NCBI GenBank assembly: GCA_965205655.1
Contig: CBDBIJ010000022.1
Coordinates: 21,758 to 85,757 of the forward strand
Origin: Candidatus Latescibacterota bacterium
GTDB taxonomy: Bacteria; Latescibacterota; UBA2968; UBA8231
Direction of reading: 5' to 3'
Length of the DNA stretch: 64,000 nucleotides
Part shown: in pieces, positions 1 to 64,000 of the stretch
How positions within the stretch are numbered: the stretch's first letter is position 1
Layout: each line of letters opens with the position of its first letter
The notes under the pieces: model-generated
What the model was told of the DNA's origin: nothing
The model's input: only the letters and a program-made list of their open reading frames with translations
Databases searched by the model: none
Program-made: the position numbers and the translations under genes

Positions 1-363
1 GGCGCGGTAGGTCGACACATCGTCGCCGATCATATGGCGGGTGATGGAGCGGAATATGGCATGCCGCAGGAAACTCATGAACAGCGGATCCAGATGCATG
101 TCGTCAATCCTGCGGTATGCCAGCGTCGACGTTTCATGACCGACCGATTTACGCTGGCGGTCATCGTAGCGGCCGGACTCGCTGTCGAGCTCGAAGCGCA
201 TGCCCTCGTAGCGGACCTTGCCGAGCATGATGTCGTCGGCTCGCTGCCGCAGCTCCTGCACATCATCGTCGGACAGCAGTTTCCCCAACCTCAGGTAACC
301 CTGCCCACAGAGGTGGTCAAACTCCTTCTGTTCGAATTGCGGAAGCGACTCAGTTGTTGTCAT
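1..363 (-). CDS. Phytanoyl-CoA dioxygenase (PhyH) family protein; only the N-terminal 121 codons are present because the gene runs off the window
   Basis: Absent from the ORF track because it is open at the window edge. My minus-strand translation from ATG 363-361 gives MTTTESLPQFEQKEFDHLCGQGYLRLGKLLSDDDVQELRQRADDIMLGKVRYEGMRFELD..., a typical PhyH N-terminus. An AAGGA motif lies upstream. Confidence 0.7.
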   Translation of the reverse strand, partial: MTTTESLPQFEQKEFDHLCGQGYLRLGKLLSDDDVQELRQRADDIMLGKVRYEGMRFELDSESGRYDDRQRKSVGHETSTLAYRRIDDMHLDPLFMSFLRHAIFRSITRHMIGDDVSTYRA

Positions 364-580
364 CAATCCTTTATCCTTGCATCTCGAACGCCATGATTGC
401 CATAGATCGTTCAACGACCGGAGGTGTATCGTAACGAAAATGCCAGGCCCCGTCTACGGGACATATTCAAGGCGGCCTTGTTTGGCAGCTTCTGTGCTCT
501 AACTTCTCAGCGGCTCGTGATGGAGCTGTCGCGTCCCGGTTCACGGTATCCTGCCACCAACTCAACAGAGAGGTAACATC

Positions 581-2005
581 TTGGTAGACGAAGAGCTGGC
601 TTTCGCCTCGGCGACCGATCTATTGGAGCTGGTCTCGACAAAGCAGGTTTCCCCTGTCGAGCTGGCGGAGCTGTACTTCGGTCGCATCGAGCGATTCAAC
701 CCGCAGCTGAATGCCTTTCTGTCGCTGAACCGAGACGAGGCGATGACTACAGCCAGATCCGCAGAGCAGGCAGCTCTGCGGGGCGATGACCTGGGGCCGC
801 TCCACGGACTGCCCATGTCGATAAAGGAAACGCAGATGGCGGCTGGGCTTAGCGCCACGTCGGGCTCGGTGGTGTTTGAGGATCGGGTCGCTGAGAGAGA
901 TTCCGCTGTGGTGGAGAGGCTGCGTGGTGCGGGAGCCATCATCCTGGGCAAGACGAATCTGTCGGAGTTCGGCTTCGTCGGTACCTGTGAGAACAGCCTC
1001 GGCGAGCCTGGCCGCAATCCCTGGAATACTGAGTGCACACCGGGAGGATCCAGTGCCGGTGCGGCCGCGGGGCTGGCCGCGGGTCTCTGTCCCCTGGCCT
1101 CCGGCAGCGATGGCGGAGGGTCCATTCGTATCCCCGCCCACTTCTGCGGCGTATACGGCATCAAGCCCACGCAGGGTCGAGTATCCGGCTACTCTGGAGA
1201 AGATGGACCGCGGATGCCGAACATGTTCGGGCAGAACGGACCACTCAGCCGCACCGTGGGCGACGCGGCTCTGCTGCTCCAGATTCTCGCCGGCCACGAT
1301 CCCAGAGACCCGACGACGCTGCGGGAGCCGCCACCCAACCTGGTCGGGGCGCTCGATCGGGAGATCGCAGGTCTGCGCATCGCCTGGAGCCCGGACTTCG
1401 GGTTTGCAGCGGTTGACCCCGAAGTGTTGGAGGTGACCTCCAATGCCGCACGGGTTTTCGAGGAGCTGGGTTGTGAGGTGGAGGAATCAGACCTTGTGAT
1501 GGATGAGCCCTACGACACCTTCGGTCCTATCATCACGGCTGATGCCTACACCAGTCTCGGGGCACACCTGGAGTCCCATGGAGACCAGCTGACCGCCTAC
1601 GCCAGGTTCCATCTCGAAAAAGGAGCGCAGGCTACCACTGCCGATTACGCCAGGGCCCTCGGTCAGGTCGATCTCTTGAAAGCCCGCATGACCGATCTGT
1701 TTGAGCAATTCGACCTCCTCCTTTCCCCGACCGCATGTTTCCCCGCTTTTCCGTATGGTGAATTCCCCGGCGAGATGTCGGGCAGATCATCCTATCCCGA
1801 CCAGTACTGGAACGGAGCCTTCACCTTTCCGATCAACGTGATCGGACATGCTGCCGCCAGCATACCGGCGGGTTTCTCTCCCGATGGTTTGCCCATCGGC
1901 CTTCAGATCGCCGGTAGAAAAGGTGACGAGGAGACGGTCGTAGCGGCGTCGGCCGCCTTCGAGCGCGCCAGGCCCTGGGCTGCGCGCAGACCTCCTGTGT
2001 CCTGA
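581..2005 (+). CDS. Amidase (amidase-signature family, GatA-like)
   Basis: 474-aa ORF with the Gly/Ser-rich amidase signature (GGSSAGAAAGLAAG...SGSDGGGSIRIPA). TTG start preceded by GAGAGG. Confidence 0.85.
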   Translation: MVDEELAFASATDLLELVSTKQVSPVELAELYFGRIERFNPQLNAFLSLNRDEAMTTARSAEQAALRGDDLGPLHGLPMSIKETQMAAGLSATSGSVVFEDRVAERDSAVVERLRGAGAIILGKTNLSEFGFVGTCENSLGEPGRNPWNTECTPGGSSAGAAAGLAAGLCPLASGSDGGGSIRIPAHFCGVYGIKPTQGRVSGYSGEDGPRMPNMFGQNGPLSRTVGDAALLLQILAGHDPRDPTTLREPPPNLVGALDREIAGLRIAWSPDFGFAAVDPEVLEVTSNAARVFEELGCEVEESDLVMDEPYDTFGPIITADAYTSLGAHLESHGDQLTAYARFHLEKGAQATTADYARALGQVDLLKARMTDLFEQFDLLLSPTACFPAFPYGEFPGEMSGRSSYPDQYWNGAFTFPINVIGHAAASIPAGFSPDGLPIGLQIAGRKGDEETVVAASAAFERARPWAARRPPVS

Positions 2006-2030
2006 CCCGCGCGCTTGACGACCATCCACC

Positions 2031-3153
2031 TCACCTCGAGCTCCGCGCCGCCTCGATCGCCCACGACGAGATCCGCTCACCCTCAACGACTGCGAACTCC
2101 CGCGCCAGATTCGCCACTGTGCACGAGTGATTCGGAATGATCCGGACCTTCGAACCCACGTCCAGATCAAAGTCGGTTCGCACGACCTTGCCGTGCTCTT
2201 CCGACAATCCCTCCACCGAAAGATGGTGCTCAGGGCTCAGGTAGCGATCTTCGGGATAGGCCACTCCAAAGCCCCGCGTGCCGACCATCCCGTGCACTCC
2301 CGCATCCGATGTCAGCGTCTTGGAGCCGGCGTCGGTGATGAAGTAGTCCGCGTTCTTGCTGATCACCGTCGCCATGACCGTGAGAGCCACATCCTGCTCT
2401 GAGACCACCCCCACGCCAATCGGAAGCAGATCGAGGAAGACGTAGTTCCCCGGCCTGATCTCCGTTATTCCCTCGAAGCTCGTGGCCGCCAGCACCGTCG
2501 GTGTCGAGCCCACCGACACCTCCGGCACCGCGATCCCTGCTTCCGCGAGTGTGTCGGCGCACCCCAATCATGGTCCGGCGCTCGGCCTCAGCGACCTCGC
2601 CCGCCTCATCGCGCGATCCGGCGGCATACGCTTGCCCCGCATGTGAGAGTATTCCCCGGAATTCGAGTTTGTCGGACTGTCCGACCTTCTGAGCGAGCTC
2701 GACCGCCTGCGGGCTGTCGGGGTCGACGCCGCAGCGCCGCAGACCAACGTCGACCTTGACGAACACGCCCAACGCCGCGTTTGCTCTGGAAACCGCCTCC
2801 GAGGCGATCTCCACGCCCGGTTCGGAATCCGCGACGACTCGCAGATCCACTCCTGGCTGCGAGTGCGCAAACAAGCGGTCGAATTTACCCGCGGACAGAA
2901 TCGGCCGCGAAATGGTGATCGATTCGAAACCATTGTCGAGGAAGACGAGCGCTTCATCGACCGTCGCCACCGTCAGACCACATGCTCCGAGCGCAATCTG
3001 GCGCCTTCCGATTTCGACTGATTTGTGGGTCTTTGCGTGAGGACGCAGTGTCACGCCATTGTCATCAGCACGACGCTGCATCGATTGCAGGTTCAACTCC
3101 AACTTTGCTAGATCGATCAATACCGCCGGCGTCTCAATAGTTGATGCAGTCAT
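2031..3153 (-). pseudogene. D-TA / D-serine-dehydratase-like PLP enzyme (alanine-racemase N-terminal fold), split by one frameshift
   Basis: ORFs 2230..3153 (RPHAKTHK PLP-lysine motif) and 2031..2567 are the two halves of one protein. The sequence reads ...AERRTMIG | CADTLAEAGIAVPEVSVGSTPT.... The frame changes at the C4 run 2562-2565; a C3 run would give one continuous ~373-aa ORF. Confidence 0.75.
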
Positions 3154-3600
3154 TTTCTTCCGCTGGTTTCAGGTTGGGAGCTACAGCTCATCGACGCTAT
3201 TTATCGACGGCTACTTGCATGTGCACGGCGCAAAACCTTTCTCCTTGGGACCGTACTCTATCTTGATCTTCCTGTGTAGTATCGCCTCCTGAGACCTGGG
3301 CACTCCCTTGCTGGTTGTTCCCGATGCACTGATGGTCATGTCAGTCCTTTTGGGAATCCACCACTTCTTCGTCGTCATGCGTGCGTACTGAGTCTCGCCT
3401 GCGGCGATCATTCGATACTGCCGCATATCCGCTTTCCATAGCAATTTGAGAAACCCCGACAGAGCTTTGCCTCGGAGCCCATTGATCTCGTCGCAGATGA
3501 TGCGGTCGTCGTATTCGAGCAATCGATAGGAAATGACCCGTTGATTGATCACTTCCAGCTTCGGGTCGGAGAGGGTGTCCTCGTAAGAGAAGCTCTCATC

Positions 3601-4782
3601 TAGTGTATTGTCGTACAAATAACTTGTACTAATACATGTTGTGTGGTTAAGTTTCATCCAGACCTATTCCACAAACAAGGAACGGAGGAAACTCATGCCA
3701 CGCGGACGCTTTCTTCCACCTCTCGAAATGACGGGGCAAACTCGGCAGCAATTGGAATCAATGGCCAAATCTCGATCCCTGCCGCACGGTTTGGTGCGAC
3801 GCGCCGAGATCGTGTTGCTGGCCGCCGAGGGATGGCCCAACAAGGCCATCGGCGAAGCTGTGGGGCTGTCACAAGTGACCGTCGGCAAGTGGCGTCGTCG
3901 CTTCGTGGAAAACGGCCTCAACGGGTTGTACGACGAGCTGCGACCCGGTGCGCCCCGATCGATCTCGGACGAACAAGTGGCCGAGGTGGTATACAAGACA
4001 CTGAAGACCAAGCCGGAGGACAAAACCCAGTGGACGGTGCGCTCCATGGGCGAGGAGACCGGCCTGACCAAGGACGCGGTCCATCGCATCTGGCGCACAT
4101 TCGGCTTACAGCCGCACCGGACCCAGAATTTCAAGCTGTCCACTGATCCTTTCTTCGTGGATAAGGTGCGCGATGTTGTGGGCTTGTATCTCAACCCGCC
4201 CGACCATGCCGTCGTCCTGTGCGTTGACGAGAAGAGCCAAGTGCAGGCTCTGGAGCGCAGTCAGCCGTTGCTGCCGCTGGGCCTGGGCTACGCGGAGGGC
4301 GTCACCCACGACTACAAGCGACACGGCACCACAACGCTGTTTGCCGCTCTGGATGTGGCCACCGGTGAAGTCCTGACTCAGTGCAAGCCTCGTCATCGCC
4401 ATCAGGAGTTTTTGCAGTTCCTACGCCATATCGACGCGAACGTGCCTGCGGATCTGGACGTTCACTTGATCGTCGACAACTACGGCACCCACAAGTACGC
4501 CAGCGTCAAGAAGTGGTTGGCCAGCCGGCCCCGATTCCACCTCCACTTTACTCCGACCTACGCCTCGTGGCTCAACCAGGTCGAGATCTGGTTCAACATC
4601 ATCACGCGGCGAGCCATCCGGCGTGGCTCATTCCGCAAGGTCAAAGAGCTCATTCAGAGGATCGAGCGCTACACCGACAAATGGAACGCCAACGCCCATC
4701 CCTTTGGGTGGACGGCCACGGCCGACTCGATCCTTGCCAAGGTCAAACGACTATGTCAATGTATTTCTGCGACAGCACACTA
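3601..4782 (+). mobile_element. IS630-family insertion sequence, apparently intact, with TA target duplications
   Basis: Imperfect terminal inverted repeats: GTGTATTGTCGTACAAATAAC (3603->) versus rc GTGTGCTGTCGCAGAAATACA (<-4780). TA at 3601-02 and at 4781-82. The flanks reconstruct a CTAG target (ctcatC-TA...TA-Gctcgg). Confidence 0.85.
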
Positions 4783-4783
4783 G
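3695..4783 (+). CDS. IS630-family DDE transposase (362 aa)
   Basis: N-terminal HTH region ([25 protein letters not shown]). DDE-type motifs CVDEKS, VDNYGTH and SWLNQVE. GGAGG lies 5 nt upstream of ATG 3695. The stop TAG is at 4781-4783. Confidence 0.9.
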
Positions 4784-5247
4784 CTCGGGCGGCCAGCACA
4801 TGCTGACGTTGGCGGCCAGTTTCGGCACGCCACCGTGTTTAACTTTCTTGATGATGTGCGGACCGTACTCAACAAATATATCCTGCCGATATCGATGCGC
4901 GAGCTCGATATACTCGGGAATCGCCCTGTCCTGGCAATTGACTAGCTTGAAGACTTCATACCAATCCTTGTGGGAGATCGATAAACGGACCGGCTCAGCC
5001 GACTCCTCCCGATGCTCGATCCCGCCGGCCTTCAGTAGGTTAATGATGACATCGGCGTGGTATCGAATGCCGTTCGTAGTCGCCGTTGGATCGTAGGCCG
5101 AACTCGCGGCCTTTTCCATCGCTGTGACGAGGCTGTTCCCGCTGACCGTGTGAAAGGAGGTCTCAGTGTGATGATCGGCGAACGCCGACGAGACGCCGTA
5201 GATCCCCGGCATCAGAAGCGGCATCAGGATGATACTGCTGCCTGCGA

Positions 5248-5508
5248 CTAGATTCGGAACCACTTGCTCGCCTTCTCTGCGACTGCTTCTACTGTTCCGA
5301 ACAGGTTGGCGATCAGGATCACGAGGTACTTCAGATTGGCGCCGAGGCCGTACGGCCATGTGCGCATCCTGTGGAGCTGCTCTCGGATATTGGTCTGGAA
5401 GTCGTAGTCCTCACGTAACTCCTTGCGCTTATCGGGATCGATCTTATCGTCCTCCAGTCGGGTACGGAGTTTGCCCAGCGATCCTTGCAACTCTATGTCC
5501 TGCTCCAT
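5248..5508 (-). CDS. Hypothetical 86-aa protein (charged helical N-terminus, C-terminal hydrophobic helix)
   Basis: ORF in the lower-GC block, on the same strand as its neighbours. Sequence: MEQDIELQGSLGKLRTRLEDDKIDPDKRKELRED...LKYLVILIANLFGTV. No family recognised. Confidence 0.4.
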   Translation of the reverse strand: MEQDIELQGSLGKLRTRLEDDKIDPDKRKELREDYDFQTNIREQLHRMRTWPYGLGANLKYLVILIANLFGTVEAVAEKASKWFRI

Positions 5509-6058
5509 CTTGTATTGCCTCAGGCTCTTGTTGATCGGAATAGCCGGTAACGAACAAGGCGATCAGCGACATCAGATACGGAAAGGCGATCCAGACGCAC
5601 TTGAGCAGAATAACCCACCACTCTTCCGGTCGCGTCCATTCCATCTTCAGGATGTAGAAGGAGATCATCACTCCCACGATGAGCGTCACTGAACTGAAGA
5701 CCACGAGCGCCTCACCGAGGAACAGCGTTCCGCCACAGCGATCAGGGGAGGTGAAATCGAAGCGATTCATCTTTCGCGAAAACGCACTAATCGCCACCGA
5801 GACCCCGAGGATTCCCCACGCTGCCATCCCGCACACGAACCCGGCCAGGAAATACCCGCTGAGAAGCGTCAGCACGGCCGGAGTCTCGCTGTAGGGGAGG
5901 CCGAATGCAAATCCGAACCCGCAGTTGAGGACCCCGAAAAACACCCCGGCCAGACGGAAGTTCAGGTCCGAAAGGATTCGCTGGAGCGGTGACATATACA
6001 CGGCGTTGCTCTCAGGTGAGAGCCACCTGTCCATCTCGGGGATTATCGACTGCAGCAC
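5444..6058 (-). CDS. Hypothetical polytopic membrane protein (~4-5 TM)
   Basis: 204-aa ORF with a GTG start and several hydrophobic helices (AGVFFGVLNCGFGFAFGL, LTLLSGYFLAGFVCGMAAWGILGV, ALVVFSSVTLIVGVMISFYIL, VWIAFPYLMSLIALFV). Its 3' end overlaps the next ORF by 65 nt, so the end is uncertain. Confidence 0.5.
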   Translation of the reverse strand: MLQSIIPEMDRWLSPESNAVYMSPLQRILSDLNFRLAGVFFGVLNCGFGFAFGLPYSETPAVLTLLSGYFLAGFVCGMAAWGILGVSVAISAFSRKMNRFDFTSPDRCGGTLFLGEALVVFSSVTLIVGVMISFYILKMEWTRPEEWWVILLKCVWIAFPYLMSLIALFVTGYSDQQEPEAIQDGAGHRVARIAGQTPYPTGGR

Positions 6059-6067
6059 ATGTGTTGC

Positions 6068-6265
6068 CTAGTAGAGAGTGAGCATCGCTGTGGCGATCAG
6101 GAGACTGAGAAACCAGCTCCAGTCATCGAATGCCTTTTCCCCTACGCTGCGATAATGCGCAGCCAGAAAGGCGAGACCGAGGACGGCGGAAACCAGGGTC
6201 TTTGTGAGACTGCTGCTCAGATACGGAAGTGAAAGTTTTACGAAGAACGGTTCAAAGGGCTTCAT
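6068..6265 (-). CDS. Hypothetical small membrane protein (65 aa, 2 TM)
   Basis: ORF with two hydrophobic helices, directly upstream of the 204-aa membrane ORF on the same strand. Confidence 0.4.
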   Translation of the reverse strand: MKPFEPFFVKLSLPYLSSSLTKTLVSAVLGLAFLAAHYRSVGEKAFDDWSWFLSLLIATAMLTLY

Positions 6266-6286
6266 GTCTGCTCTCCCGGTTTCCGT

Positions 6287-8165
6287 TTACTCTTCGCGAA
6301 CGGCTCGCATCAGGCTCACCATCCATACCAACGGCGCCAAAGCCACCAGCGCCATGGCCCAGCGCAGACCGACGAAATCGGCTGCCGATCCGAAAGCGAC
6401 GGGACCTACAATCGCGCCGAGCAGTCCGATGCTGTTCAACATGCCAAACATGGCGCTCCCCGCATTCGGAAAGCGATCTCCGGCGTGAGCGTTCACCGAG
6501 GGATAGATGCCCGATACGGCGAACCCGAGCACGGATAGCCACAGCACGACGAAGATCGGATTGTCCTGCCACGCCGCCATCGGCGAGCTGATCGTGCACG
6601 CGAGCCCGGTGACGATGAAGACGGTCCTCAGCCCAAACCGGCGCACCGCCAGCGGCATCGACAACCGGCTCACTGCCATTACTGCCGCGAACGCCGTGAG
6701 CCCCACCGCACCCTGCGACCGGCTGCTGCCGATTTCCACCTCCAGGTAGTACGGCAGCCAGCTGGCTGCGGTGACCTCCGTGATGGAGCAGAAGAACAAG
6801 CTCACTGCGAGGAGCTGAAAATCCCGGTTGCGAGCCACTCTCCAGAAGGACAGTCGCTCGCCTGCGTCTTCTGACCTTGCCGCCCTCGGTCCGGGCAGAA
6901 ACCTCAGCATCGCAGCCGGACTGTACAGCAACACCATGCCGGCAAACATTGCGAAGAGAGTCCGCCATCCGATACCCAGCTCCAAAACGCCAAGTGTGAA
7001 CAGCACGAAGGCGACCATGCTGATATACCAGCTCGAATGGTACAGGTTGACGATTCTGACACGATTCTCCGTGTAGAGGCTGCACATCAGCGCCGTCATC
7101 GGCTGGCGTCATCATCCCGCGACCCAGGCCCGTTACCGCTCCGCCCACCAGGGCGTCCAGCTGATCGGACGCCATGGCGACAGCCGCTAGCCCTGCCGCT
7201 TGCAACAGCGAGCTGAGCAGTACTTGGAGCCGATAGCCCAGTCGATCTCCCCACTAATCTAATCATAGGAGATGTTGCACATGGCTCAAATGGGACGACC
7301 AGGATTGTCCGCGTCACAGAAGTCGGAGGTATGGCGTCGATGGAAGAGCGGCCAGTCGCATAGCGATATTGGTCGGGCGCTCGGGAAGCATCCGGCGTCG
7401 ATTCATGGTGTCATCACCGCCAATGGGGGCATCGTACCAATGCCGCGTCGACGCTCTCGATGGGCTCTTGGCTGGGAAGAGCGTGAAGAGATCTCTCGAG
7501 GTATCGCTGCGGGAAAATCGATACGAATAATTGCGGCCGCTGTTGAGCGTGCACCCTCGACGGTTAGCCGAGAGATTGCCCGCAATGGCGGGCGGCAAAG
7601 GTACCGAGCAAACGTCGCCGACCAAGCAGCCTGGACGCGCGCCAGCCGGCCGAAATGCTGCCGACTCGCATCCAATCTTCGTTTGCGGCGAGTCGTGGCG
7701 GACAAGCTACGCCTGAAGTGGTCACCTGAGCAGATATCGGGATGGCTGAAGCGGGAGTATGCGCTTTTAGGAAATATGCAGATATCCCACGAAACGATCT
7801 ATCGAACTCTCTTCATCCAGGCACGCGGGGCACTCAACAAGGACCTCATTGCGCATCTGCGGACGCGAAGGATGATGCGGCGATCCAAGAAGGCAAGCAC
7901 ACGCGATCAGCCGAGAGGCCGGATCGTCGACGCCGTATCCATCCACCAACCATCCGGAAGCAAGGCTCGTCAGTGCCGAGCTCCAGACCGGGGAGCTGAG
8001 GAAAAGCCCCTTCATCAGCTCTGTCCTCATGCCCAGATCGGTAGCGATGACATTGAGGCATGACGCTGCCCCCAATATCGTCGTGCTGGCCGCTGCCATG
8101 GAGTAGCATGCGATCGCCAGGACGATCCGCCGCGACCGATCCGAGGTGAGCGACGTTTGTGGCAC
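6287..8165 (-). pseudogene. MFS transporter, interrupted by an IS30 fragment and carrying an additional frameshift
   Basis: The N-terminal piece (8165->7941; GTG start with AAGGAGA upstream) ends ...LASGWLVD. The middle piece (7247->7100) begins (D)RLGYRLQVLLSSLLQAAGL.... The C-terminal piece is ORF 6287..7099. Joined, the first two read GWLVDRLGYR, which is MFS motif A (G-x3-D-R-x-G-x-R). A second frame change lies at about 7100-7102 (..GMMTPA | MTALMCSLYTENR..). Confidence 0.75.
7248..7940 (+). mobile_element. IS30-family fragment: left end plus N-terminal ~220 codons of the transposase; DDE domain and right end missing
   Basis: ORF 7272..8063 begins with IS30-type HTH regions (..GQSHSDIGRALGKHPASIHGVI.., ..GKSIRIIAAAVERAPSTVSREIARNG.., ..WSPEQISGWL..ISHETIYR..RGRIVDAVSI). 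Past about 7940 the ORF is antisense MFS sequence and no DDE motifs follow. ATC occurs on both sides (7245-47 and 7941-43). I could find no terminal inverted repeat. Confidence 0.7.
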
Positions 8166-8250
8166 TACCCTTGTCTCCTTTCGCGAGAGGGCAGATAATA
8201 CCCCTCGTCGCCAGCACCCACAACCATATTCCCGTGACCGAGCTGAGTCT

Positions 8251-9492
8251 ATGAACGGCAACACAGTCGAGGTGCCTATCGACGCATGGGGAGAGGACGG
8301 CACGCGCGACCTCACCTTTCCGAGCGACTGGACCATCATCCGTTGCATCATGAGGGGCCACGACACGCCCGGAATGAGCGATGAGGAGGTTCGCAAGGCC
8401 CTTTCGGCGCCCCTCGGCACGCCTCGGTTGTCTGAGGTGGCGAACGGTCGGGAGCGTGTCGTCATCCTCTTCGATGACCTCACGCGTCCCGCACCCGTCT
8501 CTCGGGTCGCGCCGCTCGTCCTCGAAGAGCTGCAGCACGGCGGGATTCGCGACGACCAGATCCGTTTCGTCGCCGCCCTCGGTTCCCATCACGCGATGAC
8601 GCGAGCAGACTTCGCAAAGAAACTCGGCGACGATATCGTCGAGAGATACCCGGTTTACAACCACAACGTCTACGACAACCTGGTCCCTGTAGGCGAGACG
8701 AGCTTCGGTACTCGAGTGCTCATCAACCGCGAAGTGGCGTCGTGCGATCTGAAGGTCGGCATCGGCGGGGTCATCTCATACCATGGCAAGGGTGTCTACA
8801 ACGGCGGCGGCAAAATCATCCTGCCGGGCGTCTCCGGTGTTGAAACGATTCACGATTTTCACATTGCCGCCCACGAGCGTGCGCGGGAGCGGCCGCCAGA
8901 TCCCGGCGCCGAGGGAATACCACAATACCGAGTCAACATCGAAGAGGCGGCCCGCCTGGCCGGCCTCGACATGAAAGTCGACCTCGTGCTCGGCAACCGC
9001 AGACAGGTGGTGGGTGTCTTCGCAGGCGATTTCGTTCAGACCCACCGGCGCGCATCGGCTCTGGCAAAGGAGATCTATTCCACCACTGTGGCGCCACCCT
9101 CGGATGTCGTCGTACTGAATTCGTACCCACAGGAAGACCAGCCGACGAAAGCCCTGTGGCTTGCGGTGCAGTCAGTCAAACCAGGTGGTGACCTCGTGAT
9201 CCTCTCTCACAGCGCCAACGGACTCTCCCACCCCCACTACATGTTCGGCCGCTTCGGCACCGAATTCGGTGGACGCGGCTGGACCCCCCGTCGGCACTTC
9301 CAGGCCGGCGAGGCAGGACGTGTGATCTTCTGCTCACCCTATCTCACCAAGTTCGACCGGGACTCCTTTCACGGGGACAATGTCTTCTTCGTTAAGACCT
9401 GGGGTGAGGTCCGGGCAATGCTGGAGAGAGAGCGAACGACCCCTGCCTCCGTGGCCGTCTACCCATATGCCAGCATTCAGATGGTGGCGTAG
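8251..9492 (+). CDS. LarA-like (DUF2088, nickel-dependent lactate-racemase family) protein
   Basis: Motifs VVILFDDLTRPAP, AALGSHHAMT and GIGGVISYHGKGVYNGGGKIILPG fit the LarA N-terminal domain pattern. I prefer the internal ATG 8251 (MNGNTVEVPID..) because the upstream part overlaps the MFS 5' end. Confidence 0.7.
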   Translation: MNGNTVEVPIDAWGEDGTRDLTFPSDWTIIRCIMRGHDTPGMSDEEVRKALSAPLGTPRLSEVANGRERVVILFDDLTRPAPVSRVAPLVLEELQHGGIRDDQIRFVAALGSHHAMTRADFAKKLGDDIVERYPVYNHNVYDNLVPVGETSFGTRVLINREVASCDLKVGIGGVISYHGKGVYNGGGKIILPGVSGVETIHDFHIAAHERARERPPDPGAEGIPQYRVNIEEAARLAGLDMKVDLVLGNRRQVVGVFAGDFVQTHRRASALAKEIYSTTVAPPSDVVVLNSYPQEDQPTKALWLAVQSVKPGGDLVILSHSANGLSHPHYMFGRFGTEFGGRGWTPRRHFQAGEAGRVIFCSPYLTKFDRDSFHGDNVFFVKTWGEVRAMLERERTTPASVAVYPYASIQMVA

Positions 9493-9506
9493 CGGGATTA
9501 CAGACT

Positions 9507-10601
9507 ATGGCTGACAGAGCGAGAATCGCCGTCATCGGCGCTGGTTCGTGGTCGGCATTCGCTCACATCCCCACGCTCAAATCCCATCCCGACGTCGACC
9601 TCGTCGCCCTCGCCGATATAAACCCGGAGGCGCTGGCAAAGGCCGCCGAGCACGGGGGGGTGGAGCGCGTCTACACGAACTACAACGAGTTGCTGGACGC
9701 GGAGAGCCTCGATGGCGTCGTCGTGGCGGTCTGGCATGCCGCGCACCACGACACGGCCCGCGCCTGCCTCGAGCGCGGTCTCCACATGCTGCTGGAGAAA
9801 CCGATGGTACTACAGGCCAGCCACGCCCGCGAGCTGTGCGAGCTCGCCGACTCCAGGGGATTGGAAATAGTCATGAGCTACCCCTGGCAATTCCTGCCCC
9901 AGTCACGGCGGGTCCGCGAGCTGCTATCCTCGGGCAGGCTCGGCGAGATCGACTACATCGTCGACACCTTCGCCTCCGGCTGCTATCCCCTTTACTGCGG
10001 CAGCACCGACAAAGAAGAGCACGACCCCGAGTACGCCGACGGCAGTCCCGGGCTCGACCACGTGTATGACGATCCTGAGCTCTCCGGCGGTGGTCAAGGA
10101 CACCTGCAGATGACCCACTCGGCCGCCCTCATGCTCTACCTCACCGGTCTCCGCGCCGCCTCCGTGCAGGCGCAGATGAATACGCTCGATACGAGAGTGG
10201 ACGTCGTCGACTCATGCATCGTCCGCCTCGACAACGGCGCCCTCGCCACGGTGGGCAGCACCGGCACCTGCACAGTTGGAGAGGGTAGACTCGACCTGCA
10301 GATCTATTGCAGGAAGGGATGGATCGAGCTGGAGTACATCGGGCTGACAGGAACCGTGCACTTCGAGGACGGTAGCGAGGAGGACCTCTCACCTGGAAAG
10401 GACGCAGAGGTCGGCTACGGCGAGTTCACAGCCTACCCCGCTCACCTGCCCTGCGAGAATCTCGTCGACATCATACTCGAACGCGGACCGAACCTGTCGC
10501 CCGGCGTCTATGGCTGGCGCAGCGTCGAGCTGCTCGATGCCGCCTACCAGTCGGCAGCTCAGGATGGCCGCGTCGTTACCGTCGACTCGCTCTACGCCTG
10601 A
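9507..10601 (+). CDS. Gfo/Idh/MocA family NAD(P)-dependent oxidoreductase
   Basis: N-terminal Rossmann motif IAVIGAGSWSAFAHIPTL and an EKPM motif (LLEKPMVL). Confidence 0.85.
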   Translation: MADRARIAVIGAGSWSAFAHIPTLKSHPDVDLVALADINPEALAKAAEHGGVERVYTNYNELLDAESLDGVVVAVWHAAHHDTARACLERGLHMLLEKPMVLQASHARELCELADSRGLEIVMSYPWQFLPQSRRVRELLSSGRLGEIDYIVDTFASGCYPLYCGSTDKEEHDPEYADGSPGLDHVYDDPELSGGGQGHLQMTHSAALMLYLTGLRAASVQAQMNTLDTRVDVVDSCIVRLDNGALATVGSTGTCTVGEGRLDLQIYCRKGWIELEYIGLTGTVHFEDGSEEDLSPGKDAEVGYGEFTAYPAHLPCENLVDIILERGPNLSPGVYGWRSVELLDAAYQSAAQDGRVVTVDSLYA

Positions 10602-11264
10602 TCAGCGCTTGCGCGCCAGGGTGAGTCCGTCGCCGATCGACAACAGGGACATATCAACCCGCTCGTCGTCTCTGATGGCGGCGTTCAGCTCTCGGATCGC
10701 CACCGTGTCTTCATCGTCTTCCTCGGGCTTCGCCGGACGCCCCGCCCACAGCACGTTGTCGATCATGATGAGACCTCCAGCTCGAACCAGCTCCAGACAC
10801 CGTTCGTAGTAGGTCCTGTAGTTGACCTTGTCGGCGTCGATGAAAGCCATGTCGTAGCCGCCCGCTTCGCCGGCCGTCAGCATCTTCTCCAAGGTCTCCG
10901 CCGCCGGACCCAGGCGCAGCTCGATTCTGTCCGCCACCCCCGCCTTCTTCCAATAGCGCCGCGCCACTTTGGCGTAGTCTTCGCTCACATCGCAGGCGAT
11001 CAGAATGCCGTCGTCGGGCAGCGCTTGCGCCATGACCGTGCTGCTGTATCCGGTGAATGTTCCCACCTCGATGATCCGTCGCGCCTCCGTCAACCGTACG
11101 AGCAGTGCCATGAACTGCCCCTGATCGGGCGAGATCTGCATCACGCCGCTCGGCATCTCCGCCGTCTCCTGCCGCAGCTGCTTCAGCAGCGGTGTGTCGC
11201 GTAGCGAGGTGTCGAGGATGTAATCGAAGAGTTTCTCGTCGATATAGTCGTTTCTGCTGCTCAT
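10602..11264 (-). CDS. Class I SAM-dependent O-methyltransferase (caffeoyl-CoA OMT-like, family 3)
   Basis: 220 aa with IIEVGTFTGYS (SAM motif I), FIDADK and the typical ...LSIGDGLTLARKR C-terminus. Confidence 0.85.
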   Translation of the reverse strand: MSSRNDYIDEKLFDYILDTSLRDTPLLKQLRQETAEMPSGVMQISPDQGQFMALLVRLTEARRIIEVGTFTGYSSTVMAQALPDDGILIACDVSEDYAKVARRYWKKAGVADRIELRLGPAAETLEKMLTAGEAGGYDMAFIDADKVNYRTYYERCLELVRAGGLIMIDNVLWAGRPAKPEEDDEDTVAIRELNAAIRDDERVDMSLLSIGDGLTLARKR

Positions 11265-11277
11265 CTGCCGCGCTCCA

Positions 11278-12507
11278 TCACTCGCCGATAATCAGCTGCA
11301 GCGATTTCAGTTTCCGCAGCGCCAGCAGCTCATCCCACTCTAGGTCCTGCTCGGCCAATCGCATGTTCGGTATCCGTCGCAGGATTGAGTTGATGGCGAG
11401 TTGCGTCTCGATCCTGGCGAGCGGTCCGCCGATGCAGAAGTGAATGCCGTGACCGAACGCGACGTGCTTGTTTTCTCGCCTTTTGATATCCAGCTGATCC
11501 GGCTCGGGGAACTGCTCCGGGTCGCGGTTCGCTGCTCCGATGAAGAGAGCTACGTACTGCCCCCTCTCGATCCGCTGTCCGCGCAACTCGAGGTCGACGT
11601 TCGCGACCCGCGCCTGTCGCATCACTGAGTTATCGTATCTGAGAAACTCCTCGACCGCGCCCTCGATGAGGCTCGAATCGGACCGCAGCAGCTCGAGCTG
11701 GTCCGGAAATCGAAGCAGTGCCAGCACGGCGTTGCCGATCAGGCCTTCGGTTGTCTCGAACCCGGCGAAGAACAGTTGCACAACCATCGAGATGAGCTCA
11801 TCGCCGCTGAGCCTGTCACCCTCATGCTCCGCCTCGACGAGTGCCGTCATCAGGTCATCCTGCGGTTCGCTTCGGCGTCGGGCAGCGAGGTCCAGGAGGT
11901 ACTCCTTGGCCGCCAGCACGCTCTGCTGTGCGTGTTCCGTCTTCTCGGGAGTGACGGCGCCGGACGAGAGAAATCCAGCGATGTCGTCGGACCATTCGTG
12001 CACGTGGCCGCGGTCCTCGCGCGGGATCCCGAGCATCTCGCAGATGACGATGGCCGGGACGTGAAAAGCGAACTCGGCGACGAGATCTATCCGATCACGC
12101 CCCTCGAAGGTATCCAGCAGCTCATCGACGATGAGCTGAATCTTCGGTCGCAGATCGATCAGCGTGCGCGCCGTGAAGGCCTTGCCAATCAGGTTGCGGA
12201 GCCTGGTGTGATCCGGCGGATCGGTAAAAACCATCATGCTGGTCATGTGGTTGAGCAGCGGACGGTACCGCCCCTGGGACCCCGGCGGGAGCCGGTCCAG
12301 GATGGAGGCAATCCGGTCTCCGCAGTTCAGCCTCGGATCGGTGAGGCCCTGGAGGACGTCGTCGTAGCGCGTGACGAGCCAGGCCTGCAGGCGCTCGCAC
12401 CAGTAGACGGGCGCTTCGGCCCGCAGCTGACGAAAGAGGGGATACGGATCGGCGAAGTACTCCGGCGTCAGGAAAACCTCATCGAAGGAGCCAGGCGCGG
12501 AATCCAT
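11278..12507 (-). CDS. Cytochrome P450
   Basis: Heme loop FGHGIHFCIGGPLAR, an EEFLR (ExxR) motif, and an I-helix FAGFETT. ATG 12507-12505 overlaps the upstream stop (TGATG). The N-terminal 134 codons of track ORF 11278..12909 are rejected. Confidence 0.9.
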   Translation of the reverse strand: MDSAPGSFDEVFLTPEYFADPYPLFRQLRAEAPVYWCERLQAWLVTRYDDVLQGLTDPRLNCGDRIASILDRLPPGSQGRYRPLLNHMTSMMVFTDPPDHTRLRNLIGKAFTARTLIDLRPKIQLIVDELLDTFEGRDRIDLVAEFAFHVPAIVICEMLGIPREDRGHVHEWSDDIAGFLSSGAVTPEKTEHAQQSVLAAKEYLLDLAARRRSEPQDDLMTALVEAEHEGDRLSGDELISMVVQLFFAGFETTEGLIGNAVLALLRFPDQLELLRSDSSLIEGAVEEFLRYDNSVMRQARVANVDLELRGQRIERGQYVALFIGAANRDPEQFPEPDQLDIKRRENKHVAFGHGIHFCIGGPLARIETQLAINSILRRIPNMRLAEQDLEWDELLALRKLKSLQLIIGE

Positions 12508-13538
12508 CAATCCGTCCGTCGCAGTAGCTCGCCATCCGTCGGCCGCGCGTACGGCAGCTGCAGATCCGCCACCGTCAGAAAACCGGGCCGCGCCTCCACC
12601 ACCCTCGGGATGCAGTTGGCGATCATGGCTGCCGTTCCCAGCTGGGGCTGACACCCCGGGTTGATCACGAGATTGATGGAGTTGAGGCCCTCGATGGAAA
12701 TCGAGTCCTCCGCCGTGTAGCCGGCCTGTCCGCCGTAGGCGGTGAACTCCGCCGCGATCCAGGGATCGCCTGCCACGAAGCCCGTCACTCGCTGCACCAA
12801 CCCGCCCGTCTTTCCGGGTTCCACCTTCAGGTGCTCGTTCACCGAGCCGTCTTCGGCGACCATCGACTCGAACGACTCCGTAATCCGCTCGAGGCTCCTC
12901 CCTAAACATTTCGCTACGAGCGCAAATCCCTGCCTGAACCCGATGTGTCCGGTGATTGCACCGGCGCTCACCCGCTCTTCGAACTCCGCCGGCGAGAACC
13001 CCAATCCCATCCGTCGTTGAATGGTGGCGCTGAATCGGGAAATGTCGACGACCCGTCGTATCCGAATACTGCGCACGTCCCAGGCGATGGCAGACACAGT
13101 CAGTACCAGCGTATCGAAGATGAAGCCGGGGTTGAGTCCCACCCCGAGCAGGGTTACGCCGCGCTGCCTGGCCAGCTCATCCAGCTCGTTGGCGAGCCCC
13201 TCGTCGATCGACCACGGATAGAAAGCCTCTTCGGCCGTGGTGATGACGTCGAGTCCGCGCTCGGCGCCGGCGCGCACGTCGTCCGCCACCTCTCTCAGGA
13301 ACGACGTCGTCGCCACCAGCAGCAGATCGGCCGGTTTCGCCAGTGCTTCCTCCCGGCTGGCGACGACCTGAACGCCCAGCGGCTCGACTCCGGCGAGCAC
13401 ACCCACATCCTGTCCTACGAGATTGGGGTTGCGCGAGCACGCCGCCACCACCTCGTAGCCGGGCCGCGCGCTCAATAAGCGCGTGACGTTGCGGCCCACG
13501 CCGCCGACCCCCGATAGAATGACTCCGATCTCCGACAT
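12507..13538 (-). CDS. DapB-like NAD(P)-binding amine dehydrogenase family protein (2,4-diaminopentanoate-dehydrogenase-like)
   Basis: 343 aa. N-terminal GVILSGVGGVGRNV dinucleotide fold, then a DapB-like C-terminal domain pattern. Confidence 0.6.
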   Translation of the reverse strand: MSEIGVILSGVGGVGRNVTRLLSARPGYEVVAACSRNPNLVGQDVGVLAGVEPLGVQVVASREEALAKPADLLLVATTSFLREVADDVRAGAERGLDVITTAEEAFYPWSIDEGLANELDELARQRGVTLLGVGLNPGFIFDTLVLTVSAIAWDVRSIRIRRVVDISRFSATIQRRMGLGFSPAEFEERVSAGAITGHIGFRQGFALVAKCLGRSLERITESFESMVAEDGSVNEHLKVEPGKTGGLVQRVTGFVAGDPWIAAEFTAYGGQAGYTAEDSISIEGLNSINLVINPGCQPQLGTAAMIANCIPRVVEARPGFLTVADLQLPYARPTDGELLRRTD

Positions 13539-13551
13539 CGCGATGACGCGC

Positions 13552-14994
13552 CTACAGATCCAGGTCGCCCAGAAGCTCGCCGAACTGGGCGACGATGAGG
13601 TCGACGCACTCTTTTACAGGCGGTGCGGATATGTTGTACGACTTCAGCGACGCGTCGATGGCCATACCCCCCTGCCTGACCGTCTCCGCCGAAGGCCAGT
13701 AGGCGAAAACGCCGTTGCAGTAGCCGCCGAAAATCGTGTGAGCGGCCTTCGACCGTTGCTTGACTCCCAGTCCGATCTCCACGAACGGCTCGCCCGGCAT
13801 GGTGACGAGAGCGATGTCGTCTATCCGAAAACCAACGATGTCGAAGGTGAGGTCTTCCTGGGTGATGCCCGACTCGATCTTGTCGACCACGCCCTGAGCC
13901 CAGCGTTCCACCAGACGGGCGGGATAAGTCTTTGTAGGTGATTCCCCCGCGCTCTCCAGCTTCCGCACGTTTTCGCTCGCCGCGGCCAGTGCCGCTTCCG
14001 CCTCCTCCGGCGAAGGCAGCTCTTGAAGCGGCACCGTCGCCTGACGGCTCGCTGACTTGAGGATCCGATGGGTCGGTCCTTCGCTGAACTCCTTGTGATA
14101 AAAGGCGACGTTCGACAGCGAGGCGCCCTCCTCCCGCACCACCTCGTGGGGGTGGGTTTCAATATCGAAAAACGCCTGCACTGCCGCTCCACCGATGATG
14201 CCACCCGTCCGCTCCTTCTCGCCCCAGTCATCCTGGAGGAAGGACAGCGTCGCCTGGTTGCCGGCTGCCCCGGTGAGGAAGAGACAGGCCGCCCCCGTGA
14301 CCTGCTCGACGAGGCACCGCACCACACCGGGGTAGTCCTGGCTGAGGTAGTAGGTGTGATACCCCATCACCACCGGATGCGCCGCGTAGCTCACCAGCGT
14401 GGCGATCGGGTTGCCGTCGATATCGTCCACCCGCAGCACGTCGACGCTGTGGTCGGTCGTGCCTTCCGGATTGCGCCCTACGAGCACCCGCCCGTCGGCA
14501 ACCTTCTCCTCGCGGTTGATGGCCACGGCCGCTTGCCCGCTGCCGGCGCCGACGCGGGCGGGCTCTCTGTTGTCGTCGGCAAAGGCGGCCATACCTGCCA
14601 GCTGACCCTTCAGGTTCTCGATGTAGGAGTCGAGCACCGCCCGCTCGGTCGGGTCGCCGCCAACGTCGTGAACACCACCCAGCGTGCCTCGGGTCGTGCT
14701 GGGACCGTTGTGCGTGTGGGTGCAGCCGACGGCCACGCAGCTGGCGGAGGTTCCGACTCGGCCGGCGATCGCCTCTCGTATTTCCTGTGCGAGCGGCAGG
14801 TCGAAGCCGATCAGATCGCAATCGACGATGACGATTTTGGTGTTGTCGTCGGCCAGTAACAATGTCGTGGCCAGCAGTGACGACTCGACCGCCGTCGAGC
14901 CCTCCGTGCGCCTCATGGCGCCCTGCATCCGGAAACCCACCGGCGGCGTGATGTCCACCCGCGCGACTCCGGCGGTCAGAGTATTCTCGCTCAT
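13552..14994 (-). CDS. Neutral/alkaline ceramidase-like hydrolase
   Basis: 480 aa. The N-terminus AGVARVDITPPVGFRMQGAM...VGCTHTHNGP is characteristic of the neutral ceramidase N-terminal domain. No obvious signal peptide. Confidence 0.65.
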   Translation of the reverse strand: MSENTLTAGVARVDITPPVGFRMQGAMRRTEGSTAVESSLLATTLLLADDNTKIVIVDCDLIGFDLPLAQEIREAIAGRVGTSASCVAVGCTHTHNGPSTTRGTLGGVHDVGGDPTERAVLDSYIENLKGQLAGMAAFADDNREPARVGAGSGQAAVAINREEKVADGRVLVGRNPEGTTDHSVDVLRVDDIDGNPIATLVSYAAHPVVMGYHTYYLSQDYPGVVRCLVEQVTGAACLFLTGAAGNQATLSFLQDDWGEKERTGGIIGGAAVQAFFDIETHPHEVVREEGASLSNVAFYHKEFSEGPTHRILKSASRQATVPLQELPSPEEAEAALAAASENVRKLESAGESPTKTYPARLVERWAQGVVDKIESGITQEDLTFDIVGFRIDDIALVTMPGEPFVEIGLGVKQRSKAAHTIFGGYCNGVFAYWPSAETVRQGGMAIDASLKSYNISAPPVKECVDLIVAQFGELLGDLDL

Positions 14995-15161
14995 TCTCTC
15001 TCTCTTCTCGTACGGGGTGTATTCGCTGCTGTGTGCCGTTGCCGTGCGCCTAACCTTTGCTCCCGGACTTCACCGTGTCAATGAGGGACAGCTTGACGTG
15101 TCTGGGCCATCAACTACGCTTTCGCCTCCGAATCAATCGGCCCATCACTGGAGATTATCCG

Positions 15162-16190
15162 ATGAATCAACAGGAAAGATCAGAGCGTCTTCGCATCGAG
15201 CTCATTCACGCTCGTCACCTGGAAAAGAACAAGCTCGGAGACCCTGCCGACCGCAACCTCACCATCTTTCTGCCGCGCTCCTATCACAAGTCGAAGACCC
15301 GGCGCTACCCGGCGGCCTACCTCCTGCACGGCTTCGGCAGTTCTGCCTGGAACTGGGCAGCCGACTTCAACATTTCGACCGGGCCCAAGTGGCAATCCTT
15401 CACGCATTCGGCCGACGCCCTCATGGCGGGACGAAAATGCAAAGAGATGATCCTCGTCATGCCGGACGGCTGGAATCGGCTTGGGTGCAGTCAATGGGTC
15501 GATTCGGGTGTCAACGGCAACTACGCCAAATACGTCGCTGAGGACGTGGTGAACTACGTCGACGCCAACTACCGAACGGTGGCCGAGCGATCGCATCGCA
15601 TGGTTGGGGGTGTGTCGAGCGGAGGCATAGGCGCCTTTCACGTCGCTGGCGAAAATCCCGACGTCTTCGGCGCCGTGGCGATCAGAAGCGCCGATTGTTA
15701 CTTCGAGGTGACGCACGTGCCGTGGTTGGCGCGTCTCGTGAACGCCTCGTGGCCGAAGGGCTTTCGAGGTCCCCTGCCCGGCGATTTCGACACTTGGTAC
15801 TGCTACGGACTCGCCGCAGCCTACTCACCGAACCCCCGCAAGCCGCCCTTCTACTGCGACCTGCCCATCAGCTTCCCCACAGGAGAGCTCATCGATGAAG
15901 TCTGGCAAAAGTGGCTCCACTTCGACCCCATCATCGCCTACGAGCGCTACGTGCCTGCGTTCAGGAGCATGAGTGTGTTTACCGACTGTGGATCGAAGGA
16001 TGAGTACGATTTTCACCTCGGGCACAGGATTCTCCACGAGCGACTCAAAAAAGCGCGCGTCAAGCACGTTTATGAAGAGTTCGACGGCAAGCACGGCAAC
16101 CGCAACAACGAGCGGACGCTGCGAACACTGGAATGGTTCAGCTCTTTGCTGCCCGCAGGCGCCAGGCGACGAGTGACGCGGCGACGATGA
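15162..16190 (+). CDS. Putative esterase (alpha/beta hydrolase, esterase-D / enterochelin-esterase-like)
   Basis: MNQQERSERLRIELIHARHL...YPAAYLLHGFGSS...GGVSSGG (nucleophile elbow). GGAGA lies upstream of ATG 15162. Confidence 0.7.
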   Translation: MNQQERSERLRIELIHARHLEKNKLGDPADRNLTIFLPRSYHKSKTRRYPAAYLLHGFGSSAWNWAADFNISTGPKWQSFTHSADALMAGRKCKEMILVMPDGWNRLGCSQWVDSGVNGNYAKYVAEDVVNYVDANYRTVAERSHRMVGGVSSGGIGAFHVAGENPDVFGAVAIRSADCYFEVTHVPWLARLVNASWPKGFRGPLPGDFDTWYCYGLAAAYSPNPRKPPFYCDLPISFPTGELIDEVWQKWLHFDPIIAYERYVPAFRSMSVFTDCGSKDEYDFHLGHRILHERLKKARVKHVYEEFDGKHGNRNNERTLRTLEWFSSLLPAGARRRVTRRR

Positions 16191-16279
16191 GCCGCACTAA
16201 CATGGCTCGCCCGGGCGCGACTGGTCCTTTCGATTCGATGCCCCCTCAGGCGCTATCGTCGACAGTGAAATCGTGGCAA

Positions 16280-17341
16280 CTACATCCAGCCGTGCTCTCT
16301 CGTCGTCACCATGCCCGATGATTGCGTTGCCCAGCTTGCCCCCCCTTCCAGCATCACCTCCCGACCGATGATGGCCGACTGCTCGGCGGCGAATACGATC
16401 TCCATGATGTGCCGGCCGTACTCTCCGTGCGTGGGCGGCTCGATATCCTGCTGAATCGCCTCGGCGAACGTCCTCCACTCGTGGTGCAGATCATGCGGAG
16501 GCTCGTCGAACGGCACATCCTCCCACCGCTCTCCCTTTCCGACCCGGACGTACTTCTCGAAGTGCTCGCTGAACTTGAGAGACCCGTTGGCGCAGATCAC
16601 GTGGTTCTCGTAGGTCGGCCCGCCGTCCTGGTACCCCACTGTCACGGCGACGCCTGAGAGCCCATTCTTGTAGCGGATGAACGCTGTGGCCGAGTCGTCG
16701 CTCGCCTGGTAGTGCGCCCGCGTGCCGATGGCCGCCGAGACTGACACGGCCTGTGAGGCCATCATCCACGTGAGCCGGTCCACGACGTGAACGCCGTTCG
16801 TCATCCACATCCCCCCGCCGTGAAAGCGGCTGCGGTACTGAGGCGGGCGGGCGGAGAATCCCCAGTTCTTGCACATACACGCCACCGCCGTGATGATGGG
16901 CCCCAGCTCGCCCGAGTCGAGAATCTCTTTCGCCTTCATGCTCGTGGCGTAGAAGTGCTGCGTGTACCCCAGCATCAGCTTAACCCCGTTCGCCGCCGCT
17001 GCCGCCACCATGTCGTCGCACTGCTCCAGGTTGATCGCCATCGGTTTCTCCACCAGCACGTGCTTGCCGGCGTTGCACGCGTCCACGGTGAGCCGGTGAT
17101 GCAGGTGATGGCCCAGAGTCACAGCCACCGCGTCGATCTCGTCATCCCGAAGCAGCTCCTCGTGGGAGCCGTAGGACCTCGGCACTCCATACTCATCCAT
17201 GAACTCCCGCCGTTTTTCCGGCAGCAGGTCAGCCACAGCGACGAGCTCGACTTGCTCTACCGTCGCGATCGCTTCACAGTGGACGTTGGCCATTCCCCCC
17301 AGCCCGATGATTCCAACTCGCACCTTCTCCACTCGGCGCAC
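16280..17341 (-). CDS. Gfo/Idh/MocA family oxidoreductase
   Basis: VRVGIIGLGGMANVHCEAI Rossmann motif and VLVEKPMA. Confidence 0.85.
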   Translation of the reverse strand: MRRVEKVRVGIIGLGGMANVHCEAIATVEQVELVAVADLLPEKRREFMDEYGVPRSYGSHEELLRDDEIDAVAVTLGHHLHHRLTVDACNAGKHVLVEKPMAINLEQCDDMVAAAAANGVKLMLGYTQHFYATSMKAKEILDSGELGPIITAVACMCKNWGFSARPPQYRSRFHGGGMWMTNGVHVVDRLTWMMASQAVSVSAAIGTRAHYQASDDSATAFIRYKNGLSGVAVTVGYQDGGPTYENHVICANGSLKFSEHFEKYVRVGKGERWEDVPFDEPPHDLHHEWRTFAEAIQQDIEPPTHGEYGRHIMEIVFAAEQSAIIGREVMLEGGASWATQSSGMVTTREHGWM

Positions 17342-17355
17342 CCTCCTCTATTATT

Positions 17356-17775
17356 TTGAGATCAATCTTCTATATTCCCCCGCAATCGACGCCGGGCCAA
17401 GCGGAGAAAATAATAGACAAAGCGACCCTGTTGCGCGCCAACGAAACCGAGAGTATATCCGATGAATGGGGATCCCTCACCTGGTACGCCGGACGCAAGC
17501 TCGGTAATTCCACCGACATGACCATCGGAAAGGCATTCATAAAACCGGGCTGCGAGAATCCCCTGCACTCGCACCCGAACTGCTCCGAGGTGCTCGTCGT
17601 GCTGCAGGGCAGGATAGCGCATGTCATCGAGGACGGCAAAGAGGTGGAAATGGACGTGGGTGACACCATCAACTTGCCCCGAGCTCTGCCTCACAAGGCC
17701 CGCAACATCGGCGACGAGGACGCCGTCCTCTTCATCGCCTTCTCCTCAGCCGACAGGCAGATGAAGCTGGAGTGA
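17356..17775 (+). CDS. Cupin domain protein
   Basis: Cupin motifs PGCENPLHSHPNCSEVLVVLQG and GDTINLPRALPHKARN. The start codon is uncertain: the track start is TTG and there is no clear RBS. Confidence 0.65.
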   Translation: MRSIFYIPPQSTPGQAEKIIDKATLLRANETESISDEWGSLTWYAGRKLGNSTDMTIGKAFIKPGCENPLHSHPNCSEVLVVLQGRIAHVIEDGKEVEMDVGDTINLPRALPHKARNIGDEDAVLFIAFSSADRQMKLE

Positions 17776-18096
17776 TCACCCGATCTTGTCGCCGATACCA
17801 TCTGCCAGCGCCCCCTTCCTCACCCCCACCACCGACACATCCTCTCGCCCCGCCTTTTGCGTCACCTGGCTCAGAGGCGAAACACGGTAAACCCGCGTCC
17901 CGAAGCGGCCCAGCCGCGCCAGCTCCCGCTGCGTGCCCGCTGCCAGGCTCGAATCGACGAACACGAATGCCAGCTCCTTCGTACGGCGCACGGCCGACAG
18001 CCCCAGCACTGTGTCTCCCGACTGGCAGCCGATGCCCACCAGAGACGCCAGCGATGCGGCTACTGCCGCGTCGAGCTCTTCAACTTCCGCTTCCAT
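17776..18096 (-). CDS. L7Ae/L30e/YlxQ-like small RNA-binding protein (106 aa)
   Basis: The last 106 codons of track ORF 17776..19086: MEAEVEELDAAVAASLASLVGIGCQSGDTVLGLSAVRRTKELAFVFVDSSLAAGTQRELARLG..VYRV. This resembles the YlxQ/L7Ae pattern. The rest of that ORF is antisense to ettA. Confidence 0.5.
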   Translation of the reverse strand: MEAEVEELDAAVAASLASLVGIGCQSGDTVLGLSAVRRTKELAFVFVDSSLAAGTQRELARLGRFGTRVYRVSPLSQVTQKAGREDVSVVGVRKGALADGIGDKIG

Positions 18097-18150
18097 TTGC
18101 GCCTGCCTATAATAGTCCCCCCCACCGAACGAGACGAGTGAGGCCTGATC

Positions 18151-19839
<1,689 letters not shown>

Positions 19840-19854
19840 GCTCCCGCGGAAGTG

Positions 19855-20232
19855 TCACGAGTCGAGAATGGCGTACGCTTCGATCTCTACGCGCAGGTGG
19901 GGTTCCAGCAGCGCCGCGACGGCCACCAGCGTCGACGCCGGCAGGATCTGCCCGAACACCTCGCCGTGGGCGCGGGCCACGAGGTCTTTGTCTTTGGTGT
20001 CGGTGATGTAGACGACGGTGCGCACCACGTCGTCGAAGCTCGCTCCCGCCTCGGCCAGCGCCGTGCCGATGATCTCCAGCGCCCCCTTCGCCTGCTCGTA
20101 GGCATCACCCGTGTCGTGCGGCGGTCGGGCGCAGGTACCGGCGACATGGACCTGCTCGCCCACACGCACCGCCCGGCAGTAACCAAAGGTGTCCTCGAAG
20201 GGCGCCCCCGACGATATGTTCGTCCGCGTCAC
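19855..20232 (-). CDS. RidA/YjgF (Rid) family protein
   Basis: 125 aa with the YjgF-like pattern (..RAVRVGEQVHVAGT...VRTVVYITD...VEIEAYAI). The GTG start overlaps the cyclase stop (GTGA, 20229-20232). Confidence 0.75.
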   Translation of the reverse strand: MTRTNISSGAPFEDTFGYCRAVRVGEQVHVAGTCARPPHDTGDAYEQAKGALEIIGTALAEAGASFDDVVRTVVYITDTKDKDLVARAHGEVFGQILPASTLVAVAALLEPHLRVEIEAYAILDS

Positions 20233-21371
20233 GGCAGCGCTCCCGCCTTGGCGACGTCGAGAACTTCGTAGACGCGAATCTCCTCCTTCAGGCCTCGCAC
20301 TTGTGTATCACCGAGATCCCGCACTTCGAACTCACCCTGCTTTGCCAGCCTTCGATATGTCTGTTCGGTCATGATGATGCCGGCCTCTAGCCTCTTGCTC
20401 AGCCCCTCGCAGCGCGCCGCCACATTGACGGTGTTTCCGAAGGCGCAGGCGTCCATCCGCTCCGGTGTTCCGGCGATGCCGATCGCCACCGGGCCGGTGT
20501 TCAACCCAATCCCGATGCTGATCGGATCGTAGCCCGCGCGCTGGCGCCCGAGATTGTACTCCTTCATGATCTGTTTCTGCAGCGAAACAGCGGCGCGCAC
20601 GGCGTTGTCCGTGCCCTGCTTCGGCTCGAACAGCCCCATGATTTCGTCCCCCACGTACTGGTAAACGAAGCCGCCGTTTTCGCGGATTGCCGGCTCGACG
20701 ACGGCGAAAAAAGAGTTCAGGAAGTTGTAACACTCCGCCGGGGTGATCGACTCCGAAAACTCGGTGAAGTTCCGAATGTCGGCAGACAGGACGGTGTAGT
20801 CTTCTTCTCTGGCAAGCGCCCTGGCGATTTCGATCCGGTCACCGTCGAGACCCTCCGTAAAGATCTGCGGCACGAATTTTCGGAACAGCTCCATCTGGTG
20901 CTGCAGCTGCTCCGTCCTCTCTGCGATCCGTCTCTCCAGCTCCTTCTCGGACTGCCGCTGCCTTCGCAGGTTCGTGCAGGCCGCCGAGTGGTAACGCAAG
21001 CGCGCCAGTAGCTCGACCTTCGCCGCACCCTTCACCAGATAGTCGCTGGCACCGCGCTCGAAGGCTTCGGCCTTCAGCTCCGGCTCTTCCCTACCGGTGA
21101 GCACGATCACCGGTACATCCCGCAGCGTATCGTCCTGCTTGTAGGCCTCCATCAGATCCCACCCGTCGATGTCCGGCATCCGCAGATCTTGCAGGATGAC
21201 GGTCGGCGAATGCTCTCCGGCTACCTCCAGCGCCTTGTTGGCGTCGAGACAGAAGCGGTAGGAGATATCCTCCTCGTTGGCGATCATCCGCGCCAGGAGC
21301 TTGCCGACGTCCTCTTGATCGTCGACCAGCAGAACGCGAACGCTCTGCGCCGTATGGTTGCCGTCAGTCAC
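20229..21371 (-). CDS. Response-regulator receiver fused to a class III adenylate/guanylate cyclase
   Basis: REC domain (VLLVDDQEDV...ILQDLRMPDIDGW...VIVLTG) followed by a coiled-coil linker. Cyclase domain: TVLSADIRNFTEF...YVGDEIMGLF...GLNTGPV..G......AFGNTVNVAARCEG. Confidence 0.85.
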   Translation of the reverse strand: MTDGNHTAQSVRVLLVDDQEDVGKLLARMIANEEDISYRFCLDANKALEVAGEHSPTVILQDLRMPDIDGWDLMEAYKQDDTLRDVPVIVLTGREEPELKAEAFERGASDYLVKGAAKVELLARLRYHSAACTNLRRQRQSEKELERRIAERTEQLQHQMELFRKFVPQIFTEGLDGDRIEIARALAREEDYTVLSADIRNFTEFSESITPAECYNFLNSFFAVVEPAIRENGGFVYQYVGDEIMGLFEPKQGTDNAVRAAVSLQKQIMKEYNLGRQRAGYDPISIGIGLNTGPVAIGIAGTPERMDACAFGNTVNVAARCEGLSKRLEAGIIMTEQTYRRLAKQGEFEVRDLGDTQVRGLKEEIRVYEVLDVAKAGALP

Positions 21372-21416
21372 CGATCCTCATCATCTCCGAGCTTGCGGCG
21401 CCCCGCTACGGCGCCA

Positions 21417-22184
21417 CTAAAGAATATTTACCGAGAACGCACCGTCCACCGGTATCGCCGTTCCGGTCACGAAATTCGACGCCGCGCTCGCCAGAAAGAT
21501 GGCGATGCCGCGAAAGTCGTCGGGGGTTCCCCAGCGGTCTGCGGGGGTGCGGGCGAGCACTTTCTCATTGAGCCCTTCGAGCTGTTGCCGCGCCGTCTTC
21601 GTCAGCGGCGTGTCGATGAAGCCGGGCAGAAAACAGTTCACCTGGATGTTGTCCTTGGCCCAGGCGATGGCGAACGATTTCGTAATCTGCACCATCGCCG
21701 CCTTCGAGGCGGAGTAGGGCGCTCCCCACGAGGCGCCGAAGATGGAAAGCATCGAGCCGTTGTTCAGGATCTTCCCGCCTCCCGCCTCCTTCATCGCCGG
21801 ATAGCACGCCGTGCTGCAGCGGAAGGCGCTGTCCAGGTTCGTGTCCAGCACCAGACGCCACTCGTCGTAGGTCAGGTCCTGCGGCTCCTTGCGGATGTTC
21901 GTGCCGGCGTTGTTCACCAGAATGTCGATGCGACCGCCCTCATTCTTTACCGTCTGCGCCATCTTGTTGACCGAGTCCATGTCCGTCACGTCGCACTTCA
22001 CGGCGAACGCTTTCCCGCCCGCGCTCTCTATCTCCTGCGCCGCGGTTTTGGATTTTTCTTCGTTGCGCGCTGCCAGCGCCACCGTGGCCCCCGCATCGGC
22101 CAGACCCTTGGCCATACCCAGCCCGATACCGCTGTTGCCGCCCGTGACGATGGCGACCTTTCCACTCAAGTCGAACAGATCCAT
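21417..22184 (-). CDS. SDR family oxidoreductase
   Basis: VAIVTGGNSGIGLG (TGxxxGIG), NNAG, and the YSASKAA catalytic motif. Confidence 0.9.
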   Translation of the reverse strand: MDLFDLSGKVAIVTGGNSGIGLGMAKGLADAGATVALAARNEEKSKTAAQEIESAGGKAFAVKCDVTDMDSVNKMAQTVKNEGGRIDILVNNAGTNIRKEPQDLTYDEWRLVLDTNLDSAFRCSTACYPAMKEAGGGKILNNGSMLSIFGASWGAPYSASKAAMVQITKSFAIAWAKDNIQVNCFLPGFIDTPLTKTARQQLEGLNEKVLARTPADRWGTPDDFRGIAIFLASAASNFVTGTAIPVDGAFSVNIL

Positions 22185-22212
22185 CGAATCCCCCTCTCAA
22201 TTCGTGTGCGCC

Positions 22213-23166
22213 TCAGTTCACCACATTCTGCGGCTTGCCGTCGATCCACGCTTTCACGTTCTCGACGAGCGTATCGAGCAATCGCGATCGCGCCGAGCGG
22301 GTGGCCCAGGCGATGTGAGGTGTGACGAAGCAGTTCTTGGCGCTGATCAGCGGGTTGTCCATCGCCGGCGGCTCCACCGTGAGCACGTCGAGACCGGCGC
22401 CGGCCAGCTTGCCCGCGTTGAGGGCATCCGCCAAGGCCTGATCGTCCACGAGGGGACCGCGGCTCGTATTGACGAGAAAGGCCGTCGGCTTCATCAGAGC
22501 GAGACGCTCGGCGTTGGCGAGCTTGTCGGTCTCCGGTGTCAGCGGACAGTGGAGGCTGATAACGTCACTGCGCTTGAAGATCTCCTCTACGGTGACGAAC
22601 TCCGCGTCGGGAAAGTCGGCCGGCTTGAGATACTCGTCGTGCGCCAGCACCTGCATCCCCAGGGCGCGGGCGATGTCGCCGGTGCGCTGGCCGATGCGGC
22701 CGTAGCCGACGATCCCCATCGTCAGGCCGTTCAGCTCGACCAGCGGAAAGTCCCAGTAACAGAAGTCGCGATTGTTCGTCCAGCGAGCCTCCTTCACGGT
22801 TTCGGCGTGATAGGCGACCCGCTGCGTCAGATTCAGCACGTGGGCGAACACCATCTGCGCCACCGAGGGCGTGCCGTAGGTGGGAATGTTCGTCACCACG
22901 ATACTCTTCTCCGACGCCGCCTCCAGATCGATGATGTTGTATCCCGTGGCCTGCACCCCGATGTATTTCAGATCCGGCACCTGCTCGATGACCTCCTTCG
23001 AGATCACCGCCTTGTTCGGCATGATGATATCGGCCCCTTGTGCGCGAGGCACGACCTCTTCGGGCGTCGAGTATTCGTGTACGGTCGTGTCACCGAGAGC
23101 CTCCAGGCCCTCCCAGCTGAGATCTCCCGGATTCAGCGTGTATCCGTCGGGTACGACGATCTTCAT
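22213..23166 (-). CDS. D-isomer-specific 2-hydroxyacid dehydrogenase (glycerate-dehydrogenase-like)
   Basis: GIVGYGRIGQRTG NAD motif, then ..NTSRGPLVD.. and ..TPHIAWAT... Confidence 0.88.
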   Translation of the reverse strand: MKIVVPDGYTLNPGDLSWEGLEALGDTTVHEYSTPEEVVPRAQGADIIMPNKAVISKEVIEQVPDLKYIGVQATGYNIIDLEAASEKSIVVTNIPTYGTPSVAQMVFAHVLNLTQRVAYHAETVKEARWTNNRDFCYWDFPLVELNGLTMGIVGYGRIGQRTGDIARALGMQVLAHDEYLKPADFPDAEFVTVEEIFKRSDVISLHCPLTPETDKLANAERLALMKPTAFLVNTSRGPLVDDQALADALNAGKLAGAGLDVLTVEPPAMDNPLISAKNCFVTPHIAWATRSARSRLLDTLVENVKAWIDGKPQNVVN

Positions 23167-23381
23167 TTCCGCTCTCCTTTTCTCTTCATCATTTCACTGA
23201 CTTGTGCCGGCTGCAGAATCTGGTCCTTGGGACTCGATTCTGCAAAAGAGCCTATAGTCTCACCCGACCCCGCGTCAAGGAGTTCGCGTAACGCCATGAG
23301 GTTGACCTGTCTCAGGCAAATGATATGATGTCGTGGATGGAGAGGAGATTCCGGCCGGATACCGATTGATTCGAGAAGGCG

Positions 23382-23645
23382 ATGAGAGAGAGTCGGCGTT
23401 CTGACAGCCTGGCGCCCGAGGCCAGAGCCGCGATCGAGAAGGAGGAGGTCAAGAGATGGCCTCTCATCCCGCGCTGGTTCAAAGCGTTGCTCGTCGCCAG
23501 TGCGGTGTTCGGCGTGTCGTACGGATCGACCGGGGATGCTCTGGTGTCAGCCGCCTTCTCAGCAGGAGCGGCCGTCGTCTTCGTGGTGGGAGCCAGCTGT
23601 TATTCCGCGTATAGACGCTATCTGCAACAGCGACTGCCACGGTAG
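23382..23645 (+). CDS. Hypothetical small membrane protein (87 aa, 2 TM)
   Basis: ORF with two hydrophobic helices. No family recognised and coding status is uncertain. Confidence 0.3.
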   Translation: MRESRRSDSLAPEARAAIEKEEVKRWPLIPRWFKALLVASAVFGVSYGSTGDALVSAAFSAGAAVVFVVGASCYSAYRRYLQQRLPR

Positions 23646-23763
23646 GTCGAAACACCGAAGACAGAGCCAGTATCATCGCGGGATTCCTCGCGACCCGCGT
23701 CCGGCACAGGAGTGGCATTCCATTATATATAGGTGGATCAGACGGGATGCCTCGAGAGAGGGC

Positions 23764-24470
23764 ATGGCAAAGATTGACATAATCTGGACAGAGTCCCGAG
23801 CGACCCCACTTGCTGCCGTGCGCGACTTTGCCCTGGAGACCTATACCACCTCCAAACCGCTCAACTACGACGAGGACAATGTTGCGACCCGCTATCTGGA
23901 TGAGGAAGGCTGGACCGTGCACCGCAAGCGGGCCTGGACCACGCTGATGAGCGGGGCGCACTATGACATGATCGACTTTTCCATCCTGCCACACCTCGAG
24001 ACGGGCACACCGGCCTCACAGAAGTGCATTCGCACCTGGATGAGCCATCTGTCTACGTTCATCCATTCGGTCGACCTTGCCCGGGCTCGGCCGCGCCCAA
24101 GCTGGCTGAAAAAGCAGCCTGAAAAACCGTCGCGTCGGTTCTGGCAGTGGAGGGGCAGGATTACTGCATCTATCTGGCCGACGGACGCGAGCGAGAAGAA
24201 AGAGATTGCGGCCAGCCGATCGAGGGAGCTCTATGTTTTGCCCTGCCGGACGGGAATTTCAAGGTTTCTGCTTACTTGCCGAGCACAGGCGCCGATTCTC
24301 CGGCTTTGCGCCTACCCGGGGGAGAGACAGAGCTGGATGTACCCGTATTCACCCATGATATTCTGATCCGGGATTCGACGTGTTTGAATTGGGAGGTTGT
24401 TGATGAACCGAGGACTCAACCCCGAACAGATTCAACAATTCCACCAGGATGGCTTCCTGATTGTTCGTGA
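23764..24470 (+). pseudogene. C-terminal remnant of a glycoside-hydrolase-like protein (possibly DUF4038/GH140-type with a collagen-binding-like tail), frameshifted
   Basis: Frame 1: MAKIDIIWTESRATPL...AHYDMIDFSILPHLE...SWLKKQPEK. It continues in another frame: TVASVLAVEGQDYCIYLADGRE...ALPDGNFKVSAYLP...FTHDILIR. The switch is at the A5 run 24122-24126 (A6 would restore the frame). It lacks a catalytic N-terminal half. The family call is tentative. Confidence 0.35.
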
Positions 24471-25284
24471 TTTGCTCCAACGCGAAGCACTTCAGCCCTT
24501 GATCGATGAGCTCGAACAGAAAGTCGATGACTCGAGCAATGAAGCCGTGAGGCGGGGGTTCCTCGACGCGACGAGCCTGTTTCCCGACGCGCCTTTTGCC
24601 ACCCGGCTGGCGCTGGTGGCGGACGCCTGCTCCGACCGCAGCTGGTTGTGGCACCAGGTTCAGGGCAAACAGCACAAAACTGCCGGCATGTTCACACTCA
24701 GAACCTGGCCGGCTCTACTGGATGCAGCGGAATCGTTGATTGGTCCTGAGATTCTTGCGCACCCTCAAACAGTCCTCCGCGCGAAACTGCCGGACCACGA
24801 GGACACGGTCGTGCCCTGGCACCAGGACCTCGCCTACCTGACACCCGAGGAAGCGGGGGAGACGTTGATCGTGAACTTCTGGATCCCTCTCGTCGATGCC
24901 ACTGCCGAAAACGGCTGCATGCAGGTGATGCGTGGATCGCATAGACCCGGTCTGTTGCCGCACGACCATCGGGTACCCCTTTATCACGGAGTTGCCGAGT
25001 CCGACCTGCCTGAAGGTGAAATCGTGACCTGCGAGGTGGACGTGGGCGATGCGTTGATGCTCATGGAGCGGATGTTACATCGCTCGAATCCCAACGCCTC
25101 CAACACCGTCAGGTGGAGTGTCGACACACGTTACAGTCGCATTGGGCTCCCTACAGGCCGCTCGAGCAAGCCCGGCTTTGTGGCTCGCAGCCACGAAGAT
25201 CCTGAGAGTGTCGCGGGCTCACACCACGACTGGATCAAGCTCTATACCGACGCAGGCCTCGATTGGACTGAGATGCCGCGATGA
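24403..25284 (+). CDS. Phytanoyl-CoA dioxygenase (PhyH) family Fe(II)/2OG oxygenase
   Basis: MNRGLNPEQIQQFHQDGFLIVRDLL.., then WHQDLAY...D (the HxD-containing facial-triad region) and ..RSNPNASN.VRWS. GGGAGG lies 6 nt upstream of ATG 24403. Confidence 0.85.
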   Translation: MNRGLNPEQIQQFHQDGFLIVRDLLQREALQPLIDELEQKVDDSSNEAVRRGFLDATSLFPDAPFATRLALVADACSDRSWLWHQVQGKQHKTAGMFTLRTWPALLDAAESLIGPEILAHPQTVLRAKLPDHEDTVVPWHQDLAYLTPEEAGETLIVNFWIPLVDATAENGCMQVMRGSHRPGLLPHDHRVPLYHGVAESDLPEGEIVTCEVDVGDALMLMERMLHRSNPNASNTVRWSVDTRYSRIGLPTGRSSKPGFVARSHEDPESVAGSHHDWIKLYTDAGLDWTEMPR

Positions 25285-25326
25285 TTCGCTTCTCCGACCA
25301 GGCGGTCTGAAGGAGGCAACCGAAAA

Positions 25327-25908
25327 ATGTCCAGGCTCGACCCATTCCATTTACCACTCACCGCTACGTTGCTCGTCGGTATGATGAGCTGTGCCTCGGT
25401 CCCACCTCAGGTCGCAAAGACACATCAGAAAGAGCAAGAGATCATCGAATCGCTCCGTGCGGCCCATCTCGCAATGGTAGACGCCTATATCGACAAGAAA
25501 CTCGAGGATTTCGAGAGATTCTTTTTCAACGAATACGGCCCGGTGTACTTCGAGAACTGGACGGCCGCGTTTGAACAGGTCAACGGGCGCCCGTACGACT
25601 CAGGCAGGGACCTCCCGCAGCTCTACAGCGACCTCGTGGCGGAGTATCAGGCCGAATCGGCGCTCATCGATCAAATGCGCGTTCAGTTGCGGGAGGCGAT
25701 AGCGACGGAATATCGAAATGCGTTGGATGCTCACCAGGCAGTTGGTGGCTGGCTGGACGCCATGGAAAAACTCAACTCAGCTCAACGGCAATCCATCGAC
25801 ACTCTCCTGGGATCCATCCAGCCGGGGCTGTCATTGGATCTCATTGACGACGCCGTTGTCAACGCCAAACAGAGTCTGCAGGAGAGACTGGAAACCCTGA
25901 CGAATTGA
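25327..25908 (+). CDS. Hypothetical lipoprotein
   Basis: Lipobox-like signal ...TATLLVGMMSC|AS. The remainder is helical and charged. No family recognised. Confidence 0.55.
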   Translation: MSRLDPFHLPLTATLLVGMMSCASVPPQVAKTHQKEQEIIESLRAAHLAMVDAYIDKKLEDFERFFFNEYGPVYFENWTAAFEQVNGRPYDSGRDLPQLYSDLVAEYQAESALIDQMRVQLREAIATEYRNALDAHQAVGGWLDAMEKLNSAQRQSIDTLLGSIQPGLSLDLIDDAVVNAKQSLQERLETLTN

Positions 25909-25918
25909 GGAGAGAGCC

Positions 25919-26188
25919 GTGCCCAGACGAAGCGCAATTGGCAAGATCGCCAGCAAGAAGACGAAGTCCGCCTTTGCAGAGGAACTTTCAAGCCACACGG
26001 CCTTTACAGCGAAGGAGACTGCGGAGCTGTTCCCGAACAAATCCGATCGCGACGAGCTGGTCGCTCTCATCGAGATTGTCAACTCTGACAAGAACGACAA
26101 AGAAAAGCAGGCCGAGTTGGTTGCGAGAATTGGCGAAGTTGGTGGAGCGGTTCTCAAACTCAGCAAGAAAGTCACTACGGGACTGTAG
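25919..26188 (+). CDS. Hypothetical 89-aa protein
   Basis: ORF 10 nt after the lipoprotein gene on the same strand. Lys/Glu-rich. No family recognised. Confidence 0.4.
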   Translation: MPRRSAIGKIASKKTKSAFAEELSSHTAFTAKETAELFPNKSDRDELVALIEIVNSDKNDKEKQAELVARIGEVGGAVLKLSKKVTTGL

Positions 26189-26229
26189 CTCGAGAGCGCC
26201 CACACCGCCATCACCCCGAGGAGTACCGG

Positions 26230-26595
26230 ATGGACATGACCGTTGTCAATCTCGCGCATAAGTTCAGCCTGTTTTCCGACCACTGGACTCCGAAGATCGT
26301 CGGCGAACTCAACGGGCAACACGTCAAAGTGGCGAAACTGAAGGGCGAATTCGTTTGGCACCACCACGAAAATGAGGATGAGTTGTTTCTCGTAATGAAT
26401 GGCAGCCTCCTCATGCGACTCCGTGACCGTGAGGTTACCATAAACGAAGGAGAGTTCTTCATAGTGCCGCGGGGCGTTGAGCATCTCCCTGTCGCGGAGG
26501 AGGAAGTTCATGTCGTCCTCCTCGAACCGGCCTCCATCGTGAACACCGGCAACGTCCACAACCAGCTCACCGTGGAGAATCTCGACCGCGTTTAG
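26230..26595 (+). CDS. Cupin domain protein
   Basis: FVWHHHENEDELFLVMNGSL...GEFFIVPRGVEHLP, which are cupin motifs 1 and 2. Confidence 0.8.
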   Translation: MDMTVVNLAHKFSLFSDHWTPKIVGELNGQHVKVAKLKGEFVWHHHENEDELFLVMNGSLLMRLRDREVTINEGEFFIVPRGVEHLPVAEEEVHVVLLEPASIVNTGNVHNQLTVENLDRV

Positions 26596-26611
26596 GTCCT
26601 ACGAAATCCTT

Positions 26612-27070
26612 ATGCCCGCAAGAATTCAGAATCCTGAAGTTGCTGCAGTCTTCAAATCCTACCCGAGTCGTATGCGGAAGAAGCTGATGTTTCTTCGACA
26701 GTTGATTCTCGAAGCGGCGGCGGCAACAGAAAGTGTTGGAGAGTTGGAAGAAACTCTGAAGTGGGGGGAACCAAGCTATCTTACATCAAAATCGAAAAGT
26801 GGAAGCACCGTCAGAATTGCCTGGAAAGAAGCTCAGGAGGAACAGTACGCAATCTACTTCAAATGTACCACGGATCTGGTTGCTACCTTCAGAGAGAGAT
26901 ATCCAAGTGAGTTTCGGTATGGCGGAAATCGAAGCATTCTTTTCGATAAAGACGATGAAGTTTCTGTAGAGGAATTGAGAAGCTGTATTTCATTGGCTTT
27001 GACCTATCATTTGAACAAGAAACTGCGGCAAGAGGATAGGTGGAACATGGTGGGAACATCACTTGAATAA
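26612..27070 (+). CDS. DUF1801 (YdhG-like) domain protein
   Basis: 152 aa. The pattern ..LRQLILEAA...ETLKWGEPSY......IYFKC.. is typical of DUF1801. Noticeably AT-richer than its surroundings. Confidence 0.6.
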   Translation: MPARIQNPEVAAVFKSYPSRMRKKLMFLRQLILEAAAATESVGELEETLKWGEPSYLTSKSKSGSTVRIAWKEAQEEQYAIYFKCTTDLVATFRERYPSEFRYGGNRSILFDKDDEVSVEELRSCISLALTYHLNKKLRQEDRWNMVGTSLE

Positions 27071-27106
27071 AGCACGCGCCGAACCGATTCCATCAGGAGA
27101 AACACC

Positions 27107-27481
27107 ATGCTCGCTCCCATGAATCGCGTTATCATCTTTGCTGGCGACGTCGAGAAACGCGCGACCTTTTTTCGCGATCTCTTTGATCTGGCCCCGATCG
27201 AAAGCACACACTCGCCGCAGGAATGGCTCGAGCTCGATGCTGGAGCTTGTCGATTGGCATTTCACAAAGCGTATGGGCCGGATGGGCCTGTCGATGGCCC
27301 GACGGGCGGCTCGTCCAACCCACATAAGATTGTCTTTCATGCCGAGGATGTGCCGGCCATGCGGGAAGAGCTCTGTCGCCGTGGGGCTCCGATGCAGGAC
27401 GTCGAGGTATTCGGAGATCTCGTGCTCTGCGACGGCCAGGACCCCGAGGGCCATCGATTTCAGATATCGAATGGAGGGTAG
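27107..27481 (+). CDS. VOC (glyoxalase/bleomycin-resistance/dioxygenase) family protein
   Basis: 124 aa with a VOC-like pattern (..VIIFAGDVEKRATFFRDLFDL...KIVFHAEDV...DPEGHRFQI). Confidence 0.75.
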   Translation: MLAPMNRVIIFAGDVEKRATFFRDLFDLAPIESTHSPQEWLELDAGACRLAFHKAYGPDGPVDGPTGGSSNPHKIVFHAEDVPAMREELCRRGAPMQDVEVFGDLVLCDGQDPEGHRFQISNGG

Positions 27482-27613
27482 CGCAGCGGGACTCGACGAC
27501 AGATTTTCACGGCCTCTGCAAAACAAGCGAGACCTCCTCGTGACCGCGCTTTTGCACCCATGCCAGCGGGCCTCCGTGGTCTCGAATTCTATCGGATGTA
27601 TCAACAGGTTGGC

Positions 27614-28744
27614 TCACATCGGATATTGACCGACCTGCTCGAAGAGCGTCTCGAAGCGGCCGACGTTATCCCAGTTGATCTCGACTCCCAACCCGGACCG
27701 GTCGGGCACGACGGTCTTGCCGCCCTCGATATCGAGCAGGCCGTCGACGAGTACGTCGTCGACGCTCAGCTCGTGCATCACCTGGTTGCCGTCGGTGACG
27801 TTCGGGATCGCCGCCAGGACCTGCAGCGCCGCCAGCGTCGAAATGCCCGTCTCGCCCAAACAGCCGTGGCGGTTGATGTTGAGATTGCCGGCCGCGGCAA
27901 CGGCGGCCGCCTTCTTTAGCGGCAGCAATCCACCCGTTTCGTGAAACCCGATGACGACAACGTCGCAGGCGTCGCGACGGACCGCTTCCAGTACGTCGGC
28001 CTCCGTGAACAATGCCTGATCGAGAGCGATCGGTACGGACACCTGGCGGCGCAGATCGGCCGAACCAGCAATGTCGAAGGCCGGTAAGGGCTGCTCGACC
28101 CAATCCAGATTGAACGGCTCCAGTTTGCGGATCATGGTGATGGCCGTGTGGCGATCCCAGGCCTCGTTGGGGTCGACGCGTAGACGGGGGCCGTCGCCCA
28201 CAGCCTCACGCACCGCCTGCACCGCCGCCAAATCGAATTCCGCTCCCTGGCCAATCTTCATGTAGAGGACATCGAAACCGCGCTTCACGTAGCTGCGGGC
28301 GTCAGCGGCCAGCGTCTGCGGATCGCCTCCCTGCAGGAAACCGAACCAGTGAACGGTCTCGTGAATCTTGCCGCCGAGCAGGTTGTAGACTGGCTGCCCG
28401 AGCGCCTTGCCGCAGATGTCCCACAAGGCCATTTCGATGCCGGCAAATGACTGATTGGCGAATCGGCGCTGGTTGCTCCAGGCACCGCTGTGATACAGTC
28501 GCGCCAGCAGGTATTCGACGCGAAACGGATCCTCCCGGAGCAGAAGGTGTTCGACCGAGCGGATTGTCGCCTCGGCTGCCACCGCCGAACGCGCGCCCAA
28601 AGCGTCGCCGTAGCCGACGACCCCGTCGTCGGTGTGCAGCTCTACCAGGACGGAGTTGAAGCCCTCGGGGGCGCCGATCGCCCAGTGATAGCGGCCGCGC
28701 AAGGGCACCGCGAGAGTGTGAGTACGGATCTCGGAAATTTTCAT
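27614..28744 (-). CDS. Mandelate racemase / muconate lactonizing enzyme family (enolase superfamily)
   Basis: MKISEIRTHTLAVPLRG...GYGDA.. capping domain. Barrel motifs ..LRVDPNEAWD.., ..WVEQPL.., ..ALDQ... I prefer the internal ATG 28744. Confidence 0.85.
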   Translation of the reverse strand: MKISEIRTHTLAVPLRGRYHWAIGAPEGFNSVLVELHTDDGVVGYGDALGARSAVAAEATIRSVEHLLLREDPFRVEYLLARLYHSGAWSNQRRFANQSFAGIEMALWDICGKALGQPVYNLLGGKIHETVHWFGFLQGGDPQTLAADARSYVKRGFDVLYMKIGQGAEFDLAAVQAVREAVGDGPRLRVDPNEAWDRHTAITMIRKLEPFNLDWVEQPLPAFDIAGSADLRRQVSVPIALDQALFTEADVLEAVRRDACDVVVIGFHETGGLLPLKKAAAVAAAGNLNINRHGCLGETGISTLAALQVLAAIPNVTDGNQVMHELSVDDVLVDGLLDIEGGKTVVPDRSGLGVEINWDNVGRFETLFEQVGQYPM

Positions 28745-28903
28745 ATCGGCCTCGAGGATGCTCGGGCACAAGAGGATGCACAATCAGATCCTGCCACGCC
28801 ACTGCAGGCAATCAGCTTCGGTTACCAGATGCTTGACGTCTCGTTTCGGCGCGGCGACGCGCGAAGCCACTCCGCACCAGCCGCCCATGCCTATCTTAGC
28901 CAC

Positions 28904-29956
28904 ATGCCCGCCTCCGAGCTCACACCCACCCAATACCGAGCTCTCCGCGAGCAGATTCAGGGCATCATTTCCGAGGGAGGGATCCACACCCGCCAGGCCG
29001 GCGAGTGGGAGAAAGTGGAGACCTACTGGCACATCGGCGACGCCTTAATTTCCCACATCGACGGCCAGCCCCGCGCCGAGTACGGCCGGCAAATAGTCGT
29101 TAACCTAAGTAAAGACATACAGTTACCGAAGTCTCTCTTGTGGCACATCCTGCGCTTCAGGCGCGTCTTAACAATTCTCTCCACGTGGAGAGAATTGAGC
29201 TGGTCCCACATCAGAGAGATCATCTACCGGCCCAGCCGCGAGGAACGTCGGTTTTATCTGAGCGCCGCCAATCGGGATCGCTGGAACGTGGCTCAGTTGC
29301 AGAAAGCCATCCGCGACGACCTCTACGGTGGCACCGTCACTCGACCCTTCGCCGTCCAACCCGAGCAGGACGCTCCCGCCGGCCGCCCCCTTCGCGCCCG
29401 CTTCGGTGAATTCCATGTCTATAAGATTGTACCCAGCGGCAACCCCGCATCTCACGAACTGTATCTCGACCTCGGTTTCCACATGACTGAGCACATCGAT
29501 CCCATCGGACTCAAAGACCCGGCTCCCGATCTCCTCGTCACCTCGAAGAAACGTCGCGACGGCGCCTACGCTTTCAATCCGTGCCCGCCCCAAACCCACC
29601 GCCATACTTACATCGGCTGGCCTCACCGCATCATCGACGGCGATACCCTCATCGGTGTCGCCGACTGCGGCCTCGGCCACCACACCTGGCCCCTCCGCTG
29701 GCGCCTGCGCGGCATCGACACCCCCGAACTCGGCACCTTCGCCGGCCGCAACGCGAAAGACTTCGTCGTCGACGTCCTGTCGCAGGTCTCATTCGTCGTC
29801 ATCTCGACCTTTAAGACAGACAACTACGGGAGATTTCTCGTTGATCTGAAGTACCTGCCGGGCGAGAGTGACCCAGTTGTCGTGCGCGATAATGGTACCT
29901 ACCTGAATCGGCAGCTGCTTATCCAACGCCTTGCGACTCGATGGCAGCCCGAGTAA
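28904..29956 (+). CDS. Fusion protein: DUF1016 N-terminal (YhcG-type) domain plus staphylococcal-nuclease (SNase/thermonuclease) domain
   Basis: N-terminal part: YRALREQIQGIISEGGIHTRQAGEWEKVETYWHIGDALISHI...RAEYGRQIVVNLSKDI...WSHIREII...EERRFYLSAANRDRWNVAQLQKAI (DUF1016_N pattern). C-terminal part: RIIDGDTL...WRLRGIDTPE...NYGRFLVDL...LNRQLLIQRLA (SNase pattern). The upstream 138 codons of track ORF 28490.. are antisense to the racemase gene and are rejected. Confidence 0.65.
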   Translation: MPASELTPTQYRALREQIQGIISEGGIHTRQAGEWEKVETYWHIGDALISHIDGQPRAEYGRQIVVNLSKDIQLPKSLLWHILRFRRVLTILSTWRELSWSHIREIIYRPSREERRFYLSAANRDRWNVAQLQKAIRDDLYGGTVTRPFAVQPEQDAPAGRPLRARFGEFHVYKIVPSGNPASHELYLDLGFHMTEHIDPIGLKDPAPDLLVTSKKRRDGAYAFNPCPPQTHRHTYIGWPHRIIDGDTLIGVADCGLGHHTWPLRWRLRGIDTPELGTFAGRNAKDFVVDVLSQVSFVVISTFKTDNYGRFLVDLKYLPGESDPVVVRDNGTYLNRQLLIQRLATRWQPE

Positions 29957-30107
29957 GGACCGGCCCTCTACTCTACTTCAAAGATCCGGATGGGCCTCCT
30001 CTGGGAGGTGGCACACAATCCGATTTTTGGGTGGGCCCCGCTCATTGAACTGCGACCAGGACAGCGCCACGGGGAGCATGGCCCGGCTGCGCTGCCAGAG
30101 TGCGAAT

Positions 30108-30202
30108 CTGCCTCGACACCGCTCTAACCTTTGATATACACTATTGAGATCACTCCTGATTCCACTGCTCGTCTAATTGGATACGCTTACGAACTTCGCC
30201 TA
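30108..30202. repeat. Direct-repeat copy A (~95 bp), a paralog of the 5' region of the GGCT-DUF1810 gene
   Basis: ctgcctcgacaccgctctaacctttgatatacactattgagatcactcctgattcc...ttggatacgcttacgaacttcgccta aligns with 37042-37146. It contains TTG-D-T-L-T-N-F-A-stop, against TTG-D-T-F-T-N-F-A-Y-G-S.. in copy B. Confidence 0.8.
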
Positions 30203-30349
30203 GGCGGTGGTTCAATCGTGAAGGCCATATTCTCATTTCCGGATGGTCGTCGTTTTCACTTTAACGACCCGAATGGCAATGAGTACGCAGTCTCGTCCGA
30301 TATAGATGTATGATGACCGCCGAAGGAGATGTATTGCAGGTCCGCCGGA

Positions 30350-30976
30350 CTAGCGGTCGTCCGTCGGTGAGGTCTGTGCGGTCCCTTGCTCCGGGAGCCC
30401 AACCAGAACCATTGCGGAGTCTACCATCTCGTCCGCATCGACGGTATCGCGCAGCACTTTGGAGGTGCCGAGCAGGCCGGCGCTGAGAACGAAGAGCGAC
30501 TTCGCGAGTTGGTCTGCAGTGAGGTCGCTGCGGATCTGACCGGTTCGTTGGCCTTGCTCGATGGTCTCGATCAGCAGACTGGACGCGCGGGCGTGATGGC
30601 GCCTGAGCAGGGCGGAGACCTTTGCGTCGTGGGCACCGAGCTCGACGACGGCGTTCATCGCCATGCAGCCCCGCTGAACCGGCTGATCGCAGCACAACGC
30701 CGCGGCGCCTTGCAGCCAGGCGCGCAGACCATCGACCGGGGATGTTGCCTCGGACAGAATGCCGTGCATCCTCTGATAGGCGCGGTCGAGGTAGCGAGTC
30801 AGCGATTTCATGAACAGATCGTGCTTGTCCTCGAAAGCTTTGTAGATGCTGCCCTTGTGCAGCCCGGTGGCCTCCATGAGGTCGGTCATGGAGGTCGACT
30901 CGTAGCCCTTCGTCCAGAACGTGCCCATAGCGGCGTCCAGGGCTTCATCCATGTCGAATTCGCGTGGTCTTGCCAT
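30350..30976 (-). CDS. TetR/AcrR family transcriptional regulator
   Basis: MARPREFDMDEALDAAMGTFWTKGYESTSMTDLMEATGLHKGSIYKAFEDKHDLF is a TetR HTH. AGAGGAG RBS upstream of ATG 30976. Confidence 0.88.
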   Translation of the reverse strand: MARPREFDMDEALDAAMGTFWTKGYESTSMTDLMEATGLHKGSIYKAFEDKHDLFMKSLTRYLDRAYQRMHGILSEATSPVDGLRAWLQGAAALCCDQPVQRGCMAMNAVVELGAHDAKVSALLRRHHARASSLLIETIEQGQRTGQIRSDLTADQLAKSLFVLSAGLLGTSKVLRDTVDADEMVDSAMVLVGLPEQGTAQTSPTDDR

Positions 30977-31282
30977 GAGAACTCCTCTTACAATGTACTC
31001 ATTCGGGCGCTCAAAAGAACTGGACGTACTCCACCTGCAGATAGTCATCACGCCTCACCGCAGACAGCGGATCGCCCGCGTCGACGTTGCTGAAGAAGCG
31101 CGCTTCGAGGCGGACCTCGCCGGAGCTCCGCCAGCGGCGGTTCGCCTCCAAAGAAGCAAAGCGCGACCCATTGTCGAGGTCGATCGCAGTGAATGCGAGC
31201 ACATCCGTGTCCTGCGCATCGTTGAAGGTGAGGCGTCCGCCCACAGCGATGTCGTTGTCGGAAGCGCTTTGTCCCGATCTTA

Positions 31283-32674
31283 GTTGAAACAGCACAGGCT
31301 CCAATCGTTACGTTTTGATACGAGAAGCCCGTTGGAAGAAGTCTCGCATCGGTAACAAAAGGAGCCTGCAATGAGCAAGCTGGTAGCACGGAAGAAGGGC
31401 GTCAAACGAACGGTGAGCATCGGCAAGGTAGCACCCGAGACTGCAGAGCAAGTAGAGGACCTGGATGGCCGGATCGAGGCGATCCAATGGCTGATTCCCT
31501 TGGGGCTGCAGGCGGTCGCGGAGGAGCTGCAAAGAGCGGTCGTTGAGTTGGCTGGGTCGCGGTATCAGCGCAAGGGGTCGGATCAGCCGTTACGCCGCTG
31601 GGGGTCTCAGCTCGGGTCGGTGTACCTGGCCGACCAGAAACTACCCGTCGATGTGCCGCGGGTGCGCAACGTGGCCAACCATACCGAGGTCCCGCTGGAT
31701 GTTTACCAGGCACTGCAGACGCCTCGACAGATGGACGAAGGTCTGCTGTTGCGGATGCTGAAGGGCATCGCCACGCGCAACTACGAGGCCTGCGCTGAGG
31801 CCGTACCCGAGGCCTTTGGTCTGTCATCCTCATCGGTGTCCTGTCGTTACGTGAAAGGCACGGCTCGAAAGCTGGCTGAATTCCAGGAGCGATCCCTGGA
31901 AGGATATGATCTGGTGGCGCTATTCCTCGACGGCAAGAGCTTCGCGGACGAGGAGATCATCATCGCCCTGGGCGTCACCCTCGACGGACAGAAGATTCCT
32001 CTTGGCTTCGTGCAGGCGGCCACGGAAAACGAGCGCGTCTGCCGTCGCTTCCTGTCCGATCTGGTCGAACGCGGTATGCAGTACGAAGCCGGACTGTTGG
32101 TCGTCATCGACGGCGCCAAGGGGCTTTACAAGGCGGTGATGTCGGTGCTCAAAGGACATGCCTGCGTGCAGCGCTGCCAGTATCACAAGCGCCAGAACGT
32201 CGTGTCGTATCTGTCCAAAAGCGAGCAGTCCGGTATGGGTCGCAAGATGGAGGCGGCCTACGGCAAACCGAGATACGAGGCGGCCAAGGCGGCACTGGAC
32301 GCGCTCAAACCGGGCTTGAAGTTGATGAATCAGTCCGCCCTACACAGCCTCGAGGAAGGCATGGAAGAGACCCTCACACTCCATCGGTTGGGACTGACGC
32401 CGATGCTCAAGGATTCCTTCCGCACCACCAACTGCATCGAGAACGTCAACAGTCTCCTGGAGCAGCTCACACACAACGTGCGACGCTGGACCAACTCATC
32501 ACAGCGTCACCGTTGGGTAGCCACGGCACTGCTCGACATCGAACCACGTCTGCGCAGGGTCAAGGGCTATCGCCATCTGCCGATGCTCCGGCAAGCCATA
32601 CAAGCCGAACTCGGCATCAAACAGCTCGCGGTGATGGGCTGACACACTCACCCGAGCCTGTGATTTGTTTCAAC
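31283..32674 (+). mobile_element. IS256-family (Mutator-type) insertion sequence, apparently intact, with no recognisable target duplication
   Basis: Terminal inverted repeats GTTGAAACAGCACAGGCTC (31283->) versus rc GTTGAAACAAATCACAGGCTC (<-32674). 1392 bp. The flanking 8-9 nt (ccgatctta / tgaaactgg) are unrelated. Confidence 0.8.
31371..32642 (+). CDS. IS256-family (Mutator) transposase, 423 aa
   Basis: Typical pattern: ..LFLDGKSF..EIIIALGVTLDGQKIPLGF...ERVCRRFLSDLVERGM...VVIDGAKGL..A......VQRCQYHKRQNV... AAGGAG RBS. Confidence 0.88.
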   Translation: MSKLVARKKGVKRTVSIGKVAPETAEQVEDLDGRIEAIQWLIPLGLQAVAEELQRAVVELAGSRYQRKGSDQPLRRWGSQLGSVYLADQKLPVDVPRVRNVANHTEVPLDVYQALQTPRQMDEGLLLRMLKGIATRNYEACAEAVPEAFGLSSSSVSCRYVKGTARKLAEFQERSLEGYDLVALFLDGKSFADEEIIIALGVTLDGQKIPLGFVQAATENERVCRRFLSDLVERGMQYEAGLLVVIDGAKGLYKAVMSVLKGHACVQRCQYHKRQNVVSYLSKSEQSGMGRKMEAAYGKPRYEAAKAALDALKPGLKLMNQSALHSLEEGMEETLTLHRLGLTPMLKDSFRTTNCIENVNSLLEQLTHNVRRWTNSSQRHRWVATALLDIEPRLRRVKGYRHLPMLRQAIQAELGIKQLAVMG

Positions 32675-33655
32675 TGAAACTGGGCCTTGACCGTCGGAAG
32701 CGGGTGTCATCGGGGCGTCGCGGTCGTCGTACTGAACCTCGGCGACGATACCCAGATCTGCGGCCGTGGAAAGAATGCCGACGAGGGTGTACTCGGCGCC
32801 GGCGACAGCAGCGCTGGAGCGTCCGTCGATGCCATCGCGATGCACAGCTTCCAGCTTGGCGAGCCAGTCGCCGCGGGTCAGCTGCAGATCCAGACTCGTC
32901 TGGTGTAGCAGATCGTAGTGCGGGATCAGCCTCGGTTCCGCGGCACCGTCGTTGGCTGCCAGGCGCGGTTCCCGCGACGTGCCGTAGAAGTGACCGATGC
33001 CGATGTCGTAGTCGCCGATGATATGACTCCAGCGCGCGGCTGCGTCCGGGTGCCAGCGCTCGAGGTCGGACCCGTACCGGGAGCCGGCGATGGGAACTGG
33101 AGGACGCAGACGACCGTCGCGGCCTGCGAACGTGCGTTCGCGAAACCCTGACATGACGAAGAGATCGAGTGTGCCCCAATCGCGCAGCAGAGTCAGCTGC
33201 AGCATGGGCTGGCCGAGCTTGTCCTCCGTATCGGAGTTTTCCACGAGGTCGGTCTGGTTCACGACATCGACGAGATGGACGGATTCGGCAACCCCCCAGA
33301 AAACCTTGCGCACGCCGACATAGAGATCGGCGCTGTCGAAGGAGCGGCGCCAGTAGAGCTCGCGCAGGTCGACGTGGGTGCGGTCCTCGTCCTCTAGGTC
33401 CCAGCGCCCAAAGGGGACGACGACAAACGTTCGGCCCCGTCAGCCCAATCGTGGTAAAACTCGGGCTCGACAGCGACGGAAAGTCCGGCGTCCTGCTGGG
33501 GCACGTCGAGGGCGTCGTTGGGAAAGAGCCGGCTTTCGAAGGCGACCTCTCCAAAGAGTTCGGCCGCAGGCGCCGCTCGACTGGCGATGATCACGACGAC
33601 GAAGACGAGTGCTACGAAAGATGTGCGCACCGACATGTCACCCTGCCCTCGCCCG

Positions 33656-34526
33656 TCAACGCGCGCGGGCCAGGCTGTTGCGGTTGAAGTCCTTGTCGTC
33701 AAAGCCATTGGCGAAAACGAACTCCTCCCAGTTGAGATCCGTCTCCTTGCCGGTCTTGTGATTCACCATCATCCAGCGGCTGGCACGCCAGTACTGATCC
33801 AGGTACTGGTTGTAGTCGGCGACGGTGAGCGTCTTCATCAGCGACCCGCGCCGATCGTAGAACTCGACCTTCCAAACGCGGTATTCATTGGTATCGAGCC
33901 AGGCCACCTGGCGGGAGTATCCGGACTTCGGGTCCACCGGGTCGCGCTCGACGACAAAGTGGTTGCGGTCTTCGAAGGCCTCTTCGCCGATGTAGCGGTA
34001 GGTGTACTTCTCTACCTCCTGCGAAGAGATATCCTCGTAGGCGAACTCGCTGCCCATGAAGGGGCCGGACTTGTTGTTGGAGGCGATGCGCTTCACCCGC
34101 TTGAGCGCCGGCAGATAGAGCCACTGGTCGTCGGACCCTGTCTTGTGGGTGAAGGAGAGAAAGGCCGTGCCCTTCACGTCGCCGGGATTCTCGAAAATAA
34201 ATGAGGGACCTGTCGCCGTCGTCGGCCTGCTCGAGGGTGCGCACCCGCATGCGGCGTTCGGAGGTCTCCCCGTGCTTGTTGCGCAGGATCATGGTAATGC
34301 TCGCCTTGAGGTCGCCGAAGCCGGTGTCGCGACGATCGGCTTCCACAGCGATCTCGAGACCGCGGGCAGCGGCCTCTTCCGCCCCTTCCTGAGCGGTGAG
34401 CGCGACAGGATCGAGTGCGGCAGTCACGATCAAGGCGAGGCCGGAAGCGCGCAGGACTCCCGCCGAAGCGAGGAGTGCGGGAATTCGAGCGCAATTCATG
34501 CGAACTAGGTCATACAGGTTCATCAT
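33656..34526 (-). pseudogene. LolA-like 'outer membrane lipoprotein-sorting protein', frameshifted
   Basis: N-terminal half (frame of ORF 33885..34661 from MMNLYDLV.., AAGGAG RBS) reads ...DGDRSLIYF. The C-terminal half is ORF 33656..34177 with its upstream extension ENPGDVKGTAFLSFTHKTGSDDQWLYLPALKRVKRI... The switch is at the A4 run 34194-34197 (A3 restores ..SLIYFENPGDVKG..). Confidence 0.7.
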
Positions 34527-34545
34527 GCTCTCCTTGGTTTTTTGA

Positions 34546-36909
34546 TTAACTGGCCGGGGCGACATCGGGCGCTCCGGCGAGTGGTGACGCTTCCCTTCCG
34601 GTTGACTTCTTGCTATCGAGTTTGATGAGCAGCGCCGGCAGCAGCAGAAAGTCGGCGACAAGCGCCATGCCTATGGCGATGGCAGTGAGCAGAGCCATGA
34701 GGGAGTTCAGGGCGAAGTCGGACCTCGCGAGCACACTGAAGCCGGCAATGAGGATCAGGGAGGTGACGACGATCGCCTAACCCACATTGTGAAATGCGTA
34801 GCGTACGGCATCGGGCGCGTCCAGGTTCTGCTCTCTGCGGGCGCGCTTGTACTTCGTGAGGAAGTGGATCGTGTCGTCGACGACGATTCCGAGAGTCATG
34901 CCGCTCACCATGGATACGGCCATGTTGACTTCGCCTACGAATAGACCCCAGGCACCGAAGGCGAGGCCGGCGGGTAGCAGATTCGGCACCAGCGAAATGC
35001 CCCCGAGCTTGGAGCTCTTGAGCACACCTACGAGGATTGCCGAGATCAACACGACAGCGAGGAAGGTGCCCACGAGCATCGAGCGGATGTTGCGATCTGA
35101 AATGTAGGCGAACATGATCGCCGGACCGATGCCGGCAGTGGCAAGCTTCGGCGTGTTGTCGCGCAGCCAGCCTTCGCCGCGCTGGGCGATCTCGCGCAGG
35201 CGGCGGGAGTCGAGGTTGTCGAGGGTGGCGACGATCTGGGTGCTCGACTTGTCGATGTTGAGCTGGTTGTTGAGGTCGAGTCCGTAGGGTAGGGAGAGCT
35301 CGTAAAGCAGCAGGTACTGGGCGGCGAGCTCGCGATCCTCCGGCAGCCGGTAGTAGTCGTTGTCGTCAGCGTGGAGATTTCTGTTCAGGCGCTTGAAGGT
35401 ATCGGTGATGGTGTTGACGTGGCGAACCTCCGGCTGGGCCCGCAGCCAGTCGACGAAGCCGCCGACCTGCGCTAGGAAGGCGGGATCGCTGACCCCGTTG
35501 CTGGAACCGGAATCCAGGGAGAATTGCAACTGATAGGATCCGGTGAGACGATCTGTGGTGACGGTCACGTCGGAGCGAAAAGTCGTGGTCTCGTCGAAGT
35601 AGGCGACGAAATCGTCGTTGAGATCGTTGGACGGGATAAAGGCGAGCAGCAGGATGGCAAACGCCGAAAAGCCGACGAGGATGGGGCGGTTGCGCTGCAC
35701 CACCCAGTCTCCGAGTCGGTCCATGGCCTTGCCGATCAGGGTCTGACCTTGCCGCGACTTCACCGGGAAAATGGCAATGAAGGCGGGCAGGAAGCCGACG
35801 GAATAGAAGAAGGCGACGATCATACCTACTGCGGTGATATTGCCGAGGTCACCGAATGGCGGCGAGTCGGAGAAGTTCAGCGACAGAAAGCCGATAGCCG
35901 TGGTCACACTGGTGAGGAACACCGGCGACATGTTGAGGCGCAGACTTTCGACCAGGGCATCGCGACGGCCTACGCCTCTGCGCATGGCGCTGAGCAAACT
36001 CACGAGAATGTGGATGGAGTCGGCCACGGCGATGGTCATGATGATCGTGGGCGCTGCCGAGGACGGCGGTGTCAGCTCGATGCCTACCCAGCCGGCCAGC
36101 CCCATGGCGGTCATCAAGGAAAGAAGGATAACGAGCACCGTGCCGATGGTGGCGGTGATCGAGCGCAACAGGAGAAAGGCGACGATGACGATGATGAGGT
36201 ACATAGCCGGCACCATCGTCTCCATGTCCTTCAAGCTCATCTCCTGAAAGGCGTTGTTGAGCATGACCATACCGGTGAGGTGGACGTCCACGCCGTAGTC
36301 CGCCTCGAGTCGGGCGGCGAGCTCGCGGGCGGCGGCCACGGCCTGGGGCGTCTCGTCCATCGTCTTTTGCGGCATCTGAAAAGTGACGTTGACGCCGGTC
36401 GTGTGCCCCTCGTGGGCGACGAGAAAGTCACGCAGAGCCGGCTCCTTCGTGGCGATCTCGGCGACTTCGCCGAGCCTTTCCGGGGTGAAATCGAGACCCC
36501 CTTCCACAAGATCGGCGACGATAAGGTCGTCCTCGGTGGCGGTGGTGTGCTGGTGGTTGGTGATGGAGTCGACGCGCAGGACGTAGGGCAGCTGCCAGGC
36601 TTCGATCGTAAAAAACTCGACGGCGTCGAGGACCTGGGGAGTGAAGACGGCATCATCCCGGGGAGCGATGGCGAAGAGGATGTTGTCGATCTTCGTGTAG
36701 GTGCGTTGGAGCTTCTCGAAGGCGAGCAACTCGGGGTTGTCATCGGAGAAGAAGACGCGGTAGTCGTTGTTGAAGGCGAGACGGGCTCCGCCGGAGCCGG
36801 CGATGGCGGCGAAGGCGAGGGATCCGACCAGGACGAGCCAGCGCCAGCGGATGACCCATTCGGCGAAGGCGCCGGCGGAGCCGTTGCCGTTTTTGGGGGA
36901 GGTGGACAT
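34546..36909 (-). pseudogene. MMPL/RND-superfamily exporter with an in-frame TAG
   Basis: The 710-aa ORF 34777..36909 has the 12-TM MMPL/RND pattern. It continues in the same frame after TAG (34779-34777): ..RYAFHNVG*AIVVTSLILIAGFSVLARSDFALNSLMALLTAIAIGMALVADFLLLPALLIKL.. (ORF 34546..34734). These are the last TM helices of the family. Confidence 0.75.
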
Positions 36910-36936
36910 GAGGCGATTCTCCTTTTCTTGCGGTGG

Positions 36937-37030
36937 ATTAGGAACCGATCGGTCAACTAATGGGCAAAACGATACCCGGCCTTTTTAGCCGGGTGTCGAT
37001 GAATATAGGAATTAGGAACCGATCGGTCAA
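36937..37030 (-). promoter_or_regulatory. Promoter/operator region of the MMPL operon: near-consensus sigma70-type promoter, two identical 20-bp operator-like repeats, and a leader hairpin
   Basis: On the minus strand: TTGACC (37030-37025), 17 nt, TATATT (37007-37002). ATTAGGAACCGATCGGTCAA occurs twice (36937-36956 and 37011-37030), each with the palindrome ACCGATCGGT. The distal copy covers the -35 and spacer; the proximal copy lies between the predicted start site and the AAGGAG RBS. Hairpin ACCCGGC-n7-GCCGGGT at 36974-36994. Confidence 0.55.
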
Positions 37031-37041
37031 GAACCGCGCCT

Positions 37042-37146
37042 CCGCCTCGACACCACTCTAATCCTTGATATACACTATCGATACACTCTACCGAGATCAC
37101 CCCTGATTCCAGGGCCCGAGTTGGATACGTTCACGAACTTCGCCTA
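37042..37146. repeat. Direct-repeat copy B (~105 bp): upstream region plus first 8-9 codons of the GGCT-DUF1810 gene
   Basis: Aligns with 30108-30202 at roughly 85% identity by eye. It has a 12-13-bp extra segment (cgatacactctac) relative to copy A. Confidence 0.8.
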
Positions 37147-38074
37147 CGGCTCCAACATGTCGGCAGCGCGATTGCGGCAGCGCGCGCCGTCCGCACGTTT
37201 TCGCGACATCGGTCGGCTCGAGGGTCACACGCTTCGTTGGCACAAGCGCGGCCGCGACGGCTCCGGGAAATGCGATGCGGAAGCCACCGGGATGGATTTA
37301 GACGTAGTCTGGGGAGTCCTGTTCGAGATCGACCGCTCTGAGAAGCCTCGGCTCGACGAGGCCGAAGGGCTCCATCATGGTTATGACGAGAAGGAAGTTG
37401 AGATCGCTACCGTCCAGGGGACGGTCAAGGCCCTGATGTATTGCGCCACCGACATTGCGCCTGCGCTCAGTCCTTATCACTGGTACAAGGCTTTCGTCGT
37501 TGCCGGCGCCAGACAGCACGGCCTACCCGAACCCTATGTCCGCGACCTCGAGCAGGTGGAGTCTGTCGGCGACCCTGACGCGAACCGTGCAGCCATCAAT
37601 TCCGAAATCGATCGCGGTGAGCCCTGCACGAACCGCATTGAGTTGGATGATCCGTTTGATCTGAATCGCTTCACGAGCGCCCAGCACGGTGTCTATGACC
37701 GTGCGCTCGCAGAATTGAGAGACGGCCGCAAGCGGACGCACTGGATGTGGTTCATCTTCCCGCAACTCGATGGATTGGGACACAGCACAACGGCGAAGCA
37801 TTACTCCATAAAGAGTATCGAGGAAGCTACACAGTATCTGAATCATCCGGTCCTTGGACGAAGGCTGCTGGAATGTACCCAGGCAGTTTGTACTATTGTG
37901 GGACGATCAGTCTCAGAGATCTTCGGCTACCCGGATGACCTCAAGTTCAAGTCTTCGATGACACTGTTCTCATGTTTTGCGGATCCAGACTCAATGTTTG
38001 ACCAGGCCCTCGATAAGTACTTTCATGGAAAGCAGGATGACGTGACACTCCAGCTACTGGAAAAGAGGAGATGA
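37121..38074 (+). CDS. Fusion protein: gamma-glutamylcyclotransferase-like (AIG2/GGCT) domain plus DUF1810 domain
   Basis: N-terminal FAYGSNMSAARLRQRAP...WGVLFEI...EG....Y is a GGCT-like pattern. C-terminal LNRFTSAQHGVYDRALAELRDGRKRTHWMWFIFPQLDGLGHSTTAKHYSIKSIEEATQYLNHPVLGRRL...DDLKFKSSMTLF is the DUF1810 pattern. TTG start. Confidence 0.7.
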   Translation: MDTFTNFAYGSNMSAARLRQRAPSARFRDIGRLEGHTLRWHKRGRDGSGKCDAEATGMDLDVVWGVLFEIDRSEKPRLDEAEGLHHGYDEKEVEIATVQGTVKALMYCATDIAPALSPYHWYKAFVVAGARQHGLPEPYVRDLEQVESVGDPDANRAAINSEIDRGEPCTNRIELDDPFDLNRFTSAQHGVYDRALAELRDGRKRTHWMWFIFPQLDGLGHSTTAKHYSIKSIEEATQYLNHPVLGRRLLECTQAVCTIVGRSVSEIFGYPDDLKFKSSMTLFSCFADPDSMFDQALDKYFHGKQDDVTLQLLEKRR

Positions 38075-38078
38075 TCCG

Positions 38079-38483
38079 ATGAATGCCACCGCTCGAGCAA
38101 CAACGAAGGTTCAGCAGACCGTTCCCCTCCTGTTCGTCTCCGAGATCTCCGAGTCACACGAATTCTATTGCGACGGCCTCGGCTTCGACATGGCGGGAAA
38201 GTGGGAGCCCGACGGACAACTCGCCTGGTGCCGGCTCCAGCACGGCGGCGCGGCCCTGATGCTGCAGCAGGCCCGCGAGGAAGACCCGCCCGCGGACACG
38301 CGAGGCAAAGGGGTGACTTTCTACTTCATCTGCGACGACGCTGACGCATTGTATGAGGAAATCACCGGACGCGGTATCAAGGCATCCGAGCCGGCCGACG
38401 CCTTCTATGGAATGAGACAAACCTTCATCACCGATCCGGACGGCTACGAGCTGTGTTTCGAGAGCCCGACGAACGGTGGATAG
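38079..38483 (+). CDS. VOC / glyoxalase-bleomycin-resistance family protein
   Basis: 134 aa. ..VPLLFVSEISESHEFYCDGLGF.......DPDGYELCFE. Confidence 0.75.
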   Translation: MNATARATTKVQQTVPLLFVSEISESHEFYCDGLGFDMAGKWEPDGQLAWCRLQHGGAALMLQQAREEDPPADTRGKGVTFYFICDDADALYEEITGRGIKASEPADAFYGMRQTFITDPDGYELCFESPTNGG

Positions 38484-38529
38484 CGATTCCCTGGGCTTCT
38501 AAACCGCTGCAGCAATCTGAGAGGCCAAA

Positions 38530-38931
38530 ATGAAGCAGGCAACCGATGCAACCACCGCCATCACATCCATATCCCCCTTCTTTATCGTCAGCGATTTTTC
38601 GTCGGCGACGGCTTTCTACCGCGACATGCTTGGCTTTGAAATCCGGCTTCAGACCCCCGATGACGAACCCTTCTTCGCGATTCTTGGGCGCGATGGCGTT
38701 TCCCTGATGGTGAAAGAGATCGCTCCCGACGTACCTCCGCAGCCGAATCCAACGCGACACGAATGGGCTCGATGGGACGCCTTCGTTCACACACCCGATC
38801 CCGACGCACTGTTTGACGAGTTCGAGAAGCGCGGTCTGACTTTTCATCAACCTTTGGGGGATACCGACGATGGACTGCGCGGTTTTGAGGTACAGGATGT
38901 GGATGGGTACGTACTCTTCTTCGGTCGGTAG
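38530..38931 (+). CDS. VOC / glyoxalase-bleomycin-resistance family protein (paralog of the preceding gene)
   Basis: 133 aa. ..SPFFIVSDFSSATAFYRDMLGFE...FEVQDVDGYVLFFG. Confidence 0.75.
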   Translation: MKQATDATTAITSISPFFIVSDFSSATAFYRDMLGFEIRLQTPDDEPFFAILGRDGVSLMVKEIAPDVPPQPNPTRHEWARWDAFVHTPDPDALFDEFEKRGLTFHQPLGDTDDGLRGFEVQDVDGYVLFFGR

Positions 38932-38935
38932 CGAA

Positions 38936-39331
38936 TCAACGACCCCAGGCGCTGCCGACCGCCACCGACTCGCCGCGCTGGTTCTCGCACCATACTTCCA
39001 GCTTCAGCCCGCCTTCCTCTTCAGCGACGACTTTCCCTCTGGCGCGTAGCTCGTCGTCGGGCGCGACGATGGCGATGAACGCCAGCTCCATCCGCCCGCC
39101 CTCCGTCCATGCATCGCCGAAGCTGTCCAGCATCATCTCGGTGAGGTATCCCATGTACATCGTCGCCGACGCGATCGGGACAGGCAAGCCGCAGCTGCGG
39201 GCCGTCTCCTCGTCGGTGTGGATGTTCTTGTTCGGCCAGCCGGAGAAAGCCCGCATGCGTTCGAGCGTCACCGCTTTGGGACGTCCTTCTATCTCATCTC
39301 CGACCGCGAATCGACCATTGTCCTCGCTCAA
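38936..39331 (-). CDS. MaoC-like (hotdog-fold) dehydratase subunit
   Basis: 131 aa. ..NIHTDEETARSCGLPVPIASATM.. is a MaoC hydratase-type motif. Confidence 0.7.
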   Translation of the reverse strand: MSEDNGRFAVGDEIEGRPKAVTLERMRAFSGWPNKNIHTDEETARSCGLPVPIASATMYMGYLTEMMLDSFGDAWTEGGRMELAFIAIVAPDDELRARGKVVAEEEGGLKLEVWCENQRGESVAVGSAWGR

Positions 39332-39344
39332 CGGGAACCTCCTT

Positions 39345-39794
39345 TTAACCAGACGTCTCGTCTGAGCCCTGCCCCTGCACCCACGTGGAGGTCATTCGGC
39401 GAATCAGCACCTCCGCGCCTCCATCCTCGAGGACTCGGCACTCGAACACGGTATACGGCCGGTCGCGCTTGGTGTAGCGTTCAAGCACCTTCCACAGCAC
39501 ACGAAAAGTCGTCCCGGCCCGCCCCGGTCTCAAGAAGGTCACCTCGTCCTTGGCGTGCACGTGGCCCATCCCCTGCGGCAGTACGTGAGAAGAGCTGCGC
39601 GTGGGGTTGCTCTGATTCAGCAGGATGCTCGGGTGAACCCATGGATCACCGTTCGTCGACCCTTCGGTGTAGCGCGCGCTCGTGTCCTGGACAGCCTCCA
39701 GATACTTGCGGTTCATCTCTTCGCTGACATGGATCTCGTAGGGCGCGATCTCATCCTCGGGGCCGAACTGGTCGATGGTTTTGGTTTGTGCCAT
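39345..39794 (-). CDS. Hotdog-fold protein (MaoC N-terminal-like partner subunit)
   Basis: 149 aa from ATG 39794 (MAQTKTIDQFGPEDEIAPYEIHVSEE...). It lies 1 nt after the crotonase stop and 13 nt before the MaoC gene. Confidence 0.55.
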   Translation of the reverse strand: MAQTKTIDQFGPEDEIAPYEIHVSEEMNRKYLEAVQDTSARYTEGSTNGDPWVHPSILLNQSNPTRSSSHVLPQGMGHVHAKDEVTFLRPGRAGTTFRVLWKVLERYTKRDRPYTVFECRVLEDGGAEVLIRRMTSTWVQGQGSDETSG

Positions 39795-39795
39795 G

Positions 39796-40548
39796 CTACT
39801 TTGCCTTCCACACAGGTTTGCGTCTCTCCTTGAACGCCCGCAGACCTTCCTGCGCATCCTCCGTTTTCTCCACGTCTTCGAGGATCTGGCCGGCTAGTTT
39901 ATAAGCTTCGTCCGCAGGCAGGGAGAGCGTTCGTACCGTCGCCTCCTTCATAGCCCTGACGGCGAGCGGCGCATTCTCCAGAATCCTGTCGGCCATGGCC
40001 TTCGCTTCGGTCATCAGCTGATCGTGGGGTACGACGCGGTTGACCAGACCCAGCTCCAAGGCCTCCTCCGCATCGATGAACTCACCGGTTAGAAGAATCT
40101 CGAGCGCTTTGTTCAGCGGCACCCGCCTGGCCAGCATCGTCGGACCGCTGATCGAAGAGAGGCCTCGCTTGACCTGGGGCCAGCCGAAGCGGCCCTCCTC
40201 TTGCGAGACAATGCAGATATCCGACGACAGGGCCAGGGCCGTGCCCTGCGCCAGGCAAACCCCGTTCACCGCACTGATCAGCGGCTTAAAGGTTTCAGTC
40301 TGCAACGTATAGAGTTCGTGGAATGACGGCTTGGCGCCGGCGAACGGCTCGTTCAGATCGTGGCCGGCGCAAAACGCTTTGCCCCGCCCGGTGATCAAAG
40401 CCGCCCACACATCGTCGTTCTGTTGAATGTCGGTGAAGACGTCCCACAGCTCAGTGCGCATCTTCGCGTTCACGGCATTCATCATCTCGGGCCGATTCAA
40501 CGTGATGGAGGCCAGATTGTTCTCGATGCGATATTCGATCGTTTCCAT
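39796..40548 (-). CDS. Enoyl-CoA hydratase/isomerase (crotonase) family
   Basis: ..ITLNRPEMMNA.....VWAALITGRGKAFCAGHDL....AVNGVCLAQGTALALSSD.. is the crotonase oxyanion-hole pattern. Confidence 0.88.
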   Translation of the reverse strand: METIEYRIENNLASITLNRPEMMNAVNAKMRTELWDVFTDIQQNDDVWAALITGRGKAFCAGHDLNEPFAGAKPSFHELYTLQTETFKPLISAVNGVCLAQGTALALSSDICIVSQEEGRFGWPQVKRGLSSISGPTMLARRVPLNKALEILLTGEFIDAEEALELGLVNRVVPHDQLMTEAKAMADRILENAPLAVRAMKEATVRTLSLPADEAYKLAGQILEDVEKTEDAQEGLRAFKERRKPVWKAK

Positions 40549-40563
40549 GTCACCTCGCTTACT

Positions 40564-41889
40564 TTACACGGCTTCCGGCCGCCGATCGACGAAGTGCTGA
40601 AACTTGTAGCGCCCGTCGTCTCCCACCAGCTGATCCCTTCCCGTGAACTCGATGCGCGGCGTGATCTCGATGGTCCGGCTCACGCGACTGAGAACGAGCG
40701 GCTCGATCGACTCCCTGGCTTCGGGGGCACACGCCACGCGCACCACCAGGATGTCCATGGAGAAAGGATCGGCCGGATCCGCCTTGGTCACGATGGACTG
40801 GTATTCCTCGACACCCTCGATGTCGCACAGCACCTCGTCGAGGTTTTCGGGATTAACCAGCAACCCCTTGACCTTGACCATTCGACCATGACGTCGCGGC
40901 GGACTGACGAACCGCGGGCCGGTCTTGCCGCAATCGGGACAGGGATCGACCATCAGCCGTGAAAGATCGCCCGTGGCATAGCGCAGCAGCACGGTCCCGC
41001 GCCGGTTGAGATGGCTGATGACGACGAGCCCTTCTTCGCCGTGCGGCACAGGCTCATGATTTTTCGGATCCACGATCTCCAGATGGAAGAATTCGGGGTA
41101 GGGCAAATGAAAGGCTCCCCCTTCCCTGCACTGGTAGGTCGGCCCCTGCATCTCCGTAAAGCCATAGCCGTTCTGCACTGCCACATCGGTCGCCCCAATC
41201 GCCTCGAGGCGCGCTTTGAGGTCTTCGCGAAACGGCTGCGGGCAGGGCTCGCCCATGGCAAAAACCAGGCGCACGGCGGAAAGATCAGCGCCGATCTCCT
41301 GGGCGCATATCACCAGCCTGCGCACGAAGGTGGCGATCCCCCACAACACGGTAGTCCCATGGGCCTCGACAAAACGCACGGCCTCCTCGGTGTGGCGTCC
41401 CTCGAGCATGGGCTCGTAGCCGCGACCGGGCATGACCGTCACCATCCGCGCTCCTGCACCCTGCGCCCCGTACTGGGCACTCAGAAATCCCTGGTGCTGA
41501 ATCGCCGTGAGGGGAAACAGGTTGGCCACCACGTCGCTCTCGCCGATCCCGGTCAACTCGGCAAAGCGTTTCATCTGGGCCATGCGGGCGTAGTGGTCGT
41601 GGCTCGTGTCGTAGAACGGGGTCGGATGGTCTGTCGATCCGGTCGTGTAGATGACGTTCCACAGCGAGCGTTCCTGGATCGAGAGGTCGTCGAGATCATC
41701 GAGGGCCAGGCGGAACTGCTCGGGGTGCGCCATCCACACCGCCTTCTCGGTCACGGGAAGGCGAGCCAGGTCCTCGGGCGTATCCAGATCCTTGCGCTGC
41801 AGACCCAGTTCCCCGAACACCTTCTGATAGTGGGGATGCGCCCGAAAGCAAAGATCGATTGTTTTCCGAAAGCCGGTGAGCCGCTCCAC
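40564..41889 (-). CDS. Phenylacetate-CoA-ligase-like adenylate-forming enzyme (PaaK / F390-synthetase family)
   Basis: 441 aa. ..VIYTTGSTDHPTPF.. (P-loop-like AMP motif) and ..YATGDLSRL... The size and C-terminal domain pattern resemble PaaK. Confidence 0.7.
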   Translation of the reverse strand: MERLTGFRKTIDLCFRAHPHYQKVFGELGLQRKDLDTPEDLARLPVTEKAVWMAHPEQFRLALDDLDDLSIQERSLWNVIYTTGSTDHPTPFYDTSHDHYARMAQMKRFAELTGIGESDVVANLFPLTAIQHQGFLSAQYGAQGAGARMVTVMPGRGYEPMLEGRHTEEAVRFVEAHGTTVLWGIATFVRRLVICAQEIGADLSAVRLVFAMGEPCPQPFREDLKARLEAIGATDVAVQNGYGFTEMQGPTYQCREGGAFHLPYPEFFHLEIVDPKNHEPVPHGEEGLVVISHLNRRGTVLLRYATGDLSRLMVDPCPDCGKTGPRFVSPPRRHGRMVKVKGLLVNPENLDEVLCDIEGVEEYQSIVTKADPADPFSMDILVVRVACAPEARESIEPLVLSRVSRTIEITPRIEFTGRDQLVGDDGRYKFQHFVDRRPEAV

Positions 41890-41944
41890 GCTGGACGTTC
41901 GCTCCCTTCATCGCCGACATCGCCACCGACGATATCACGATCAG

Positions 41945-41973
41945 TCTTTAAAGGCGGCGTTAGCTTCTGTCAA
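41945..41973 (-). promoter_or_regulatory. Candidate sigma70-type promoter for the ligase/crotonase/hotdog operon
   Basis: Minus strand: TTGACA (41973-41968), 17 nt, TAAAGA (41950-41945), about 55 nt upstream of the ligase start. Sequence match only. Confidence 0.3.
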
Positions 41974-42206
41974 GATGGATCGATTGCACAATCTCGAGAG
42001 AGTTGTGAAGGCGCGGGGTCGTCTCAGAAGGTCACCCGCACCAGCTCGACGGGAGGCACCTGGCCCCCCGGGGCCCCGTGTCGGACAAGCACCCCGAGGG
42101 TCAGCAGCGTGGTTGGCGTGGGCAGCGAAACGTTCACCGTATTCGGCGACTGCTCCGCTCTGGACGTCGCGCGCTCCCCCCAGCCCCTCGTCGCCCGCTG
42201 CGTGAA

Positions 42207-43433
42207 TCAGACACCCATCGCCGATCCGACCATCGCCGATACCTTCAACGTTCTGTCGCTGTCGGCGCCGAGCGTGTACATGAGGCCGTTGCCCACGATG
42301 CCGCCTGCGTAGGCGCCGACGCTGATCATGCGAGCCCGGCCGAGGGTATAATTCTCGTCCCCGCTGAAGCGGTATCCGAGTAGGGCCCCCACCGGCAGAC
42401 CCACCATGGCGGACCCGACGTAGAGCCGCGGATGCTCGCCGTCGTCCACCAGGTCGATCAGGGTCAGCGCGGCGCTGGCGCCCAGAAACCCGCCGAGCGT
42501 GATCAGATGCGCCCTCCCGCGGTTGATCGGCCGATCCCGCACCAGGCGGGTCGCTACCATCGCCCCGGCGGGCACGCCGGCCATCGCCGACGCCAGGTAT
42601 ACCCGGGCCTCGGCGGAGTTGCTCAGGTTGCTGATGTCGATGGCGTAGGGGATGGCCACCCCGTAAAGGCTTCCGACCCACATCCCGGTGCTGATCAGAT
42701 CCGCCTCCCCCTTGCCGATCGACCTCTGCGAGCTGAGTCGGTACGCCAGGTAACCGCCGGCCGGGGTCATCGCCATCGACGACAGGGCGTACACCCTGAC
42801 GCTGTCAACCTCGAACAGGGCCGGAATCCCCAGCCCGTAGAACGTGCCCGCATAGTTGCCCCACCGTACCAGCTTCGTGCGTCCGTAACCGAGGCGGTAG
42901 TCCTTCGTCGCGTTCAGCGCCCCCGCAAAGGAACCACCGGCGACCAGCAGCTCCACACCGGTTGCTGCACGTCCCTTGATGTCGATGAGGACGATCATCC
43001 CCGGTCCGTACAGCGCCAGCCCATACAGGAACACATCGGTGACCATCCGCAGGCGGCCCTCCTTCTCCGCCTCCGTCGACACATCCTTCCGGGCACCCGC
43101 ACGGATGGCCGCGTCCTGCGACTCGATCTTGTCTCGCAGCTCCCCGAGCTCGGTGTCGGATAGAGCGATCTGCTCGACAAACCTATCTTTGTCGCGCCGG
43201 TACGAGATCCTCAGCCAGTAATGCTTTCCCTTGCTCACGACCTCGGCGAGGAGGAAACCTCTGTACTCGGCGAACAGGTCGTATTTTGCCCGTTCCGCCG
43301 GGTCAATCTCGTACCCCACCGACTCGGTGATGGCGACGATTCTCTCCACCATCGGCTGCGCCTCAGAACGAGCGCACATCAGGCAAGAAAACAGGGCGCA
43401 CCCGATCACCGACGTGCTATGCTTGCGAGTCAT
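42207..43433 (-). CDS. Hypothetical signal-peptide membrane protein with four tandem ~60-aa two-helix repeats
   Basis: Signal MTRKHSTSVIGCALFSCLMCARSEA, a ~110-aa soluble domain, then four repeats. Repeat pattern: ..[IL]G.G[RE]A.L[IV]..G.[YWF].G........R[VL]Y..S[AS]M[AV]G.P.G.....R... No family recognised. Confidence 0.6.
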   Translation of the reverse strand: MTRKHSTSVIGCALFSCLMCARSEAQPMVERIVAITESVGYEIDPAERAKYDLFAEYRGFLLAEVVSKGKHYWLRISYRRDKDRFVEQIALSDTELGELRDKIESQDAAIRAGARKDVSTEAEKEGRLRMVTDVFLYGLALYGPGMIVLIDIKGRAATGVELLVAGGSFAGALNATKDYRLGYGRTKLVRWGNYAGTFYGLGIPALFEVDSVRVYALSSMAMTPAGGYLAYRLSSQRSIGKGEADLISTGMWVGSLYGVAIPYAIDISNLSNSAEARVYLASAMAGVPAGAMVATRLVRDRPINRGRAHLITLGGFLGASAALTLIDLVDDGEHPRLYVGSAMVGLPVGALLGYRFSGDENYTLGRARMISVGAYAGGIVGNGLMYTLGADSDRTLKVSAMVGSAMGV

Positions 43434-43511
43434 CTCGACGGCACTCCTCTACCTGAATGTCGTCACTTACGCTGAAACCGTCACCTGATGAGCAAAGGAG
43501 ACCTCTGACAC

Positions 43512-43990
43512 ATGGACTGCCCCCGTTGCCTTGCAACTCTATAACGCTGCGCCTGGCCGCACAGGAAGATTTCGAAGGAATCGTTCGCAAAGTCGCCGAA
43601 ATCGGATACGTCGGAGTTGAGACTGCCGGTTTTCCGGGCACGACGGTCGAAGCACTGGGGATCACTCGCATAGTCGCCGGCCTGGGGCCCGATCAGTTTG
43701 CGTCGATCGAACAGATCAAGGAATCCTGTGACAAGTTCAACGAAGCGTCCGCGAACTCTGCAGAAAAGGGCTTTACGTTCGGAATCCACAATCACTGGTG
43801 GGAGTTTCAGAAAGTCGAGGGTGACCTCGTTTTGAGGCACATGCTCGACCATCTGAGTTCGGACATCTTCTTCGAGGTTGACGTTTACTGGGCGCAGACC
43901 GTTGGAGCCGATCCGGCCGGCGCCATTGCCGAGCTTGGCGGCCGAGAAGAGCTTCGCATTCCTGACCGACAAAGGCTACGCGCGCGGTAG
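43512..43990 (+). pseudogene. Degraded sugar-phosphate isomerase/epimerase (xylose-isomerase-like TIM barrel) remnant
   Basis: AAGGAG then ATG 43512. Family-like segments sit in different frames: M-D-C-P | VALQLY | TLRLAAQEDFEGIVRKVAEIGYVGVETAGF... and ...FGIHNHWWEF...FEVDVYW... Frame changes occur at the C5 run 43520-43524 and at AA 43543-44. It appears to lack an internal segment and the C-terminal ~70 aa expected for the family; the next gene starts 22 nt later. Confidence 0.5.
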
Positions 43991-44012
43991 ATAGGGAGGC
44001 TGCAGAGCAGGC

Positions 44013-45242
44013 CTATTCGAGCCGAAAGAAACTGCCCGCCATGTGTCGCGTGCCGCCGAAGTTGTTGCCGTCATCCTCCATGAAGTAATAGGCCGCGAAG
44101 ATGCGTCCGTCATCCAGCTGGGTCGCCACCACGTAGCCCAGATCCCAGTCGCTGGCGTCACCCCTGACGACGGCTTCGGCTGACCACGTCGCTCCGTCGT
44201 CCTCGCTCACTATGACGCCGATCCCTCCCGGAAGTTGCCTGCGGTCGAACACCACCGCGATCCGACCGTCCCGCAGCAAGAGCGGCCAGCACGAGCGGTA
44301 GCGCGGACCTGATTGGGCCCCCGACCAGATCGGCGCCCGGCTCAGCTTCGCCCACGGCGACTGTCCCCACCCGACCATCGATTTCGGCTCACTCCAGGTG
44401 TAGCCGCCGTCGTCGGAGTAGTTCATCTGCAGGCACGTGCGGATGCCACCGTTGTTGAGCATGTAGCACTGGAGCCGGCCGGAAGGCAGGAGCAGGAAAT
44501 CGGCGTACACCGGCCGGCCGTTCCCCGTCGGGTCGCGCGCTACTTCACTCACGTAATTCCAGCTGAGGCCATCGTCTTCCGAACCGTAGGCGGCCACCAC
44601 ACTCTGCGGTTCCCCCTTGCCGCCGGCCGCTTTCCCGGAGTTTCTGTTGTCCGCCGTCACCGGCGTCAACACCGTTCCGTCGGAGAACTTGGCCAGGGGA
44701 TAGACATCGGCGTGCATGTAGTTGTGTCCGCGCGGCGGCCGCAGCCGCGTTGGCACCTGCTCCCAGGTGCGGCCGCGATCGCCCGACCGCCAGGCGAAGC
44801 ATTCCATGGTGGGCTCGCCGTCCTCGTTTTCCACACCCGTCTTCGGCCGGCCGAAGTAGATCGCCGCGTCGGCGCTGCTCAAATCGATCTCTTCGCGTGC
44901 TACCCCTGACTCGTCCGCCTTCCACAGCAACTTGCGGTGCTCCTCCAGCGGGCGGTTGAAGTCCCACACTACGACGTCGTTCTCGCGCTTCCAGGTCCTC
45001 CCGTGGTCGAGCGAGCGCTGCAGCAGTATCTGACAGCGGCTCTTGTAGCCCAGCGGGTCCCAGCCGTGCCTGATGTCCTCGCGGCTCTCGTAGGTCGACT
45101 GCGCGTGATGGTGGAGTACGGCGATCTCGCCATTGCCGAAATTGTAGATGCCGCACTGCCGCGGGTGGCCGCAGTAGCGGTCCTTGCTGTAGCAGAGCTT
45201 GATGTGATGTATATCCGTCAGTTCCGGTACATCGCGCTTCAT
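44013..45242 (-). CDS. BNR-repeat (sialidase-like) glycoside-hydrolase-family protein
   Basis: Five Asp-box-like motifs: SLDHGRTW, SGDRGRTW, SEDDGLSW, SDDGGYTW, SEDDGATW. I prefer ATG 45242 (MKRDVPEL..) with a GAGGAGAG RBS. No signal peptide. Confidence 0.75.
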   Translation of the reverse strand: MKRDVPELTDIHHIKLCYSKDRYCGHPRQCGIYNFGNGEIAVLHHHAQSTYESREDIRHGWDPLGYKSRCQILLQRSLDHGRTWKRENDVVVWDFNRPLEEHRKLLWKADESGVAREEIDLSSADAAIYFGRPKTGVENEDGEPTMECFAWRSGDRGRTWEQVPTRLRPPRGHNYMHADVYPLAKFSDGTVLTPVTADNRNSGKAAGGKGEPQSVVAAYGSEDDGLSWNYVSEVARDPTGNGRPVYADFLLLPSGRLQCYMLNNGGIRTCLQMNYSDDGGYTWSEPKSMVGWGQSPWAKLSRAPIWSGAQSGPRYRSCWPLLLRDGRIAVVFDRRQLPGGIGVIVSEDDGATWSAEAVVRGDASDWDLGYVVATQLDDGRIFAAYYFMEDDGNNFGGTRHMAGSFFRLE

Positions 45243-45303
45243 TGATCCATCTCTCCTCTTCGAGCTCAATGCACCGCCGGCTTGAGCCCTTCATGACTGA
45301 CCA

Positions 45304-45900
45304 CTACTTCTTCTTCGTCAGGACTTGCTCCCCACCCGCATCGTCGGTGAGGGTCAGCACATCGCCGCTGATGGAATACCGCGTCGTGTTGCTCAGGCTA
45401 ACGGTAACCGTATTGCCATCTGCGGACCAGAGACCCTCTTCGAAAACATCCCCCCATAGGTATGTGCCGTCGCTGCTGAACACGAGCCTGTCGCTGTCGC
45501 CGTCGACCCAGGTCACACCTGTGAGAGTGGCGGTATCTCCGTCAGTGGTGAAAGAATAGTCCGGAAGATCGGACCCACCGAGCGTGACCGTTGTAAATTC
45601 CAGCTCACCATCTGAGATCTCGTAGCGGTAACTTCCCCCTGGCAGTATCATGGTTAGCTTATCGCCGTCCACCGACCAGCTGCCTGTCGCCTGTATTCCG
45701 GATACGCCCGCTTTCAGGGTGCCATCGTCCTCGAAGGTGAATGTTATTTCACCTACATCCTCGTCCTGGACGGTCCAGGAGCCGAATAGTTGGTCGTCCA
45801 GATTGTCCGCTCCGGGCGCAGTTGGTTTGTCGTCGCCACACCCGGCCAGAGCGACCGCCCCAGCGCAAAAAGCCGCACCAACTGCGAAGGATCTTCGCAT
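45304..45900 (-). CDS. Hypothetical lipoprotein
   Basis: MRRSFAVGAAFCAGAVALAGC|GDD lipobox. AAGGAGG RBS 8 nt upstream of ATG 45900. Beta-rich, with repeated ..TFxxDGT.. segments. Confidence 0.65.
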   Translation of the reverse strand: MRRSFAVGAAFCAGAVALAGCGDDKPTAPGADNLDDQLFGSWTVQDEDVGEITFTFEDDGTLKAGVSGIQATGSWSVDGDKLTMILPGGSYRYEISDGELEFTTVTLGGSDLPDYSFTTDGDTATLTGVTWVDGDSDRLVFSSDGTYLWGDVFEEGLWSADGNTVTVSLSNTTRYSISGDVLTLTDDAGGEQVLTKKK

Positions 45901-46053
45901 GACTGAATCCTCCTTTCTCATCTTAACCTCGGTGCAACAACACATGCCTGCAAAGTCCGCATGCGTCCTACAATACCGGGGTTTTGGCAATCTGTGCCCA
46001 TTCCCTACCTTCTCGCCTTCACGCGCCTATTTCTTAATTCTTAATCGAAACCC

Positions 46054-48242
46054 GTGACCTCCACGACCGACACCGCTGCCGATCGCAGAAAGCTCGGCGC
46101 CTTCATCGGCGTCTTCACGCCCTCGATTCTGACCATCCTCGGCGTCATCATGTACCTGCGCGCCGGTTGGGTAATAGGCAACGCCGGGCTGCTGCCCACC
46201 TTTGGCATCGTCGCCCTGGCCAACGCCATCACCTTCGTCACCGCCCTTTCTATCTCCGCCGTCGCCACCAACATGCGGATCGGCCTGGGCGGTCCCTACT
46301 ACATCATCTCCCGCAGCCTCGGGCTGGAGATTGGGGGCGCTATCGGGCTTCCCCTGTACCTGTCGCAGATCCTCTCTGTGACACTCTACAGCTTCGGGTT
46401 TGCGGAATCACTGCGGTTCGTGTGGCCGGAAGTTCCCGTCCAGCCCGTCGCCGTGGCGACCATCATTGTCGTCACGCTCATCTCGATTCGCGGTGCCGCC
46501 CTGGCGCTGAAGCTTCAGCTGCCGATCATGCTCGCTGTCGGTCTCTCGCTCCTGTCACTGGCGGCAGGAGCTTCCTTCGAGCACAAGGTTCCCGTCTTCT
46601 GGAGTGACTACGCCGGCAGCGACGGGTTCTGGGACGTATTCGCCGTGTTCTTTCCCGCCGTTACCGGTATCATGGCGGGAGTGGCCCTTTCCGGCGACCT
46701 GCGCGACCCGCAGAAGGCTATCCCGAGGGGCACACTCGCCGCTGTCGGGGTAGGCTTCGTCGTTTACCTGGCCGTGCCCGTCATTCTCGCCTTCAATGCC
46801 ACGCCAGATGCGCTGCTCTCAGACAGCCTCGTCTGGACTGAGGTCGCGGTGGTGCCCGCCCTGGTCCTGCCCCGGTCTGTGGGGGGCGATCATCTCATCG
46901 GCGATGGGCAGCATCCTGGGAGGGCCGCGCACACTTCAAGCCCTGGCGCAAGACCGAATCGCACCGCGATTCTTCGGACGCCGTCGGCTCAAGACGGGAG
47001 AGTCCGCCGTATCCATCGCCGTGTCTGCCGCTATCGCCGTGGCCGCGGTGCTCCTGGGTGGGCTCAACGCCGTCGCCATGCTGGTGACCATGTTCTTCCT
47101 CACCACCTACGGCATGGCGAACCTCGTCGCCGGGCTCGAAAAGCTCGTCGCCGATCCGTCCTACCGGCCCAGTCTCAAAGTGCCGGGGGCCGTGTCTCTG
47201 GCAGGGGCGGTAGCCTGCTTCTGGGTCATGTTCGTCATCAGCGCTCCGGGATGTGTTATCGCCATTGCCGTCGAGCTGGGGGTGTGGGGATGGCTCAAAC
47301 GGCGGTGAGTGCGCAGCACCTGGGGCGACATGCGCCGAGGGCTGTGGATGACGCTGACGCGCTATGCCCTCGTCCAGCTGCGCTCTCTGCCTGAGAACCC
47401 GCGCAACTGGCGCCCGCACCTGCTGCTCTTGGCCGGAGATCTGCAGAAGCGCATCGGCCTGCTCCGCTTTGCCTCGTGGCTCAACCAGGAGCGCGGCATC
47501 ATGACGGTGTGCAACCTGGTAGTTGCTGACCGCGGCGGCGAAGAGAATCCGCCGGTACTCGAACAGGAAGAGGAGATGAGCGCCTTCCTCGAAGAGCGCG
47601 GCGTCATGGCGTTCAGCGAAGTCAACGTCGTCGACACTTTCGAGTCGGGCGTCGTGCACCTGGCGCAGGCCAACGGAATCGGCGGCGTGCGTTGCAACAC
47701 CTTGATGCTCGGGTGGACGGAAGATCCCCAGCGCATGGCCGCCTACTTCCGTATCATGCGCCGCGTGCGCCAGCTGCGCGGCCTGTCGATCATCATCTGC
47801 CGTCTGGAAGCGCGCAGCACCTTCGAGTGGAAGGAGCGGATTGATATCTGGTGGAGGGGCAGGCAGTCGAACGGCGACCTCATGCTGATGCTGGCCTATC
47901 TGCTGTCTCTCAACCCGGAGTGGGACGGCACCTCGATTACGGTCAAGAGTGTCGCCAGCAGCGAGACGGCCCGCGACGGGAATCGAGAAGGATCTCGAGA
48001 AGCTCATACCGAGATCCCGCATTCCCGCCGAAAGTCAGGTTATTCTCAAACCGTCCGATCAGACTGTGGCGCAGGTCATGCACGAACATTCGGCAGAGGC
48101 CGAATTGGTATTCATGGGCCTGCTCGAGCCCGACCCCGGCACCGAAGTCGATTACGCCAAACGCCTGCTGGAGATATCCGAGGGATTCCCCAGCGTCGTA
48201 CTCGTGCGCAACGCGGGCGAGTTTGTGGGCCAGCTCGTGTGA
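46054..48242 (+). pseudogene. SLC12-type cation-chloride cotransporter homolog (APC superfamily) with C-terminal cytoplasmic domain, in four pieces
   Basis: N-terminus RKLGAFIGVFTPSILTILGVIMYLRAGWVIGNAG. First frame change at the C4 run 46870-46873 (..VVPALVLP | GLWGAIISSAMGSILGGPRTLQALA..). In-frame TGA at 47306-47308 (..GWLKRR*VRSTWGDMRRGLW..NWRPHLLLLAG..). A further frame change near 47965-47985 (..VKSVASSE.. | ..IEKDLEKLIPRSRIPAESQVIL..). Confidence 0.75.
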
Positions 48243-48278
48243 GAGGCGCGTCCTCGCGCGCGTTCAGCCGACGCCCCG

Positions 48279-49421
48279 TCAGCTGGGGTTCCAGACCCTC
48301 TCGAATAGATTCAGCCAGTTCCCGCCGAGCAGCTTGACCATATCCTCCGCCCCGTACCCCCGCTTCATCAGCGCATCGGCCAGGTTCGGAAACTCCGCCG
48401 GACTGTCGATCCCCTTCGGTTGAAAACTGAGCTCGGTGTAACGCACCGTCGGGTCGGCGAATGTCGATGGGTACTTCGTTCCCTGCTGGGATGTGATATA
48501 GTGCCAGAACTCAAGCGGTTGATCGTGCGTCGAATCGGTGCCGATGGCCACGTGATCGATGCCGATCCGCTGCACCATGTCGTCGATGGCGTCGACGAAG
48601 TCCTCCACTGTCGAATCGAACCCTTTGGGCAGAAAGCTGGCGAATGACGTCGCTCCCACGAGGCCGCCTTTTTCGGCCACAAGCCTCAGCGCATCCTCTT
48701 CTTTGTTGCGCGGATGGTCGCAGAAGCTGCGCGCGTTGGCATGCGTAATGGCTACCGGCTGCTCCGACAGTTCGGTCGCATCCATCGTCGTCTTCGGGCC
48801 CACGTGCGACAGATCGATCACAATGCCCAGCTGATTCATCTCGCGCACTGCGTCGACGCCGAAGTTGGTCAGGCCGCAGTCGTTGCGCTCCCAGCAGCCG
48901 CTGCCGAGCAGGTTGCACTCGTGGTAGGTCAGCTGAATGACACGCACCCCTAGTGTGCTGTCGCAGAGATTACTTTAATAAGTTTGTAGGCCCTGAGGCT
49001 GCACGTTCTCTCTGGTAAGCCGACGGGCCAAACCGCTTTGAGGCTCGATACTAATGCAACAAATTTCCGCGACGCCACACTAGCGTGTGGAATATTCCCA
49101 GTCTATCGAGCTCGTTCTCTATCGGGAGGCGTTCTGAAAGCTGAGAACGATCCCGGTCTTGTCCGCCTGCTTCGCGGTCCGAATATCCGCCGTTTCCTTC
49201 ACCTGCAGTATGTCACCGCGTTGGCGAAAACGCCGCATCCACACCGACAGGTGTGCCATCGTCTGCACGAAATTCTCCCACGTCGCGACTGTGGCACTGA
49301 TGGCGGTGATGTTGCCGGCCCGCAACCGCTCGAACACGGCGTCGCTCTCCCAGTTGCTGACGCTCAGTCCATCGATGACGACTGCCTCGTCGTAGATCTT
49401 TCTCGCTTCACTCGGCATCAT
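48279..49421 (-). pseudogene. Membrane dipeptidase (peptidase M19), interrupted by a MITE and frameshifted
   Basis: N-terminus MMPSEARKIYDEAVVIDGL... (AAGGAG RBS) reaches ..SFQNAS. The frame changes at the G3 run 49124-49126 into PIENELDRLGIFHTL, which stops at the MITE. It resumes as GVRVIQLTYHECN...IDLSHVG...ITHANARSFCDHPRNK... Confidence 0.8.
48951..49082. mobile_element. 128-bp MITE with IS630-type ends, plus TA target duplications
   Basis: C-TA-[GTGTGCTGTCGCAGAGATTAC...CAAATTTCCGCGACGCCACAC]-TA-G. The first 15 nt are identical to the rc of the right end of the IS630 copy at 4766-4780. No ORF. Confidence 0.85.
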
Positions 49422-49623
49422 CTTTACTCCTTGCTACGGAATGCGCTCGTCCGGGTGGGTGATCGTTATGAGAAGACCGGTCGGAAGGCTTCAATGCGGG
49501 CGCTGCAGCAGATATACATCATGTTGCAGGAGTTCTCCTTCTCGACAAATCGCCGGCCCGGAGCCATACTAAGCGGCCTTATCTCGTATCTCTGACCGCC
49601 GATCTCGGCCCGATGGCGAATCC

Positions 49624-50814
49624 ATGAAGATAACATCCGTCAAAACCTATCCGTTCTCCGTACCGACCGGCCAGGAAACTCGTGATCCTGGAACCGGCGA
49701 GTTGATTTGCAGCACTCACAAGAGCTGGCTCTTTCTGAAGCTGGAAACGGATGCCGGAATCAGCGGCTGGGGCGAAGGCAGCGGCGAGTGGCTCGTAGCG
49801 CCCGTCGAGACGCAGCTGCTGGAGCTCGTTCCGCTCTTGCTCGACCGGGATCCGACTCAGGTGGAGGTGCTGACCGACGACATTTGCAACTTCGCCCCAT
49901 GGAAAGGCGGGCCCATTATCGGCACCGCTGTGGCCGCCATCAATATGGCGTTGTACGACATTGCCGGTAAGGCCTGGGGCGTGCCCGTGCACACGATTCT
50001 TGGCGGCAAGCGCCGCGACCGCATTCAAGTCTACGGCAGCGGCGGACTCGTCGAAAGCTCGCCGGACGAGGCGGCGGAGACCGCAAAACGGCATATTGCG
50101 AAAGGCTACGCCGGCGTTAAGGGCAATCCTCTCGAATCGCGGCGCGCGCCTATGGATATGGCGGCAATCGATCGCAGCCTCGAGTGTATCGCCGCGGTGC
50201 GGGAAGCGATTGGACCCGAGGCGGCGATCCTGCTCGACACCCACGGGAGCCCTACCCCTGAACTGAGCATCGAGTTCGCGCGACGCATCGCCCCCTACTC
50301 CCCGATGTTTCTCGAAGCACCGGTCAAGGTCGGGTCCGTCGATGCCCTCGTGGACGTCACCCGGCGCAGCCCGGTCCCTGTTGCGACAGGTGAGCAGTTG
50401 TTTGCCGTCAGGGAATTCGAAGAGCTGATCGAGCGTCGCGCCTGCGCCTTTCTGCAGCCGGACATCACGCACTGTTTCGGCATCACCGCCTTTCGCGAGA
50501 TTGCGCAGAGAGCGGGTCGACAGCAGATGCTGATGGCACCGCACAATGTGGCGGGCCCGGTTGGAAACGCGGCAGCTTACCATGCGTGTGCGGCCACCCC
50601 CAATTTTCTGATTCTGGAAATGAACCCGGCGTATTTCGACAGGTTCGACACCTATGCCGAACACGACTGGCGCATTGAGGATGGCTACATAAACGTCAGT
50701 GACCGCCCGGGCCTGGGGCTCGAAGTGAAGGAAGCGGACATCGCCAAACTCCCGTTCCAGCCGATGGCGTTCCGTCAGTACCGCCATGCCGACGGCAGCT
50801 GGAAGGGGTGGTGA
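49624..50814 (+). CDS. Mandelate racemase / muconate lactonizing enzyme family (enolase superfamily; galactonate-dehydratase-like)
   Basis: MKITSVKTYPFSV...LFLKLETDAGISGWGE..., then ..LLDTHG.., ..FLEAP.., ..ATGE... Confidence 0.88.
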   Translation: MKITSVKTYPFSVPTGQETRDPGTGELICSTHKSWLFLKLETDAGISGWGEGSGEWLVAPVETQLLELVPLLLDRDPTQVEVLTDDICNFAPWKGGPIIGTAVAAINMALYDIAGKAWGVPVHTILGGKRRDRIQVYGSGGLVESSPDEAAETAKRHIAKGYAGVKGNPLESRRAPMDMAAIDRSLECIAAVREAIGPEAAILLDTHGSPTPELSIEFARRIAPYSPMFLEAPVKVGSVDALVDVTRRSPVPVATGEQLFAVREFEELIERRACAFLQPDITHCFGITAFREIAQRAGRQQMLMAPHNVAGPVGNAAAYHACAATPNFLILEMNPAYFDRFDTYAEHDWRIEDGYINVSDRPGLGLEVKEADIAKLPFQPMAFRQYRHADGSWKGW

Positions 50815-50844
50815 AACAACCACAAACCCGATGGTTTCCCACCT

Positions 50845-52272
50845 ATGACATCCGGCTTCGAACGGGCGATCGACACTGTTTCGCGCATCAGGAGCAAAGA
50901 CGTCAGCGCGGGAGAGATCCTGGAGGAGCATCTCTCTCGGATCAGCCGGGTCAATCCCGAGGTCAACGCCATCGTGACCTTGACGGCCGAACAGGCGATG
51001 GCCGATGCCGACGCGGCCGACGAGGCGATTGCCAGGGGTGAGCCACTGGGCCCTCTCCACGGCCTGCCGGTCGCCCACAAAGATCTCGTCCCCACCAAAG
51101 GCGTTCGCACCACCCTCGGCTCACCGATCTACGCGGACGACATCCCCGACCACGACGGCCTCATCGTCGAGCGCATCAAGCGGGCCGGGGCCATTACCGT
51201 CGGCAAGACGAACACCCCGGAATTCGGCGCGGGATCACAAACCTTCAACGAAGTCTTCGGCGAAACCAGGAATCCCTACGATCTGTCGAAAACCTGCGGC
51301 GGCAGCAGCGGCGGAGCAGCCGTGGCGCTCGCCTGCGACATGGTGCCGATTGCCGATGGCAGCGACCTCGGCGGTTCCCTCAGAAACCCGGCGAATTTCT
51401 GCAACGTCGTCGGCTTTCGCCCCTCGCCGGGACGGGTTCCGATATGGCCGGCCATCGCAGCATGGTTTCCACTGTCGGTCCAGGGACCAATGGCCCGCAC
51501 GGTGGAGGACGCGGCCCTCCTGCTCAGCGCCATCGCCGGACCCGATCCGCGGTCTCCCATCTCGATCGAGGAATCGGGAGATCGGTTCCGCGAACCGCTC
51601 GACCGCAATTTCAATGGAACGCGCGTCGCCTGGAGCCGCGACCTTGGCGGGCTACCGATCGATCCTCGCGTCACCGAGACGATCGAGGCGCAGCGTCACG
51701 TCTTTGAGGGGCTGGGGCTCGACATCCAGGACGGCGAGCCGGATTTCAGCGGCGCCGACGAAGCGTTCCGGGCCTGGCGGGCGTGGCGCTTCGAGCTCGC
51801 CCACGGCGATCTACTCGACGAGCACCGGGACCAGATAAAGGACACGGTCATCTGGAACGTCGAGGCGGGCCAGAAACTGACCGGTCACGACATTTCACGG
51901 GCCGAACAGAAGCGCACCGAGCTCTATCATCGCCTGCGCGAATACATGGACACCTGCGAGTTTCTGATCTGTCCCGTCAGCCAGGTTCCCCCATTCGACA
52001 TCGACAAGCGCTACGTCACCGAGATCGACGGGGTTCAGCTCGAAACCTACATCGACTGGATGAAGTCATGCTACTACATCTCGGTGACCGGACACCCGGC
52101 GATTTCCGTTCCCTGTGGTTTCACATCGGACGGCCTTCCCGTAGGCGTTCAGATCGTCGGCCGTCACCACGACGACTTCGGCGTCCTCCAGCTCGCCTAC
52201 GCCTTTCAGGAAGCGACTGGATTCTGGAAGCAGCGTCCTCCCGTTGCCCAACTCCCCCCTGTCGCCAACTAA
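50845..52272 (+). CDS. Amidase (amidase-signature family)
   Basis: ..LHGLPVAHKDL.., ..GGSSGGAAVALA....ADGSDLGGSLRNPA... Confidence 0.88.
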   Translation: MTSGFERAIDTVSRIRSKDVSAGEILEEHLSRISRVNPEVNAIVTLTAEQAMADADAADEAIARGEPLGPLHGLPVAHKDLVPTKGVRTTLGSPIYADDIPDHDGLIVERIKRAGAITVGKTNTPEFGAGSQTFNEVFGETRNPYDLSKTCGGSSGGAAVALACDMVPIADGSDLGGSLRNPANFCNVVGFRPSPGRVPIWPAIAAWFPLSVQGPMARTVEDAALLLSAIAGPDPRSPISIEESGDRFREPLDRNFNGTRVAWSRDLGGLPIDPRVTETIEAQRHVFEGLGLDIQDGEPDFSGADEAFRAWRAWRFELAHGDLLDEHRDQIKDTVIWNVEAGQKLTGHDISRAEQKRTELYHRLREYMDTCEFLICPVSQVPPFDIDKRYVTEIDGVQLETYIDWMKSCYYISVTGHPAISVPCGFTSDGLPVGVQIVGRHHDDFGVLQLAYAFQEATGFWKQRPPVAQLPPVAN

Positions 52273-53261
52273 GCGTAGACCGCGTCTTTGCTCCACATTG
52301 CGTATCCGATCCCGGTCGAGAACTCCTCGAACCCGATCTCTTCACAAATCTTTCCCAGGCCGTCGTCCGTTGCGGCGACGCTGACGTCGACGATACGGGC
52401 CGACTCCTCGCCATTCAGTCTTGCGACCGAATGCGCCAGGAGCTGACTTCGCAGACGCGGGTGCTCGAGCTCGGGATCGACGCGCGGAAAGGTTACGCTG
52501 CTGAACTCGGAGCCGTTCCTGAGTGCGGATGCGGCATACCCGACGACGCGTCCGCCCCGCTCGGCGACGAGAAACTCGCTGGATTCCGCTTCCCATTCAG
52601 ACCGCAGCCCTTCCAGACAACGCTGCTGCCAGGACTTCCCGCCCAGGAGGCCGAACATGTCTTCGATGATCTTTTCCTTGCTGAACAATGCCATGGGGTC
52701 CCGAATGGCGATGTCGCAAATGCGTTCCAGATCACTTGGCTCTGAGGTCCTTATCGCCGCGTCGCCAGGCTCCGCATCCGGGCTGCCTGCATTCAACAGG
52801 TGCTTCCACGTCGAATAGCCCGCCTGCCCCGACACTTCCGTGAAACCCACCTTCTCGTAGACGCGGCGAGCCGGTCGATCGTGGACCATGGTCGAGACGA
52901 AGAGGATTTCATGGGACTCGGCTTCGACCAGCTCGCGGACCACCCTTTTTACCAGGAGTGTTCCGATTCCTCGGCCCTGATATTCGGGATCGACTGCATT
53001 CGCTCCGATCTGTCTCGTACCGTATTCCTCACAAGCGCAGTGACTGCTGTAGCCCGCAACCCCTCCTTCGTCCTCGGCAACGAAAACCTTGTCCAAGTTT
53101 TGCTCGCAGAACCTTCGAACCGACGCCGCCTTGTCCTTGACGCCGCCACCGATGTCATAGCGCTCCTTTATCGCCTGAGCCGCGCAATAGGGCCCAAATG
53201 AAAGCTGCGTGATCTCGTAGATCCGATCCAGGTCTCCTGTGACAGCTTTCCTGATGTTCAT
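52269..53261 (-). CDS. Tandem-GNAT N-acetyltransferase
   Basis: Two GNAT cores (..VDPEYQGRGIGTLLV.. and a second, degenerate one). I prefer ATG 53261 (MNIRKAVTGDLDRIYEI). Converges on the amidase with a 4-nt overlap. Confidence 0.75.
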   Translation of the reverse strand: MNIRKAVTGDLDRIYEITQLSFGPYCAAQAIKERYDIGGGVKDKAASVRRFCEQNLDKVFVAEDEGGVAGYSSHCACEEYGTRQIGANAVDPEYQGRGIGTLLVKRVVRELVEAESHEILFVSTMVHDRPARRVYEKVGFTEVSGQAGYSTWKHLLNAGSPDAEPGDAAIRTSEPSDLERICDIAIRDPMALFSKEKIIEDMFGLLGGKSWQQRCLEGLRSEWEAESSEFLVAERGGRVVGYAASALRNGSEFSSVTFPRVDPELEHPRLRSQLLAHSVARLNGEESARIVDVSVAATDDGLGKICEEIGFEEFSTGIGYAMWSKDAVYA

Positions 53262-53298
53262 GATCCGGTTCCGCCTGGCGTCCTCACACCATGAGCCG

Positions 53299-55473
53299 CT
53301 AAGTGCGACCTCCACGATGGTCGCGCAGCTGAATCGCCTCGGCTGCCGTCGACAGCAGCTCGGGAACCCTGAAGGGCTTCTTCAGACAAAAGTCGAAGTG
53401 TGCCAGTCGGGGATCGGTCTCGCCGATGTCCCAACCGGTAACCAGAATCGTGGGCAGCGTTGCGTCTCGCGAGCGCAGGGTCTGCGCCAGTGCATCGCCC
53501 GGCAGGCCGGGCATGCCCAGGTCGATCAGTGCGGCATCGAACCATCCTGAGTTGAATTCGTCAAGTACGGCCGCGGCGTTGTCGTGGGATGACACCTCGT
53601 GTTTGCCCGAAAGGACTTTCACCATGAACTCCCTCGCCGTATCGTCGTCCTCGACGACGAGCAGTCGACCACTGCGAACCGGCGCCTGTTCCTTCGCCGG
53701 CGGCAGCTCGTCATCTTCGGCTGCGACAGGCAGCCTGATTGTGAACTTGGAACCGATACCCGGTGAGCTCTCGATCTCGACGGATCCCCCCCAACTGTTC
53801 ACCGTATTATAAACGGTGTACAGTCCAAGTCCCGTGCCGACTGCCGCTTTCGTCGTAAAGAACGGCTCGAAGATCCGACGCTGCGTGCTGGTGTCCATCC
53901 CCACACCCGAGTCTTCCACACTGAGCAGCACGTCTTCACCGTCTGCCCTGAGGCACAGTGTGAGTGAGCCTCCCTGGGGCATTGCGTCGATGGCGTTGAA
54001 CAGCAGGTTGAGCAGGACATCGTGGAGTCCCGTTTCAGTCCCCCGGACGAGGGGTACCGACTCATCTAAGTGCGTGATCATCTTGATCGTCGATCCTTCT
54101 GCTTCGGCAGCGTCCTTCCAGCGAGGTCGGGCCGATTCCACGGCGCGCTTTACCGCCGCTGTCGCCGACACCGCGCCCCCTTCTTCCTCTCTCTTGTGAG
54201 GTAGCGCACCGTGCAGCTGACGCACGAGTTCGGCGGCCCGTGTCGCGGAGAACATGATCGCGTCGATCTGTTTTTTCGCCCCGGGATCCTTGACTTGGTC
54301 CTGCAGGATCTCCGCCGGGATGAGTATCCCAAGCAGCATATTGTTGAGGTTGTGACTGACGCCGGCCGCCATCTCGCCCAGCGCGCGCAGCCGTTCGAGG
54401 CGCACCATCTCGCGCTCGGCTTGCGCGAGCTGCTTCAACATGTCGTTGATCGTCGTCCCCAGATCGGCGAGCTCGTCCGATCCTGATACGGAGACGGCGG
54501 CCTCGAGATCCTTCTCTTCGCCGACTTTGCGAACACTTTGGCCGAGGTCGGCGAGTCTCCTCAGGACTGTGCCCTCGAGGAGCAGCACGGTAACTGCGGC
54601 GAAAAAGACGCCTGCCACCGCCACTGCAGTTATCAGGTACCGAACTGTGAGCAGCCCCTGCTGGTATATTTCGCGTGTCGTCTCCACGCGCAGTAGGACG
54701 GCATCCCGATCGTACAGATCCTTCATGATCGTGTACCCGGCCAGCCTGGTGTCGCTCAACGGCTGAACATGAATGCGCGATTCCGGGCCCAGTGCCGATC
54801 GGGCCTCCTGGTAGTCGGGCTCGAGCGTGCCCTTATCGAGCCGTTCCCGCGACAATGAAAGCTGAGTGATGGACTGCAGTCGCTCTACCTCGTGATCGTC
54901 GAGGTAACGTCCCATGATCACAACGCCTCGGATGGGGCCTTCGTGTTCGCTGGTCACAATGGGGCGCGCTGCGATGAGCATTGGAGCGTCCGGCAACAGC
55001 ACGATCCCAGTTCGTTTGCTGAGAGGTTCGGGCAGTCCCAGCAAACCGGTCTCGGTCAGATGTTCGGAAAAGGAAAGCGGGACCTGGACGCGCTTGTCCG
55101 CGCTCAAGTCGTAGCCCTTTTGAAAAACTACCTTGCCTTCCAGGTCGACTATGGCTATCAGATTGATGCGCAAACTCGCTACGGCGAGTGTCGCGTCCAC
55201 CAGGTTGGACTCTATGAACTCTTCGTTCGCATCGACGACGAATTCGTAGGTGTCATCCCAGCCGGACCAATCGATTGCCGTCCTGCTGAGGTAGCTTATC
55301 TCCGCTTCGATGGCCGCAACAGCCTGCCGTACCTGCCGCTCGGCAGCCTCCCTCTCGACTTGACGGAATCCATCCAGAAGGATGGTTTGTCCCAATGCGT
55401 ACAGACTGGCCACGAGTGCCAGTGTTGTGAGGGCGACGATCAGAAGCGTTTTCTGACGCAGACTCATGGTCAT
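53299..55473 (-). CDS. Hybrid sensor histidine kinase (N-terminal TM, extracytoplasmic CHASE4-like sensor, HAMP, HisKA, HATPase_c, REC)
   Basis: TM helix LLIVALTTLALVASLYAL. H-box GEMAAGVSHNLNN. N/G boxes ..LLNLLFNAIDAM.., ..DSGVGMD.., ..GTGLGL... C-terminal REC (LLVVEDDD...DLGMPG..). The sensor-domain assignment is tentative. Confidence 0.85.
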   Translation of the reverse strand: MTMSLRQKTLLIVALTTLALVASLYALGQTILLDGFRQVEREAAERQVRQAVAAIEAEISYLSRTAIDWSGWDDTYEFVVDANEEFIESNLVDATLAVASLRINLIAIVDLEGKVVFQKGYDLSADKRVQVPLSFSEHLTETGLLGLPEPLSKRTGIVLLPDAPMLIAARPIVTSEHEGPIRGVVIMGRYLDDHEVERLQSITQLSLSRERLDKGTLEPDYQEARSALGPESRIHVQPLSDTRLAGYTIMKDLYDRDAVLLRVETTREIYQQGLLTVRYLITAVAVAGVFFAAVTVLLLEGTVLRRLADLGQSVRKVGEEKDLEAAVSVSGSDELADLGTTINDMLKQLAQAEREMVRLERLRALGEMAAGVSHNLNNMLLGILIPAEILQDQVKDPGAKKQIDAIMFSATRAAELVRQLHGALPHKREEEGGAVSATAAVKRAVESARPRWKDAAEAEGSTIKMITHLDESVPLVRGTETGLHDVLLNLLFNAIDAMPQGGSLTLCLRADGEDVLLSVEDSGVGMDTSTQRRIFEPFFTTKAAVGTGLGLYTVYNTVNSWGGSVEIESSPGIGSKFTIRLPVAAEDDELPPAKEQAPVRSGRLLVVEDDDTAREFMVKVLSGKHEVSSHDNAAAVLDEFNSGWFDAALIDLGMPGLPGDALAQTLRSRDATLPTILVTGWDIGETDPRLAHFDFCLKKPFRVPELLSTAAEAIQLRDHRGGRT

Positions 55474-55642
55474 CTCGAGATTTGGGAGCGGCGAATGTAT
55501 CCGGTTTGATCACACCTGTCCAGATTCACCCGAGTTCCTCCGGCGAGTCGAACTTGGCGTCCGGCGAAGATGATGTACCTTTGAATCTCATGCTTTCGAG
55601 CGCCCCTCTCAACATACGGTCCGTCGACCGCGAGCCGCCCGA

Positions 55643-55945
55643 ATGTCTGAATCCACTCCACAGATTGTCTCGATAAACAAGATCTGGGATCACGGCACCC
55701 ACAACGCCTTCACCGATCTCCTCCGCGTTACCGACCGGTGGCGGCCGGCACGAGGACGGAGGTCGCGCCATGGTCCTGGCGCGCATGACGAAGGACAGCT
55801 ACGAGCCGGTGTTGGGCTTGCCGAGCGGGGGCGATTGCAGCTACCCCGGCATGGTCGTGTACGACGGTCTTCTCTGGATGAGCTACTACTCCTCTCACGA
55901 GGGCAAGACCAGCATCTACCTGGCGCGCATCCGGTGTAATCGATG
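55643..55945 (+). pseudogene. Internally deleted remnant of a sialidase-like (BNR-type) gene
   Basis: N-terminal 33 codons MSESTPQIVSINKIWDHGTHNAFTDLLRVTDRW are joined out of frame to a family-typical C-terminus ..AMVLARMTKDSYEPVLGLPSGGDCSYPGMVVYDGLLWMSYYSSHEGKTSIYLARI... The ~250 aa normally between them are missing. Confidence 0.55.
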
Positions 55946-57067
55946 ACTACATCTCTGTGGCAGGACGCGCCCGAGCCGATTCGAGCGGAACACGACGACG
56001 TGGTCATCGGAGCCGGCATCGTCGGCTCCTACGCCGCCACCGTGCTGGGGCAGCGCGGCCGGGACGTGGCTCTCGTCGACGCGCGCTTTCCCGCCGCTGG
56101 CGCTTCGGGCCGCAACGCCGGCTTCGTGCTGACCTCTCAGCGCGAGCACTATCCGGTGCTCATCGAGCAAGTCGGTCACGACGGCGCGCGCGAGATTTTA
56201 ACTATGGTGCGAGACAACGTGGCGCGCATGCGCGCGCTGGCAGTTGAGTACGGCATTCCCATTGACGAAGGGGCCGTCTATCTGGCAGAAAACCGGGCCG
56301 AGGCGCGGGAACTGGAAGAATGGGCCCGGGCTTACGAGGCGGATGGCGTGCCGCTGGAATTCGGCGAGGGCGACCCTTACGGTGCGGGCTTCACGGCGAG
56401 CATGAGAGTCGAGAACGATTTTGGGGTCCAGCCGGCCAGGCTCACCGAAGCCATTGCCGCGGCGTCCGGCGCAACGCTCTACGACCACAACGAAGTCCAC
56501 ACTCTCGCAACGGCCGACGACCATCTCCTGGTGGTGGGGCGTCGCGCCCACATACGCTGCCGGCGGGTCTTTGTCGCCACCAATGGCTACACCGGTAATC
56601 TGCATCCCTACCTGCATGGCCTTGTGCGTCCGTTGCGCGGACAGATCCTGATGACCACCCCGGTGGAGCCGCTGATGGACGTGGGCGGCATCACCGAATA
56701 CAACTACTTTCGCCAGTTCGAGAACGGTCAGGTGTTGCTGGGCGGATCTCGCATCTTCTTCGAGGAACAGGAGTACACGGCAGAGGATGTCACCACACCC
56801 AATCTTCTCGAGCACCTGAAGGCCTACTTGCGCCGCTGGTTCGCCGGTATCGACTTCGAGGTAGAGCGCCACTGGGCCGGCATCCACGGCTTCACCACCG
56901 ACCGCCGCGCCGCTGTCGGCCTCATTCCGGGCGAGCCGCGCATCGCCTTCGCCCTGGGCTTCAGTGGCTACGGCAATTCCATCGGGCTGCTGTCAGCCGA
57001 GCGCATGGTAGAGCTGGCGCTCGACGGCCGCGACCCCGGACCGTTGTCGGCGATGCGGTTCGCCTGA
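55943..57067 (+). CDS. FAD-dependent oxidoreductase (DAO / glycine-D-amino-acid oxidase family)
   Basis: DVVIGAGIVGSYAA dinucleotide motif. 374 aa. Confidence 0.85.
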   Translation: MTTSLWQDAPEPIRAEHDDVVIGAGIVGSYAATVLGQRGRDVALVDARFPAAGASGRNAGFVLTSQREHYPVLIEQVGHDGAREILTMVRDNVARMRALAVEYGIPIDEGAVYLAENRAEARELEEWARAYEADGVPLEFGEGDPYGAGFTASMRVENDFGVQPARLTEAIAAASGATLYDHNEVHTLATADDHLLVVGRRAHIRCRRVFVATNGYTGNLHPYLHGLVRPLRGQILMTTPVEPLMDVGGITEYNYFRQFENGQVLLGGSRIFFEEQEYTAEDVTTPNLLEHLKAYLRRWFAGIDFEVERHWAGIHGFTTDRRAAVGLIPGEPRIAFALGFSGYGNSIGLLSAERMVELALDGRDPGPLSAMRFA

Positions 57068-57155
57068 GGAGTGTGGCTGACCGTTCGCACGGCGGCGACT
57101 GGATCGGTAGTTTACCTGCGGATTCGGGACAAAACCCTGAAGGAGGGCCGCTGCG

Positions 57156-58121
57156 ATGACCCCGGAACAGATCCTATCTCACCCAGCTCAGATACTGACA
57201 GATGAACAGCGCCGCTACTACTTCGAGAACGGCTATTTGCTGGTCGAGCGCATCGTGCCGCAGCAGTGGGTTGAACGGTTGATCGCGGTCACTGAGGAGA
57301 TGGTCGATCGCAGCCGCTCGCTGGAACAATCGGACGCCATTTTCGATCTCGAGCCGGGACACACGGCCGAGGAGCCGCGGTTGCGCCGCCTGACCAGCCC
57401 GGTCGAGCACCACCAGACCTACTGGGAGTTTGCTTCGCAATCCATCATCGCCGACATCGCCGCCGATCTGGTCGGTCCCGACGTCAAGTACCACCATTCG
57501 AAGTTGAACTTCAAATGGGCAGCCGGCGGTGAAGAGGTGAAGTGGCATCAGGATATCGGCTACTGGCCGCACACGAACTACAGTCCGCTGACCATCGGCA
57601 CTTATCTGCACGACGTCGGCGACGACCAGGGGCCGTTGGGTGCCATCGCCGGCAGTCACAACGGCCCGCTCTACGATCAGTACTCGAACGGCAAATGGGT
57701 TGGTTGCTTGAGCGAGGAAGATGCGAGGGGAATCGACGCGAGCAAGGTCGAATACCTGGCTGGTCCGGCTGGCTCGATCACCATTCACCACTGCCGCGTC
57801 ATTCACGGCTCAAGGCCGAACCTGTCGGACGCGGGACGGCCTCTCCTGCTGAACGTCTACTCGTCGGCGGATGCGTTCACCTATACCGCCAACCCCTTGC
57901 CGAGCCGCTACGAGGGAGAGGTCGTTCGCGGCCGGCCGGCGCGCTGGGCCCATCACGACGAGCGGCCCTGTCTGGTGCCGCCCGATTGGTCGGGAGGCTA
58001 CACCTCACTTTACGCCTTGCAGCAGCAGGAGGAGTGGGACGAAGGGCAGCTGGAGACCGTGTCCAGGCAGACGCGGCAAATGCGGGGGGACGATACCGTG
58101 CGGCCGGCGAACGGTCCCTGA
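57156..58121 (+). CDS. Phytanoyl-CoA dioxygenase (PhyH) family
   Basis: ..QRRYYFENGYLLVERIV.., ..WHQDIGYW.., ..HHCRVIHGSRPN... Confidence 0.85.
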   Translation: MTPEQILSHPAQILTDEQRRYYFENGYLLVERIVPQQWVERLIAVTEEMVDRSRSLEQSDAIFDLEPGHTAEEPRLRRLTSPVEHHQTYWEFASQSIIADIAADLVGPDVKYHHSKLNFKWAAGGEEVKWHQDIGYWPHTNYSPLTIGTYLHDVGDDQGPLGAIAGSHNGPLYDQYSNGKWVGCLSEEDARGIDASKVEYLAGPAGSITIHHCRVIHGSRPNLSDAGRPLLLNVYSSADAFTYTANPLPSRYEGEVVRGRPARWAHHDERPCLVPPDWSGGYTSLYALQQQEEWDEGQLETVSRQTRQMRGDDTVRPANGP

Positions 58122-58143
58122 CGGGCCGCGCGTCACGAGCGTG

Positions 58144-59028
58144 TCAGAGGGTTACGGAGGGTCGGGGCCGGTGCGGTTCGGAAACCGATTCGTCTTCGAA
58201 GAAGCGGGCCCAATCGCGATAGTAATCGGTAGCTACCTTTTCTGGCTGTGCCTTGCTGCGTGCCACGAAGCCTGGGTGGTTCCGGCCGGAGGGGGCGGTC
58301 AGGTCGCTGAAGCGAATATCGATGCTCCAGCGCACCGTGTCGGTCGTGTTCGGCAGGCTCCGGTGTGCCGTTTCCTTGTGGAACAACAGTGCGCCGCCCA
58401 GCTCGATGGGGCAGTCGACGATGTCGCTCTCTGAATAGTGCTCTTCCCCGACACGAACCCTATCAAGGTTCTCGAGAATGCCCCACTTGTGGCTGCCGCG
58501 CACGAACTGCATAGCACCCATCTCCCGGGTCACGTCCAACAGCGGCATCCAGCAGTTCACCATGCGCGTGTCGTGAGAATCCTCGGTGAGAAGGCCGCCA
58601 TCCTGGTGAAAGTAGTCGTCGGCGATCTCGGGGAATTGCTGCTGAAAAGCCATCTTCGAACGCACGGCGAATTGGGGGTGGGCGAGGATTTCGGGTCCTA
58701 TGAGATCCTCGACAACGTCGAGCAGGACGGGCTGGGTCCACAGCTGAAACACGGCATCCGTCTTCAGGCGTTTGCCGCCGGTAACTGCCGTCTTCATTTC
58801 CTGAGGGTCGACGGCGGCCTCGCACAGCTTGGTCAAGCGATATTCGAACGCCAGATCAGCAAACGTATCGGGCACCTTGCCGGCGGCATGAAATTTCCGC
58901 GCCTCGAACTCGACGATATCGGCCAGCTCCTGCCTCAACGGGGCGGATGCCTCCGCGGGCAGCAGGCCGGGAAGGGCGAGAAAACCTTCGTCCTCGAACT
59001 GCTGAACCTGGGTGTCAGAAAGGCGCAT
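58144..59028 (-). CDS. Phytanoyl-CoA dioxygenase (PhyH) family
   Basis: MRLSDTQVQQFEDEGFLALPGLL.., ..YFHQDGG.., ..HKETAHRSLPNTTDTVRWS... Confidence 0.85.
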   Translation of the reverse strand: MRLSDTQVQQFEDEGFLALPGLLPAEASAPLRQELADIVEFEARKFHAAGKVPDTFADLAFEYRLTKLCEAAVDPQEMKTAVTGGKRLKTDAVFQLWTQPVLLDVVEDLIGPEILAHPQFAVRSKMAFQQQFPEIADDYFHQDGGLLTEDSHDTRMVNCWMPLLDVTREMGAMQFVRGSHKWGILENLDRVRVGEEHYSESDIVDCPIELGGALLFHKETAHRSLPNTTDTVRWSIDIRFSDLTAPSGRNHPGFVARSKAQPEKVATDYYRDWARFFEDESVSEPHRPRPSVTL

Positions 59029-59143
59029 TTGGGGTTCCTTTGTTAGCGGTCTGCGCTAATATAGCTATCCGGTAGACCGAGAGCACACTGACAACGCGAA
59101 TCGGTGTTCGCGACGCTGGCACAATTCCCGGGCAGGCCCGAGT

Positions 59144-60601
59144 ATGACCGCTAAACCCAACATCCTGCTCATCCTTACGGATGAGCATTCCGCCTCCGCC
59201 CTCGGTTGCTACGGGCACCCGTTTCTGCGGACCCCGGCAATCGATTCGCTCGCTCGCGATGGCGTTCTGTTCGAGCGGGCCTACTGCAACTCACCCATCA
59301 GCGCGCCGTCGCGCCACTCGTTCCTGAGCGGCCGATATACGTGGCGCACGGATTCGTGGCACAACGGGTCGCTCCCGCCAACACATCTCCCGAGCATTGC
59401 CAGCCACTTGCGCGATCACGGCTACTACACTGCCGCGATGGGCAAGATGCACTTTGTGGGGCCGGACCAGCACTGGGGGTTCGAACATCGCCCTTATGGC
59501 GACTTTCTTGGCGAAGGACACCAGCCAGATCCGATCGGACTTGCGCCGCGGCTACCACTGTTGCCCGTCGGGCCTGCAGAAATCCCGGAAGCGGAAATGC
59601 AGAAGTCGATCGTCAACCGACTGGGTATCGAGTTTCTGCGCAGCTACGACCGCAGTGAGCCATTCTGCCTGCTCCTGTCGTACAACCGGCCACATCACCC
59701 CCTGCGCCCGCCGCAGCGCTACTGGAACAGCTACTTCCCCGATCACGCCGACATACCCGATTGGGGCCCCAACTTTCCCGACCGCCTCCATCCGTACATG
59801 GAACACCAGCGGAAGTGGTATGGCTTCGACAAGCTTGACGAGCGGGATTTTCGCGCCGCTCGCGCCGCCTACTACGCCTGTGTCAGCTTTGTGGACGACA
59901 AAATCGCCGACGTCATTCACACCGTGGACGAACTCGGCTTGAGAGACGACACGGTCATCATCTACTGGTCGGATCACGGGGAGATGAATGGCGAGCAGGG
60001 CCGCGTGTGGAAGTCGAACTTCTTTGAGCCCTCCATGCGCGTGCCGCTCGTCTTCAGTTGTCCGAAATTGTTGCCGCACGGAAAACGAGTCTCGGAGTTG
60101 GTCGAGTTAGTAGACCTTTTCCCAACCATCGCCGAACTGGCCGGAACTCCTGTCCCTGCCGACCCGGACGGGCGCAGCCTTGTGCCGCTCATGATGTCCG
60201 GCGACACTTCCGGACGCAAAGGATACGTGCTGGCCGACCACTGCTCGCACAGCGTCCCCGCACCGCAGCGCATGATTCGCACCGACGAGTGGAAGTACAT
60301 CCTCTATCTCGACGCGCGGCCAAGCCTCTACAACCTCGTGGAGGACCCGAACGAGTTTTACGATCGGGGCAATGACCCCGGCACTCAGAGTATTCGAGGC
60401 GAACTCGAGGAAATGTTGTATTTGGATTGGGACGAGGCCCGAGTGCGAGGAAATTTCGTCTACAGCCCGTCACCCGAGCAGGCGCAGGGCCGGCCGCTGT
60501 TTGGAACGCCCAATCAGTATCTCGACACTGAGGGCCAGTACACAAATGCCGAGACGTTCTACGGCGATGTTGACTGGTCGAAAGCGGCGGGCAAAGTGTA
60601 G
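59144..60601 (+). CDS. Sulfatase (alkaline-phosphatase superfamily) with a Ser at the formylglycine position
   Basis: NILLILTDEH.., signature S-A-P-S-R-H-S-F-L-S-G-R (codons at 59300-59335), ..YWSDHGEM... No signal peptide seen. Confidence 0.85.
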   Translation: MTAKPNILLILTDEHSASALGCYGHPFLRTPAIDSLARDGVLFERAYCNSPISAPSRHSFLSGRYTWRTDSWHNGSLPPTHLPSIASHLRDHGYYTAAMGKMHFVGPDQHWGFEHRPYGDFLGEGHQPDPIGLAPRLPLLPVGPAEIPEAEMQKSIVNRLGIEFLRSYDRSEPFCLLLSYNRPHHPLRPPQRYWNSYFPDHADIPDWGPNFPDRLHPYMEHQRKWYGFDKLDERDFRAARAAYYACVSFVDDKIADVIHTVDELGLRDDTVIIYWSDHGEMNGEQGRVWKSNFFEPSMRVPLVFSCPKLLPHGKRVSELVELVDLFPTIAELAGTPVPADPDGRSLVPLMMSGDTSGRKGYVLADHCSHSVPAPQRMIRTDEWKYILYLDARPSLYNLVEDPNEFYDRGNDPGTQSIRGELEEMLYLDWDEARVRGNFVYSPSPEQAQGRPLFGTPNQYLDTEGQYTNAETFYGDVDWSKAAGKV

Positions 60602-60734
60602 CGATCGAAGACGACCTGCCCTTCGAATCGCCGCGGCAACCCGGTGCGCCCAAGGCAGATACGGTTGCGCCCACGCCGCCAGAGCTTTACTTATTCGACA
60701 ACGCTCTGAGTCTCAACCGAGGATAATTCCTCTC

Positions 60735-61055
60735 ATGGTTATCGGAATCGCCCTCGTCGTCGCCGTCGGATTGCTCGCCATGTGCCTTCGCGTATGGACG
60801 GAGTTCGGCCAGCGTTCGCGCCAGCTGCAGGCGGAGGTCGACCACAACAAACGACTCATCGAGGAGCACACGGAGAAGCTGGAATCTGTGCGCGCGAAGA
60901 TCGAGGAAGTCAAGGAGGAGACGGAGTCGTTGTTGAAGGAACGGGGCGGCCTCGAGACCGACGTCATACAGCAGCGCGAACAGGTGACCCAGCTGGAACA
61001 GCGGGTGGAGCGAACCCGACCGAAGTCGCATCGCGTCGACAAGGACGATACGTAG
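60735..61055 (+). CDS. Hypothetical N-terminal-TM coiled-coil protein (106 aa)
   Basis: MVIGIALVVAVGLLAMCL followed by a heptad-rich charged helix. The upstream 121 codons of track ORF 60372.. are rejected. Confidence 0.5.
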   Translation: MVIGIALVVAVGLLAMCLRVWTEFGQRSRQLQAEVDHNKRLIEEHTEKLESVRAKIEEVKEETESLLKERGGLETDVIQQREQVTQLEQRVERTRPKSHRVDKDDT

Positions 61056-61066
61056 GATCTCTCCGA

Positions 61067-61363
61067 ATGGTCGAGATCAGCATCTCTGCCGCCGTGGGAA
61101 CGCTCGTGGCGTTCGTGTTCCTGAAGGGGTACATCAACAAAACTCTGGGCCAGCTGCGCCATGAGTGCAGCAGTCTGATGACGGAGGAACGAGAGCTGAA
61201 ACGGGAGCGGGAACAGGAAGAGATTCTGGTCGAGAGCGCCGAGGCGAGACGATACCAGACGCAATACGAGGTCGAGAAACACACCGCAGAGCTGGAGGAT
61301 CTGGCCGACCAGGCGAAGAAGTTCGAGCAGGAACTGGGCCGGGGGCATGCCGAAGGCGAATAA
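61067..61363 (+). CDS. Hypothetical N-terminal-TM coiled-coil protein (98 aa), same architecture as the preceding gene
   Basis: MVEISISAAVGTLVAFVFL followed by a charged coiled-coil-like helix. Starts 11 nt after the previous stop. Confidence 0.5.
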   Translation: MVEISISAAVGTLVAFVFLKGYINKTLGQLRHECSSLMTEERELKREREQEEILVESAEARRYQTQYEVEKHTAELEDLADQAKKFEQELGRGHAEGE

Positions 61364-61392
61364 GAGACGCGGGCGATCCCGGGTCGAGCCCG

Positions 61393-62679
61393 CTACCAGG
61401 AATCGACGCCTGCCAGCTTTCGGCCCAACGGAGTGAGCTCGGCCTCCTCGATATCGAGCTCGAGACCGAATTCGTTGCGCATAAGGTGGGCGACATCGCG
61501 TTCGTTCCAGATCCGCTTGTCCCCCCGACCAAACGCCGCCCCACCACAGATCGTGTGCTGCCAGTGGTGCTCGTCCCAGATCCGGCTGTCGCCGAGATCG
61601 AACACCGCCGGAGACTGGCGCAGGAGATCAGGCAGTTCCGCGAGCTGATCGCTCGTCAGCCTCGGCGCGTGCTGCGGCTGTGGAATCCGCACAATCGACT
61701 CCGTGAGGCCCTCCTCAAAGCTGTCGACGATCGGGAACTTCTGCCGCTCGGCATCCGCGCGTGTCAGTTCGACGGTCGTGTCGTCCACCGGCTTGACCAA
61801 CGACTTCTTGACGTAGACCTCCATACCATTTGAGCGAATCTGCCAGGCCGGATAGGTCGGGTGTTCGCCCACTATCGCACCGATCCGCGCGTGAACGAGA
61901 TCGCTCGCTCTGTGTTCGGTGAGCCAGCGCTCAGCGTAGGCCTGGGGCACGCCGAGCGCGTCGGCAACCACCGCCTCATATGATCGCGCCAGCGGCAGAA
62001 CACCGCTGCCTTCCCTGTCCCCGACTTCCTGCATGAGCATGAACTGCGACAGACGCGGCTGATCGGAGCGGTTGGTTCCGTTGCCGTGCAACAGGGCTCG
62101 GTGCCAGATGACCAGATCACCGGCTTTGCCGGCAATCGGTTGAATGTCGAGCCCTGTCGGATCCGGCCACTTTGGATGGCGGTCCGGCGGTTGGGTCTTT
62201 TCCCATTCCTCGAGCCTTCGGTGAAAACCGGGCACGCATTGGAACCCGCCCTGGTTCACGTTCGTGTCCGTCAAGTAGAGCACGCCCTGCACTATGAGCG
62301 GAATCGGCCTGACGGTCGAATCCATGTCCCAATGGATAAGGCCGTCGTACTCCCATTTGGGGCCAACCGGTGGGTTCATCGCCACACGATCCTGTGAGAC
62401 GAACAGTTTCTCTGTGCCCAGAATTTCGGCGAACGCCTGGTGAATGCGGGGATACTGTCGGTTCTCCCACAGTGTTTGATGGCGCATCATGTTCAGCAGG
62501 CTGCTGCCGGGCGTGCGGGGAATGCCGTACCACTCATCGCGGTTCGAGAAATCCCTTCCGGAGAAAACCTGCATTGCGTCGAGGACGGCGTCGAGGTTCT
62601 CCTGAGGCACGGCATTCGGGATGATGACGTAGCCGTTTTCTCCCCAGAATTCCCGGTCCCGATCGCTCAAGGCAGCCAT
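61393..62679 (-). CDS. PhyH-family dioxygenase with a ~170-aa C-terminal extension
   Basis: ..FWGENGYVIIPNAV.., ..IHWDMD.., ..IWHRALLHGNGTN... The extension has no family I recognise and carries a short repeat GDSRIWDEHHWQH / GDKRIWNERDVAH. Confidence 0.75.
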   Translation of the reverse strand: MAALSDRDREFWGENGYVIIPNAVPQENLDAVLDAMQVFSGRDFSNRDEWYGIPRTPGSSLLNMMRHQTLWENRQYPRIHQAFAEILGTEKLFVSQDRVAMNPPVGPKWEYDGLIHWDMDSTVRPIPLIVQGVLYLTDTNVNQGGFQCVPGFHRRLEEWEKTQPPDRHPKWPDPTGLDIQPIAGKAGDLVIWHRALLHGNGTNRSDQPRLSQFMLMQEVGDREGSGVLPLARSYEAVVADALGVPQAYAERWLTEHRASDLVHARIGAIVGEHPTYPAWQIRSNGMEVYVKKSLVKPVDDTTVELTRADAERQKFPIVDSFEEGLTESIVRIPQPQHAPRLTSDQLAELPDLLRQSPAVFDLGDSRIWDEHHWQHTICGGAAFGRGDKRIWNERDVAHLMRNEFGLELDIEEAELTPLGRKLAGVDSW

Positions 62680-62688
62680 ATTGTCTCC

Positions 62689-64000
62689 TTACCCAACACC
62701 GTGAGGGCCCGCCGCGATATGACCGTTGCCGGGGAACCAGATCGTGTCCACGACGACGGAGAGGGTGACCCCGACGATGTAGCCGATACCCATACCATAG
62801 AAGAAAGGTTTGCCCGCCATATAGGCACTGGCGCCACCGTAGCGCAGCAGTGTCACCTTGGCCGCCCAGACGATGGCGAGGTTGAACCAGTAGAGATCCA
62901 GCCAGAACGACTCCTGAAAGGCAAGGCCTACCGGATGCAGAGAAAACCAGTGGTAGCGGCTCCGCAGGAAGGTCATGACCGCGGCCTGGAGTCCGCCGAA
63001 AAGGAACACGCCGATCTTCTCCCAGTCCAGGTGGGTGCGGTAGTTCAGGAGGTGCACGAGCGGGTCGAAATAGCGCCCCGTCATCCACGCTTCGGAAGTG
63101 AACAGTGTGGCGCCGTCGCGGTACCCTACGTCGATCTTGGTCGCTGCTACCACTATGAACATGACCGCGAAGGTGAGGAGTGCGACTGCAGTTATGGTAG
63201 CCGGCTGCCGCCTCAGAGAGAACAGGCGGAGATAATGCGTCAGCGCCGGCCACGCCGGAATCAGCGATCCGCCAAAAAAAGCCATGCTGGTGAAAAGGTG
63301 GAATCCGGTGAGTCCGCGTGCGGAAAACAAATTGGTACCGACCAGGTCGACGATGAATGGCGCCCCCTTCAGAAACGGTCGGTACGGCACGAGATAGGCG
63401 AAACCGGTTGCGGCGATCAGTTTGGCTGTTACGAAGAAGGTCAACGACATGAGCAGGAATGAACCGACCGCCAGCGACAGATCCATTCCCAGAGTCATCG
63501 CCCACCCTATTATGTAGACCGCCGAGAGCAGCAGGCCGAGCCACGCCATTCGATACCGCGCCACCTCGCGCTGATCCCCCTCGCCCCTGAGTGCCAGCTG
63601 CCAGGTATGACGCAGGTGACTGCGGGCGATCCAGATGGCCCACAGGGCGATGAACATCAATGCCCCGTAGTTCTCCATGAACAGCAGGCGCTCCCCCGAT
63701 ATCTGCTGCCCCTCTGAGCCGAAGGACAGCCCGGTGCGCACGAGCATTCCCGCCTTGAACAGGCTCATGATGCGGAACAGGATCAGACTGCCGAGGATGT
63801 CCACCGGGCACAGGTAGGTCACCGACATGACGAGTGGCATATAGCGAATGTTCACCCGGTACATATACTCGCTCAATTCGAGGCGAAAAATGCGGGTATT
63901 GAAATCGAGATGCAGGAGGCCGGGAGTGAAATGGGTGGCGATGTTGTAGAGCATCGGCAGGAAGACGACGCCGAATCCGATCCAGAAAAGGCGCCGGCGA
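62689..64000 (-). CDS. Large polytopic membrane protein of unknown function; the 5' end lies beyond the window
   Basis: ORF 62689..63954 stays open upstream to the window edge (..RRRLFWIGFGVVFLPMLYNIATHF..). More than 10 hydrophobic helices. Ends 9 nt before the PhyH-extension gene on the same strand. Confidence 0.65.
   Translation of the reverse strand, partial: RRRLFWIGFGVVFLPMLYNIATHFTPGLLHLDFNTRIFRLELSEYMYRVNIRYMPLVMSVTYLCPVDILGSLILFRIMSLFKAGMLVRTGLSFGSEGQQISGERLLFMENYGALMFIALWAIWIARSHLRHTWQLALRGEGDQREVARYRMAWLGLLLSAVYIIGWAMTLGMDLSLAVGSFLLMSLTFFVTAKLIAATGFAYLVPYRPFLKGAPFIVDLVGTNLFSARGLTGFHLFTSMAFFGGSLIPAWPALTHYLRLFSLRRQPATITAVALLTFAVMFIVVAATKIDVGYRDGATLFTSEAWMTGRYFDPLVHLLNYRTHLDWEKIGVFLFGGLQAAVMTFLRSRYHWFSLHPVGLAFQESFWLDLYWFNLAIVWAAKVTLLRYGGASAYMAGKPFFYGMGIGYIVGVTLSVVVDTIWFPGNGHIAAGPHGVG

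Follow-up and report, generated by a model that had tools for sequence, protein, structure and literature searches.

An IS256 insertion followed by point lesions in a pump, LolA-like carrier and outer-membrane barrel cassette of a Candidatus Latescibacterota bacterium

A four-gene cassette and its intact relatives

The window, i.e. the whole stretch of 64,000 nucleotides that was analysed, carries four minus-strand genes in series between positions 36909 and 30350, coding for an RND pump, a LolA_like protein, a beta-barrel outer-membrane protein (OMP) and a TetR-family regulator, with intergenic gaps of 19, 19 and 34 nt. These genes, coordinates and gaps had been proposed in an earlier note made from the letters of the DNA and are retained here, the pump, LolA_like and TetR families being now assigned by profile searches.

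34546..36909, minus strand: HAE3/MMPL-type RND pump of the inner membrane (787 codons; codon 711 is an in-frame TAG)
33656..34526, minus strand: periplasmic LolA_like / TP_0789-like protein (PF17131), frameshift-split, ~ 290 aa if intact
32693..33636, minus strand: 5' part of the OMP gene (signal peptide and barrel strands, by alignment to 397-aa orthologues), with a -1 frameshift
31011..31264, minus strand: 3' part of the OMP gene, ending in ..EYVQFF and a stop, and aligning to the last 83 aa of the orthologues
30350..30976, minus strand: intact TetR-family regulator, 208 aa (profile matches)

The MMPL profile PF03176 matches the pump in two stretches (E 1.8e-31, 109.7 bits, cut-off 20.5) and its orthologue in the related genome G008 at 136.7 bits. 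The best NCBIfam match of the pump is TIGR00921 (HAE3), but at 111 bits it lies below the curated cut-off of 351.9. The LolA_like protein matches PF17131 (E 2e-60, 204 bits, cut-off 30), and its G008 orthologue retrieves 3BK5 (E 2.4e-88) and 9TP6 (E 2.7e-36) from the PDB as well as 4Z48 and 3BUU; compared with DUF1329, the carrier displays a weak likeness to its C-terminal part only (E 8e-9).

The OMP gene spans 33636-31011 overall, for a product of ~ 397 aa when whole. The AF2 model of a close homologue (P0002; pLDDT 85, pTM 0.79) is a beta-barrel, with ~ 18 strands by our own count of the strand elements in this model. Its best PDB matches are OmpM1, AlgE, OccK and OmpF at a TM of about 0.55, the Foldseek probability being 1.00 for the AlgE, OccK and OmpF barrels. 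Indeed, a closed antiparallel barrel, a C-terminal aromatic residue (..VQFF) and a signal peptide (seen by eye only) are all found as in beta-barrel OMPs, and an inward L3-like loop is strongly conserved. The DUF1302 profile (PF06980) gave no match at E <= 1 to the intact G008 OMP and matched 0 of 51 close homologues at E <= 0.01. The same profile does match a 40%-identical paralogous clade, at 20-27 bits, and hhalign with a true DUF1302 returned an E of 0.16 across 26 columns at the W-G-E-S motif.

Intact and colinear four-gene cassettes are present in the genomes G008 and G013, and the window pieces map onto single genes whose products have 785, 292 and 397 aa, the LolA-like pieces aligning colinearly with the 292-aa orthologues. 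Hence the "halves" are single genes, and the possibility raised by the earlier note that they are normally separate is ruled out by these alignments. Further intact four-gene cassettes occur in L029 and in a Legionellaceae MAG (trio and TetR), and a deltaproteobacterial MAG holds the pump, LolA-like and OMP trio without TetR. In the 41 relatives searched, the LolA-like gene adjoins an OMP gene for 19 of 19 strong LolA-like matches, and the two genes are neighbours in about 31 of 41 genomes spread over many other phyla, which agrees with the recurrent module suggested beforehand. Within the family the cassette is found in 12 of 24 genomes; it is an accessory unit that is frequently missing.

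Upstream of the pump the following elements were found.

37002..37030, minus strand: operon promoter TTGACC-17-TATATT (10/12 in a consensus scan; also upstream of the G008 orthologue)
37011..37030, unstranded: operator-like 20-mer, copy 1 (perfect direct repeat D7), overlapping the -35 hexamer
36937..36956, unstranded: operator-like 20-mer, copy 2, directly 5' of the RBS

On the plus strand copy 1 reads ATTAGGAACCGATCGGTCAA, with a core palindrome ACCGATCGGT, and it is kept in G008 with one mismatch. TetR combines an N-terminal HTH (TetR_N, PF00440, E 6e-11) with a C-terminal ligand domain (TetR_C_13, PF16925, E 8e-15); it would bind both promoter 20-mers and let go when its ligand is present. 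A scan for a sigma70-like promoter serving TetR alone found none, and the phylum may use other promoter types; from the missing match, TetR probably depends on the operon promoter.

An imperfect direct repeat of ~ 100 bp also flanks the cassette on both sides (repeats D1, D2 and D5, 79-92% identical).

30102..30202, unstranded: left copy, a truncated remnant of the gene at 37121 (promoter and 5' end)
37036..37146, unstranded: right copy, extending into the start of the GGCT-like gene 37121-38074

Point lesions and the IS256-family element

The structural genes carry the following lesions.

34777..34779, minus strand: nonsense codon TAG from CAG (Gln) in the pump, where relatives have Q
34199..34201, minus strand: +1 frameshift in the LolA-like gene, ATT-T-ATT TTC versus intact ATT ATT TTC (..SLIIFENPGD..)
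33427..33428, minus strand: -1 frameshift in the OMP gene, one C lost from minus-strand gaacgCtttgtc (..AERFVVVPF..)
31265..32692, plus strand: IS256-family element of 1428 bp (transposase NF033543), inside the OMP gene
31257..31264, unstranded: target-site duplication GTCGGAAG, left copy, 8 bp
32693..32700, unstranded: target-site duplication GTCGGAAG, right copy, 8 bp

The TAG ahead of the last TM helices had been recognised earlier and is confirmed; as read from the sequence it drops the last two predicted helices, hence the complete 12-helix core is absent in the window pump, and the G008 orthologue is complete. The LolA-like +1 frameshift was found again with its base detail restated as AA>AAA on the plus strand, i.e. 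a TT>TTT slip within ATT ATT TTC. The OMP frameshift is also real, but its placement in a C-run was wrong as the single C is lost outside any homopolymer. Only TetR, with its 208-aa ORF, is undamaged, as first noted, and its sequence is the same in runs X1 and X3.

The IS256 insertion, likewise proposed before, is bounded by a clean duplication. Its termini form the imperfect inverted repeat I6 and its transposase ORF (31371-32642, 423 aa) is intact, with 216 bits against NF033543 for a cut-off of 150. Removal of the element in silico restores the OMP reading frame across the junction, and a contig of X4 displays the empty site, 31266 being joined straight to 32693. In the 4.0-Mb genome 31 full-length copies were counted; the transposase is intact in 25, and 18, this one included, have an 8-bp duplication. 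The copies differ through singleton indels, about 1 per 4 kb. Expansion of IS256-family elements, with 8-bp duplications, imperfect terminal repeats and gene disruption by many near-identical copies, is ordinary, and compared with ordinary IS256 insertional inactivation this element shows nothing unusual and is merely abundant.

Order of events among populations

The lesion sites were compared among populations using Logan contigs from other public runs of 2-7x depth (2-5x for the read-level check of the lesions), a level at which allele frequencies and mixed populations are invisible. The IS junction was found in X1, X2 and X3. X4, a ~ 95% identical population, lacks the IS (empty site) as well as every other lesion, and X2 and X3, ~ 99.8% identical populations, have the IS without the three point lesions. 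Run X1, which may be the source sample of the assembly and is hence partly non-independent, reproduces the three point lesions exactly and differs from the window by 3 bases and 2 indels in 20 kb. The TAG site reads CAG in X2, X3 and X4 and TAG in X1 and in X12, which belongs to another study. At the LolA frameshift site X2, X3 and X4 are one base shorter, and at the OMP frameshift site an extra base is present in X2, X3, X4 and X8 (whose contig covers this site only); X1 is the same as the window at both. All three point lesions are together only in the window and X1, and over the 4.3 kb compared they are the only differences from the window shared by X2 and X3. Thus, the point lesions are confined to one sub-lineage (window/X1), and their distribution establishes the order of events, the IS first and the point lesions later. 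The "four independent lesions" of the earlier note are all real and recent but have an unequal history, the IS being older and common to several strains.

That the genes are in fact intact, with both frameshifts and perhaps also the TAG introduced as consensus errors during long-read metagenome assembly, is very improbable. The resolution of 31 near-identical IS copies inside contigs suggests long reads, and the singleton indels between these copies, as well as the short A-run at one frameshift, would suit such errors. However, k-mer contigs of X1 show all three lesions exactly and X12 has the TAG, hence the lesions persist in this contig-based check at read level; moreover, the OMP deletion lies outside a homopolymer, a substitution to stop is an atypical consensus error and the IS junctions are seen in three runs.

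We consider the stepwise loss of a TetR-controlled three-part exporter a well-supported overall explanation. First, a copy of the IS256-family element landed in the OMP gene, in an ancestor shared by the window, X1, X2 and X3 populations; this took away the predicted outer-membrane exit and probably severed TetR from the operon promoter. The window/X1 sub-lineage then gained the pump CAG>TAG change, the LolA-like +1 frameshift and the -1 frameshift in the OMP stump, and X2 separately gained a 153-bp deletion of the last pump helix, the loss of this accessory cassette falling as a whole within an IS256 transposition burst. As gene decay this is commonplace; the staged course and the parallel hits are of mild interest, and the locus offers a well-resolved example of a widespread transport module that has decayed recently.

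The later hits may have been either neutral or favoured. The earlier note saw relaxed selection; the decay is indeed real and recent, but this is one reading only, and the pattern also fits a domino loss after OMP disruption, possibly with selection against the orphaned pump. Such selection is a tentative proposal, in which after loss of the OMP exit, and perhaps derepression through TetR cut-off, the remaining pump and carrier would have been harmful and their knock-outs favoured, possibly by loading hydrophobic substrate into the periplasm or through expression of a truncated barrel. On the window/X1 branch the 4.3 kb compared contain 3 changes, each a loss-of-function change in a different structural gene, and no silent one; the neutral expectation for 3 of 3 is about 0.001-0.015. 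Yet the sample is very small, and the enrichment statistics carry a bias since the cassette was picked for looking broken. X2 damaged the same pump independently, its own 153-bp deletion having removed TM12, and its three non-synonymous changes include A80D and S474R in the pump. TAG aside, the pump aligns without gaps to the G008 orthologue at 86% identity, so its inactivation is very recent, and the scan that found no TetR promoter of its own points the same way. Against this, X3 has the IS yet otherwise only synonymous or conservative changes, hence at the very least an incomplete system is tolerated; the third lesion sits in an already dead OMP gene and looks neutral; and the whole genome seems indel-prone, X3 differing from the window by 4 indels for 26 substitutions in 20 kb. 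If selection did act, the parallel pump knock-outs (TAG in one lineage, TM12 deletion and radical substitutions in another), together with a branch that carries loss-of-function changes alone, would indicate at the population level that pump, carrier and barrel make up a single obligate conduit which becomes toxic when incomplete.

Putative function and relation to known systems

RND pumps are outward, proton-driven transporters. In mycobacterial MmpL with LppX/LprG, and in LolCDE-LolA-LolB, an inner-membrane extractor passes lipidic cargo to a LolA-fold carrier towards the outer layer; both pathways differ from the cassette by other pumps or ATPases, by lipoprotein carriers or a LolB acceptor, and by having no barrel encoded alongside. 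By analogy with known systems, the HAE3/MMPL-type pump would be the proton-driven inner-membrane component for a hydrophobic or amphiphilic compound, the soluble LolA-fold protein would carry this substrate across the periplasm and the modelled ~ 18-strand barrel would release it at or beyond the outer membrane, presumably under the control of TetR.

No characterisation of this module subtype was found in the literature searched, and "functionally uncharacterised", as the earlier note put it, holds for the subtype; its general type has counterparts in the DUF1302/DUF1329/BNR/HAE3-RND systems. The module is a widespread, unnamed and compact relative of the DUF1302/DUF1329/RND (AmeABCD) exporters. 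AmeABCD of Castellaniella defragrans, a system associated with apolar hydrocarbons, likewise unites a ~ 787-aa HAE3 RND pump with its own OMP and a periplasmic protein of the LolA superfamily; mutants lacking it tolerate monoterpenes less well and accumulate more Nile Red (PMC6394551). However, it has four parts, AmeA being a 605-aa DUF1302 protein, AmeB a 451-aa DUF1329 protein and AmeC a BNR/COG4447 protein (PMC6394551), whereas the cassette has an OMP of ~ 397 aa without clear DUF1302 match, a PF17131 carrier of ~ 290 aa and no AmeC gene, and its TetR gene belongs to the unit. Between or beside the cassette genes no AmeC-like BNR/COG4447 gene was found in the window, G008, L020 or L022. A BNR/sortilin-like gene lies about 1.9 kb off in G008, on the opposite strand.

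The DUF1302/DUF1329/BNR/COG1033-RND cluster of Shewanella and Pseudomonas likewise joins an RND pump to a LolA/LolB-like protein and an OMP (10.1101/072470; 10.1101/2020.07.04.188060) but differs by other OMP and carrier families, often two loci, pleiotropic mutants and no linked TetR. HpnN, the hopanoid transporter (TIGR03480 / NF052374), shares the HAE3 branch and gives weak pump matches (E 3e-30 and 4e-15), with scores far below the curated cut-offs (105 bits for a cut-off of 752). HpnN is reported to function with neither a periplasmic protein nor an OMP of its own (PMC6394551).

The module could also serve uptake or envelope building (long-chain alkanes, insoluble substrates, envelope lipid export) instead of detoxifying efflux, a role that we judge unlikely and under which the loss would reflect a change of diet or envelope, not chemical stress. 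The outward direction of RND pumps argues against it, as do the local TetR of efflux-repressor type and the four loci checked (window, G008, Legionellaceae MAG and deltaproteobacterial MAG), where no biosynthetic gene is linked to the cassette; furthermore, AmeABCD, the one tested relative, acts as an exporter (PMC6394551). In its favour, Thalassolituus oleivorans has a fused MMPL-LolA-like protein and an adjacent unannotated porin (TOL_3187/TOL_3188) that respond to n-C28 by 42-fold induction or by expression on this substrate alone (PMC6304351). This pair resembles the cassette through its MMPL and LolA-like domains followed by a porin-like protein without recognised domain (PMC6304351) and differs by the pump-carrier fusion, TOL_3188 being a possible counterpart of the cassette OMP. 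Moreover, the DUF1302/DUF1329/BNR/RND genes form an RB-TnSeq cofitness cluster of unsettled function, for which "export of a cell wall component" was proposed (10.1101/072470). The OMP/LolA-like family is also found in Cycloclasticus and methanotroph genomes, and in one Pseudomonadales MAG the OMP gene, there without the pump, stands beside acyltransferase genes and an N-acyl-synthase-like gene.

The cassette and its lesions

In agreement with the earlier note, four minus-strand genes, for a pump, a LolA-like carrier, an OMP and a TetR regulator, lie at 30350-36909 with matching coordinates and intergenic gaps of 19, 19 and 34 nt. HMM assignment was obtained for the pump, whose top NCBIfam match is TIGR00921 (HAE3), under its cut-off, and for the LolA-like protein. 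No family was found for the OMP by Pfam and NCBIfam, using either the window pieces or the intact OMP of G008, the genome of a relative.

Genes of the cassette and its insertion
36909-34546, minus strand: MMPL/RND pump (PF03176, E 1.8e-31)
34526-33656, minus strand: LolA_like protein (PF17131, alias TP_0789-like; E 2e-60)
33636-31011, minus strand: OMP gene, no Pfam or NCBIfam match
31371-32642, plus strand: IS256-family transposase (NF033543, 216 bits)
30976-30350, minus strand: TetR regulator (TetR_N and TetR_C_13)

A promoter, TTGACC-17-TATATT, is kept in the window and in G008, as is a 20-mer, ATTAGGAACCGATCGGTCAA, with the palindrome ACCGATCGGT, a candidate TetR operator judging from sequence. 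The operon leader also holds, between two operator-like copies, a terminator-like hairpin (36974-36994) whose 8-pair stem leads into a T-rich tail. An ORF at 28490-29956 encodes a DUF1016 N-terminal domain (E 3e-19) and, after it, a staphylococcal-nuclease match too weak to pass the cut-off (E 0.003).

The four lesions previously described are all present in the window sequence. The pump reads ..FHNVG*AIVV.., with an in-frame TAG at 34777-34779 upstream of two hydrophobic helices, the LolA-like gene shifts frame at 'ctcattTattttcgag', and the OMP gene, itself also interrupted by the IS, shifts frame at 'gaacg^tttgtc'. The OMP frameshift had been attributed to a C-run, which proved incorrect as the absent base is a single isolated C. 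It can be ruled out that the halves are usually distinct genes, since the window pieces align end to end on single orthologous proteins. Indeed, the LolA-like pieces ..DGDRSLIY / ENPGDVKG.. are colinear with the orthologue ..GDKSLIIFENPGDVKG.., the OMP pieces around the frameshift, ..WADGAE / FVVVPFGRWD.., with ..SDGAQRIVVVPFMRWD.., and those on either side of the IS, ..DAPMTP / SDNDIAVGG.., with ..DAPLAPFSDNDVAVGG... The pump shares 86% identity with that of G008 in a gap-free alignment of 710 residues, G008 having a Gln at the position of the window TAG, and the closest LolA-like homologues in a search of 41 relatives (83-89% identity) sit in intact cassettes. The synteny search found such cassettes in G008, in the order pump (785 aa), LolA-like protein (292 aa), OMP (397 aa) and TetR (195 aa), and in a second relative, G013, with the same gene order.

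Comparison of the genomic copies, catalogued over contigs C6-C137, sets the bounds of the IS at 31265-32692 (1428 bp), and an 8-bp duplication, GTCGGAAG, flanks it in the OMP gene, which rejoins in frame once the element is taken out. The genome holds 31 full-length copies at ~ 99% identity, of which 18 show an 8-bp duplication and 25 an intact transposase, and there are about a dozen more of an ~ 82%-identical relative. On contig C18, two IS copies have exchanged flanks (TCCGTAA), pointing to an IS-mediated inversion or else a composite element.

Staged decay across populations

The lesions were inspected in public sequencing runs (labelled X), read as Logan contigs at 2-7x depth, in which the three point lesions were matched in run X1 and the TAG also in X12, which comes from yet another study. 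X1 shows no difference from the window over the cassette, and it is not merely a re-reading of the assembly, given that 3 bases and 2 indels differ in a 20-kb control stretch. Runs X2 and X3 come from other studies and match the window at ~ 99.8% identity, X4 at ~ 95%. At 34779, X2, X3 and X4 carry a G, giving a minus-strand CAG for Gln. With CAG there in near-identical strains and Gln in relatives, an alternative genetic code or TAG read-through is ruled out. Furthermore, the frame is restored by one extra base at 33427 in X2, X3, X4 and X8, and by one base less at 34199/34200 in X2, X3 and X4. At the OMP junctions, contigs of X1, X2 and X3 extend ~ 25 nt into the IS, and a 1748-nt contig of X4 joins 31266 straight to 32693, that is, an empty IS site.

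Over 32693-37000, the three lesions are the only differences common to X2 and X3 versus the window and X1, all remaining ones being private to X2 or to X3. In X2 alone, 153 bp of the pump gene are deleted in frame (34557-34709, 6-nt microhomology), taking away the last TM helix and the tail; its pump also carries A80D and S474R, and its OMP an R to C change; X6, from the same study as X2, is without the deletion. X3 has three synonymous and two conservative changes. From the distribution of lesions and IS sites over X1-X4, X8, X12 and the outgroups, the order of events is an intact cassette (X4 and all outgroups), then the IS only (X3), then the IS with secondary hits. Hence the IS came first and is common to several populations, and the point lesions are later and lineage-specific.

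Each of the branches concerned has 3-5 changes, too few to give dN/dS any power. Stop-creating changes make up ~ 2.5% of the possible substitutions in the cassette genes, and with indels set at 10-25% of mutations, the chance of three out of three disabling changes on a branch is ~ 0.001-0.015, for a locus that was chosen for looking broken and is read from contigs of low depth. In the 7.3 kb of flanks covered by both X2 and X3 there is one shared difference, a missense. This concentration of lesions favours more than passive drift. On the other side, X3 has four single-base indels of its own versus the window in the 20-kb control (at 43514, 43543, 46870 and 49123), so that weak purifying selection may act on the population as a whole. 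The earlier note had taken the decay as a sign of relaxed selection; the decay is real, but its staged pattern hints at selection against an orphaned pump rather than mere relaxation. An accessory operon was struck by an IS amid an IS burst and then fell apart. As gene decay this is ordinary, and part of its interest lies in the populations, which form a dated series from intact through IS only to IS with additional hits, some of them parallel ones in the pump. As a natural experiment, this series supports the view that the three proteins function only together.

In the same 20 kb, X1 has two indels (1 and 2 bases) versus the window, at 42064 and 53310. Several of the X1 and X3 indels fall within reading frames that are open in the window, and they are either strain-own frameshifts that are collecting or errors of low-depth contigs. 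At 48947-49126, X3 contigs skip 130 or 178 bases, and a MITE in a dipeptidase gene is missing there from them.

Likeness to known exporters

Among systems that have been studied, AmeABCD of Castellaniella defragrans comes closest. Its parts are a DUF1302 OMP, a DUF1329 LolA-superfamily protein, a BNR protein and an HAE3 pump, and without it the cells tolerate monoterpenes less well and accumulate more Nile Red (PMC6394551). In Shewanella and Pseudomonas, these four families show cofitness (10.1101/072470). Thalassolituus on n-C28 induces a fused MMPL-LolA-like protein together with a neighbouring domain-less porin (PMC6304351). The present module follows the same logic as AmeABCD but is smaller: its carrier matches just the C-terminal part of DUF1329 (E 8e-9), it has no BNR partner, and its OMP does not reach DUF1302, whereas a paralogous clade of the OMP does so weakly. 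Profile comparison with a true DUF1302 gave only a 26-column motif match (E 0.16), and the OMP is for that reason not assigned to DUF1302 here. On these grounds we read the module as a three-part variant of the AmeABCD kind, resembling exporters of hydrophobic compounds by analogy, and one that falls outside the Ame/DUF1302 families in their present definition. It can be described as a compact cousin of the DUF1302/DUF1329/RND exporters of hydrocarbons or lipids, which are themselves poorly understood.

Solved homologues of the LolA-like protein (3BK5, E 2.4e-88; 9TP6; 4Z48; 3BUU) have no assigned function. For the OMP, the AF2 model of P0002, a close homologue, is a barrel of ~ 18 strands (pLDDT 85, pTM 0.79), and the best solved structural matches, OmpM1, AlgE, OccK and OmpF, are generic barrels (TM ~ 0.55, 10% identity). 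An alignment of 51 sequences has 55 invariant columns, and one loop is rich in invariant polar residues. This most conserved segment, ..RKVFWGVTESxHLVDIINQTDLVEN.., is a long L3-like loop modelled with low confidence (P0002 residues ~ 116-147, window ~ 33210-33310; invariant W, G, E, H, N, Q, D, E and K), and may serve as a plug or docking site.

Distribution and accessory status

At least 7,320 protein clusters make up the OMP family, each with the label 'hypothetical' and no Pfam domain. The family is found in at least 596 species genomes of many phyla, with 45-60% identity between phyla. The LolA-like gene adjoins the OMP gene in all 19 cases among relatives and, by coordinates in 41 distant genomes of other phyla, in ~ 31, the two being unlinked in ~ 8. 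MMPL adjacency was examined in six loci; the trio of pump, carrier and OMP also occurs in a deltaproteobacterial MAG, and the trio with TetR in a Legionellaceae MAG. A literature search found no experimental study of, and no name for, the OMP family or module; its description as recurrent and functionally uncharacterised holds. The module merits an experimental look, and its function can be tested in cultured carriers, for instance Nisaea nitritireducens DSM 19540. In a Pseudomonadales MAG (locus L019, 7001-8212), an OMP homologue without adjacent pump or carrier neighbours a sigma54 two-component pair, a PF01553 acyltransferase, an Acetyltransf_5/FeeM-like gene and polysaccharide-export genes.

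The cassette is present in 12 of 24 family genomes and is accessory, since genomes with and without it are found within one genus. No second LolA_like gene was found in the genome assembly (4.0 Mb, 150 contigs, 84% complete). Imperfect direct repeats of ~ 100 bp (79-92% identical) flank the cassette at 30102-30202 and 37036-37146, the left one a remnant of the GGCT-like gene at 37121 that comprises its promoter and first codons, and this duplication suggests that the cassette arrived, was inserted or moved as a block. Two relatives may hold further decaying examples of the module: in G040 (C4:523193-524060) the OMP homologue matches in two pieces, and in G081 (C47:51917-52447) the LolA-like gene has an internal TAA.

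Follow-up and report, generated by a model that had tools for sequence, protein, structure and literature searches.

Descriptions of MITEs that pair with IS630-family transposases go back to RUP/IS630-Spn1. RUP, a 107-bp MITE of Streptococcus pneumoniae, targets TA and resembles IS630-Spn1, its proposed mobiliser, in its TIRs (Oggioni & Claverys 1999, reviewed in PMC2229807 and PMC3049150). In cyanobacteria, the MITE Nezha has ISNpu3-like elements as its proposed mobiliser (Zhou et al. 2008, cited in PMC3049150 and PMC10969869). The preferred target reported for IS630 is CTAG (Tenzen & Ohtsubo 1991, listed in a table of PMC2577343).

The window, by which is meant the whole 64-kb stretch of DNA that was analysed, contains a gene for an M19 dipeptidase that is interrupted by a block of 128 bp. 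The reading of this block as an IS630-type MITE is supported, having passed every available test. The full account, in which a MITE mobilised in trans by an IS630-family transposase inserted at the TA of a CTAG site and disrupted the gene, is given a probability of roughly 0.9. The features on which this account is built are listed in Table 1.

Table 1. Features of the window and copies of the 128-bp element in other loci (positions refer to the window unless a locus is named)
Feature	Position	Strand	Remarks
IS630-family insertion sequence, full-length, 1178 bp	3603..4780	+	TA/TA in CTA-...-TAG; candidate transposase source
Transposase ORF, 362 aa	3695..4783	+	ATG at 3695; NF033545, DDE_3 and HTH domains
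Dipeptidase, C-terminal part (GVRVIQLTYH... to stop)	48279..48950	-	96.6% identical, gapless, to L021 14158-14833
Left TA of target-site duplication	48951..48952	.	context C-TA; 130 bp absent here from uninterrupted relatives
MITE body	48953..49080	.	128 bp, no conserved ORF, 51% GC, predicted hairpin; edges set by alignment to four other copies
Left terminal inverted repeat, GTGTGCTGTCGCAGAGATTAC	48953..48973	+	15-nt tip match to IS right end
Right terminal inverted repeat	49060..49080	-	reverse complement GTGTGGCGTCGCGGAAATTTG; invariant in 5/5 copies
Right TA of target-site duplication	49081..49082	.	context TA-G
Dipeptidase, N-terminal part (MMPSEARK... to ...GIFHTL)	49083..49421	-	96.8% identical, one gap, to L021 14835-15207; 1-nt deletion ~49125
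1-nt deletion	49124..49126	.	window TCTATCGG-GAGGCG vs L021 TCTATCGGTGAGGCG; frameshift independent of MITE
MITE copy	L003 5063-5190		127/128 identical to window copy (99.2%)
MITE copy	L002 6835-6962		126/128 identical to window copy (98.4%)
MITE copy	L005 868-996		94.6% identical to window copy
MITE copy	L005 1919-2039		89.9% identical to window copy; 8-bp internal deletion

The 128-bp element and its copies

On the + strand the locus is laid out as ...ACGCACCCC-TA-GTGTGCTGTCGCAGAGATTAC...CAAATTTCCGCGACGCCACAC-TA-GCGTGTGGAATATTCCC..., where the block extends from the first base of GTGTGCTGTCGCAGAGATTAC to the last base of CAAATTTCCGCGACGCCACAC, and the junctions read ...cacccC-TA/GTGTGCTGTCGCAGAGATTAC...CAAATTTCCGCGACGCCACAC/TA-Gcgtg. 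The initial annotation had described an ORF-less block of 128 bp at 48953-49080, flanked by TA/TA in a C-TA-G context and bounded by imperfect inverted repeats, and its positions and sequences are correct. An inverted-repeat search finds arms of 34 nt with 74% complementarity (48950-48983 and 49050-49083), which span the CTAG junctions, and the right end of the element matches the left end at 15/21 positions. The GC content of the surrounding DNA is ~60-63%, well above that of the element. The sole internal ORF encodes 42 aa on the minus strand and is broken by indels in two of the other copies, L005a and L005b.

Further copies were sought in a collection of 185,579 species-representative genomes, from which the window itself is absent, with the pattern GTGTNNNGTCGCNGANNT-N(75-105)-ANNTCNGCGACNNNACAC. 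The scan returned three copies in the 6.7-Mb chromosome OZ244235.1, which comes from an independent MAG labelled Candidatus Latescibacterota, together with one element of unrelated interior in a Gemmatimonas MAG. A fourth OZ244235.1 copy (L005 1919-2039) was found only by BLAST within the fetched loci. Besides the single copy in the 64-kb window there are thus four further TIR-bounded copies at unrelated loci, all of them in OZ244235.1. The TIR-gap pattern found no copy of the 128-bp family in the JGI metagenomes, only a 117-bp MITE with an unrelated interior. Pattern scans catch only copies with intact TIRs at the right spacing, so the copy numbers are lower bounds.

The five copies in the two genomes have pairwise identities of 86-99%. 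Their flanks are unrelated, and aligned identity breaks off precisely at the GTGT...ACAC limits: the block belongs to a sharply bounded repeat family. Three of the five copies (window, L003 and L005b) are flanked by TA/TA, and one base is changed in each of the other two (TC/TA in L002, TA/TG in L005a), consistent with later point mutation.

The IS630-family insertion sequence and its target

The initial annotation had also placed an IS630-family IS at 3603-4780, and this assignment is borne out by the transposase and by the TA/TA at the element's edges (3601-3602 and 4781-4782). The single 362-aa ORF is intact and scores 275 bits against NCBIfam NF033545 ‘IS630 family transposase’, for which the cut-off is 100. 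In Pfam it matches PF13358 DDE_3 (2.4e-23) and, at the N-terminus, HTH_23, HTH_28, HTH_29 and HTH_32. The catalytic residues are D178, D261 and E297 with DD35E spacing, in a motif reading of the sequence rather than a structural alignment. The TIRs of the IS match each other at 15/21 positions, and a length of 1178 bp with one ORF and TIRs fits the IS630-family range of ~1.1-1.4 kb. In transposase profile, TA duplication, CTAG preference and element length, this is an IS630-family element.

The transposase ORF reaches the last base of the IS (...ISATAH), and the TAG stop at 4781-4783 lies outside the element, being composed of the TA of the target-site duplication and the G of the CTAG target. 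The transposase gene therefore lacks a stop codon within the element and borrows TAG from the target. A literature search for target-supplied stop codons in the IS630 family found nothing useful.

Homologues of the transposase number in the thousands. Copies of the window IS occur at 95% nucleotide identity in L001 and L010. A related IS (P0010-type), with a transposase 83% identical, occupies ten independent sites (L011-L020); its termini are GTGT...ACAC, and its junctions read CTA-GTGTCATG...GGACAC-TAG at nine of the ten.

In the window, IS and MITE are both inserted at the TA of a CTAG. This tetranucleotide is depleted, with 17 sites against 71-226 expected, and 4/17 are the junctions of the two elements; the two insertions therefore used 2 of ~15 original CTAG sites, among ~1,270 TA dinucleotides. 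Insertion at a TA within CTAG, as proposed in the initial annotation, is supported for the MITE, and the same type of junction is found in the related full-length ISs. Such a CTAG preference belongs to IS630 itself and does not extend to every member of the family.

Terminal sequences and the source of the transposase

The link between the MITE and the IS lies in their termini. There are exactly two occurrences of the 15-mer GTGTGCTGTCGCAGA in the 64 kb, one being the left tip of the MITE (48953-48967) and the other, as the reverse complement, the right tip of the IS (4766-4780). Both occurrences are element tips adjoining CTA, and the identity is 18 nt if the CTA is counted. The proposed identity of the MITE left end to the IS right terminus thus holds at 15/15 positions. 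The pattern GTGTnnnGTCGYnnAnnT has exactly four matches in the window, which are the four termini of MITE and IS, all preceded by CTA. Each 21-nt terminus retrieves the other three with only 1-2 chance matches (128,000 21-mers, ≤6 mismatches).

Over 21 nt, the left end of the MITE matches the right terminus (IRR) of the window IS at 17/21 positions and the IRR of the related P0010-type IS at 18/21. The other end had been likened to the left terminus of the IS, and here the resemblance is weak: the MITE right end matches the window IRL at 12/21 positions and the window IRR at 15/21, so that the IRR is the better fit. The left end of the IS is itself divergent (GTGTATTGTCGTACAAAT), a poor match to the MITE ends at 12-15/21. 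To judge from these comparisons, both MITE ends look IRR-like and do not form an IRL/IRR pair. The interior of the MITE (approximately positions 22-107) has no similarity to the window IS, to any related IS retrieved or to the rest of the window. The MITE is therefore not a simple internal-deletion derivative of the window IS.

These comparisons bear on the identity of the helper. The IS copy at 3603-4780 may plausibly mobilise the MITE in trans. A tenable, if not favoured, alternative is that the element is a genuine IS630-type MITE whose helper is another IS from that IS630 clade, or that it is by now an immobile fossil. The closer match of its left end to the P0010-type IRR agrees with this alternative, as do the lack of resemblance between the IS left end and either MITE end, the unrelated interior, and the presence of the four other copies in a separate genome, OZ244235.1. 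However, it is the window IS that shares the exact tip identity, and this IS belongs to the same stretch of replicon and encodes a transposase in an intact ORF. An old fossil is also at odds with copies that are 98-99% identical, and with a presence/absence difference from a dipeptidase allele whose protein is 99.7% identical (below). Given 18/21 against 17/21 matches and the unrelated interior, the helper is therefore best described as an IS630-clade transposase, not demonstrably the one 45 kb away.

The interrupted dipeptidase gene

The insertion lies in the codons ACG-CTA-GGG (T-L-G) of a dipeptidase gene on the minus strand, where two ORFs now remain: 49421-49119 (MMPSEARK...SFQNASR*) and 48947-48279, which starts at MRVIQLTYH.... 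Excising the 128 bp and one TA gives ...PIENELDRLGIFHTLGVRVIQLTYH... in one frame and rejoins PIENELDRLGIFHTL to GVRVIQLTYH. The rejoined and repaired protein matches Pfam Peptidase_M19 (PF01244) with an E-value of 2.6e-79 over residues 26-331. The predicted product of the interrupted gene is truncated after ~113 residues, followed by nine element-encoded residues (VWRRGNLLH*).

Uninterrupted relatives of the gene are available at increasing distances. The closest is P0121, from an 85.7-kb ENA contig, an uninterrupted dipeptidase of 336 aa that reads ...SFQNASPIENELDRLGIFHTLGVRVIQLTYH... across the site; it is identical at 335/336 positions (99.7%) to the product of the window gene once the block and one TA are removed and one base is restored. 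L021, from a 2.05-Mb ENA contig and located via the neighbouring transporter, is syntenic with 37.6-58.9 kb of the window at 94-98% nucleotide identity. Its dipeptidase gene is intact, and the alignment has a single gap there of 130 nt at window 48950-49079, equivalent to 48951-49080 given the ambiguity of the repeated TA. The L021 site is CCCC-GAG-CGCG (Leu CTC); reading CTC-G, the L021 genome therefore has no CTAG at this position. The empty CTAG allele is seen at the protein level only (P0121, ...HTLGV...), and L021 is the closest uninterrupted relative at the DNA level. Two more distant orthologues, L008 and L009 (81-82% nucleotide identity), also lack the block. The alignment of orthologues suggested in the initial annotation thus shows relatives that lack exactly the 130 bp, and no homologous coding sequence occupies the insertion position in any orthologue compared (L021, L008, L009 and P0121).

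The gene carries a second change. One base is missing at ~49125 in the window relative to L021, L008 and L009, and P0121 carries SFQNASPIENELD uninterrupted across this position. The N-terminal part of the dipeptidase (49421 to ~49128, ...IVLSFQNAS) is accordingly in a different frame from PIENELD. The claim that excision of the element restores the frame is therefore correct for the junction, which is mended in frame, and incorrect for the gene as a whole: the 1-nt deletion persists after excision, so the gene stays broken. Either a genuine second lesion or an error in the consensus could account for the missing base. Other ORF-breaking 1-nt indels separate the window from L021 at 38405, 42424, 43514/43543, 46870 and 47981, the last two within an SLC12-type transporter. 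They suggest consensus errors and an imperfect consensus quality. The change at 47981 is common to P0361, a protein from another assembly that is encoded on the 85.7-kb ENA contig of P0121, and at least some of the indels are therefore genuine. As to pervasive frameshifting of the window, a GC3 frame map and Pfam matches show the overlapping same-strand ORF pairs to be ordinary neighbouring genes, and the informative list of indels came from the comparison with L021.

An imperfect consensus prompts one to ask if the insertion itself could be an artefact, a repeat copy mis-joined during metagenome assembly. The indels relative to L021 lend this some credence, although the one shared with P0361 means that not all of them are errors. 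The insert consists of exactly the element plus a TA, with perfect TA/TA at a CTAG and flanks that rejoin in frame, and a mis-join is unlikely to imitate a transposition product in this way; the 128-bp element is also present in an independent assembly (OZ244235.1). An assembly artefact is accordingly very improbable.

Other origins of the block

The block could alternatively be what is left of a full-length IS that underwent internal deletion in situ within the dipeptidase gene, and so was never mobile as a small unit. Its termini are IS-like, and the left end even keeps the final six codons of the transposase along with its stop (ISATAH*), but the interior is not similar to that of the IS, and a 128-bp unit with the same interior is found at four other unrelated loci. 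Such a multi-copy distribution effectively refutes the deletion remnant, which can be regarded as barely credible.

MITEs generally fold as long hairpins. The 128-bp element is predicted to form one too, and it folds better than shuffled sequences on both strands (z = -2.1 and -3.0). A search of Rfam with the element gave hits at noise level only (the best with E = 0.098 and 16.5 bits, where the gathering score is 50), and scans of the element for sigma-70 promoters and terminators gave no signal. A structured RNA or REP-like palindromic regulatory repeat, spread by a route unrelated to IS630, would account for the folding, but the fold is simply that of the paired TIRs, neither Rfam nor the promoter and terminator consensus scans support such a function, the only internal ORF is broken by indels among the copies, and the duplicated TA, the CTAG setting and the tip identity with IS630 would all go unexplained, so that this origin is exceedingly improbable. 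The deletion remnant, the RNA or REP-like repeat and the assembly artefact were all rejected.

Proposed mechanism and its implications

The model with the best support is cut-and-paste transposition by an IS630-family DDE transposase; its chemistry and the action in trans are inferred from established knowledge of the IS630/Tc1/mariner superfamily. The element, itself gene-less, would (i) offer only its ~20-nt TIRs for recognition by an IS630-family DDE transposase, (ii) depend on that transposase being supplied in trans, (iii) be cut out and pasted into a TA dinucleotide, here the TA of a CTAG, and (iv) acquire its flanking TA duplication through repair of a 2-nt staggered cut. At the dipeptidase locus, the window transposase or a close relative would have mobilised the element, the insertion would be recent, and the gene is presumably non-functional.

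Whether the family is currently active in this uncultured FCB-group (Gemmatimonadota/Latescibacterota-like) soil lineage, with several MITE families derived from one IS630 clade, is more doubtful, and on balance such activity is rather unlikely. Three observations would speak for it: (i) copies are 98-99% identical across two assemblies, (ii) the window differs by presence or absence of the element from a 99.7% identical dipeptidase allele, and (iii) one IS630 clade has given rise to several independent MITE families, all of which seem to be built from two IRR-like ends. The sequences of these ends hint that the transposase of the clade may need the IRR sequence only. Were the family active and its ends IRR-only, it would provide a natural and tractable system for the study of IS630 end recognition and of target-dependent translation termination.

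For annotation, the two dipeptidase fragments represent one disrupted gene, to be called a pseudogene or interrupted gene and not two ORFs. The locus is a record of IS630-type MITE activity at a textbook TA-in-CTAG target in an uncultured and little-studied lineage, for which a non-exhaustive literature search found no description of MITEs. The insertion can also serve as a presence/absence marker between near-identical strains.

Comparison with known systems

The 128-bp element has the size, TIRs and target-site duplication of a MITE, exists in multiple copies, has TIRs related to those of an IS, and is matched by occupied and empty sites. Its resemblance to RUP is close. Each is ~100-130 bp long, lacks ORFs and carries TIRs that resemble those of an IS630-family IS in the same host; each uses and duplicates a TA target and exists as multiple, highly similar copies. 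For both, TIR similarity alone is what points to mobilisation in trans. The two differ in host, RUP belonging to Firmicutes and the window element to an uncultured FCB-group MAG, and in the sequence of their TIRs. They also differ in abundance, with ~108 copies of RUP against five found of the window family, and in location: RUP is mostly intergenic or within IS elements, whereas the window copy is intragenic in a metabolic gene.

Nezha follows the same logic, being a small non-autonomous element bounded by TIRs whose similarity to those of an autonomous IS links the two, and differs in host and sequence. With the IS630 family of the IS630/Tc1/mariner superfamily, the MITE shares an IS terminus, the TA target and its duplication. 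It differs from full family members in having no transposase gene, an unrelated interior and two IRR-like ends.

MITEs with the same type of terminus occur in other genomes: a family of 131 and 160 bp in the Gemmatimonas MAG (L004 2380-2510 and 7406-7565) and the 117-bp element of the JGI metagenomes (L006 and L007). They share the tip consensus GTGTnnnGTCGCAGAnnT with the window element, and three of the four L004 junctions have the CTA flank. Both ends of the 117-bp element match the IRR of the P0010-type IS without a mismatch over 18 nt. Their interiors are unrelated to that of the window element, and they are therefore separate families, arisen independently from the same IS630 clade. No new mechanism is involved at the dipeptidase locus: alongside RUP and Nezha, the 128-bp element is real, and an ordinary representative of a familiar kind of mobile element in bacteria.

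The transposase stop codon and the CTAG target

The transposase ORF of the full-length IS630-family copy in the window has no stop codon within the element: its TAG is made from the duplicated TA and the G of the CTAG target (4778-4783). At the right junctions of ten copies of a related IS (L011-L020), ...GGACAC runs directly into TAG in all but L015, where TAA follows. P0001, a 99% identical homologue of the transposase, continues for 13 additional residues beyond ...ISATEH (YIYQCMKPGTCRE), as if the element at that site were not followed by a stop codon. The left end of the 128-bp MITE in the dipeptidase gene keeps the final transposase codons together with the stop (ISATAH, then stop). A search of the IS630-family literature found no paper describing a transposase stop codon made by the target.

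CTAG is strongly depleted across the whole window, with 17 occurrences observed against an expected 71 (second-order Markov) to 226 (mononucleotide); the two IS630-type elements account for four of these 17 through their junctions. Because this target contains TAG, insertions of a CTAG-targeting element at gene ends may be common. A MITE copy in OZ244235.1 (locus L003) is inserted on the TAG (5061-5063) ending an upstream putative ORF of 110 aa (4731-5063), whose stop codon consists of the TSD TA and the first G of the MITE.

The full-length copy (3603-4780) itself splits a second interrupted ORF, on the minus strand at 3211-5359. When the element and one TA are removed in silico, ORFs 4751-5359 and 3211-3657 join in one continuous frame of ~320 aa; the fused protein has no match in Pfam.

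Differences from the syntenic contig L021

L021 is 94-98% identical to the window in the shared region. Next to the dipeptidase, an AA_permease/SLC12-type transporter (46054-48242, plus strand) lies in three frames, judged against its intact 759-aa counterpart in L021 (P0241). The insertion at 47981 is probably real, since the predicted protein P0361, from another assembly, has it in common. Several of the other single-base indels shorten ORFs that are intact in L021; they may be assembly consensus errors or real pseudogenisation (table).

Larger segments also differ. L021 carries ~1.9 kb extra between transporter and dipeptidase (L021 12301-14157; window counterpart 48263-48274), comprising two DUF3179 genes and a 285-aa gene, and a second insertion (L021 4343-5998; window ~41950) bearing an IS66-family transposase gene. 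The window in turn has 2.1 kb that L021 lacks (53283-55431).

Features located in the window, unless another locus is named
Feature	Position	Strand	Remark
1-nt insertion splitting transporter	46870		CCCC; CCC in L021
1-nt insertion splitting transporter	47981		GGGAATC; GGGATC in L021
Other single-base indels against L021	38405, 41990, 42424, 43514, 43543, 45858, 49125, 49573
Truncated glyoxalase	indel ~38405		intact in L021
Truncated 476-aa protein	indel 42424		intact in L021
Truncated 158-aa protein	indels 43514/43543		intact in L021
CHASE4-HAMP-HisKA-HATPase-receiver hybrid histidine kinase	53299-55473	minus	encoded by the 2.1 kb extra
131/160-bp MITE pair	L004 2380-2510, 7406-7565		Gemmatimonas sp. 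MAG JBDUBA010000250.1
117-bp MITE	L006 2090-2206, L007 667-783		JGI metagenomes

Other MITE families with the same tip type

Further MITE families share the tip type of the window MITE and have unrelated interiors. The 131/160-bp pair has identical 18-nt TIR tips (GTGTAGTGTCGCAGAAGT) and a CTA flank at three of its four junctions. The 117-bp MITE matches the right end (IRR) of the P0010-type IS, the related element of L011-L020, without mismatch across 18 nt at each of its two ends. Within this IS630 clade, MITEs seem to arise repeatedly from IRR-like ends.
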